From NCBI GenBank assembly GCA_963923845.1, contig CAWULR010000002.1, positions 1 to 36,814 on the forward strand: DNA of 36,814 bases. The letters are read 5' to 3'. Source of the stretch: an uncultured bacterium (GTDB lineage: Bacteria; Chloroflexota; Limnocylindria; Limnocylindrales; Limnocylindraceae). The position numbers and the translations under genes were made by a program. The notes below the pieces were generated by a model. It worked only from the letters and a program-made list of their open reading frames with translations. It was not told where the DNA came from and made no database searches. This document shows, in pieces, positions 1 to 36,814 of the stretch. How positions within the stretch are numbered: the stretch's first letter is position 1; every line of letters starts with the position of its first letter.

Positions 1-1489
1 ACTGCCACGGATCGCTGGGGAGCGCGTCGGCAACCTTCGGGAAGAGTTCGAGGCGCTGCTGCAGCGGCGTCCAATCGACAGACCCCGCCCAGCGGGTGCC
101 GAGATAGTTGCGGATGTCGGGGAGCACTTCGGCGTGCGGAAGCTGGTCGGGGACGCGCACGCCCTCGTTCGGATGGCGCAGCAGCCAGCCGACTGCGCCG
201 ATGACGGCGCCGGCGACCTGCAGCGTGGTTGCCGAATGCCCAGGGAGGATCGCGCGCGCTTCGGCGATCGAGAGGAGCGAGCCGCTCCACCACGCCTTGA
301 GCGGATGGCCGAGGAGCAGCACGCCGAGTCGGTCCTCGCCCGTGGTGATCTCGTTGTTCAGCAGGCGGAAGCGCTCTGGGTGCTCCCAGTTGCGTCCGCG
401 CAGCTCGTGGACGGAGGCGATCGCCGAATCAGATGGACAGTACGCGTAGTAGACCGTCGGTCGATAGCGCGCCGCTCCGTCGTCGCCGTGCACCGTGAGG
501 TGTTCGCTCATCGTGAAGGCCTCGCCGTGGCGGATCAACATGCCGACGGATTCGCTCCCGCCGCTGATCGCCGTCGCCGGCGTCGCACCCGGGACCCAGG
601 TGCGCACCTGGGTCTCCATCCCCGCGCGCTGGATCAGGATCTGGTTGCGCGGTCCGTCGTCGCTGTGCGCCACGGCACGCGCCGGCATTTCGCGCTCGTG
701 CGTCCCCCAGCCGAGCTCGGCCGGCGCAATCCCCTCCTCGTAGAAGCCTTCGCCCGACCAGGTGTTGACGAACTCGCCGACCTCTTTCGGTCGATCCGTC
801 AACTGCGTGTCGCGCTCGGCGATCTGGATGATCTTCGTGCCACTCGCCTCGGCGATGCGCGCGTGCGCGCCGTCGGCGAGTGCCCGCTCGAGATCGCCCT
901 TTGCAGCGCCGGAGACCAGGTTTCGCTTCAACAGCTCTGCGCCGAGCTGCTCGAGCGCGAACTTCGCCTCGTGGCTCACCCACCCGGGATTGGCGCCGTG
1001 CTCCAGGATCGCACTCGGTCCGTTGTTGTCGCCCCACGATCGCATCGCCGCGCGGAGCGCCATGTGACGGTGGTAGAGCGTGCGCGATGCCGGTGGTTGG
1101 TGTTCCACATCCGCATACGGCTCCCAGACCTCGACGCTCGTGTTGAGGTAGCGCACGCCGGCGCTGCGGCACCATCCGATGATGGCAATCGCATCGATGT
1201 TCCAGGCGAGGTCGAGCAGGATGTCGCCCGCAGAGAGTCGTTCGCCGAGGAACGCGGCGAGGTTCTCGCGCGTCACCGCCGCCTGTTCGTAGACAACGCC
1301 GGCGGCGATCGAGTCGGCGATGCGGTGTCGCGTGTCCGTCATCTCGACGACGCGGATGCTCGACGGCGCGATCTTGACGTCGCGGATCAACAGCGGGACG
1401 ACCGCCTGACCGATCGAGCCGCAGCCGAGCACCACCACCCGCGCGGGGCGGGCGGCGCCGGGAGCGATGAGCGGGTCGTCTGCGGTCAC
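1..1489 (-). CDS. hss: homospermidine synthase (bacterial HSS, saccharopine-dehydrogenase-like); C-terminal roughly 10 aa run off the window
   Basis: Absent from the ORF track because no stop codon lies in the window. My translation of the minus strand from GTG at 1489 gives VTADDPLIAPGAARPARVVVLGCGSIGQAVVPLL (Rossmann GxGxxG), then EHGANPGWVSH, IAERDTQ, NTWSGEGFYEEG, AELGWGTHE, and ends DWTPLQQRLELFPKVADALPSDPWQ. These match remembered bacterial HSS sequences. The + ORF 134..2134 is its antisense shadow up to 1558. Confidence 0.85.
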   Translation of the reverse strand, partial: MTADDPLIAPGAARPARVVVLGCGSIGQAVVPLLIRDVKIAPSSIRVVEMTDTRHRIADSIAAGVVYEQAAVTRENLAAFLGERLSAGDILLDLAWNIDAIAIIGWCRSAGVRYLNTSVEVWEPYADVEHQPPASRTLYHRHMALRAAMRSWGDNNGPSAILEHGANPGWVSHEAKFALEQLGAELLKRNLVSGAAKGDLERALADGAHARIAEASGTKIIQIAERDTQLTDRPKEVGEFVNTWSGEGFYEEGIAPAELGWGTHEREMPARAVAHSDDGPRNQILIQRAGMETQVRTWVPGATPATAISGGSESVGMLIRHGEAFTMSEHLTVHGDDGAARYRPTVYYAYCPSDSAIASVHELRGRNWEHPERFRLLNNEITTGEDRLGVLLLGHPLKAWWSGSLLSIAEARAILPGHSATTLQVAGAVIGAVGWLLRHPNEGVRVPDQLPHAEVLPDIRNYLGTRWAGSVDWTPLQQRLELFPKVADALPSDPWQ

Positions 1490-1558
1490 GAGGGGGCGAT
1501 AGTAGCGCCTCGGCTCCTCGCGTGCGGCGCTCGGACTGGTTGCCGCTATCGTGGCGCC

Positions 1559-2134
1559 ATGGACAACGCCTTCCTCGTCTCCGCCGCGCTGATCTTCGTG
1601 GCGGAGCTCGGCGACAAGAGCCAGCTCATGGCGCTCGCCTTCGCCACGCGCTATCGATTCTGGCCGACGATCCTCGGCATCTTCCTCGCCACGCTCCTCG
1701 TCCACGCCGGCTCCGTGGCGATCGGGCGAATCGCCGCCGCAGCGCTCCCCGTCGGCCCGATCAACATCGCCGCGGGGCTGGCGTATCTCGCCTTCGCCGC
1801 CTGGACGATCCGCGGCGACGAACTCGGGGAGGAGCACCAGGCGCGCGCGCAGCGCGACGGGCGCTGGGCGGTGCTCGCGATCGGCACCGCGTTCTTCCTT
1901 GCGGAGCTCGGCGACAAGACGATGCTCGCCACGGTGACCCTTGCAACGAACCACGAACCGATCGGCACCTGGCTCGGCTCGACGGTGGGGATGGTGACGG
2001 CCGATGCGCTCGCCGTCGGCGCCGGCGCGATCCTCGCATCGCGACTCTCCGGTCGCTGGATCAAGGTCTTCGCTGCAGGCTCGTTTGTGATCTTCGGCCT
2101 CCTCCTCATCCGCGAGGGGCTCGGTCAGATCTAG
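1559..2134 (+). CDS. GDT1/TMEM165 (UPF0016) family cation (Mn2+/Ca2+) transporter
   Basis: Only the C-terminal 191 aa of ORF 134..2134 look real, starting at ATG 1559 (MDNAFLVSAALIFVAELGDKSQ...). Two copies of the family signature E-x-G-D-K-[ST] (ELGDKSQ, ELGDKTM) lie in two hydrophobic half-repeats. Confidence 0.85.
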   Translation: MDNAFLVSAALIFVAELGDKSQLMALAFATRYRFWPTILGIFLATLLVHAGSVAIGRIAAAALPVGPINIAAGLAYLAFAAWTIRGDELGEEHQARAQRDGRWAVLAIGTAFFLAELGDKTMLATVTLATNHEPIGTWLGSTVGMVTADALAVGAGAILASRLSGRWIKVFAAGSFVIFGLLLIREGLGQI

Positions 2135-2138
2135 GTCG

Positions 2139-2618
2139 CTACGACCCTTCGTAGGCGGCGCGGAGCTCCGCGACGACGAGCTTCTCCATCTTCATCATCG
2201 CGGCCATCGCGCGCGCCGCACCCTCTGGATTCGGCCCGCCGATGTATTTGTTCATCTCACGAGGATTCACCTGCCATGAGAGGCCGAAGCGATCCTTCAA
2301 CCAACCGCAGCGGCCGTGTTCGCCGCCGCCTGCGACGAGGCCCTCCCAGTAGTGGTCGACCTCGGCCTGATCGGCGCAGTCGATCTGGAACGAGACCGCT
2401 TCGCTGAACTTGAAATCCGGACCGCCGTTGAGTCCAAGGTACGGAACACCCGAGAGGTTGAAGCGCACGGCCAGCACGCTCCCCGCCTCTCCTGCGTGAT
2501 AGTCGCCGGGGGCGCGCACGACTTCGTCGATCGAACTGTTCGGAAAGAGCGACACGTAGAGCTGCGCCGCCTCTTCGGCTCTGCCGTCGAACCAGAGGCA
2601 CGCGTTGGTCGTCGTCAT
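2139..2618 (-). CDS. VOC-superfamily protein, PhnB-like / 3-demethylubiquinone-9 3-methyltransferase-domain family
   Basis: 159-aa ORF. N-terminal ACLWFDGRAEEAAQLYVSLFPNS and C-terminal CGWLKDRFGLSWQV are typical of this family. Confidence 0.75.
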   Translation of the reverse strand: MTTTNACLWFDGRAEEAAQLYVSLFPNSSIDEVVRAPGDYHAGEAGSVLAVRFNLSGVPYLGLNGGPDFKFSEAVSFQIDCADQAEVDHYWEGLVAGGGEHGRCGWLKDRFGLSWQVNPREMNKYIGGPNPEGAARAMAAMMKMEKLVVAELRAAYEGS

Positions 2619-2667
2619 CGCGCGATCGTACCGCAGCGCGCAGCGCGTCGTGCGCTACGCTGGCGCG

Positions 2668-3180
2668 ATGCTGCTCGTCGTGGATGCCCAGGTGAATCAG
2701 TTCGAACCGCCGATGGCGGTCCACGACGGACCAGCGATCCTTCGTCGTCTCAAAGAGCTCGTTTCGCGCGCGCGTGCGGCCGGCGTGCCGGTGGCGTTCG
2801 TCCAGAACGACGGCGGCGAGATCGATCCCGACTTCCCCGGAACGCCGGGCTGGGCGCTGCACCCAGACCTGCTCCCCACCGACGGCGAGAGGGTCTATCG
2901 CAAGACGACCACGGACTCATTCCACGAGACCGGACTGCTCGAGGATCTGCGCGCCGCGGGCATCACCGAGCTCGTCATCGCCGGAATGCAGTCGAACCAC
3001 TGCATCGACGCCACGACTCGCCGCGCTGCGAGCGAAGGCTTCGCCGTGACGCTGGTCTCGGATGCGCACAGCACCTTCTCGTTCACCGACGAGCCGGCCG
3101 CCTCGATCATCGCGCGGCAGAACGCCGCGCTCGGCGCCCTCGTGTCGCTCGCCACCACGGCCGAGGTGACCTTCCGATGA
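2668..3180 (+). CDS. isochorismatase-family cysteine hydrolase
   Basis: MLLVVDAQVNQF start typical of the family, plus later ELVIAGMQSNHCIDATTRRA containing the catalytic-Cys context. I chose ATG 2668 over the track start 2605, which would overlap the divergent gene. Confidence 0.8.
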   Translation: MLLVVDAQVNQFEPPMAVHDGPAILRRLKELVSRARAAGVPVAFVQNDGGEIDPDFPGTPGWALHPDLLPTDGERVYRKTTTDSFHETGLLEDLRAAGITELVIAGMQSNHCIDATTRRAASEGFAVTLVSDAHSTFSFTDEPAASIIARQNAALGALVSLATTAEVTFR

Positions 3181-3686
3181 GCGAACGGAACGAGACGCTC
3201 GACCAGCTCATGCGCCACATGGCCTGGGCGAACGCAGACCTTTTCGGGCGCCTCGCTGCGCTCCCAGATGCGGCGCTCGGCCACACAGCGCCCGGCAGCG
3301 AGTGGAGCGTCGGCGCGATTGCCCACCACCTGGTGACGGCGGCGGAGAACTACGCGCAGCGGCTGCACGGCGAGCCTCGCGCACCAGAACGCGAGGTGCC
3401 GACGACGAGCGCACAAGTGCGCGACCTGCAGGCCATCCTGGCCACCGCCGATGCGCGGCTTCGCAGCGCGGCGCAGCTCCCCGGCGACGAGGTGCTGCAC
3501 TGGATCTCCTTCAACGGCGAGCCGATGAGCTTCCCGCGCTGGGTACTCGTCAATCAATCGGTCCATCACGCCACGGAACACCGTGCGCAGATCGCCGGCG
3601 CCCTCGCGGCGAACGGGATCACGAGCGTAGATCTGGATGCGATCGACGTTTGGTCCCTCAGCGACGAGGATTCTTCCTCGCGCTAG
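3177..3686 (+). CDS. DinB-family (four-helix bundle, metal-dependent) protein
   Basis: C-terminal 169 aa of ORF 2316..3686. ATG 3177 overlaps the upstream TGA (ATGA). Shows DinB-like spacing of His residues (AIAHHLV ... NQSVHHATEHRAQI). Confidence 0.7.
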   Translation: MSERNETLDQLMRHMAWANADLFGRLAALPDAALGHTAPGSEWSVGAIAHHLVTAAENYAQRLHGEPRAPEREVPTTSAQVRDLQAILATADARLRSAAQLPGDEVLHWISFNGEPMSFPRWVLVNQSVHHATEHRAQIAGALAANGITSVDLDAIDVWSLSDEDSSSR

Positions 3687-4600
3687 GCCGTCGCCGCGCG
3701 CAGCGCGGGCAAGAGCGCGCCGATCTCGCGCACCGAGCGCTCGTTGATCGGATTCGCGATCACGATGATCTCGTCGGCGCCCGCCGCGGCGAACGTTGCC
3801 AGCTGTCGCACGATCTCCGCCGCATCACCCTGGACGGGCGGCAGCTCCGTGCCGAGCGGACGCTCCGTCGATGAGGGATCTGTACGCACGAGCACGCAAG
3901 CACTGCGACGCAACGTTCGCGGATCGCGTCCGACGGCGAGCGCCGCTGCGCTGATCTCGGCGTTGAGCGCGGCGAGGCGCGCGGGGCTGTTGCCGTAGCT
4001 GTCGTACCAGGTGTTCCATGAGGTCACGTCTCGCAGCGTGATCGAGAGCATGCGCGGACCGTTGCTGCCGATCATGAGCGGGATCGGACTCAGCGGTGTC
4101 GGCAGCAGCACCGCATCGTCGACCGAGAAGTACTCGCCCGTGTACGTGACGCGCTCGCCGCGCACGAGCGGCGCGATGATCGCGAAGGCCTCTTCGAATC
4201 GGCTGATGCGCTTCTCATAGGGGAGGCCGAACGCGTCGTAGTCCGGCCTGTTCCACCCCGCGCCGAGGCCGAGCATCAGTCGCCCGCCGGAGATCTCGTG
4301 GACGGCGGCCGCCTGCTTGGCGAGCACGGCGGGTGGATGGAACGAGGCACAGGCGACGAGCGGTCCGATCTCGACGCGACTCGTCACCGCCGCCACCGCG
4401 GCGAGCGTTGCCCAACACTCGTGCGGGCCGCGTTCCGGCCGGCCGTCGTTGCGGTAGAGGAGATGGTCGCCGACCCAGAGCGAGTCGAAACCGGACTCTT
4501 CCGCAGCCGTTGCGATCGCACGCAGCTCCGGCCAGCGCACGACGCGTTCGACTTCGGGGAGCTGGATGCCGATGCGCAGCGGCTCGCCGGTCGTGCCCAT
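3683..4600 (-). CDS. LLM-class (luciferase-like) F420/flavin-dependent oxidoreductase
   Basis: MGTTGEPLRIGIQLPE...FDSLWVGDHLL...GGRLMLGLGAGWNRPDYDAFG are typical LLM motifs. Start ATG 4600 was chosen inside the merged 616-aa ORF. It lies 8 bp downstream of the ALDH stop. Confidence 0.8.
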   Translation of the reverse strand: MGTTGEPLRIGIQLPEVERVVRWPELRAIATAAEESGFDSLWVGDHLLYRNDGRPERGPHECWATLAAVAAVTSRVEIGPLVACASFHPPAVLAKQAAAVHEISGGRLMLGLGAGWNRPDYDAFGLPYEKRISRFEEAFAIIAPLVRGERVTYTGEYFSVDDAVLLPTPLSPIPLMIGSNGPRMLSITLRDVTSWNTWYDSYGNSPARLAALNAEISAAALAVGRDPRTLRRSACVLVRTDPSSTERPLGTELPPVQGDAAEIVRQLATFAAAGADEIIVIANPINERSVREIGALLPALRAATA

Positions 4601-4608
4601 CGAACTGC

Positions 4609-6108
4609 CTAGGGACGGAACGCGTCGTCGTCCGGGTAGGGGAACCACTCCGGGTCCGGCTCGGCGTCGGGGGCGATCATCACCATCTTCGAGCGACGGA
4701 ACTGGTCGAGCCCTTCGGTGCCGAGCTCGCGGCCGGAACCGGTGAACTTGCGTCCGCCGAACGGGATCGCATCGTTGTCGTTGAGCGGCGTGTTGACCCA
4801 GACGATCCCCGTCTCGATCTCGCGCACCGCGCGCGCCGACTCTGCAAGGTCGTTCGTGTAGATGTTTGCGCCGAGCCCGAGGTCGGAGTCGTTCGCACAG
4901 CGGATCGCCTCGTCGAGGCTCGCCACGCGCGCGACCGGTGCGAGCGGACCGAAGCACTCGCCGTGCATGATCTCCATCGAGTGATCTACGCGCAGCACCG
5001 TCGGTTCGTAGAACCAGCCTGTCGATCGGTGCGGCGGTCGCCTGCCGCCGGTCTCGATTCGCGCCCCCTGCTCGACGGCACGCGCCACGATGCGCTCGAC
5101 GCGGAGCAGCTCGCGCTCGGATGCCATCGGTCCGATGTCGATCGGCTCGAGTCCGCTGCCGACGCGCAGCGCCGCCGCCGCTGCCGCGAGACGCGCAACG
5201 AACGGCTCGTAGACCGACTCGTGAACATAGAAGCGCTCCGCCGACGTGCACACCTGCCCGCAGTTGAGGAACGCGGCGAACGCCGCACCGCGCGCCGCGA
5301 TCTCGATGTCGGCGGACGGCATCACGATGAAGGCGTCGTTGCCGGAGGCCTCGATGAGCGTCGGCTTGAAGCGTTCGGCCGCAGACGCAGCGACGTGCTG
5401 CGCGGCACGGACGCTGCCGGTGAAGGCGACGGCGTGGGTCTGCGGATGCGAGACGAGTGCCTGTCCGGTGGCGGCGCCGCCGGTGAGGACCTGCACGAGC
5501 CCGCGCGGCAGGTGGTCGAAGGCTTCCATCCACATCAGCAACGTGACGGGCGTCAGCTCGGATGGCTTGATGATGACCGCGTTCCCTGCGGCGAGCGCCG
5601 CCGCCGCCTGCCAGCCCGCGAGCAGCATCGGGAAGTTGTACGGGACGATGGAGACAACGACGCCGAGCGGCTCCTTGAGCACCATCTGCAGCTGGCCCGC
5701 GATCGCCGGTCCCGCGACGCGACCCGCCTCGCTGCGCGCGATCTCCGCGTAGTAGCGGAACGACGACGCCGCGGCTCCGCCCTCCCAGTTCGATTCACGG
5801 AACGGCTTCCCCATCTCGCGGGTGAGGCACTCGCCGGTACGCGGCGAACGCTCCACCATCTTCGACGCAACCTCGTGCAGTGCGTTTGCGCGGTCGAGCG
5901 CGCTCATCTGCCACCAGATGCGCTGCGCTTCGTTCGCCGCGGCAACGGCGCGGTCCACCTCTTCGCCCGTGGCGTCGGCGTAGCTCGAGGCGCGTTCCGT
6001 GGTCGCCGGGTCGATCACGTCATGACGATCACCCACGCTCGGCACCCACTCGCCGGCCAGGTAGATCGTGTTCGAGAGCTCCGCCATGCGACGCTGGACT
6101 TCGGTCAC
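4609..6108 (-). CDS. NAD(P)-dependent aldehyde dehydrogenase family protein
   Basis: 499 aa. ALDH hallmarks: VPYNFP, KPSELTP, FTGS, catalytic Cys in FLNCGQVCTSAERFYV, PFGG. GTG start at 6108 is preceded by AAGGAGGTG. Confidence 0.9.
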   Translation of the reverse strand: MTEVQRRMAELSNTIYLAGEWVPSVGDRHDVIDPATTERASSYADATGEEVDRAVAAANEAQRIWWQMSALDRANALHEVASKMVERSPRTGECLTREMGKPFRESNWEGGAAASSFRYYAEIARSEAGRVAGPAIAGQLQMVLKEPLGVVVSIVPYNFPMLLAGWQAAAALAAGNAVIIKPSELTPVTLLMWMEAFDHLPRGLVQVLTGGAATGQALVSHPQTHAVAFTGSVRAAQHVAASAAERFKPTLIEASGNDAFIVMPSADIEIAARGAAFAAFLNCGQVCTSAERFYVHESVYEPFVARLAAAAAALRVGSGLEPIDIGPMASERELLRVERIVARAVEQGARIETGGRRPPHRSTGWFYEPTVLRVDHSMEIMHGECFGPLAPVARVASLDEAIRCANDSDLGLGANIYTNDLAESARAVREIETGIVWVNTPLNDNDAIPFGGRKFTGSGRELGTEGLDQFRRSKMVMIAPDAEPDPEWFPYPDDDAFRP

Positions 6109-6231
6109 CGCGCCACCTCCTTCATCACGACCTTACGGCATCGCCCCCGCGCTTCCAACACCGGATGCGACCAGCGACACGAGCGCGATGCGACCACCCG
6201 AGTGGTCGAGCGCCCGCAGACAACGCCGCTT

Positions 6232-6291
6232 CGCTACAATCCCCCTCCGGCGCCGATGTAGCTCAGTGGTAGAGCAGCTGTTTCGTAAACA
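6232..6291 (+). repeat. left copy of a 60-bp perfect direct repeat (tRNA-Thr upstream flank + 5' half)
   Basis: cgctacaatccccctccggcgccgatgtagctcagtggtagagcagctgtttcgtaaaca is identical at 6232..6291 and 9367..9426. It extends to 65 bp with one mismatch (6227.. and 9362..). Confidence 0.95.
6252..6290 (+). pseudogene. truncated tRNA-Thr(CGU): acceptor 5' strand, D-arm and anticodon loop only
   Basis: Identical to the first 39 nt of the intact tRNA at 9387. The sequence downstream (atcggcaagcgcgatattcc...) has no T-arm (no GTTCRANNC) and no acceptor 3' strand. Confidence 0.85.
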
Positions 6292-6429
6292 TCGGCAAGC
6301 GCGATATTCCGCCGTTTTGAGCACAGAAACAGCAGGTCTGGGACCTATTTCTGCCCAACGTACCCAACATGTAGCCCGACGAGTCGAGAGCCGACACTCT
6401 GGTAGCAGCGTGCGTCGCTCGTTGAGTCA

Positions 6430-7953
6430 CTACGGGGAGATTTCCAGCGTGCAAGAGCCGCGCATCTCGCTGAACTGATCTTTCCCGACCACGAGCGTTG
6501 CTTCCCACGTACCTGCGACAGGGAATACAGTTCCGCCTTGCCACGCGCCCGATGAAGCCTCCATTTCGGCTGCAAGTCGCTCGCTCTTGGGCCGAAGCGA
6601 GGTTTCAAGTCGCACGCGCTCGGCTTGCGCGACACCGGAGATGAGGACGCGGTTCGCACCGATCGTTCCAGGACTCAACGTGATACTGACGGTCGCACCT
6701 TCGATCGTGGTGACGCAAGCCCGCGAATGGCCCGCATGACCCGCGTGCGGCGACCCGAGCGTCAGACCGGCAGAGAGCGCCGCGATAACCACTACCGTGG
6801 CGGTGTCAATCGCGAAGAGTCGGGCGGCCGCCTTACGGCTCGCAGTTTTGGCGCGCAACTGACGCCGCATCCACGCGCCACCGAAGAGGGCAACGACCGC
6901 GAGCAGCAACTTCGCGCACAGGAGCAGCACGTACGTAGAGAGGCCGCCCGCAAGTCCATCGGTGAGAATCCACCCGAGCACGATGCCACCTCCGAATACG
7001 AACGAAATCGCTGCGGCCGAGTTTCGCGAGAACCGCAGGATCGTCTCGAGCATCGAGAGGTCATCCACGGATCGATCTGAATACGCAACAACGAGAGCCG
7101 GGGCAGCGCCGATCCAGAGCGCGGCCGAAACGAGATGAGCAACTAAGAGCGCAGAGGTTGTTGCGGCCGCACCTGGGTGGCCGCCGACGGCGAGTGTCGC
7201 AAGTGCCGCGACCGCAAGTCCAACGGCGACGCGAGGCATTCGCATCGAGGCGACTGAAGCTCCGCTCAGAAGCAGGACCCGCGCGATGCCGCCAAGCGCG
7301 TTCCCCGTAGTCAGCCATGCCGCTCCGCCAATCAGTACCTGCATCACTACCCAGAGGAGCGACGCGAACGCAGCGAGGGTGACCGCGCCGATGGCAAACC
7401 GTCGCACCTCGCGGCCCTTGGCACGCAATGCAGCGCAGGCATAGAGTGCGCCGACTGCGACGAGGAGCGAGAGATCGGCGGCGAATCGTGCAGCCCAGAG
7501 CAATGGGGCCTCAGAGCTGCGGAGGGCGAGCACCGCCTTTCTGGACGCCTCATCCGCAGATCCGACGCCAAACGACGCCGCCGACTCCACCACATGTCCG
7601 TCGGATGAGATCACCCGCCATGTGGCGAGATACCACCCCGACGGGAGCGGGTCGAGCGTCTGCGTCAACGTGGTGCCGGCGACAGATTCAGCAGTGGAGT
7701 CGACTTGGCGACCAGCTGCGTTGTAGATCTTGACGCTATCGCTCTCCACGCCCACCGCCTCGTTGAAGGTGATAGAAAATGCGGAGGGCGGAGCCGTGAC
7801 CACCGTTCCGTCACCCGGGCTCGTGTCGATTACCTCTGCGTGTGCGAGAACGGGTGCGGCGAACGAGAGCGACCAACATGCAGCTGCGAGCAGTGCGGTG
7901 AGGAGGCCGAAAGGCCTCCTCACCGTCTGTCGATCTTGACGGTCGCCCGTCAT
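6430..7953 (-). CDS. ycnJ: CopC-CopD fusion copper-handling membrane protein (YcnJ-like) with an extra C-terminal beta-rich domain
   Basis: Signal peptide ending VLA followed by HAEVIDTSPGDG (CopC with a mature N-terminal His), then WRVISSDGH, then about 8 TM helices (CopD), then a soluble C-terminal domain. Confidence 0.85.
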   Translation of the reverse strand: MTGDRQDRQTVRRPFGLLTALLAAACWSLSFAAPVLAHAEVIDTSPGDGTVVTAPPSAFSITFNEAVGVESDSVKIYNAAGRQVDSTAESVAGTTLTQTLDPLPSGWYLATWRVISSDGHVVESAASFGVGSADEASRKAVLALRSSEAPLLWAARFAADLSLLVAVGALYACAALRAKGREVRRFAIGAVTLAAFASLLWVVMQVLIGGAAWLTTGNALGGIARVLLLSGASVASMRMPRVAVGLAVAALATLAVGGHPGAAATTSALLVAHLVSAALWIGAAPALVVAYSDRSVDDLSMLETILRFSRNSAAAISFVFGGGIVLGWILTDGLAGGLSTYVLLLCAKLLLAVVALFGGAWMRRQLRAKTASRKAAARLFAIDTATVVVIAALSAGLTLGSPHAGHAGHSRACVTTIEGATVSITLSPGTIGANRVLISGVAQAERVRLETSLRPKSERLAAEMEASSGAWQGGTVFPVAGTWEATLVVGKDQFSEMRGSCTLEISP

Positions 7954-7975
7954 GGATTTCGAGTGTGCAGCCGGC

Positions 7976-8665
7976 TCAGCGCTTCGCGGCGTTGCTTCGT
8001 CGCGAGGAGACGCTTACACCGAGGGCGACGAGTGCGGCCACGATAGCGACGTAGGCCAGCGGATCCGTCGAAGTCGACGAACCGTTTGACGCACCGCCGC
8101 TGCCACTCGTGTCACCACCCATGCTTCCATCGCCAGCGGCGGCGACGACAGTGATCGTCGGAGCAGGGTGCTCAAGATCGTCCTCCGTCTGGCCGGCCCC
8201 TGGGATCTCGATCCAGGCGATGGTGTCCGCTCCGCACTTCTGCGTCACCGGCACCGTGTACTCACCTGGCTCCATCGTGAAGATCGCGCTGATGCCGAAA
8301 TCAAGGTATTGATCTGCTGGAAGCGAGCCGCCGCTCCAGGTCACCACGCCGACTCGATCGGTGTAGGTGGTTCCCCAGAGGGTGTAGGGCGCCGATGTGA
8401 CTCGTTCAGTCGCAACCTTCCATCCCGCGAGCGCCTCTGGCTTGGCGTTCACGACCCCATCGGGGAGCTGTACAGAGACCGTATCGGTCGGTGCGCCATT
8501 GCACCCGTGCGGGATCCTGACATGGATCACGGCACCATCACCGCCCTGCGGGATGTCTGAGCCGTCGGGAACCGTCGCATGTGCCGCAACTGGCATCGCC
8601 GAGACGAGCAACAGCGCGAGCACGGCAAGAGCGCTCGCCGCACGGCGAGCAATCGTCTGATTCAT
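7976..8665 (-). CDS. ycnI: YcnI-family (DUF1775) copper-binding protein with C-terminal membrane anchor
   Basis: Signal peptide PVAA followed by HATVPDG (mature N-terminal His), IPHGCNG, a Gly/Ser-rich linker, then TM helix AYVAIVAALVALGVSV. AAGGAGTG lies upstream of the ATG. Confidence 0.85.
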   Translation of the reverse strand: MNQTIARRAASALAVLALLLVSAMPVAAHATVPDGSDIPQGGDGAVIHVRIPHGCNGAPTDTVSVQLPDGVVNAKPEALAGWKVATERVTSAPYTLWGTTYTDRVGVVTWSGGSLPADQYLDFGISAIFTMEPGEYTVPVTQKCGADTIAWIEIPGAGQTEDDLEHPAPTITVVAAAGDGSMGGDTSGSGGASNGSSTSTDPLAYVAIVAALVALGVSVSSRRSNAAKR

Positions 8666-8720
8666 CTTTCACTCCTTACTTCACGATAAGCGCCGATCAC
8701 ATGGATCGACGCGCAACAGG

Positions 8721-9293
8721 TCAAGCGAGAAGCGGTGGCCCTCGTACTGGCTGCAGCAACAGTGCACGTACGCTACGTCGCGGGTCGCTCGCAGGGAGCA
8801 GTCGCTCGACTCTCTGACACACGGCCAAACGCGCCGCTCGAAGGAGATATCGGGCTGCGCTGGCAATGCCTCGCGAGAGGAGGACGACGCCGAGCGCGGT
8901 TGCCACTTGCATGAGCAATCCGACGAAGAAGAGAAGCGCTCCTTGTCGCGAAGCGATCTCGGCGAACAGGTCGGAAGGTAGCGCTCCGTGGGCAAGCCGT
9001 TCGACGATCTCGATCGCCACATAAGCAACCAACTGAACAACGATGAGTGCCGCCGCTCGATGACGGAACGATGACGAATCGTCACGCGTGTTGATGGTCT
9101 GCACCAGCGAGATCGCCAACGCAAGCCCGCCGAAGATCGGGAGCAGGGCCAGCCACGTGTGCCCTGTATCTGCGAGTGCATGCGCGAGGACCCGCGGGTC
9201 GCGGAAGACGAACGCGTAGGCAAGCTGGTGTCCCACGAGGAGGCCAACGATGGACGAAGAGATGATTCCTGGGAGGCTTCTGAGGTGGCGCAT
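8721..9293 (-). CDS. hypothetical 4-TM membrane protein, first gene of the copper cassette
   Basis: 190-aa ORF with four hydrophobic segments and several His residues (GHQLAY, AHALADTGH, LAHG). The overlapping 224-aa ORF 8681..9355 is Ser/Arg-rich and looks spurious. I recognise no family. Confidence 0.5.
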   Translation of the reverse strand: MRHLRSLPGIISSSIVGLLVGHQLAYAFVFRDPRVLAHALADTGHTWLALLPIFGGLALAISLVQTINTRDDSSSFRHRAAALIVVQLVAYVAIEIVERLAHGALPSDLFAEIASRQGALLFFVGLLMQVATALGVVLLSRGIASAARYLLRAARLAVCQRVERLLPASDPRRSVRALLLQPVRGPPLLA

Positions 9294-9302
9294 CTATGTG
9301 CG

Positions 9303-9308
9303 ATTATA
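9303..9308 (-). promoter_or_regulatory. consensus -10 box TATAAT, 9 nt upstream of the ATG at 9293 (near-leaderless)
   Basis: The minus strand reads gcacTATAATcgcacatagATG. No good -35 element was seen. Confidence 0.4.
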
Positions 9309-9366
9309 GTGCTCTTATCGCTCAGAGGGTTTGGGCTCGCAGGCAAAGCGCGCACACTTGACGCTC

Positions 9367-9426
9367 CGCTACAATCCCCCTCCGGCGCCGATGTAGCTCA
9401 GTGGTAGAGCAGCTGTTTCGTAAACA
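9367..9426 (+). repeat. right copy of the 60-bp perfect direct repeat
   Basis: Identical to 6232..6291. It overlaps the 5' 40 nt of the intact tRNA-Thr. Confidence 0.95.
9370..9375 (+). promoter_or_regulatory. -10-like TACAAT, 11 nt upstream of the tRNA-Thr 5' end (duplicated at 6235..6240)
   Basis: gcTACAATccccctccggc followed by the tRNA. The tRNA-Glu at 29129 has gcTACCCT at the same 11-nt spacing. Confidence 0.35.
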
Positions 9427-9461
9427 GCAGGCCGTGAGTTCAATCCTCACCATCGGCTCCA
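9387..9461 (+). tRNA. tRNA-Thr (anticodon CGT), CCA encoded
   Basis: Hand-folded cloverleaf. Acceptor GCCGATG/CATCGGC, D-stem GCTC/GAGC, anticodon stem GCTGT/ACAGC with loop TTCGTAA, T-stem GTGAG/CTCAC with loop TTCAATC, discriminator T, then CCA. Confidence 0.9.
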
Positions 9462-9540
9462 CCTCCCGTCGGCCTGGGTACGCACCCTCCGCTACCATCT
9501 GAGCACGGCACCTTCGTTGCCGAGAGCCTGAGGAGGAACG

Positions 9541-10488
9541 GTGGGCGAGAACGAGCTCTTCACGCCGCTCGGCCTCGGGTTCGGGATCTTCCTCATCGGC
9601 GCCCTGGCGATCGACTTCGGCATCCTCAGGCGGAAGGGGACCCACATCGTCCCCGTGAAGGAGGCGGCGGCCTGGACCCTGGTCTGGATCGTGCTCGCCA
9701 TCCTGTTCGGCATCGGCATGCAGATCTACTGGCAGGACGGCACGAAGACCACCGAGTACTTCGTCGGCTACCTGGTGGAGAAGTCGCTCTCGGTGGACAA
9801 TATCTTCGTCTTCACGATCATCTTCGCTTCGCTGAAGACTCCGAAGAAGCTTCAGCAGCTGGCGCTGATGTGGGGCATCATGATCGCGCTGATCCTGCGC
9901 GGCATCATGATCTTGATCGGCGCGGCGCTCATCGAACAGTTCGAGTGGATCATCTGGGTGTTCGGCGCCTTCCTCCTCTGGACCGGCGTCGCGATGTTGC
10001 GCTCGGGCGGGCACGCAGGCGAGGGTGAGCCGTCGGCGATCCGATTCGCAAAGCGCTTCATCCGCGTCACCGATGACTACGACGAGGAGCGCTTCCGCGT
10101 GTCGGTGGGCGGCGTGAAGAAGTTCACGCCGATCTTCCTCACGATCGTGGTGATCGGCATCATCGACCTGATCTTCGCCGTGGACAGCATCCCTGCCATC
10201 TTCGGCATCACGCTCGACCCGTTCATCGTCTTCACATCCAACGCCTTCGCGATCCTCGGCCTCAGGAACATGTACTTCCTGCTTGCGAACGCGCGAGACC
10301 AGTTCCACTACCTCGGCACCGGACTCGCCTTCGTGCTGATGTGGATCGGCATCAAGATGATCCTGCCCGCGATCAACCACGACTGGAAGATTCCGCCGCT
10401 GATCAGCCTCGTTGTCGTGATCGGCATCCTCACCGTGTCGATCGTCGCCTCCGTCGTGCACTCACGACGACACGCGAACCGATCGTAG
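9541..10488 (+). CDS. terC: TerC-family integral membrane protein (Alx/YkoY-like, putative Mn2+ efflux)
   Basis: 315 aa. EKSLSVDNIFVF and AVDSIPAIFGIT are the twin TerC signature segments. GTG start follows GAGGAGGA. Confidence 0.9.
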   Translation: MGENELFTPLGLGFGIFLIGALAIDFGILRRKGTHIVPVKEAAAWTLVWIVLAILFGIGMQIYWQDGTKTTEYFVGYLVEKSLSVDNIFVFTIIFASLKTPKKLQQLALMWGIMIALILRGIMILIGAALIEQFEWIIWVFGAFLLWTGVAMLRSGGHAGEGEPSAIRFAKRFIRVTDDYDEERFRVSVGGVKKFTPIFLTIVVIGIIDLIFAVDSIPAIFGITLDPFIVFTSNAFAILGLRNMYFLLANARDQFHYLGTGLAFVLMWIGIKMILPAINHDWKIPPLISLVVVIGILTVSIVASVVHSRRHANRS

Positions 10489-10526
10489 GGTTCCGCCACG
10501 CCGCTTCGGCTGACGGACGGCGGACG

Positions 10527-11504
10527 ATGATTCGGATGCGCACGACGCTACTGGCACTCACCGTTGCGGCCACGATGGTCGGCACAACCTGGGCTTCGCC
10601 ACGGGCGGTCAGCGCGGCTGATGAGGCGATCCCCGAACCTCCGAGCTGCGCGTCGCTCTTGGCGCGCAAGGTGATCCTCACTCCGACCGGAGCCTCGATC
10701 GAGGGCGAGGAGATCACCAAGGAGCACCGCCGCAAACAGTGGGCGACCTCGGTCCTCGATCCGATGTATCGGCTGCCGGCCAGCTACGTACCGACGACGC
10801 TCACCTGGATCACGGACCAGGCGGTCGCCTCGCCGACCACGGGCGTCTTCCTGCTTCGCCGAGAGGCGGCGACCGCGCTGCGCAGCATGTTCGTCGCCGC
10901 GCGCGAAGCTGATGTTCGACTGCGCATCATCTCCGCGTATCGCTCGTACAAGACCCAGATCACGACGTTCTCCTACTGGGTGGAGCAGTCGGGCCTGCAG
11001 CTCGCGCGAAGGTTCAGCGCGGTCCCCGGTCACTCCGAACATCAGCTCGGGACGGCGGTGGACCTTGGGACCGTGGGCGCCGGCGCGCCATGGGGGAGCG
11101 CCCGATTCGCCACCTCGCCGACGGCGGTGTGGCTTGGAGAGAACGCCTACCGATTCGGATTCATCCGTTCGTATCCGTCTGGCGCAAAGCGCGTCGCGCT
11201 GAGCTGCTACGGAAGCGAACCGTGGCACTGGCGCTACGTGGGACTCGACCTCGCCTATGAGATCGCCTGCAGCGAGCAGGTGCCGCGCATCTTCCTCTGG
11301 AACCGGCAGTGGGGCGGTGAGCGCGCGATCGGCGAGAACTGCGGCGAGCTCCAGCCGCCGCTCGGCTACGCGGTGGAGGGCGACGCGGACGGCGACCGCG
11401 TGGCAGACGAGGTCGACAACTGTCCAGACCTGCTCAACCCCGACCAGCTCGACAGCGATGCGAACGGAGTCGGCGACGCCTGCGAGCCGACGCCCGCGCC
11501 GTAG
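10527..11504 (+). CDS. secreted M15B (VanY-type) D-alanyl-D-alanine carboxypeptidase with a C-terminal thrombospondin type-3 (Ca-binding) repeat
   Basis: Signal peptide MIRMRTTLLALTVAATMVG. SAYRSYKTQ, GHSEHQLGTAVD and EPWHWRY are the VanY metal/catalytic motifs. The C-terminus DADGDRVADEVDNCPDLLNPDQLDSDANGVGDAC matches the TSP3 consensus. Confidence 0.8.
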   Translation: MIRMRTTLLALTVAATMVGTTWASPRAVSAADEAIPEPPSCASLLARKVILTPTGASIEGEEITKEHRRKQWATSVLDPMYRLPASYVPTTLTWITDQAVASPTTGVFLLRREAATALRSMFVAAREADVRLRIISAYRSYKTQITTFSYWVEQSGLQLARRFSAVPGHSEHQLGTAVDLGTVGAGAPWGSARFATSPTAVWLGENAYRFGFIRSYPSGAKRVALSCYGSEPWHWRYVGLDLAYEIACSEQVPRIFLWNRQWGGERAIGENCGELQPPLGYAVEGDADGDRVADEVDNCPDLLNPDQLDSDANGVGDACEPTPAP

Positions 11505-11513
11505 GAGTCCGAC

Positions 11514-12302
11514 TCAGCGACGGGTGCGGCGGTAGTACGCAACCGCGCCGATCGTCACGGCGCCAAAGAGCAGCTCCGCGCCGACGATCCCGAGCGCTGG
11601 GAGGAAGAGCACGGCGCTGAGATTCGCCACGGTGTGCAGCGCGATCGGCAGGACCAGTCGAGCGGCAAGGTCCCCGCGACCGCCGGCGCCCTGCACCGCG
11701 CGGAGGACCATCAGCGTCAAGACGATGTGCAGCACGGTGGCGAAGAGGCGCTCCACCACGGCGAGGGCGGCAACGGCGAAGCTCTGTCCCGAAAGGAAGG
11801 CGACGGCGGTGTCGAGCGACTCCCTCGAGCCGGGCGGCAGGTTGGAGTAGATGCTCCCGTCGGCGGCACCGCCGAGCAGGGCGATCGCCGCAAGCGACGG
11901 AAGGAGCGTGAAGATGAGCGCTTCGATCCCGGCGTGTCCGAACCCGAAGGCGATCCCCTCCGATTCGTTGCGCAGCCTCCGTGCCGCGGTGGAGAGGATC
12001 AGCGCCCGACTCGCCTCTTCGAAGAGGCCCGCCGTGAACGAGGCGACGACGACCGAGAGGGTCCACGATGCGCTCCCGACCTCCGGTGCGGCGCTGCCGA
12101 TCAACAGTGCGCTCACCAGCGTCAGCACCGGGAGTCGCGCCGCTTGGCTCAAGACGAAGGCAACGCCGCCCCACGCCCACGGCGCGAAGCTGCCGCTGAG
12201 CCTGCGCGCCACCACGACGCCGCCGACGAGGAGCGTGATGAGCGCGCCTGCGATGAAGGTGTACGCGCCCTGGGCGGCGGCGAGTTCCGCCGCGTCGATC
12301 AC
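11514..12302 (-). CDS. YhfC-family / CPBP-like intramembrane metalloprotease
   Basis: 262 aa, polytopic. FEEASR, FGHAGIE and ALHTVAN are arranged as in Glu/His intramembrane proteases. GTG start overlaps the upstream stop (GTGA). Confidence 0.55.
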   Translation of the reverse strand: MIDAAELAAAQGAYTFIAGALITLLVGGVVVARRLSGSFAPWAWGGVAFVLSQAARLPVLTLVSALLIGSAAPEVGSASWTLSVVVASFTAGLFEEASRALILSTAARRLRNESEGIAFGFGHAGIEALIFTLLPSLAAIALLGGAADGSIYSNLPPGSRESLDTAVAFLSGQSFAVAALAVVERLFATVLHIVLTLMVLRAVQGAGGRGDLAARLVLPIALHTVANLSAVLFLPALGIVGAELLFGAVTIGAVAYYRRTRR

Positions 12303-13012
12303 CTCGACCGCCGAGGTCGCGTCGATCGAGAACGCGGCCGGCGACTCGATCGTCGTCGCTCGGCGCTGAAGGTGGTGTAGGCGACGTAGGTCGTGGAGAC
12401 GAGCGAGGCGGCCAGACCGACGAAGAAGACGACGAGCGGCGCAGCGCCGAGGTCGACGAGGTCATCGGGGATGGCGCCGAGCAGCAGGGTCACCGCGCCC
12501 GTCAGGATCCACGCGCGTCCAATCGTGGCGTGTGCCGCATCCCACGCCGCGACGCTCTCCAGCGTCCACGGGAGGCGCACGCCGACGGTGTAGTTCTGCC
12601 TGATCTGGGGGGCGGCGTATCCGAGCAGGACGAAGAGGGCACCGACGACGATCGGCACTGCGTGATCGAGTCGCGCCGCCTCGCCGTATCCGGAGTTGAT
12701 GATCGCCGACTGCGTCACGGCGAAGAGCAGCACGAGCCCCATGCCGACATAGCCGAGCGACTCGGCGCTGCGGACGATGTTCGCGCGCTTCGGATCGAAT
12801 CGGATGGCGAGCGCGATGAGGAGGGCCGAGGCGGCGAAGATCGCCGGCAACAGGAGCAGCGCCTCGCGTCCGGCGAAGCCGTCCGCACGGCCCTCTACGT
12901 TCCAGTGGACTGCGAGCTGTGCATCGGCGGGGAGCGTTTGAAACGCGTAGATGGTGAAGAAGCCGGTGGCGGCGAGCGCAACCGTCGAGACGACGCGCGC
13001 GACCGGATTCAC
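12299..13012 (-). CDS. SdpI/DUF1648-family membrane protein
   Basis: 237 aa. Has the DUF1648-like N-terminus (LPADAQLAVHWNVEGRADGF) followed by SdpI-like TM helices. GTG start directly abuts the pntB stop (TAGGTG). Confidence 0.55.
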   Translation of the reverse strand: MNPVARVVSTVALAATGFFTIYAFQTLPADAQLAVHWNVEGRADGFAGREALLLLPAIFAASALLIALAIRFDPKRANIVRSAESLGYVGMGLVLLFAVTQSAIINSGYGEAARLDHAVPIVVGALFVLLGYAAPQIRQNYTVGVRLPWTLESVAAWDAAHATIGRAWILTGAVTLLLGAIPDDLVDLGAAPLVVFFVGLAASLVSTTYVAYTTFSAERRRSSRRPRSRSTRPRRSR

Positions 13013-14440
13013 CTAGAGCCCCTTGATCTCGGAGACCACCTGGGAGAGGACGCTCTTCGCATCGCCGAAGAGCATCGAAGTCTTGTCGAGATAGAAGAGC
13101 TCGTTTTCGATGCCGGCGAAGCCGGTGGCCATGCCGCGCTTCACCACGATGACCTGCTCCGCATCCTGCACGTTCAGGATCGGCATGCCGTAGATCGGGG
13201 AGGCAGGATCGTTCTTCGCCGCCGGGTTCGTGACGTCGTTCGCGCCGATGACGAGGGCGACGTCGCAGGCGCCGAACTCCTCGTTGATCTCGTCGAGGTC
13301 GAAGAGGTGATCGTATGGGACGTTCGCCTCGGCCAAGAGCACGTTCATGTGTCCCGGCATGCGGCCGGCCACGGGATGGATCGCGAAGCGCACGCGTCCG
13401 CCTCGCTTCTCGATCAGCTCGGCGAGTTCGCGCACGGCGTGCTGCGCCTGCGCCACCGCCATGCCGTACCCCGGAACGACGATGACGTTGCGCGCGTAGC
13501 CGATGCGCATCGCGGCATCTTCCGCCGAGAGGCTCCGCGTCGTGAGGCCCTCGGCGCTCTTCGTGGATGCGGCCGCCTTCTCGCCGCCGAAGGCGCCGAA
13601 GAGCACGTTGCCGAAGCTGCGGTTCATCGCCTTCGACATGAGGATCGAGAGGATGAAGCCGCTCGCGCCGTCGAGCGCGCCGGCGACGATGAGGATGTTG
13701 TTTCCGATCGCGAACCCGGTGGCGCTGGCGGCGAGTCCCGCATACGAGTTGAGGAGCGAGACGACGACCGGCATGTCGGCGCCGCCGATCGGGAGCACGA
13801 GTGTCACGCCGATCACGAGGGCGAGGAGCGTCATGACTCCGAAGAGGAGCACGCCCGCATCGCCGCCTGCGGCAGGACCACCGGACTGCGTCGCCACCAG
13901 GAAGATCCAGAGTCCGATCGCGCCGGCGAAGATCGCCGCGTTGATGACCTTCTGACCCGGGAAGGTGATCGGACGTCCGGAGATGAAGCCCTGCAGCTTG
14001 CCGAAGGCCATGAAGGAGCCGGTGATCGTGAGGGCGCCGAAGATCGTCTCGAATCCGAGCGCAACCATCTTGATCGCACCGGGGCCGCCCGGGACCTCGC
14101 GATAGTGCAGGAACTCGGCGGCTCCGACCAGGGTGACAGCGAGGGCGCCGAACATGTGGCTCACGGCGATGCGCTGCGGCATGGCGGTCATCGGGACGAG
14201 GAGCCCCATCGGGAGGCCGAGCGCGGTACCGACGACGAGTCCGATGATGATCAGCTCGTAGCTGATGATCTGATGATTGAGCAGCGTGCCGACGATGGCG
14301 AGGAGCATGCCCGCGGCGGCGAGCTGCATGCCGCGCCGCGCGGTGTCCGGCTTGGTGAGTCCGCGAAGGCCCAGGATGAACGCCGCCGAGGCGGCGATAT
14401 AGGCGACCTGGACGAAGAGCGCGCCGATCTCCGGGTTCAC
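13013..14440 (-). CDS. pntB: NAD(P) transhydrogenase subunit beta
   Basis: 475 aa with an N-terminal polytopic domain and a C-terminal dIII domain (GYGMAVAQAQH, HPVAGRMPGHMNVLLAEA, VIGANDVTNPAA). Confidence 0.92.
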   Translation of the reverse strand: MNPEIGALFVQVAYIAASAAFILGLRGLTKPDTARRGMQLAAAGMLLAIVGTLLNHQIISYELIIIGLVVGTALGLPMGLLVPMTAMPQRIAVSHMFGALAVTLVGAAEFLHYREVPGGPGAIKMVALGFETIFGALTITGSFMAFGKLQGFISGRPITFPGQKVINAAIFAGAIGLWIFLVATQSGGPAAGGDAGVLLFGVMTLLALVIGVTLVLPIGGADMPVVVSLLNSYAGLAASATGFAIGNNILIVAGALDGASGFILSILMSKAMNRSFGNVLFGAFGGEKAAASTKSAEGLTTRSLSAEDAAMRIGYARNVIVVPGYGMAVAQAQHAVRELAELIEKRGGRVRFAIHPVAGRMPGHMNVLLAEANVPYDHLFDLDEINEEFGACDVALVIGANDVTNPAAKNDPASPIYGMPILNVQDAEQVIVVKRGMATGFAGIENELFYLDKTSMLFGDAKSVLSQVVSEIKGL

Positions 14441-14832
14441 TTCGGCGCCTCGGTCTTCTTGAACATCTTCAGCATGCGGTCCGTGATCACGAATCCGCCG
14501 ACCACGTTGATGGTGGCCGCCGCAACGGCAACCGCGCCGAGGATGTTGATGTAGAGCGGCCGCTCGGCGCCTGCGATGACGAGGCTCGCCACGAGGCTGA
14601 TCGCGGAGATCGCGTTGGTGGCCGCCATCAGCGGCGTGTGCAGGAGCGGCGGAACCTTGGTGATGATCTGGTAGCCGGTGAACGCGGCGAGGAGGAAGAC
14701 GTAGACCTCCACGATCTGGGCGTCGATCAGCGTCCCGCCCACGGCCGAAGTCTCCGACGTCGGAGCAGAGCCGGCGAGCAGCGTGATCGCCACCGTGGCG
14801 ACTCCGAGTGCCGTTGCGACTGCGCTGATCAT
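14437..14832 (-). CDS. pntAB: NAD(P) transhydrogenase alpha subunit part 2 (membrane part)
   Basis: 131 aa. LHTPLMAATNAISAISLV and VVGGFVITDRMLKMFK are characteristic. GAGGAG lies upstream. The stop overlaps the pntB GTG (GTGA). Confidence 0.85.
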   Translation of the reverse strand: MISAVATALGVATVAITLLAGSAPTSETSAVGGTLIDAQIVEVYVFLLAAFTGYQIITKVPPLLHTPLMAATNAISAISLVASLVIAGAERPLYINILGAVAVAAATINVVGGFVITDRMLKMFKKTEAPK

Positions 14833-14842
14833 CTCCTCACTC

Positions 14843-15949
14843 CTATCGCTTCACCGGTTCGCCGGCGCTGGTGATCATCATCGGCCCCGCGATCTCGTCG
14901 GTTGCGTCGATCCGAAGGCTCTTGTCGTCCGCGGTGAGGTGCGCGATCAGCGTCCGCACGTTCGTGGCGAACATCTGCGACGCATGCAGCGGGACGCTCG
15001 CCGGCAGGTTCGCCGCACCGATCAGTTGCACGCCGTGTCGGACGACCGTCTCGCCGGCCACGACGCCCTCGACGTTGCCGCCCGATTCGGCGGCGATGTC
15101 GACGACGACCGAGCCCGGCCGCATCGTCGCAAGCATCGCGTCGGTCACGAGGATCGGGGCCTTGCGACCGGGGATGAGCGCGGTGGTGATCACGAGATCC
15201 TGGCTGCCGATGTGCGCGGCGATGATCTTCGCGTTCTGCGCCGTCTCGTCGTCGGTCTGCGCCCGCGCGTAGCCGCCGGTCCCCTCGGCCTTCGCCGCCG
15301 GCTCCACGAATTGGGCACCGAGCGAGCGCACCTGCTCGCCCGCCGCTCCGCGCACGTCGAACGCCGAGACGACTGCGCCGAGCCGGCGCGCCGTGGCGAT
15401 CGCCTGAAGTCCGGCGACGCCGGCGCCCAAGACGAAGGTCTTCGCCGGCGCGATGGATCCGGCGGCGGTCGTGAGCATCGGGAGGAACTTGTCGAGCGCA
15501 GCGGCGCCGATGAGCGCCGCCTTGTATCCGGCCACGCCGCTCTGCGACGAGAGGACGTCCATCGACTGCGCACGAGTGATGCGCGGGACGAGCTCCAACG
15601 CGAGCGCGGTGATCTTGGCGCTCTTCAGTGCCGGAAGAATCTCGTCGTTGGCCCCCGGGGTGAGGAGTGCGATGAGTGCGCACCCGGCGGGAAGTGCGGC
15701 GACCTCCTCGGCGCTCGGCTTGCGCACCTTCACGACGAGCTGCGGCGCGGCGGCGCTCAACGCGGCAACATCGGCGACGATCGTGGCGCCGGCCTTCTCG
15801 TAGGCGCTGTCCGGATGGCCGGCTGCGGCACCGGCGCCGCGCTCGACGAAGAGCTGATGGCCCGCGCCGATCAGCTTGGCGACGGCGTCGGGCACGAGCG
15901 CAACACGGCGCTCGCCCGAGACCCGTTCGCGTACGACGCCGATCTTCAT
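14843..15949 (-). CDS. pntAA: NAD(P) transhydrogenase alpha subunit part 1 (dI, alanine-dehydrogenase-like)
   Basis: 368 aa. MKIGVVRERVSGERRVALVPD and the Rossmann segment VLGAGVAGLQAI. Confidence 0.92.
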   Translation of the reverse strand: MKIGVVRERVSGERRVALVPDAVAKLIGAGHQLFVERGAGAAAGHPDSAYEKAGATIVADVAALSAAAPQLVVKVRKPSAEEVAALPAGCALIALLTPGANDEILPALKSAKITALALELVPRITRAQSMDVLSSQSGVAGYKAALIGAAALDKFLPMLTTAAGSIAPAKTFVLGAGVAGLQAIATARRLGAVVSAFDVRGAAGEQVRSLGAQFVEPAAKAEGTGGYARAQTDDETAQNAKIIAAHIGSQDLVITTALIPGRKAPILVTDAMLATMRPGSVVVDIAAESGGNVEGVVAGETVVRHGVQLIGAANLPASVPLHASQMFATNVRTLIAHLTADDKSLRIDATDEIAGPMMITSAGEPVKR

Positions 15950-15975
15950 CTCGTCATCCTATCGTGCGCCCACGC

Positions 15976-17670
15976 TCATGCAGGGAGATACGGACGGTAC
16001 GCGGGGCTCCACATTGCCGCGTCCACAAGTTCGGGGACGCGATCCGCTGCAACGGCGGGGGCCCAGCCGGCCGCAGCGCCCGCCTCGATCACGGCGATGG
16101 CAACGCTTCGACTGATGGAGCGAAGCTGCGCGATCGGCGGATAGATCGAGGCGCGGGCGGGCGGCGTGAGCGACGCGAGCGTCTTCGCGGCAACGAGGAA
16201 GGCGTCGTCTGGAATCTGCGAGAGCCGACCGGCGACCGCAGCGAGGCCGACGCCCGGGAAGATGTAGACGTTGTTCGCCTGGCTGATCGCTTCAGTCTTT
16301 CCGTCGAGCGTGACCGGCTCGAACGGCGAACCGGTGGCGACGACCGCGCGACCGCCGCTCCAGGCGAGGATGTCGGTCGGCGTCGCCTCTGCGCAGGAGG
16401 TGGGATTGGAGAGCGGCCAGATGAGCGGGGCGGGCGCCGCCGCGGCGGCGGCGCGAATCGCCGACTCCGTGAATGCACCGGCCTGACCGCTCGTCCCGAG
16501 GAGTGCGGTCGGTCGCGCGGCGGCGATGATCGCGTCGAGCGACGCGCTGCCGCCGAGTCCGTCGAGCCCCACCGCGCGCAGCGCCGCGGCCGAGAGTGCA
16601 AGTTCGCTCTTCCCGTCGGTGAGATCGGTCCGGCCGTCGTGGACGACGCCCTTCGAGTCCATCGCGATGATGGCGCACGCGCGCTCGTCGGCGCCCATGC
16701 CGACGCTCTCGAGATAGCGTCGCAGCAGGCGCACGATGCCGAGCGTCGCCGCGCCCGCGCCGTAGAAGAGGAAGCGCTGATCCTTCATCTTCGTGCTCCC
16801 CGAGCCGCCGCCGGCGTTGATCGCGGCGATGATGCCGGCGAGCGCCACGGCGCCGGTTCCCTGGATGTCGTCGTTGAACGACGGAACGGTGCCGCGGTAG
16901 CGCTCGAGGATCTTGATCGCGTTCCCCTGCTTGAAGTCCTCCCACTGCACCACGCAGCCCGGGAGCGCCCCGGCCACGGCGGCGACGAACTTCTCGACGA
17001 AGGCGTCGTAGGCCGCGCCGCGAAGTCGGGGCTTCCTCCAACCGAGATAGGTCGGATCGTCGAGCAGCTCCTTGTTGTCCGTCCCGACGTCGAGCGAGAC
17101 CGGGAGCGCCCAGGCCGGCTGGATCCCGGCGGCCGCGATGTAGAGGGAGAGCTTGCCGATCGGAATGCCCATCCCTCCGACGCCGAGGTCGCCGAGGCCG
17201 AGGATCCGTTCGTTGTCGGTCACCACGATGAGTCGCGTCTCGCCACCGCCGGCGGCGTTGTGGAGCAGCTCGGGGATGCGATCCTGGTCGTCCGGCGTGA
17301 TCCACGCACCGCGCGCACGTCGCCAGATCTGGCTCCAGCGCTTGCACGCTTCGCCCACCGTCGGCGTGTACACGACGGGAAGAAACTCCTCCATGTTCTC
17401 GGCGATCAGCCGGTAGAAGAGCGTCTCGTTGCGATCTTGCAGCGCCGCGAGTCCGATATAGCGTTCGAGCGGATCCTGCTTGCGCCGAATCTTCTGCAGC
17501 TCCACGGCAACCTGCTCCTCGAGTGTGAGCACCGTGGCGGGGAGGAGACCGTCCAGGCCGAGCAGTCGCCGCTCCTCGCGAGTGAACGCCGTGTCCTTGT
17601 TCAGGGTGGGCCGACTCAGCAGCGCCTTGCCGCGCTCTTTGACCGCGATGGGAGGAAGGGGTGTCGCCAT
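15976..17670 (-). CDS. NAD-dependent malic enzyme (large, about 565-aa type)
   Basis: ATG 17670 chosen inside the merged 667-aa ORF. Motifs: LLSRPTLNKDTAFTREER, VYTPTVGEAC, VVTDNERILGLGDLG, FNDDIQGTGAV, FYGAGAA, LSNPTS. Confidence 0.9.
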   Translation of the reverse strand: MATPLPPIAVKERGKALLSRPTLNKDTAFTREERRLLGLDGLLPATVLTLEEQVAVELQKIRRKQDPLERYIGLAALQDRNETLFYRLIAENMEEFLPVVYTPTVGEACKRWSQIWRRARGAWITPDDQDRIPELLHNAAGGGETRLIVVTDNERILGLGDLGVGGMGIPIGKLSLYIAAAGIQPAWALPVSLDVGTDNKELLDDPTYLGWRKPRLRGAAYDAFVEKFVAAVAGALPGCVVQWEDFKQGNAIKILERYRGTVPSFNDDIQGTGAVALAGIIAAINAGGGSGSTKMKDQRFLFYGAGAATLGIVRLLRRYLESVGMGADERACAIIAMDSKGVVHDGRTDLTDGKSELALSAAALRAVGLDGLGGSASLDAIIAAARPTALLGTSGQAGAFTESAIRAAAAAAPAPLIWPLSNPTSCAEATPTDILAWSGGRAVVATGSPFEPVTLDGKTEAISQANNVYIFPGVGLAAVAGRLSQIPDDAFLVAAKTLASLTPPARASIYPPIAQLRSISRSVAIAVIEAGAAAGWAPAVAADRVPELVDAAMWSPAYRPYLPA

Positions 17671-17700
17671 TGGAGGCTCAGGATAGCCGTGCGACGGGGG

Positions 17701-17706
17701 TATAGT
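17701..17706 (+). promoter_or_regulatory. -10 box TATAGT, 7 nt upstream of the response-regulator ATG (leaderless mRNA predicted)
   Basis: gggggTATAGTtctgagcATG. The whole divergent intergenic region is only 43 bp and contains no SD sequence. Confidence 0.45.
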
Positions 17707-17713
17707 TCTGAGC

Positions 17714-18442
17714 ATGGCCGCGTCGATCCTCGTCGTCGAAGACGATCCAGCCGTCGCCCTCGCGCTCGAAGTGGCGCTGAAGGGCGAAGGGTATCTCCCC
17801 CTGCTCGCCGCCACGGGCGACAAGGGCCTGGAGATCGGACTGGCGCAGGCACCGGACCTGCTCATCCTGGACGTGCGGCTTCCCGGCATCGACGGGTTCG
17901 AACTCCTCCGTCGGCTTCGTGCCGGCGGTTCGAAGGCGCCGGTGATCGTCCTCACCGCGCGAGACGAGGAGGTGGACACGATCCTCGGACTCGAGCTCGG
18001 TGCCGACGACTACATGACCAAGCCCTTCCGCGTCCGTGAGCTGCTCAGCCGGGTCAAGTCGCAGCTCCGCCGTGCCTACGGCGACCTCGCCGACGCGCTC
18101 GGCGGTCGCATCATCCGCGCCGACGAGCTGCTGATCGATCTCGAGCGACGGCGCGTCAGCCGGGGCGGAAAGCGGATCTCGCTCACGCCAACGGAGTTCG
18201 AGATCCTGCGCCTGCTCGCCGAGAAGCCGGGGCGCGTGTTCAGCCGGCGCGACCTCCTCGAGCGCGTGCGCGACTACGACGCCGCCATCTCGGGCGACGA
18301 GAAGACGATCAACGTGCACGTGAGCCATCTCCGCGACAAGGTGGAGGAGGATCCGTCGAATCCTCGCTATGTCACGACGGTCCGCGGCGTGGGCTACGCA
18401 TTTGCTGATAGGAGCGAGCGCGGCGAGCGGAGCGGATCCTGA
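17714..18442 (+). CDS. OmpR-family two-component response regulator
   Basis: ILVVEDD, LILDVRLPGIDG and DDYMTKPF form the receiver domain. The winged-helix domain ends VRGVGYAF. Confidence 0.9.
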   Translation: MAASILVVEDDPAVALALEVALKGEGYLPLLAATGDKGLEIGLAQAPDLLILDVRLPGIDGFELLRRLRAGGSKAPVIVLTARDEEVDTILGLELGADDYMTKPFRVRELLSRVKSQLRRAYGDLADALGGRIIRADELLIDLERRRVSRGGKRISLTPTEFEILRLLAEKPGRVFSRRDLLERVRDYDAAISGDEKTINVHVSHLRDKVEEDPSNPRYVTTVRGVGYAFADRSERGERSGS

Positions 18443-20199
18443 ACCGTCTCCTCACTCGCCTCTACGGCCTCCCGCCGCGCGGACTCCGCGCACGGCTCAC
18501 CGTCGCGTTCCTGGGCATCGTCGCGATCGCCCTCTCTGCCTCCGGCGTCGTCGTCGTCGACCGGATGAGCACCGAACTCGAGACGCAGGAGTTCGCCTCG
18601 CTCCAGGTTCGCCGCATGGCGGTGGCGAGCTCGGCCCGCAGCATCGCGATCGCCGCGGCCGGCGAACAGGCGATCGTCACGAAGTCCGGCGAGCTCTCCG
18701 CCGCCGTCAAGGAGCGTTTCCTCCTCCAAGATCCAGAGTTGCAGGGCCTCGCCACGTCGATCGCGCGCGCCGACGTGCGGATCCAGTTCGGATCGTGGGA
18801 CGAGGCGCAGCAGCTCTTCACGCCGCTCACCGACGCCGAGTTCACGATCGATTCGTCTGGCGTCGAGCCGACCGCCGGCGAGCGACGCGATCCGATCAGC
18901 AGCGGCTCCGAAGTGGTGATCCTCGGCGGAACTTCGACCATCGGCGCGATGGAGGTCACGCTCCTCCAGCCGCTCTCCACGCGCGTGACGCGCGTCACGC
19001 AGGTAACCAACCTGGTCGTGCTCGTCGGCGTCGTGGCGATGCTGCTCACCATCTTCTTCGCGTCGCTCGCCGCGCAGCGTTTCGCCAACCCGGTCCGCCT
19101 CCTCTCGGAGACGGCGACGAAGATCGGCGACGGCGACCTGTCGGCTCGCGTGCCGACCGGAGCCGACGTTGCCGCGAACGTCGAGATGGCGGCGCTCATC
19201 GACCAGTTCAACCGCATGGCGGGGCGACTCGAGGCGACGGTGGCGGCGCTGCGACGCGAACGCGACCGCGGCCAAGAGCATCTCGCGGACGTCTCGCACG
19301 AGCTGCGCACGCCGCTCGCCGCGCTCCGTGCGTTCGTCGACCTGCTCGACGAGAGCGGAACGACCGATGCCGCCACGCGCAAGCGACTCTTGACCGAGGC
19401 GGGGCACCAACTCGAGCGCATGGATGCCCTCACGGCGAACATCCTCGAGCTCTCCCGTTTCGACGCCGGCATCGCCCGCCCGCACTTCACGGAGGGAGAT
19501 CTTCGCTCCAGCGTGCGCGCGGCGATCGAGCAGGCGGCGGTCGGCGCGCGACGTCGCGGCGTGGCGCTCGACGAGCGGCTGCCGGCGCGACGGGTGATGG
19601 TGCGACACGACGCAACGCTCGTCGGCCAGGCGGTGGCGAACCTCGTGGGCAACGCGCTGAAGTTCACGCCGCGCGGCGGCAGTGTCTCCGTTGCGGTACG
19701 TCCGCTCTCGACGGGGGCTGCAACGATCACCGTTTCGGACAACGGCGTCGGCATCTCGGCAGACGAGTTGCCGCGCATCTTCGATCGCTTCTATCGCGGC
19801 ACCGAGGGACTTGCCGCAGCGCGCAAGGCGACACGCGCCTCGGGCTCGGGCCTCGGCCTTGCGATCGTGAAGTCGATCGTGGACATGCACGCGGGCCGGA
19901 TCGTCGTGGAGAGCCTGGTTGGAAGCGGAACAAGTTTCACGTTGACGCTGCCGGCGGATCCCGAGCTGATCGCCGACGAGACGGTCGAACCGGCGCCGAC
20001 ACCGCAGGAACCGTCGTCGCTGATCAGCGTCGGACGCCGAGCGGCGGCGCTCCTCGGAGAGGTTGCGAAAACTTCACTGCGTCTTCGGCAGGTTCTTCGC
20101 GCAGAAGCGGCATCCTCTACCCTTGAAGAGCAGAGCGCATCGCCTGATGCTGCCGCTTCCGCTGATGGCGCGACCAAGCCGACAAAGGAGAGAGCGTGA
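18439..20199 (+). CDS. two-component sensor histidine kinase (TM-sensor-TM-HAMP-HisKA-HATPase); start codon uncertain
   Basis: SHELRTPLAAL is the H-box. NLVGNALKFTP, DNGVGI and GSGLGLAIV are the N/G boxes. The first ATG (18565) lies after the predicted TM1 (LRARLTVAFLGIVAIALSASGVVVV), so I place the start at CTG 18439, overlapping the regulator TGA. See findings. Confidence 0.8.
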   Translation: MNRLLTRLYGLPPRGLRARLTVAFLGIVAIALSASGVVVVDRMSTELETQEFASLQVRRMAVASSARSIAIAAAGEQAIVTKSGELSAAVKERFLLQDPELQGLATSIARADVRIQFGSWDEAQQLFTPLTDAEFTIDSSGVEPTAGERRDPISSGSEVVILGGTSTIGAMEVTLLQPLSTRVTRVTQVTNLVVLVGVVAMLLTIFFASLAAQRFANPVRLLSETATKIGDGDLSARVPTGADVAANVEMAALIDQFNRMAGRLEATVAALRRERDRGQEHLADVSHELRTPLAALRAFVDLLDESGTTDAATRKRLLTEAGHQLERMDALTANILELSRFDAGIARPHFTEGDLRSSVRAAIEQAAVGARRRGVALDERLPARRVMVRHDATLVGQAVANLVGNALKFTPRGGSVSVAVRPLSTGAATITVSDNGVGISADELPRIFDRFYRGTEGLAAARKATRASGSGLGLAIVKSIVDMHAGRIVVESLVGSGTSFTLTLPADPELIADETVEPAPTPQEPSSLISVGRRAAALLGEVAKTSLRLRQVLRAEAASSTLEEQSASPDAAASADGATKPTKERA

Positions 20200-21428
20200 G
20201 CAAGTCCTCCGATTCGATCGAAGAGTCCGCACAGGAGCCCCTGAGATTCGAACCAGAACCGGCGGAGAACGCCCAGCCGTGGGTGGAGAAACTCGACGAC
20301 GGGTATCCGAAGCCCGAACCGCTGATCGGCGCGGAAGAGGAGGCACCAGTCGAGCGAACGGCGGGCGGTGTTGGACGTCGTCTGGTTCTCGGACTCCTCG
20401 CCCTCTCCCTGATCTTCGGCGCGGCGGGCGGCGCAGGCGCGACGTTCTTGGTGCTCGGCGGACTCAGCGGAGAGAGCGAGCTCGGGACACAGATCCGCCA
20501 GACGCTCATCTCAGAACAGTCTGCAACGGTCAACGTCGCAGAGCGCATCTCGCCCGCCATCGTCACCATCGAGGTGACGAGCGCGAGCGGCAACTCCGTC
20601 GGCTCCGGCGTGATCTATTCGGCCGACGGGTGGATCGTGACGAACCGCCACGTGGTGGACGGCGAGAGCTCGATGACCGTCCACCTGAAAGACGGGCGCG
20701 ACTTCCCGGGAAGCGTCTACGGCATCGACACGCTCACCGACCTCGCCATCGTCAAGATCGATGCGACGGGTCTCACCGCCGCCACGCTCGGTCGCTCCGG
20801 CACCATCCAGGTCGGACAGACGGCGATCGCGATCGGGTCGCCGCTCGGCGTCTACACCAACTCCGTGACGGCCGGGATCATCTCCGCCATCGGCCGCGAG
20901 ATCACCACCGAATCCGGTCGCCTCGACGGCCTGCTGCAGACCGATGCCGCGATCAACCCGGGCAACTCGGGCGGCGCGCTCGTGGACTCGAGCGGCGCGG
21001 TGATCGGCATCAACACCGCCATCTCCACCGAAGGGGCAGGGATCGGCTTCGCGATCCCGATCGACATCGCGCGCCCGATCATGGAGCAGGCGCTCGCCGG
21101 CGTCGAACTCTCGCGCCCGTGGATCGGCATCCGCTACGTTGCGCTGAACCGCCGCACCGCTGCGGAGAACAACCTGACGGTCTTCCAAGGCGCGTGGATC
21201 TCCGGCGGAACCGAGTCGGGGATCGTGGCCGGGAGTCCAGCCGAAACGGCCGGTCTCGCCGACGGCGACATCATCACCAAGGTTCAGGGCGTGGAGATCG
21301 ACGAGCTGCATCCGCTCCAGGACCTGCTCGTTCAGTACTCTCCGGGTGCGGTGATCGTCTTGGACGTGCTGCGCGCCGGATCCACGGTGCAGATCTCGGT
21401 CACGCTCGGGATTCGGCCGAGCCAGTAG
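20196..21428 (+). CDS. htrA: HtrA/DegP-family (S1C) serine protease with TM anchor and one PDZ domain
   Basis: Catalytic triad contexts TNRHVV, DLAIVKI, GNSGGALV. GTG start overlaps the kinase stop (GTGA) and follows AAAGGAG. Confidence 0.9.
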   Translation: MSKSSDSIEESAQEPLRFEPEPAENAQPWVEKLDDGYPKPEPLIGAEEEAPVERTAGGVGRRLVLGLLALSLIFGAAGGAGATFLVLGGLSGESELGTQIRQTLISEQSATVNVAERISPAIVTIEVTSASGNSVGSGVIYSADGWIVTNRHVVDGESSMTVHLKDGRDFPGSVYGIDTLTDLAIVKIDATGLTAATLGRSGTIQVGQTAIAIGSPLGVYTNSVTAGIISAIGREITTESGRLDGLLQTDAAINPGNSGGALVDSSGAVIGINTAISTEGAGIGFAIPIDIARPIMEQALAGVELSRPWIGIRYVALNRRTAAENNLTVFQGAWISGGTESGIVAGSPAETAGLADGDIITKVQGVEIDELHPLQDLLVQYSPGAVIVLDVLRAGSTVQISVTLGIRPSQ

Positions 21429-22947
21429 TCGCCTCTGGATCGAGGCTCCCGTCGTCTGGGAGCCGCCCCTGGCGCATGAGTCGCTCGCGCACCGCACCGA
21501 CCAGGTAGAGCGATCCGGCGACGATCACCGGGCCGCGATCGCGCGCCGCGCCGTCGAGCGCGCGCTGTGGGTCCGCCGCGATCTCGACCGCCGCACCGAG
21601 CCCCGCGCGACGCGCCGCGTCGGCGAGCGCCTCTGGCGTAGACGAGCGCTCCTCCCCCACGGTGGTGCAGATCAGCCGCGCGGCGCGGAGCACCGGCGAC
21701 GTCGCGAGCTCGCCGAAGATCCTGTCGATCGCCTTGTCCGACATCGCGGCGACGATCAGCGTTGCGCGGTTCGATCGAGACTCGCCGCCCATGCGACACT
21801 CGCCGTCGGCATCGCGCAGGTGCGGCGCAAGATCGTCGACCGCGGCGGCGAGCGCCGCCGCGCCGTCCTCGTTGTGCGCACCGTCGAGGAGCAGGTCGCG
21901 TCGGTCATCCGAACCGAACGCGTGGTCGATCAGCTCCAGGCGACCGGGCCACCGTGCTGCGGCGAAGCCGGCGACGATGCGATCGTCGCTCACGTCGACG
22001 ATGCCCGCCTCCCGCATCGCATCGAGCGTTGCGAGCGCCACGGCGGCGTTCTGGGCCTGGTGTCGGCCGATCAGTCCCACCCTCACCGCACCGAGTCGCG
22101 GGAGGTCCACCTCGATGCCGTCGCGTCCACGCGATCGAACGGCTCCGTGGGTTGCAATCGTCAGCGGCGCACCCACGCTCGCGGCGGCGCGCTTGATCAC
22201 GTTCAGCGCGTCGCCTCGATCGGTTGCGCCGGTCACCGCTCGGTTGCCGCGCACGATGATCGCCGCCTTCTCGCCGGCGATCTCCCGAATCGTCTCGCCG
22301 AGATACTCCTGGTGGTCGAGACCGACGTTGGTGACCACGGCAACGCCGCCGTCCCATGCGTGCATCGCGTCGAGTCGACCGCCGAGTCCGACCTCCACCA
22401 CGGCGCGATCGATGCCGGCCGCGTGAAAGCCGTCGAAGACCACGCCGGCGAGCAGCTCGAACTCGGTCACTGGTCCCACGCGCGGCTCGATCCGATCGGC
22501 GGCGTCGAGCGCGCGTTCCACCGCGATGGCAAAGGGGAGCGGATCGAGCGGTCGTCCGTCGATGCGAATCCGCTCGCGATACGAGACGAGGTGTGGCTTT
22601 GGGGTGCTGCCGTGACGGATCCCGGCGGCACCGAGCGCGGCTGAGATCAGCGCGCCGACACTCCCCTTCCCGTTGGTTCCGGCGATCAGGGCGCCTCGCA
22701 CGGAACGTTCGGGGCCGCCGAGTGCCTCCAAGATGGCGCGCGAACGCTCGAGCCCGAGGCGGACGCCGAAGCGTCCGCGAGCCGAGATGGCGACGAGCGC
22801 CGCCGCCCACGCATCGTCGCCTCGTCCATCGGCGATCGCCGCCGCCAACTGCACGCGCGCGTCGCGCACGCGCACCTTGAGTCGCTCGACGATCTGCGGG
22901 TCGGATGCTCTGTTCGGCACCAGACGAGCGTAGCGGGGTTCATGCAT
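21400..22947 (-). CDS. folC: bifunctional folylpolyglutamate synthase / dihydrofolate synthase
   Basis: Mur-ligase P-loop GTNGKGS, VVEVGLGGRLD, VVTNVGLDHQEYLG, GEKAAII. The N-terminal roughly 40 aa are longer than usual, so the start is uncertain. The 3' end overlaps htrA by 29 bp (convergent). Confidence 0.85.
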   Translation of the reverse strand: MHEPRYARLVPNRASDPQIVERLKVRVRDARVQLAAAIADGRGDDAWAAALVAISARGRFGVRLGLERSRAILEALGGPERSVRGALIAGTNGKGSVGALISAALGAAGIRHGSTPKPHLVSYRERIRIDGRPLDPLPFAIAVERALDAADRIEPRVGPVTEFELLAGVVFDGFHAAGIDRAVVEVGLGGRLDAMHAWDGGVAVVTNVGLDHQEYLGETIREIAGEKAAIIVRGNRAVTGATDRGDALNVIKRAAASVGAPLTIATHGAVRSRGRDGIEVDLPRLGAVRVGLIGRHQAQNAAVALATLDAMREAGIVDVSDDRIVAGFAAARWPGRLELIDHAFGSDDRRDLLLDGAHNEDGAAALAAAVDDLAPHLRDADGECRMGGESRSNRATLIVAAMSDKAIDRIFGELATSPVLRAARLICTTVGEERSSTPEALADAARRAGLGAAVEIAADPQRALDGAARDRGPVIVAGSLYLVGAVRERLMRQGRLPDDGSLDPEATTGSAESRA

Positions 22948-22967
22948 GTCATGACAGAATCGTGGCC

Positions 22968-24179
22968 ATGGCAGGGTTCAACCGACCCGGATCGCAACCG
23001 CCACGCCGACGCGGTCTCTTCGGCAACCGCTCTGACACCCGCCAACCCGTCCGTCGCGTTGCGTCGAGCGCGCCGACGCGTGCGGCGGTCTCCTACACGT
23101 CGGGCCAGTCGCGCACCGGCGGCGGCTCGGTGCTGCGCTCGATCTCCGACGCACTCACGCGACTCGTCGGCATCGTCGCCGTCGTCGCCCTGATCGTGCT
23201 CGCGGTCTTCGGAGCGCGAATCGTCCTCTCGCTCGGCGACGCGGGCACCTCTCCGTCGCCCAGCGACGTCGTCCCGTCGGCGGCGCCTGGAGCGCCGCTC
23301 CTGGTCGAGCCAGATCCCTCCACCGTTGCGGCACAGTCGATCACGATCCGAGGCTCGCTCCCCGATGACCTGCTCGGACTGAGCGACGCGATCCTGCGCA
23401 TCACCGTCGTGACTGCCGACGGTTCGTCGATCACCGGCGCAGAGGTCGAGCTCCCTCGTACGCCGGGCTTCGAGATTCCCGGCATCCCGCTTGCATCGGG
23501 CGACAACGTCATCACCGCGGTGGTGGTCGTGGGTGGAACGGAGCGGACACCGAGCAACGCCGTCACGGTGACGCGCGACACGACCGCACCTGAGGTGACG
23601 ATCGACTCGCCGAGCCCGAGCCAGCTCGTGAACGGCGCCGAGGTCACCGTCCGTGGCGCATCGGAGAAGGACGCGAACATCCAGGTGCGAAACGAGACGA
23701 CGGGCATCGCATCAACCGGCACGGCAAACGGCAAGGGCGAGTACAGCATCGGCATCTCGCTGCGCAACGGCATCAATGTCATCTCCGTGACGGCGACGGA
23801 CGGCGTTGGAAACTCCTCGCGGACGAGCGTCGAGATCACGACGAACGCCGCCGTCGGTCGCGTCACGCTCGTGGTGAATCCCGGAACCATCTTCCTCAAC
23901 AAGTCGCCGAAGGCGTTCCGCATCACCGCGACCGCGACAGATTCCACCGGGGCACCGGTCGTCGGGGCCAACGTCTGCATCCTGATCACCGCACCCGGAC
24001 TCTCGCCGATCGCCCTGCCGTGCAGTCTCTCGGACAGCAACGGGCGCGCGATCGGCGAATACACGTTCCCGGAGAACTATGCGACCGAAGGACGCGGCAA
24101 CATCCTCGCCACCTACACGCTCACGCAGGGCGATCCGCTCGAAGCGACGACGGGTTTCTCCGTGATGAAGAAGCCCTGA
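22968..24179 (+). CDS. membrane-anchored surface protein with tandem Ig-like (Big-type) beta-sandwich repeats
   Basis: Arg-rich cytoplasmic N-terminus, one TM helix (LVGIVAVVALIVLAVFGA), then repeated motifs of the form ITIRGS..., VTVRGASEKDANIQV, NVISVTATDGVGNSS, FRITATATDSTGAPVVGANV. Confidence 0.6.
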   Translation: MAGFNRPGSQPPRRRGLFGNRSDTRQPVRRVASSAPTRAAVSYTSGQSRTGGGSVLRSISDALTRLVGIVAVVALIVLAVFGARIVLSLGDAGTSPSPSDVVPSAAPGAPLLVEPDPSTVAAQSITIRGSLPDDLLGLSDAILRITVVTADGSSITGAEVELPRTPGFEIPGIPLASGDNVITAVVVVGGTERTPSNAVTVTRDTTAPEVTIDSPSPSQLVNGAEVTVRGASEKDANIQVRNETTGIASTGTANGKGEYSIGISLRNGINVISVTATDGVGNSSRTSVEITTNAAVGRVTLVVNPGTIFLNKSPKAFRITATATDSTGAPVVGANVCILITAPGLSPIALPCSLSDSNGRAIGEYTFPENYATEGRGNILATYTLTQGDPLEATTGFSVMKKP

Positions 24180-24502
24180 TGGACGGAGCGAACCTCGCCT
24201 GGCAGTGTCCCTCCTGCGGCGCACTGCAGGAGGAGACCGGTCGATGCTGGGTCTGCAAGGCGCCGACCGCCGCCTGCGGGACCTGCCGACACCTGCGACG
24301 TGCCGTCGTCGGCCGCATCAGCTACTGCGGCATCGACCGAAAGCGCAAGCTCGTCGCCGAGAGCGACGTCCGTCCATGTTGGACGTCGCCGGTCGAGCTG
24401 CAGCATGCCGCCAGCCACGGTCGGCGCGTCGACGGCGCAGACCTGAAACTGCCGCGGCTCAGCTGGGCGAGCGGCGGACTCTGGGAGGGACTCGAAGCCT
24501 AG
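24179..24502 (+). CDS. Cys-rich (multi-CxxC zinc-ribbon-like) small protein
   Basis: 107 aa: WQCPSCGALQEETGRCWVCKAPTAACGTCRH. The ATG overlaps the upstream TGA by 1 nt (TGATG). Third-position GC is high. Confidence 0.5.
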   Translation: MDGANLAWQCPSCGALQEETGRCWVCKAPTAACGTCRHLRRAVVGRISYCGIDRKRKLVAESDVRPCWTSPVELQHAASHGRRVDGADLKLPRLSWASGGLWEGLEA

Positions 24503-24508
24503 GCTTCG
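24493..24508. terminator. 16-bp perfect palindrome cgaagcCTAGgcttcg between convergent stop codons; possible weak bidirectional terminator
   Basis: Self-complementary by inspection, with a 6-bp stem and 4-nt loop. It contains the + gene TAG (24500..24502) and lies 2 nt from the kinase TGA (24510..24512). There is no U-tract. Confidence 0.25.
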
Positions 24509-24509
24509 G

Positions 24510-26288
24510 TCACGGGCAGCCGGCGAGCGGCGTGCCGAACGGGCTCGTCGCGACGATCTGCACGCTGCTGCCGCTCGGCACCAGGACGCCGGCCGCCGGA
24601 GCGATGAGATCGACGATCTCGGTCGGGTCGATCGACGCCGAACTCGGGTCGAGCGTCAACCCGACCGCCTCGAGCGCGAGGGCCGCCTCGGCCACCGGCA
24701 TGCAGCGGAGGATCGGCACCGCCGTGTCCGCCGCGCCCGACGGTTGCGACGATCCGCTCGGCGACGGCTCTGGCCCGAGCGAGACGACGATGTCCACGCT
24801 GCTGCCGTTCGCAACCTGGAGTCCGGCGCGAGGGTTCTGTTGGATGATGCTGCCGCTCGGGGCGGTTTGGGACCAGGCAGAGATCACCTGACCGAGCCGG
24901 AGGTTCGCCGACTTCAGGCGCTTGGTCGCCTCCGCCTCCGTCGCCTCGAACAGATCGGGGACCACGGCGAGTCCTGTCCCCGCCACCACGCGGACTTCGA
25001 TCACGCTGTCGGTCGGGACGAGCGTCGTCGCCTCCGGCGACTGCGAGAGGATCGTGTCGACAGGGAGCGACTCTGAGTTGACGCGCTCCACCACCTTGAT
25101 GCGCAGTCCGAGCTGCTCGACGATGGGGATCGCCTCGGCGAGCGTGAGCGATGCGATCGGCGGGACCTTGACATTGGCGTCTGGGCCGCCACCCGCGTCG
25201 ACGAGACGAAGGCCGAAGATCACGCCGGCGAGCAACAGAATCACCGCGAGCGACACGCCGCCGATGGTGAACAGCGTCGAGCGCAGCGAGAGTGCCTCGG
25301 AGTCGCTCTCGTCGACCCACTCGTCGTGCGGATCGACCGGCGCCGACGGTTCGCCCGGTCCCGCTTCGCCGGCGACGCGCGAGACGCGCGTTCCCGCAAG
25401 TGCGCGCGGTGCGCCCGCCGCCGGTCCGACAGCGCGCGGCTGAATCGACGTTCGTCCCGCTTTGATCACGAACGACTCGAGCGCGTCGGCGGCCGCGGTC
25501 GCGTTCGCCGGTCGTGACTTCGGGTTCGCAGCGAGCAGGCTCCGAGCGATCGCATCGAGTTCGTCTGGAATGTCCGGGCGCAGCGTCCGCGGCGACGATA
25601 CGGCGGCACCGTCCGCCGGTTCGGCCGGCCTGCGACCGGTCAACAGCTCGAAGAGGACGACGCCGAGTCCGTAGAGGTCCGAGCTGGACGTGGCGGCGCC
25701 GCCGGCTGCGACTTCTGGCGCGACATAGTGGGCCGTTCCCATCGGAACCGATCCGCTCGACGGTGGCCGTGGTTCGCCCTCCTCGAGCGTTGCGTGGGCA
25801 ATGCCGAAGTCGGTGATCTGCGCCCGGCCCTCTCGTCCGATCAGGATGTTGCGCGACGAGACGTCGCGGTGGATGATGCCGCGCTGGTGGGCGGCGGCGA
25901 GACCGCGAGCAACCTGCGCTGCGATCGCCGCGGCCCGTCGCGGCACGAGCGGCCCGACGCGACGGAGCATGGAGGCGAGATCTTCGCCGTCGACGAACTC
26001 CATGATGATCGCCGGCGCTTCTCGTTCCGGCGCAACGTCGAAGACGGCGGCGACGTTCGGGTGCGAGATGATCGCAGCGGCGCGTCCTTCGGCGCGGAAC
26101 CGCGCGGCAGCGGCCGGCGATGCGGCGAGTGCGCCGCGCAGGATCTTGACGGCGACATCGCGTCCGAGAGCCTCGTCGACGGCGCGAAAGACGAACGCCG
26201 CCGCACCTTCGCCGATCTGCTCGTGCAGGCGGTATCGTCCGGCAACGAGGTCACCGGACTTCGGTCGAGGTTCGGTGGCGCCGGTCAC
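24510..26288 (-). CDS. Hanks-type Ser/Thr protein kinase with TM helix and 3-4 extracellular PASTA domains (PknB-like)
   Basis: IGEGAAAFVF, VAVKIL, HRDVSSRNILI, DFGIA, GTAHYVAPE. The TM helix is IGGVSLAVILLLAGVIFGL. PASTA-like repeats follow (VPDLFEATEAEATKRLKSANLRLG...). I chose GTG 26288, which overlaps the galU TGA (GTGA). The track ORF extends to 26384. Confidence 0.85.
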   Translation of the reverse strand: MTGATEPRPKSGDLVAGRYRLHEQIGEGAAAFVFRAVDEALGRDVAVKILRGALAASPAAAARFRAEGRAAAIISHPNVAAVFDVAPEREAPAIIMEFVDGEDLASMLRRVGPLVPRRAAAIAAQVARGLAAAHQRGIIHRDVSSRNILIGREGRAQITDFGIAHATLEEGEPRPPSSGSVPMGTAHYVAPEVAAGGAATSSSDLYGLGVVLFELLTGRRPAEPADGAAVSSPRTLRPDIPDELDAIARSLLAANPKSRPANATAAADALESFVIKAGRTSIQPRAVGPAAGAPRALAGTRVSRVAGEAGPGEPSAPVDPHDEWVDESDSEALSLRSTLFTIGGVSLAVILLLAGVIFGLRLVDAGGGPDANVKVPPIASLTLAEAIPIVEQLGLRIKVVERVNSESLPVDTILSQSPEATTLVPTDSVIEVRVVAGTGLAVVPDLFEATEAEATKRLKSANLRLGQVISAWSQTAPSGSIIQQNPRAGLQVANGSSVDIVVSLGPEPSPSGSSQPSGAADTAVPILRCMPVAEAALALEAVGLTLDPSSASIDPTEIVDLIAPAAGVLVPSGSSVQIVATSPFGTPLAGCP

Positions 26289-27175
26289 CTCTTCCCGTCC
26301 CGCAGGTGGTGTGCCAGCGTCGTGCGCAGCTCCGCGCCGTAGATCGGATGCTCCAGCGCCAAGCCGAGGTTCGCCTTCAGCCAACCGTCGGGCGCCCCAA
26401 CGTCGTAGCGCGTGCCGCTGAAGCGGTAGCCGACGATCGGCTGCTCTTCGGCGAGGGCCTGGATCGCGTCGGTCAGCTGGATCTCACCGCCCGCGCCGTG
26501 CGGGGTCTGCTCCAGCTTGTCGAAGATCTTCGGGCTGAGGACGTAGCGACCGACGATCGCCAGGTTCGACGGCGCATCTTCCGGGGCCGGCTTCTCGACG
26601 AGCCCGCGGAGCGGGATCGTCGTGCCGCCGTCGGGCGACGGAAGCGTGGTGTCGGGGTCGACAATCCCGTACCGCCGCGTCTGGTCGCCGGGGACCTGCA
26701 TCACCGCCACCACGGAGGCGCCGGTCGACGTGTAGGCGGCGATCAGCTCCCCGAGCGCCGGCCGCGATCCGATGATCAAATCGTCCGGCAGGACCACCGC
26801 GAACGGCTCGTGGCCGACCGCATCGCGGGCCATCAGCACGGCGTGCCCAAGGCCGAGCTGCTCCTTCTGGCGCACCGTGACGAGGTGCACCAAGTCCGCC
26901 ACCGCGCGCACCGCGCGAAGGTGCTCGATGTCTCCCCGCGCCTCCAAGACCGCCTCGAGGTCGGCGGCGATGTCGAAGTGGTCTTCGATCGAGCGCTTGT
27001 GTTCGCTCGTCACCAGGACGACCCGCTCGATGCCGGCCGCGATCGCCTCCTCGACGGCGTATTGGATGGCGGGGCGATCGACGATCGGGAGGAGCTCCTT
27101 CGGCACCGCCTTCGTGGCGGGGAGGAAGCGTGTCCCCCAGCCGGCGACCGGGAAGACTGCGGTGCGGATCTTCAT
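26285..27175 (-). CDS. galU: UTP--glucose-1-phosphate uridylyltransferase
   Basis: MKIRTAVFPVAGWGTRFLPATKAVPKELLPIVD is the canonical GalU N-terminus, followed by VEKP. ATG 27175 is preceded by GGAGG. Confidence 0.9.
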   Translation of the reverse strand: MKIRTAVFPVAGWGTRFLPATKAVPKELLPIVDRPAIQYAVEEAIAAGIERVVLVTSEHKRSIEDHFDIAADLEAVLEARGDIEHLRAVRAVADLVHLVTVRQKEQLGLGHAVLMARDAVGHEPFAVVLPDDLIIGSRPALGELIAAYTSTGASVVAVMQVPGDQTRRYGIVDPDTTLPSPDGGTTIPLRGLVEKPAPEDAPSNLAIVGRYVLSPKIFDKLEQTPHGAGGEIQLTDAIQALAEEQPIVGYRFSGTRYDVGAPDGWLKANLGLALEHPIYGAELRTTLAHHLRDGKR

Positions 27176-27230
27176 CGACGCCTCCAGCTGGGCCTCGTGG
27201 TGGGGTTGGAGCAAAGGATAGCAGCCACCT

Positions 27231-28271
27231 CTATGGCTTCCGTTCTCCTCGGGCGCGGCGCAGCGCCGCACGCAGCGGTGCGCCGAGCAGCGGAAGGGTG
27301 ATCTCGTCGGGATCGTCGACACTGGTCAGGAAGCCGATCAACAGCACCAGTGCACCGACCGCCTTCCCGAGTTGATACGCCTCGGTGGAGCCCGCCCTCG
27401 TCAACGTGTCGGTCAGGCTGGGAACGAACGCGCCGAGCGCGATCAGGAGCGTGGCGGGGACCCGACGGTTCAGCGTGCCGCTGCGCCATGCCGCAAACGC
27501 CAGCGGCAGGCTCGTGACGAAGTTGACGGCGATTGCGAACGGCGCAATCGCCAGGTTGAAGAGCAGCTCGTCGCCGCGCTGTCGCGGATCGCTCGAGTAC
27601 GGGAGTGCGCGGACCTTTGGCATGAACACGTAGGCGGAGAAGAGCGCACCGGTCAGCAGGGCGAAGGCGCCGCTGATGTTCAAGAGCGGCGTGAGGAGTC
27701 GCAGTGCCGGCGGCACCAGCTGCGCAACCGGCGCGCCGGTCTGCGGATCGGTTGCCCACCCCGGCGCTGGAAGCGCCGCCGTTGCGACAAGCGGGAGCGC
27801 CCCGACGCTCAGCAACACCACGAGCCCCACGGCGATGCGACTCCACCGCGGGCTGCCGAGATAGGCGAGCCAGGCGACCGAGGCGGCGGCTCCCCACGCG
27901 AGCAGCGCGTAGAGCAGTGCGATCGGTCCCGCGGTCGCGTCTTCGAGTCGTCGTGCGACCAGGATGGTGAAGAGGCCGGCGAGAGCGAGGCAGGCCGCAT
28001 ACCAGTAGCCGAACCTCGTCTTGGAGAGCAGCACGACCGTTCCGGTCCCGAGCCAGCCGGCGGTCCAGACGGCGCCGGTGAGATACCAGACGCGGTACAG
28101 CGGCTCGCTCCAGCCGAACGAGGCGGCGAGCGCCTCCGCGCCGGCGGCCGCCGCGAAGGCGGCTGCGCCGACCGCCCATGCGAGTTGATACGGTGCGCGG
28201 CGAACCGAGTACTGGTTCACCAGGAGCGCGGCGAAGAGTGCGGCGGTGAGCGCGGTGAAGAGTGCGATCAC
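27231..28271 (-). CDS. hypothetical polytopic (about 9-10 TM) membrane protein
   Basis: 346-aa ORF with high GC3 and repeated hydrophobic helices. I recognise no family motif. Confidence 0.6.
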   Translation of the reverse strand: MIALFTALTAALFAALLVNQYSVRRAPYQLAWAVGAAAFAAAAGAEALAASFGWSEPLYRVWYLTGAVWTAGWLGTGTVVLLSKTRFGYWYAACLALAGLFTILVARRLEDATAGPIALLYALLAWGAAASVAWLAYLGSPRWSRIAVGLVVLLSVGALPLVATAALPAPGWATDPQTGAPVAQLVPPALRLLTPLLNISGAFALLTGALFSAYVFMPKVRALPYSSDPRQRGDELLFNLAIAPFAIAVNFVTSLPLAFAAWRSGTLNRRVPATLLIALGAFVPSLTDTLTRAGSTEAYQLGKAVGALVLLIGFLTSVDDPDEITLPLLGAPLRAALRRARGERKP

Positions 28272-28283
28272 GTCCGGTCCGGC

Positions 28284-28640
28284 CTACGCCGGAAGAAACT
28301 CGTGATCACTCTGGTGGAGCCCGTCGCAGAGTCCGATCGCCCTGCCGTCGGCGGTCTCCAGAGCGACCGGTCGCATGATCTCGCGCACCGAACTGAGTCG
28401 GCAGAAGTACCAGCCGTTCGCCGCCATCCACTCGGTGGGGCAGCCCGGCTTCGCGCAGAACTGGAACGGACCGGGGTTGATCGGCGACGCGCTCTCGAAG
28501 GACGGAGCGACCTCGGTGGCGATGATGTCCAGCACGCTGACGCGGAACGGCGTGCCGCTGATCGGCCCTCTGCAGCCGGCACAGCGAATGGCGCTGTTCT
28601 CGGTCACGATCGTCGGGATCTTGATGCCCATGATCTCCAT
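28284..28640 (-). CDS. hypothetical soluble Cys-containing protein
   Basis: 118 aa from ATG 28640 (MEIMGIKIPTIV...). Contains CAGC, FCAKPGCP, FC and LC. GC3 is strongly coding-like. The stop lies 12 bp upstream of the next gene's start. Start is uncertain (28706, 28640 or 28631). Confidence 0.5.
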   Translation of the reverse strand: MEIMGIKIPTIVTENSAIRCAGCRGPISGTPFRVSVLDIIATEVAPSFESASPINPGPFQFCAKPGCPTEWMAANGWYFCRLSSVREIMRPVALETADGRAIGLCDGLHQSDHEFLPA

Positions 28641-28729
28641 GGCCGAATCGTACCCGAGCGGAGGCGCGGTGTCGGGCGTGCGCGACCACGACGCACGGCC
28701 ACCCACGGACGAGCGCGAGGTCGTACCCT

Positions 28730-29068
28730 ATGGCGATGAACCAGAACCGTGGTCGACGCATTCGCGGCGTGATCTCGCTCGGCACCGGGGTCGCCGTCGT
28801 CGTTGCGCTCGGCGCATCGTTGATCTACTTCCTCTGGGTCGCCAGCATCCGCAGCGCGGATCAGATCGGCCAGCTCTCGATCGGCACCCTCGTGGTCGGG
28901 ATCGCGTGCGCCTTTGCGGCGCTGATGCTCGCCTTCAGCATGATCCGAGCGATTCGCCGCGCCGAAGACGGGCGCGCACTGCTCGCCGCACTTCTCGGCG
29001 GCGGATTCGCGATCGCCGCAGCGGCGGCCTTCGCCGCCTCGAACGTGCTCGGCAAACTCGCGGGCTGA
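28730..29068 (+). CDS. hypothetical small 3-TM membrane protein
   Basis: 112-aa ORF with hydrophobic segments and coding-like GC3. Confidence 0.45.
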   Translation: MAMNQNRGRRIRGVISLGTGVAVVVALGASLIYFLWVASIRSADQIGQLSIGTLVVGIACAFAALMLAFSMIRAIRRAEDGRALLAALLGGGFAIAAAAAFAASNVLGKLAG

Positions 29069-29128
29069 TCGCTCGCACCGGCTGACTCCGACCAGCGCGG
29101 CAGTCGGGTGCTACCCTCGCGTTCGCGC

Positions 29129-29205
29129 GCCCCTATCGTCTAGAGGCCTAGGACGCCACCCTTTCAAGGTGGAGATCACGGGTTCGAATCCCGTTGGGGG
29201 CACCA
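29129..29205 (+). tRNA. tRNA-Glu (anticodon TTC), CCA encoded
   Basis: Hand-folded. Acceptor GCCCCTA/TGGGGGC, D-stem GTCT/GGAC, anticodon stem CCACC/GGTGG with loop CTTTCAA, T-stem ACGGG/CCCGT with loop TTCGAAT, discriminator A, then CCA. Confidence 0.9.
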
Positions 29206-29248
29206 CGCCATCCAGGACGAGCGGGGCTCGGCGTGCCATCCTGAGCGC

Positions 29249-29602
29249 ATGCCGATCGTGATCGTCGCCTTCCTCTGCTACGCGCTGCTCCTCCTCGCAG
29301 GTCTCGGCCTCACGCTCGGTCGGATCGTCGAACAGGCGACGAACGCGCCGATCACGCTCCAGGGCGTGGTCTGGATGGCACTCATCGCCGCCTCCATCTT
29401 CACCATCACGCTCGTGCTGCAGCGCAAGCAGGCGGGGCGAGGGTTTGCGATCGGCCTGAGCACGGTCCTGCTCCCCGCCGGTCCCCTCATCGCCCTCACC
29501 GTCGGCAACTGGCTCCCCGGCCTGCCGCCGGTCCTCCTTGCGCTGCTCCTCATTCGCGGTCTGCGCGGAGCCGGCGCGCGCGCGTGGTTGAACGAGGTCT
29601 GA
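29249..29602 (+). CDS. hypothetical small 4-TM membrane protein
   Basis: 117-aa hydrophobic ORF with no recognisable family. Confidence 0.45.
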   Translation: MPIVIVAFLCYALLLLAGLGLTLGRIVEQATNAPITLQGVVWMALIAASIFTITLVLQRKQAGRGFAIGLSTVLLPAGPLIALTVGNWLPGLPPVLLALLLIRGLRGAGARAWLNEV

Positions 29603-29623
29603 GCTTCATGCACGGGAGGATCC

Positions 29624-30490
29624 ATGGGTAGCGACGAACGCCAGAAGCGCCTCGCGTTGGGCGGCGCGTTCGATCTGCCGCTCGACGTGCACCTGCACAC
29701 GCTCTTGTCGCCGGACTCGTCGGTACCGGTCGACGTCTACCCGGCGCTCGCCATCGCGCTCGGCATGCCGCGGATCGCCATCACCGACCACCTCGACTTC
29801 GATCCCCGTGAGCCGGGCACGACCCTGACATCGCATGAACGTCGCGTGGAGGTGATCGAAGAGCTGCGCCGCAGGTTCGGCGACAAGATCGAGATCTTGC
29901 TCGGCGTCGAGATCACCTACGAGCGGGCCTACGAACGCGACATCCGCGACCACCTGAAGCGGCATCGCTACGACCTCACGATCGGCAGCGTCCACCCGGG
30001 CATCGACTCGCCGTTCAAGCGCTCGCGAACGGCGGTGTTCGCCGGGAGCGACGCCAACGTGACCGCACCGTACTTCGACGAGGTGCTCGGTGCCGTGGAG
30101 AGCGGGCTCTTCGACATCCTCGGCCACGCCGACTACGTCCGAAAGTATGTCTACCCGCACATCCCAACGGACCGGTTCGAAGCCGCGCCCGAACTCTACG
30201 AGCCGTTCCTGCAGGCGCTCGTGAAGACAGGAACGGCGCTCGAGATCAACAGCTCCGGTTGGCGCCAGCGCACCGGCGTCTGCTATCCGCTGCCACAGGC
30301 GGTCGCACGATACCGAGAGATCGGCGGACGCTTCGTCGTCAGCGGATCCGATGCGCACGAGCCCGACTGGTTCGCACTCAACTTCGACCGCGCACGCGAC
30401 CTCCTCCTCGAGCACGGCTTCGAGGAGCTCGCAACCAAGCGCTGGAAGGATGCAGGCGAACGCTGGCCGATCAAGGGCACCGCGGGCTGA
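29624..30490 (+). CDS. PHP-domain histidinol-phosphatase (HisJ) family hydrolase
   Basis: DVHLHT, ITDHLDF, GSVH, GHADY, SGSDAH form the ordered PHP metal-ligand motifs. GGGAGGA lies upstream of the ATG. Confidence 0.8.
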   Translation: MGSDERQKRLALGGAFDLPLDVHLHTLLSPDSSVPVDVYPALAIALGMPRIAITDHLDFDPREPGTTLTSHERRVEVIEELRRRFGDKIEILLGVEITYERAYERDIRDHLKRHRYDLTIGSVHPGIDSPFKRSRTAVFAGSDANVTAPYFDEVLGAVESGLFDILGHADYVRKYVYPHIPTDRFEAAPELYEPFLQALVKTGTALEINSSGWRQRTGVCYPLPQAVARYREIGGRFVVSGSDAHEPDWFALNFDRARDLLLEHGFEELATKRWKDAGERWPIKGTAG

Positions 30491-30542
30491 ACGCCCGGGA
30501 ACTGACTCGACGCGAGCGAGCTACGACGCGTCTGGAGGAGTC

Positions 30543-31064
30543 TCAGTCGGGAGGAATCGTTGGGTCGGCGCTCGAGAACCCGCGCTCGGCGGCGAGCGCA
30601 ACGACCCCCTCTTGGTCGACAAGGACGTAGGCGCGGATCACGTCGAGCGCGTCGCCGGCAGGAATCTCCATCGTCGGACGGACATCGTCGGTGACGATCA
30701 ACCAGAAGATGCCGCTGAGTCCGGCGGCATCCGAGCCCGCGCTGGTCAGCCTGATCAGTCGAACATGCGGAGTGGCGCCGATCGGCGCGTCGGCTGAACG
30801 AGCGGCGCGCACGGCGCTCTGCGGCGATATCCCGGCGAGGACCGTATCGGCCGTCACCGCCTCCCAGCCTGTGGGCAGCGGAAGGTCGAGCGGGCGAATG
30901 CGGTCCGCCTGTGCGCGAAGGAGGAGCGCGCCGACGATGAAGGCGACGGTGAGGAGGAGTGCGACGCGAACGATCTGTCCGCGACTCACCGGCGTGGCGA
31001 GTTCCACCCCTGCGGGGGGCGTCACCGTTGCCGACTCGGGCGCCGGCGACTCGTTCTGGTTCAT
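30543..31064 (-). CDS. hypothetical membrane-anchored extracytoplasmic protein
   Basis: 173 aa with a single TM helix (VALLLTVAFIVGALLL). No family recognised. Confidence 0.5.
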   Translation of the reverse strand: MNQNESPAPESATVTPPAGVELATPVSRGQIVRVALLLTVAFIVGALLLRAQADRIRPLDLPLPTGWEAVTADTVLAGISPQSAVRAARSADAPIGATPHVRLIRLTSAGSDAAGLSGIFWLIVTDDVRPTMEIPAGDALDVIRAYVLVDQEGVVALAAERGFSSADPTIPPD

Positions 31065-31103
31065 GACGACATCGTGCCAGAGTTTCGCGGCTACGATTCG
31101 GGA

Positions 31104-32918
31104 ATGACGAGTTCAGGAGCCGCCCCGAAGGGATCGACGCGCGCCGCCTCGCTGCCCCGCGACCCGCTCCTCGGCACCCCGCTGCGCCACGTGGTGCGCG
31201 ACGCCATCGGCCGAGCCCTCCGCCGGGCTGTCGCCTCGGGGGCGCTGCCGGCCCTGGAGGATCCGACGGCGCTCGAGACGCTCATCGCCACGATCGAGGT
31301 GGAGGTCCCGGCGAGCAGCGACCACGGCGATTACGCATCGAACATCGCGATGAAGTCGAGCAAGCTGCTGAAGCGCGCACCGGCACAGATCGCCGCCGCG
31401 ATCGCCGCCGAGCTGGCCGCCGAAGCGGGCGAGCGGATCCACGGCGGCGCGGGGGCACTCGGGCCGATCGTGCGCGCCGACGTCGCGGGGCCCGGCTTCC
31501 TGAACGTGCGCCTTCGCGCCGGACTGCTCGCCGAGCTCCTCGACGCGATCGTCGCCGCACCGAACGCATGGGGGCATCTGGTGTCGCCGTCCAAGGGCCA
31601 ACCGACGCGCGTCAACGTCGAATTCGTCTCCGCGAACCCGACCGGACCGCTCACCGTTGGCAACGCCCGCGGCGCCTTTGTCGGCGATCTCCTGTCGCGC
31701 GTCTTGGAGGCGGCCGGACAGGAGGTGACGCGCGAGTACTACTTCAACGACTTCGGCGAGCAGGTGCGCCGACTCGGCGAAAGCGTCATCGCGCTTCGCG
31801 ACGGACGTGAGGTCGCCGAAGACGGCTACAAGGGCGACTACGTGGCCGACCTTGCGGCGGGGATTCCGTCGGAGATCGCAGACCAGGCGACCGCCGCGCG
31901 CACCGCGGGAGCAGCCGGCTCAGACGACGATGAGGTCGCCGTCATCGGACGTTGGGCGTCTGAGCGCATCCGTCGCGGCATCCAGTCGTCGCTTGCGTCG
32001 CTCGGCGTGGAGTTCGACGTCTGGCGATCCGAAGGCTCGCTCTACACCGAAGGGTTCGTCGATCGCGCCATCGAGAAGCTGCGCGCCTCGGGGTGGCTCG
32101 AGGAGCGCGACGGCGCACTCTGGTTCAAGAGCACGGCGCTCGGCGACGACAAGGACCGCGTCATCAAGAAGTCGACCGGCGCGTACACGTACTTTGGTTC
32201 AGACATCGGATACGTCGAAGAGAAGTTCAGTCGGGGATTCGACCATCTCGTCTACGTCTGGGGCGCCGACCACCACGGCACGGTCGCGCGCGTGCGCAAC
32301 GCGGGAGTCGCGCTCGGTTACGAACAGGAGCGCATCGAGATGCTGCTGGTCGCATGGGTTCGGTTCGTCCGCGACGGCGTGGAGATGAGCATGTCGAAGC
32401 GCGCCGGAACGTTCGTGACCTTGGACGAGCTGCTCGAGGAGATCGGCGTGGATTCTGCACGATGGTACTTTGCGTCGCGCAGCGCCAACACGGCGATCGA
32501 CTTCGACATCGAAGCGGCGACGGCACGCAACAACGAGAACCCTGTCTACTACGCGCAGTATGCCCACGCGCGGATGCAGTCGATCCTGCGCAAGGGAGCA
32601 ACCGAAGGGTTGACGGCATCGAATCAGATCGGCGACCTACTCGACGACGAATCGACCCCCGATGCGAAGCTGGCTCGCGTGATCGTGCGTCTCCCCGAAG
32701 TCGTCGAAGATGCCGCGGCACATCACGAGACACAGGGAGTCACCACGTACGCCACAGAACTCGCCACCGCGTTCTCCGCCTTCTACCGCGACGCGAAGGT
32801 GGTGGATCCCGGTGCCGCGGCGCTCTCTGCCCAACGCCTCCGTCTCGTGGCGGCGGCGGCGGCCAGCCTCGCCGCCTCCCTCCGCCTCCTCGGGATCTCC
32901 GCCCCCGCCGAGATGTAG
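31104..32918 (+). CDS. argS: arginine--tRNA ligase
   Basis: Class I signatures SANPTGPLTVGNAR (HIGH-type) and MSKRAG (KMSKS-type), with C-terminal anticodon-binding motifs. ATG 31104 is preferred over GTG 31074, which would leave only 9 bp to the divergent gene. TACGAT sits 6 nt upstream of 31104. Confidence 0.9.
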   Translation: MTSSGAAPKGSTRAASLPRDPLLGTPLRHVVRDAIGRALRRAVASGALPALEDPTALETLIATIEVEVPASSDHGDYASNIAMKSSKLLKRAPAQIAAAIAAELAAEAGERIHGGAGALGPIVRADVAGPGFLNVRLRAGLLAELLDAIVAAPNAWGHLVSPSKGQPTRVNVEFVSANPTGPLTVGNARGAFVGDLLSRVLEAAGQEVTREYYFNDFGEQVRRLGESVIALRDGREVAEDGYKGDYVADLAAGIPSEIADQATAARTAGAAGSDDDEVAVIGRWASERIRRGIQSSLASLGVEFDVWRSEGSLYTEGFVDRAIEKLRASGWLEERDGALWFKSTALGDDKDRVIKKSTGAYTYFGSDIGYVEEKFSRGFDHLVYVWGADHHGTVARVRNAGVALGYEQERIEMLLVAWVRFVRDGVEMSMSKRAGTFVTLDELLEEIGVDSARWYFASRSANTAIDFDIEAATARNNENPVYYAQYAHARMQSILRKGATEGLTASNQIGDLLDDESTPDAKLARVIVRLPEVVEDAAAHHETQGVTTYATELATAFSAFYRDAKVVDPGAAALSAQRLRLVAAAAASLAASLRLLGISAPAEM

Positions 32919-32938
32919 GCGCCCCACGGGGAGGTGGG

Positions 32939-32957
32939 GTGCCGCCGTAGGCGGCGC
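32939..32957 (+). terminator. GC-rich hairpin 21 nt after the argS stop (8-bp stem including one G-U pair, 3-nt loop), no U-tract
   Basis: gtgccgcc-gta-ggcggcgc, by inspection. Confidence 0.3.
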
Positions 32958-32967
32958 TGCTCTCAAC

Positions 32968-32995
32968 GGCTGACCCGCCGAGGCTGACCCGCCGA
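32968..32995 (+). repeat. perfect tandem duplication of a 14-mer (ggctgacccgccga x2)
   Basis: Read directly: 32968..32981 is identical to 32982..32995. Confidence 0.9.
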
Positions 32996-33099
32996 CGGGG
33001 GTTGAGAAGTCTTTACCTGCCTGCCCACTGCGGATTCACGTGGGCGCCCGATGATGGGCGTCCGGTTCGCTGGACCTCCCTCCTGAGAACCGACCTCCC

Positions 33100-33136
33100 G
33101 CCAGGCGGGGGCGATGGGCATTGCTCCCCGCCTGGC
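33100..33136. other. strong 11-bp perfect hairpin (GCCAGGCGGGG / CCCCGCCTGGC, 15-nt loop) in the long argS-MBL intergenic region
   Basis: Arms at 33100..33110 and 33126..33136 are exact reverse complements. C-rich tracts flank it on the + strand. Confidence 0.8.
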
Positions 33137-33236
33137 ACAACCCCCTCCACGCTCCCCTCCAGGCCCCCGTTTTCACGCTCAGACGAGCACGACGTCAGGT
33201 ACGACGCTGGGCTGGACCGCGTGGGAGAATAGGGCG

Positions 33237-33929
33237 ATGGAACTCACCTACTACGGACGCAGCTGCGTTCGCATCCGCGGGCGCGAGGCGACCATCGCAT
33301 ACGACCCGTACACCTCGATCGTGGGCCCCACCGGACGCGGCATCACCGCAGACATCGTCACGCTCAGCCACCCCGACGATGCGCCGCTCTCGCGCGTCAA
33401 GGGTCGCCTTGCACCTCGCGATGGGCGCACCCCGATCGCCACCAGCCTGGACAACGCCGTGATCCTCGAGGGCCCGGGCGAGTACGAGGTGAAATCGGTG
33501 CTGATCACCGGCATCCGCAGCTACCGCGACAACCATCGTGGACCTGCGGCGCGACACAACACCGTCTTCTACGCGGAGATCGACGGCATCCACGTCGTCC
33601 ACCTCGGCGATCACGCCGAAGGGTTCTCCACCGATCAGATCAAGGAGCTCCCTGGAGCGGACATCGTCCTCGTGCCCGTGGGCGGCGCGCTGAGCGCCGA
33701 GGCGGCCTCGGCGCTGATCAGCGAGCTCGGACCGAAGATCGTGATCCCGATGCCGATGACCGATGACATCGGGAAGGCGAACGCCGCCGTCAAGGCCTTC
33801 TGCAACGAAGAGGGGCTCACCACGCCGCCGATTGCGCAACCGAAGCTCTCGATCACCATCTCCGGCCTCCCGGAGGAGACCACGACGATCGTCGTGGAAC
33901 CGCGCGGCGAGGCGTTCGGCGCCGACTAG
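33237..33929 (+). CDS. MBL-fold metallo-hydrolase (UPF0173/UlaG-like short form)
   Basis: MELTYYGRSCVRIRG...DIVTLSHPDDAP...VVHLGD. ATG 33237 chosen inside ORF 33114..33929. Confidence 0.7.
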   Translation: MELTYYGRSCVRIRGREATIAYDPYTSIVGPTGRGITADIVTLSHPDDAPLSRVKGRLAPRDGRTPIATSLDNAVILEGPGEYEVKSVLITGIRSYRDNHRGPAARHNTVFYAEIDGIHVVHLGDHAEGFSTDQIKELPGADIVLVPVGGALSAEAASALISELGPKIVIPMPMTDDIGKANAAVKAFCNEEGLTTPPIAQPKLSITISGLPEETTTIVVEPRGEAFGAD

Positions 33930-33973
33930 ATCCCGTAGGTACGCGCGGAACGCGACACACTGTTGGCACGCGC

Positions 33974-34207
33974 ATGTGGTCTGATCTCTCCATGGGAGAT
34001 CGACTGCGCTGCATGAGCTGTGGCACCGAGATTCGAGACGGTGAGCCGACGTGGGAGGTCAAGGCGTACTTCGACCCGAACCCTCCCCGCGGCGTCGCCT
34101 GTTCGTCACGTTGCGCAGACAAGAAGCGAAACGAGAGCAAGCTGCGCGCGATCCTCTGGTACAACTCCCTGGCGAATCCGTTCAACTCGAAGGAGAAGAA
34201 TGACTGA
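33974..34207 (+). CDS. small CxxC...C...C zinc-ribbon-like protein
   Basis: 77 aa (or 71 aa from ATG 33992): RCMSCGTEIRDGEPTWEV...VACSSRCADKK. GC3 is coding-like. Confidence 0.45.
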   Translation: MWSDLSMGDRLRCMSCGTEIRDGEPTWEVKAYFDPNPPRGVACSSRCADKKRNESKLRAILWYNSLANPFNSKEKND

Positions 34208-34427
34208 CGGAGATTTCGGCGGAGACGACGGCGGCCACGATGGCGGTGCCTTCGACCTGAACGACAACGGCACGAGCGTCGACGAGTTCCTCCTGTTCGC
34301 CGCAATCACAGATGATGGCGAACGGTCGAAGGGGCGAGGGGAGGCCAAGCGCGCCGCGTCCGGCTGCGGTTGCCTGCTTCCCGCGGTCGCTGTGCTGCTG
34401 TTAGCGTTCGCCGCCGCGCTTGCCTAG
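34200..34427 (+). CDS. small acidic protein with C-terminal hydrophobic anchor
   Basis: 75 aa from ATG 34200, preceded by AGGAG (34191..34195). It overlaps the upstream ORF by 8 nt. Has an Asp/Gly-rich N-terminus and ends SGCGCLLPAVAVLLLAFAAALA. Confidence 0.45.
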   Translation: MTDGDFGGDDGGHDGGAFDLNDNGTSVDEFLLFAAITDDGERSKGRGEAKRAASGCGCLLPAVAVLLLAFAAALA

Positions 34428-35402
34428 CGCCGACTCGAGCGTGACGCGCTCCCACCCACCGCGGATCTCGAGCTGACGCGGATCTCCGCCGGCGCGGAGC
34501 GACGACTCAGGGACGAGCCCGACGATCTCCGTCTCGCCGAGCCGAACGCCGAGCCGCTCTGCCGCGCGCTCTGCACGCTGTCGGATGGAGTGCAGCGTCA
34601 CGCCTCGCTCGGCCGCGCCGAGCACATCGTGGAGGTTCATCGAGAGCTGCGCGCCGTCGATGCTCGGCAGCGGAAACCCGAGCGCCTGCAGCCCGGGGAC
34701 TCCCCCGGCGCTCGCGCCGCGCAGTTCGTGTGCAAGCGCACGCGCCGCATCCAGCAACCGTGGCGCCGCAGCACCGAGCAGTCGGATGTTCCACGCCGCC
34801 ATGAGCGGGCGCACGCCGACCGCCACCGCGCCCGCCGTCGGATGGGGAAGCTGCGGCCCCTCATCCGGTGCGCCATCGGACGTCGCCTGACGCTCGCGCA
34901 GCGCCTCGAATCCTCCGCGCCGAATCTCGGGCAGCGACGCTCGCGCAGCTGAGCGCGCCGCAGCACCGTAGAGGTGCACGGGGAGAGCAAGGTCCGCGGC
35001 GAGGTCGCGGGCGAGCGAACGAGCGATCACGATCGCGCCGCGCTCGCTCCCTTCGGGCCCGAGCGGCACGACGGGAACCACGTCGATCGCCCCGATGCGC
35101 GGATGCACCCCTCGATCGGCGCCCGACTTGCGCGGCGAAGAGAGATCGATCGTTGCGACCGCGAGCCGTGCGAGCGCGCGCGTGGCGAGAGCGAGCGCAC
35201 CGCCGTCGCCGACATAGGTGTAGACGCTGCGATCGTGGTCGACATCGCGATGCAGGTCGAGGAGGCGCACGCCGGGAGCCCCGGCGACGACCGCCGTGAA
35301 TGCGGCGAGGATCGCCTGATCGCGCCCCTCGCTGACGTTCGCGACGATCTCGTACGGCGGGAGCTGGGCGCCTCCCGCGCCCGTGCTCGGCGCGCGGCTC
35401 AA
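34401..35402 (-). CDS. glutamate formimidoyltransferase-like protein (FT domain only)
   Basis: YEIVANVSEGRD matches the family N-terminal (E)CVPN(F/V)SEGR motif, then HPRIGAIDVVP. No ATG or GTG lies upstream of the motif. TTG 35402 overlaps the upstream TGA (TTGA). Confidence 0.7.
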   Translation of the reverse strand: MSRAPSTGAGGAQLPPYEIVANVSEGRDQAILAAFTAVVAGAPGVRLLDLHRDVDHDRSVYTYVGDGGALALATRALARLAVATIDLSSPRKSGADRGVHPRIGAIDVVPVVPLGPEGSERGAIVIARSLARDLAADLALPVHLYGAAARSAARASLPEIRRGGFEALRERQATSDGAPDEGPQLPHPTAGAVAVGVRPLMAAWNIRLLGAAAPRLLDAARALAHELRGASAGGVPGLQALGFPLPSIDGAQLSMNLHDVLGAAERGVTLHSIRQRAERAAERLGVRLGETEIVGLVPESSLRAGGDPRQLEIRGGWERVTLESALGKRGGER

Positions 35403-36163
35403 TCGAGCACCCGCCGCATCACCGGCCAACGCCCGTCCGGACCGGTGGCTGCCACGGTGAAGTTCAGCCGCTCCCAGAAGCGCGGCGTCGCGGCAGAGGT
35501 CGCGTCGGCGTCGACAGCGGCCGAGAGCGCGGGCTCTTCCGGGTACGCCTCGACGGCCGCGAATCCTGCACCGCTGAGTCGCGTCAGCACCCCTTCGACG
35601 AGAGCGCTGCCGAGGGCGCGCCCGCGCGCCGCCGGGATCACGGAGATGCAGGTGACCACGGCGGGCGGCGGGGTCGACGGCAGATCCGGGTACCGATCTC
35701 GGAGTCGCTGTGCTCTTGGAAACGCCGAGAGCGGACCAGCCTGGCAGTAGGCGACCGGGTCTCCGCCAGAGAGCAGGATCCACCCCATCGGCCCGCTGAT
35801 CGGCAGCTGTCGCGTGAGCAGGCGCAGCTTCGCCGGCTGCCCAGGTGCGGCCGCGGCATCGCGCAGCGCCTCTTCGCGCGTCGGCTCTCGCGGCGCGAAC
35901 GGGTTGAACATCGGCGCTTCGGCCACGTCGGCACCGAGGAAGGCGGCGAGCGCCGCCTTGCCGCCGGCCGGCGCACTCGCTCGCGCCGACGACGATGGGC
36001 TCTGCGCTTCGACGCGCGCCGCCTTGCTCCCGCGATCGGCGTCTTCCCACCAGGTGCATGTGGCGTGGTCCGCATCGTCGCGCGCGCACGGCGGAACCAG
36101 GATCAGCTCGTCGGCGCGCTCCACGCCGATGAGTTCAAACCCGTCGCCGATGTCGATTCGCAT
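35399..36163 (-). CDS. GNAT-family N-acetyltransferase with an unusual N-terminal extension
   Basis: The C-terminal half has the acetyl-CoA motif-A-like segment CISVIPAARGRALGSALVEGVL and ends FWERLNF. Confidence 0.6.
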   Translation of the reverse strand: MRIDIGDGFELIGVERADELILVPPCARDDADHATCTWWEDADRGSKAARVEAQSPSSSARASAPAGGKAALAAFLGADVAEAPMFNPFAPREPTREEALRDAAAAPGQPAKLRLLTRQLPISGPMGWILLSGGDPVAYCQAGPLSAFPRAQRLRDRYPDLPSTPPPAVVTCISVIPAARGRALGSALVEGVLTRLSGAGFAAVEAYPEEPALSAAVDADATSAATPRFWERLNFTVAATGPDGRWPVMRRVLD

Positions 36164-36183
36164 CGTCTGGGATACTAGACGGC

Positions 36184-36318
36184 ATGGGAAACCATGCGTC
36201 AGAGGAGCACGAAACGCTCGGTCCGCTCGACGTGCGCGCCTGGCTTGCCGGCGCGATCGGCGTCGCGATCGGACTTCTCACCGTCGCCGTGATCGCGATC
36301 GCCGCCGGAGCCGTCTAG
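36184..36318 (+). CDS. possible 44-aa single-TM micro-protein
   Basis: Below the ORF-track cutoff. Sequence MGNHASEEHETLGPLDVRAWLAGAIGVAIGLLTVAVIAIAAGAV. GATACT lies 7 nt upstream of the ATG. Confidence 0.25.
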   Translation: MGNHASEEHETLGPLDVRAWLAGAIGVAIGLLTVAVIAIAAGAV

Positions 36319-36350
36319 CCCCAGCGGCGCGTCGCGTCACGCGTCGATTG

Positions 36351-36814
36351 TCAGCGGCGCGCTGCTCGGCGCGATCCCTTTCGGGAACCGGCGAACGACG
36401 CCGTCACCCATGCGCTCACGGCGAGCAGCGCTCGACCGATGAGCGATCCGAAGAGTCCGCCGATCACGGCGATCGGGATTCCGATCACCACGATGTTGAT
36501 CGCTGCGGTCACCACCGCGCGACCGACGTTGATCAGGTTCGCGAGTGCGCTGCTGATCTCGTACCCGAGATCGAAGTCTCCCGACGCTTGGTCGACCGGA
36601 GAGACGGGCAGCTGCAACGAGACGTTGATGCTCGACATCTCGACCTGATCGGCCAGTGCCGCGCGCTGCGCCTCGAAGGATTCGATGTCGCCCTGGATCC
36701 GGCTCAGCTCGCCTTGGACCGCCACGATGTCGCTCACGCTTTCGGCGCGATCGAGCAGTGCAAGGAAGGCCGTCTCGCTGGCTCGGAGATTCTTGAGTCG
36801 TGCCTCGAGGTCGA
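36351..36814 (-). CDS. DUF4349-domain protein, 5' end outside the window
   Basis: The reading frame stays open upstream of the listed Met to the window edge (LEARLKNLRASETAFLALLDRAESVSDIVAVQGELSRIQGDIE...), followed by the C-terminal TM region typical of DUF4349. Confidence 0.7.
   Translation of the reverse strand, partial: DLEARLKNLRASETAFLALLDRAESVSDIVAVQGELSRIQGDIESFEAQRAALADQVEMSSINVSLQLPVSPVDQASGDFDLGYEISSALANLINVGRAVVTAAINIVVIGIPIAVIGGLFGSLIGRALLAVSAWVTASFAGSRKGSRRAARR

Follow-up and report, generated by a model that had tools for sequence, protein, structure and literature searches.

A copper-gene islet lacking a recombinase that probably entered a tRNA-Thr gene of Candidatus Limnocylindrus in a 5′-replacing orientation

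How does a block of genes of foreign composition, encoding no recombinase of its own, come to lie between an intact tRNA gene and a detached half of one? The question is raised by a 36,814-nt stretch of DNA from Candidatus Limnocylindrus (hereafter the window), in which three cargo genes stand between a host aldehyde dehydrogenase gene (ALDH; 4609-6108, minus strand), which is syntenic with a relative (L003), and the host terC gene (9541-10488, plus strand). Limnocylindria are abundant freshwater bacterioplankton with reduced genomes and, to our knowledge, almost nothing is known about the mobile elements of this streamlined planktonic phylum.

The block is bracketed by a 65-nt direct repeat (6227-6291 and 9362-9426, both plus strand) with one mismatch (T at 6231, C at 9366) and an inner core of 60 identical nt, as a sequence-only reading of this DNA had claimed; the shared ending that it noted for two open reading frames is also real, both terminating in LQSPSGADVAQW. 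Each copy comprises 25 nt of upstream sequence, including a TACAAT promoter, and tRNA nt 1-40, and the 40-mer of the tRNA 5′ half occurs as two exact copies in the window and in none of 100 shuffles. The right copy, or attR core, has islet DNA as its upstream neighbour, and its islet-borne promoter and tRNA nt 1-40 appear from their arrangement to drive what is now the working tRNA gene and to supply its 5′ part. This hybrid gene, at 9387-9461 on the plus strand, is the intact tRNA-Thr(CGU) of the earlier reading, on which ARAGORN (tRNA-Thr(cgt)) and Rfam (73.1 bits) agree. The left copy, or attL core, runs on from the ALDH flank, as judged from the empty site of L003, and holds the original host promoter (TACAAT, 6235-6240) and tRNA nt 1-40 (6252-6291). 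It had been described as a dead 5′ half that stops exactly after the anticodon loop. The first part of this description stands, with an Rfam score (6252-6297) of 27.4 bits, under the gathering score of 29, for this orphaned fragment of the host tRNA-Thr; the second was slightly off, the copy ending a little past the loop, 3 nt inside the 3′ strand of the anticodon stem. In the population the left copy evolves neutrally, with two segregating substitutions (G>T at 6266 and T>A at 6281), against a nearly invariant right copy: 9362-9461 shows zero differences in nine of ten contigs, and the tenth (L014) has one promoter substitution, at 9385.

Three minus-strand genes lie between the repeats, as open reading frame and Pfam evidence bears out. 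The first encodes a protein of 190 aa with four transmembrane segments (4-TM; 8721-9293, GC3 0.68) that has no match in Pfam, PHROGs or NCBIfam. It is followed by a YcnI-type DUF1775 protein of 229 aa (7976-8665, Pfam DUF1775 6.8e-29, GC3 0.71) and a CopC-CopD fusion of 507 aa (6430-7953, Pfam CopC 4.9e-19, GC3 0.70), whose CopD part is weak in the window's protein and clear in homologues, which carry CopC plus CopD. Homologues of the 4-TM protein (47-88% identity) lie upstream of DUF1775-CopCD in every context examined (88%, 63% and ~47%), and the protein thus looks like a conserved partner of YcnI and CopCD. The cassette is of the YcnI/YcnJ type, having a DUF1775 protein beside a CopC-CopD fusion. 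In Bacillus subtilis, ycnKJI is a copper-acquisition operon in which YcnJ is the CopC-CopD protein and YcnI the DUF1775 protein; the cassette shares this pairing but lacks a YcnK-type regulator, and the extra conserved 4-TM protein heads its operon. By analogy with Bacillus YcnI and YcnJ at the level of domains, the cassette may handle or import copper.

The non-coding arms make the cargo look like a self-contained operon. The right (P) arm (9294-9361) carries the cassette's own -10 box (TATAAT, minus strand, 9303-9308); because this box lies only 9 nt ahead of the ATG, the sequence suggests that the cassette mRNA is leaderless. Where this arm abuts the repeat, 33 nt are the same at every position in the window and contig L031, which represent the two islet lineages. 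The left (P′) arm (6292-6429) contains, by terminator scan, a terminator-like hairpin for the minus-strand copCD gene (6333-6347, with a T-rich tail), an 8-bp pairing (GCCGATGT/ACATCGGC) and sequence blocks that are kept across both islet lineages. Its first 5 nt (TCGGC), with the preceding ACA, rebuild the tRNA 3′ acceptor strand CATCGGC. The motif GAAACAGC at 6326-6333 recurs at an equal offset in an unrelated islet described below (29 of 5000 shuffles).

Composition, empty sites and independent assemblies all support the earlier view of the repeats as attL- and attR-like ends of an integrated islet. The GC3 computation that it had proposed finds the islet clearly atypical (0.68-0.71 for the islet genes against 0.85-0.93 for the flanks, with ALDH at 0.88, terC at 0.93 and the remaining flank genes at 0.85-0.91), in agreement with its by-eye impression of A/T-ending codons in the cassette. 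The ancestral order that it had deduced, ALDH, tRNA-Thr, terC, is seen unoccupied in L003, and L001 and L004 are likewise without the islet; these empty sites come from relatives and not from the window's own species, in which the islet was found in every recovered contig. Both junctions recur in ten or more metagenome contigs, assembled independently from different samples and with different assemblers, which rules out a left copy created by assembly. All of the refutation tests set beforehand came out in favour of an inserted islet.

Population data indicate a younger age for the islet than for the DNA around it. Third-position pi stands at 0.000-0.004 within the islet, compared with 0.030-0.034 for the flanks, with 5 of 929 third positions segregating in the former and 56 of 808 in the latter (Fisher p = 4e-14), which is a ~10-fold difference, although a gene-specific sweep via homologous recombination could also lower diversity. 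The step in diversity is located at the islet edges, and in several contigs the shared low-diversity tract ends at variable points 40-350 nt beyond the islet and not at the repeat.

The same unit occurs in a second genomic background. There, a copper islet that is 91-93% identical in nucleotide sequence, with the same breakpoint (between ACA and TCGGCAAGCG) and the same P arm, adjoins a terC gene whose product is 56% identical to that of the window, and the left outer flank is unalignable with the window. It is the same recombinase-less 3.07-kb unit with the same ends, and its GC3 (0.67-0.72) again contrasts with that of the host (~0.85). Left-flank evidence for this 91-93% lineage amounts to 27 nt only (L023). 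In L031, the source of the second background, terC loses its match to all homologues after about residue 168, and that contig is either rearranged or, possibly, chimeric.

In another Limnocylindrus lineage (L039), an unrelated 1.9-kb islet occupies the same tRNA breakpoint. It holds a single WD40/RCC1-repeat gene with a GC3 of 0.54 against 0.69-0.79 in its host, and L040 provides its exact empty site, with 99.7% identity over the right flank and 97.5% over the left. The breakpoint of this second islet is ambiguous, lying either within nt 37-40 or, given a 3-nt deletion, at nt 44, and the mismatches in its repeat fit a crossover between -2 and tRNA nt 38, the right-hand bound being one reading of the mismatch at nt 38. 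Both insertions thus break at the anticodon stem-loop (nt 40 in the window, nt 37-44 in L039), the anticodon loop being one of the canonical sublocations for such breakpoints, along with the T loop and the 3′ end.

What moved these units is not apparent from the DNA that surrounds them. The absence of integrase, excisionase and transposase that had been claimed from sequence agrees with our domain searches: the three open reading frames of the copper islet have no recombinase domain by Pfam, PHROGs or NCBIfam, a Pfam search of all GC3-supported open reading frames in the 36.8-kb window returned no integrase, transposase or recombinase, and the L039 islet has no recombinase or transposase domain either. 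No helper element was seen at any locus, within the span of the 36.8-kb window and short metagenome contigs. A pattern scan of JGI metagenome contigs recovered no attP (circle) junction, and IMG/VR gave no match to the tRNA half or to the P arm; since a rare circle would seldom be captured in an assembly, these negatives weigh little against mobility.

We consider it probable that 6292-9361, together with one repeat copy, is a non-autonomous cargo islet that was inserted in a 5′-replacing orientation by a trans-acting recombinase. The islet would carry the tRNA promoter (-25 to -1) and tRNA nt 1-40 as its attachment sequence, and a Campbell-type crossover in the anticodon-loop region of tRNA-Thr(CGU) in a Candidatus Limnocylindrus population would have produced a hybrid gene with an islet-derived promoter and 5′ part and a host-derived 3′ part. 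The host promoter and 5′ part would thereby have been stranded at the far end of the islet as a dead fragment, in what would be the mirror image of the usual tRNA-island insertion. Since the islet encodes no recombinase, the enzyme would have to be encoded elsewhere; insertion, and presumably excision too, may be the work of a tyrosine-type integrase supplied by the genome, a helper element or a phage. The sequence-only reading had left the choice between a decayed islet and a satellite-type islet mobilised in trans. We favour the trans-mobilised satellite over decay in place because the same unit adjoins a very divergent terC, because its synonymous diversity is ~10-fold below that of the flanks, and because an unrelated recombinase-less islet shares the breakpoint, at which a sister strain has the exact unoccupied site; the trans-acting recombinase itself we infer.

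Three other explanations have to be set against this one. It is scarcely credible that the arrangement arose through faulty assembly or binning, or through a single local event of illegitimate recombination without mobility. Many contigs do break at or near the tRNA, a locus at which assemblers struggle, but both junctions are spanned in the ten or more contigs from different samples and assemblers, the left copy has polymorphisms of its own, and L039 repeats the architecture with different cargo. The artefact reading is effectively refuted by the independent assemblies. A decayed, immobile remnant is a minor possibility with more in its favour: within the species it would have spread by homologous recombination of its flanks under a selective sweep for copper handling. 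This would account for the lack of a nearby integrase, for the presence of the islet in every recovered contig of the window's species and for a low-diversity tract that, in several contigs, overruns the islet by 40-350 nt, its ends varying like those of recombination tracts; degenerate elements and stray partial tRNAs are, moreover, common in tRNA-adjacent islands (10.1101/2020.12.28.424599; PMC5704250). However, beside a terC of 56% identity the 3.07-kb unit has flank homology too low for homologous recombination, and the second recombinase-less islet shows clean presence and absence at the same breakpoint. It is more parsimonious that the mobile form consists of cargo only than that decay to cargo alone happened twice independently at one site.

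Movement by homology alone, which we think unlikely, would dispense with a dedicated recombinase altogether: RecA would circularise the islet between its 65-nt repeats, and a single homologous crossover with the tRNA-Thr promoter and 5′ half, conserved across the genus, would let it enter any Limnocylindrus genome. The promoter and tRNA 5′ half are indeed nearly identical in all Limnocylindrus relatives examined, offering 60-100 nt of perfect homology, and a recombinase was not found. Against this, RecA recombination in well-studied bacteria becomes inefficient at lengths not far below 65 nt, and the first acquisition of a promoter and 5′ half by each islet is left unexplained. Nor does homology predict that two unrelated islets should end their tRNA homology at nt 37-44, in the anticodon stem-loop, where tyrosine integrases classically recombine.

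More tentatively, and with some doubt, the preferred reading of trans-mobilised islets can be extended to the site itself. In Limnocylindrus, tRNA-Thr(CGU) might be a docking site for cassettes, as tRNA-Glu(CTC) possibly is in a related lineage. Small cargo units, free of any recombinase and each with a promoter and a tRNA 5′ half as its attachment site, would be integrated there, swapped, and passed among strains and species by a recombinase whose gene lies elsewhere. If so, the tRNA gene would in function resemble an integron or a satellite system, as a platform on which genes are shuffled. Were cargo-only islets a regular means of gene gain in Limnocylindria, they would account for the hypervariability upstream of tRNA-Thr, show in a definite instance a metal-acquisition trait that outpaces the surrounding genome in a natural population, and imply a recombinase that acts in trans on an attB defined to the nucleotide. 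By swapping the promoter of an essential and probably single-copy tRNA gene, the islet would also constitute a natural promoter-replacement experiment.

Among known systems, the copper islet resembles integrase-mediated tRNA islands in having a direct repeat of part of a tRNA at both ends, with the intact gene at one and the displaced fragment at the other, an anticodon stem-loop breakpoint, foreign composition and an empty site in relatives. An integrase gene and an orientation that restores the 3′ end, which are also expected of such islands, are absent from it. The duplication of a 5′ half had been singled out as unusual, and it is rare, but it is already documented: ‘reversed’ tRNA islands that involve the 5′-distal part of the tRNA (Zhao & Williams, 2002, in Mesorhizobium loti, with archaeal examples) are cited in PMC6563490, integrase-mediated islands in which a 5′ fragment precedes the intact gene are recognised as a rare arrangement (PMC6563490; PMC4383910), and the Islander algorithm accepts it (PMC4383910). 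In contrast to reversed islands, the copper islet has no integrase, is tiny (3.1 kb; 1.9 kb for its sister) and consists of cargo only. Because Islander-type finders require an integrase gene and most finders assume the 3′ orientation, such islets are invisible to them.

A second likeness is to CIMEs, which are att-flanked ICE or IME derivatives without integration and transfer genes (PMC5704250). The copper islet similarly keeps attL and attR, lacks a recombination and transfer module, and would be expected to move only with a helper integrase. However, CIMEs are described in Firmicutes as products of decay that adjoin a recognisable ICE or IME in tandem, or descend from one, at the 3′ end of a target gene; the islet has the 5′ orientation, no parent or helper was seen at the loci examined, and two unrelated cargo-only units share its site, which suggests that cargo-only is the normal form and not a product of decay. 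Tycheposons and the tRNA-anchored cargo islands of Prochlorococcus (10.1101/2020.12.28.424599) also inhabit a streamlined planktonic host, place nutrient and metal cargo beside tRNAs, have full and partial flanking tRNAs, arrays and remnants, and make the tRNA-adjacent region hypervariable between strains. Tycheposons are defined by their own tyrosine recombinase and often carry replication genes, whereas no recombinase was found in the copper islet. Integron cassettes offer a functional analogy only: small recombinase-less cargo, a fixed docking site, an enzyme encoded elsewhere and different cassettes. Unlike them, the islets have no attC-type site, IntI or attI platform, occur singly at each locus, with no sign of an array at tRNA-Thr, and bring their own promoter and rebuild a tRNA gene.

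The copper cassette is bracketed, as the sequence-only reading had claimed, by a direct repeat of 65 nt with one mismatch (6227-6291 and 9362-9426), which is the sole long repeat returned by a repeat finder between positions 4000 and 12000. The window (36.8 kb) contains its 40-nt tRNA part exactly twice, and 100 shuffles did not produce it once. The right copy does belong to an intact tRNA-Thr(CGU) gene, called by ARAGORN as tRNA-Thr(cgt) at 9387-9461 and scoring 73.1 bits with Rfam; the left copy scores 27.4 bits, under the family threshold of 29. Each copy is made up of 25 nt of upstream sequence, including TACAAT, and of tRNA nucleotides 1-40. The earlier description of the left copy as a dead 5′ half stands, but it does not stop exactly after the anticodon loop: the repeat takes in a further 3 nt, on the 3′ side of the anticodon stem. 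In all relatives compared, conservation covers the promoter segment (-25 to -1) and goes no further upstream, which explains the left limit of the repeat. The first islet bases past the breakpoint (TCGGC after ACA; window 6289-6296) restore the tRNA's 3′ acceptor strand, CATCGGC, and the dead fragment could close an 8-bp acceptor-like stem (GCCGATGT/ACATCGGC; 6252-6259 with 6289-6296). This stem is absent from a second islet, on contig L039, that is described below.

Three minus-strand genes lie between the copies: CopC-(CopD) (6430-7953, GC3 0.70), DUF1775/YcnI (7976-8665, GC3 0.71) and a four-helix membrane protein of 190 aa without a family (8721-9293, GC3 0.68). The corresponding values are 0.88 for ALDH, 0.93 for terC and 0.85-0.91 for other neighbours, and terC is GC-poor overall only through its AT-rich second codon positions. 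The atypical segment is therefore the islet itself, bounded by the repeats, and the computed GC3 agrees with a codon bias that had previously been judged by eye. The relatives L001, L003 and L004 are lower in GC (60-62%, GC3 0.70-0.84), and a lower-GC Limnocylindria donor would fit the composition of the islet. Domain content and the analogy with Bacillus YcnI/YcnJ point to a putative role for the cargo in copper handling or uptake. A perfect minus-strand TATAAT precedes the 4-TM start codon (ATG) by 9 nt (9291-9308), and a variant contig, L031, has TACAAT at the same position; this arrangement suggests a leaderless mRNA for the cassette, its transcription diverging from that driven by the tRNA promoter.

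Of 22 contigs that encode the exact YcnI protein, we compared 10, from different samples. Gene order is identical in all ten, at 98.8-99.6% identity to the window. Eight span both junctions (in L009 and in L016 the left one is incomplete), and this excludes the possibility that the left copy is an assembly artefact. Across these contigs the left copy carries variants, either G>T in the D-loop or T>A in the anticodon stem, and the right copy is invariant save for one promoter change in one contig. By its sequence, then, the left copy is a dead gene fragment. Diversity was compared among six sequences spanning the locus. In the flanks, pi at all sites is 0.014 for a luciferase-like gene (0.034 at third positions), 0.012 for ALDH (0.030) and 0.009 for the right flank; within the islet it is 0.0029 for copCD (0.002), 0.0013 for ycnI (0.004) and 0 for the 4-TM gene (0). 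Segregating third positions number 56/808 in the flanks versus 5/929 in the islet (Fisher p = 4e-14), and the profile in 200-nt sliding windows falls at ~6400 and is up again at ~9400. Purifying selection is ruled out as the cause of the low diversity by the deficit being strongest at third codon positions, and a synonymous deficit of this kind implies that the islet either entered strains that had already diverged or swept through them. It is younger than the DNA on either side. In the same population alignment, third positions account for 3/12 segregating sites in copCD (6430-7953) versus 35/43 in ALDH, possibly because selection on the CopC-CopD protein was relaxed or diversifying once it had been acquired.

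Relatives of the TerC protein in species-representative genomes are all from Candidatus Limnocylindrus or Chloroflexota MAGs. One relative contig, L003, aligns continuously with window 4622-6291 and then again with 9360-11354, and a single stretch (L003 9820-9886) matches both repeat copies. It is thus an empty site, with the order ALDH, tRNA-Thr, terC that had been proposed as ancestral. The islet is missing too from L001 and L004, which carry other genes upstream of their tRNA-Thr. Indeed, comparison of L001, L003, L004, L040/L043, L041 and the window shows that nearly all of the Limnocylindrus lineages examined have a different gene directly upstream of tRNA-Thr(CGU), the variants including ALDH; an af470-like monooxygenase with HTH_3 and unknown ORFs; a rhodanese; a nucleoside hydrolase with a 365-aa unknown protein; and TetR with a 91-aa protein. 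The downstream side (terC-VanY-YhfC-SdpI-PntB) is kept. The upstream side of this tRNA gene is a hypervariable spot. Look-ups with TerC (P0027, P0061) yielded no further islet: the contigs either had an empty site or were broken at the tRNA. Many metagenome contigs from several Limnocylindrus lineages (L044, L045, L046, L049, L020 and L021) stop at or inside tRNA-Thr or its promoter, as would be expected if populations were heterogeneous at this site.

A version of the islet 91-93% identical to that of the window occurs in another background, its two ends covered by contigs L023 and L031, which overlap at 98%. L023 contains ycnI and copCD, with the 139-nt spacer and the breakpoint (ACA followed by TCGGCAAGCG) both as in the window, and its 27 nt of outer flank do not align with the window. 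L031 contains the 4-TM gene (88% aa identity), the same right-hand (P) arm, the tRNA and a terC whose product is only 56% identical to the window TerC, with non-syntenic genes beyond. The L031 host genes (GC3 ~0.85) stand above both the islet genes of L023 (0.71-0.73) and the L031 4-TM gene (0.67). A separate Limnocylindrus clade, in which the downstream synteny is the same, has the L031 type of terC as its ortholog; the L031 gene itself (4736-5659) matches all homologues only up to about residue 168, so that this contig is rearranged or possibly chimeric, the rearrangement or mis-join lying inside terC.

The second islet, on L039, is unrelated in cargo and occupies the same breakpoint in tRNA-Thr(CGU). 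A partial copy of the promoter and tRNA nucleotides 1-40 (588-647) is followed by a 1.9-kb segment with a single minus-strand gene for a 580-aa WD40/RCC1-repeat protein (GC3 0.54 versus 0.69-0.79 for the host) and by a second promoter copy with an intact tRNA-Thr (2581-2655). Contig L040, whose TerC protein is identical to that of L039, matches L039 1-648 (97.5%) and 2559-6362 (99.7%) through one shared 63-nt stretch (L040:1332-1394) and is thus the exact empty site. At position -2 of the L039 repeat only the left copy has the host base, and at tRNA nucleotide 38 only the right copy has it. These differences are compatible with a crossover between -2 and nucleotide 38, within the anticodon loop or ahead of it; the right-hand bound depends on the nucleotide-38 base being islet-derived, as opposed to a later mutation or 3-nt deletion. 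Apart from GAAACAGC, which both have exactly 34 nt inside the breakpoint (window 6326-6333, L039:682-689), the two islets have unrelated arms; any shared 8-mer at that offset arose in 29/5000 shuffles. GAAACAGC is the complement of tRNA nucleotides 27-34. In L039 it is lengthened to an 11-nt complement followed by TTTTTT, and the window copy overlaps the tail of the terminator-like hairpin of copCD. It is a candidate recombinase site or insulator/terminator for the orphan promoter, or else a coincidence. The 12-mer AAACAGCAGGTC (6327-6338), unique in the window, was considered as a second tRNA fragment or scar of a nested element; this idea was rejected because the significance of its local alignment is weak (89/2000 shuffles) and because it coincides with the T-rich tail and stem of that hairpin on the minus strand.

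The same three-gene cassette, 60% identical, is found in L032 and L033. In L032 it is bracketed by a 120-nt direct repeat (2241-2360 and 5351-5470; 93% identity, spacing 3110 nt) whose last bases, GGTATGCGCTACCAA, are the 3′ terminus of tRNA-Glu(CTC), a gene located 1.3 kb upstream (L032:882-958). This repeat matched no Rfam family; we read it as a probable att or arm repeat with the tRNA-Glu 3′ end as its last part, and not as a riboswitch. L022 encodes the same CopCD protein as L032 with different DNA right after the repeat (L022:2370-2497). The tRNA-Glu locus thus seems to hold an array of islets that lack a recombinase and have the usual 3′ orientation, the copper cassette again appearing there as one bounded, recombinase-free unit. 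At 47-48% identity, more distant versions adjoin tRNA-Ser and tRNA-Arg genes and have no flanking repeats. Two places have in common an almost identical 52-nt sequence that contains the palindromes TTGTATTAGTACAA and GTGTTGTAGGAATACAACAC: L001:9747-9800, just upstream of the tRNA-Thr promoter and beside an HTH_3 gene and unknown ORFs, and L022:2439-2490 (minus strand), directly following the tRNA-Glu-type repeat. This sequence may be an operator or may mark where another mobile element ends.

No integrase, transposase or relaxase was found among window ORFs with coding-supporting GC3 or in either islet, in keeping with the earlier remark that the cassette has no integrase, excisionase or transposase. 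Unannotated ORFs near tRNA-Thr in relatives (256-aa and 205-aa proteins of L001, 365-aa of L004 and 342-aa of L032), checked as possible hidden recombinases, matched nothing in Pfam, PHROGs or NCBIfam. The attP junction (P arm, repeat, P′ arm) had no match in JGI metagenome contigs, although assemblies seldom hold a rare circle. IMG/VR scans with the 40-nt tRNA half, the 24-nt core, the P arm and CopCD relatives gave only unrelated phage tRNA clusters and distant CopD-like matches, and no sign of a phage or satellite carrier. An immobile remnant spread by homologous recombination is an unlikely account of the islet. A recombinase-less unit in divergent backgrounds, together with two units at one site, makes the cargo-only form appear mobile, which in turn would require a recombinase in trans. 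Propagation by RecA alone, via the conserved 65-100 nt, is more doubtful still: two unrelated islets end their tRNA identity at one place, as predicted by a fixed crossover site and not by pure homology. On balance, we consider that the islet was probably mobilised in trans. Its anatomy matches a site-specific insertion of the Campbell type, with attL as B-O-P′ and attR as P-O-B′ and with an identity block that runs upstream from the anticodon loop, not downstream.

A full-text search combining Limnocylindr*, genomic island and tRNA gave no Limnocylindrus paper among the top-ranked results. The ingredients are known, but we found no description of their combination here: tiny cargo-only units, a 5′ orientation with promoter replacement, different cargo recurring at one nucleotide-level site, and a host from the Chloroflexota plankton. 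Duplication of the 5′ half and promoter, previously noted as unusual, is indeed uncommon but has precedent, a passage of PMC6563490 (citing Zhao & Williams 2002) documenting insertion into the 5′-distal part of a tRNA gene. Islander takes a 5′ fragment upstream of the tDNA but demands an integrase gene (PMC4383910). CIMEs are Firmicutes elements that have kept their att sites and lost their recombinase (PMC5704250), and the tycheposon islands of Prochlorococcus contain partial tRNAs and degenerate elements (10.1101/2020.12.28.424599).
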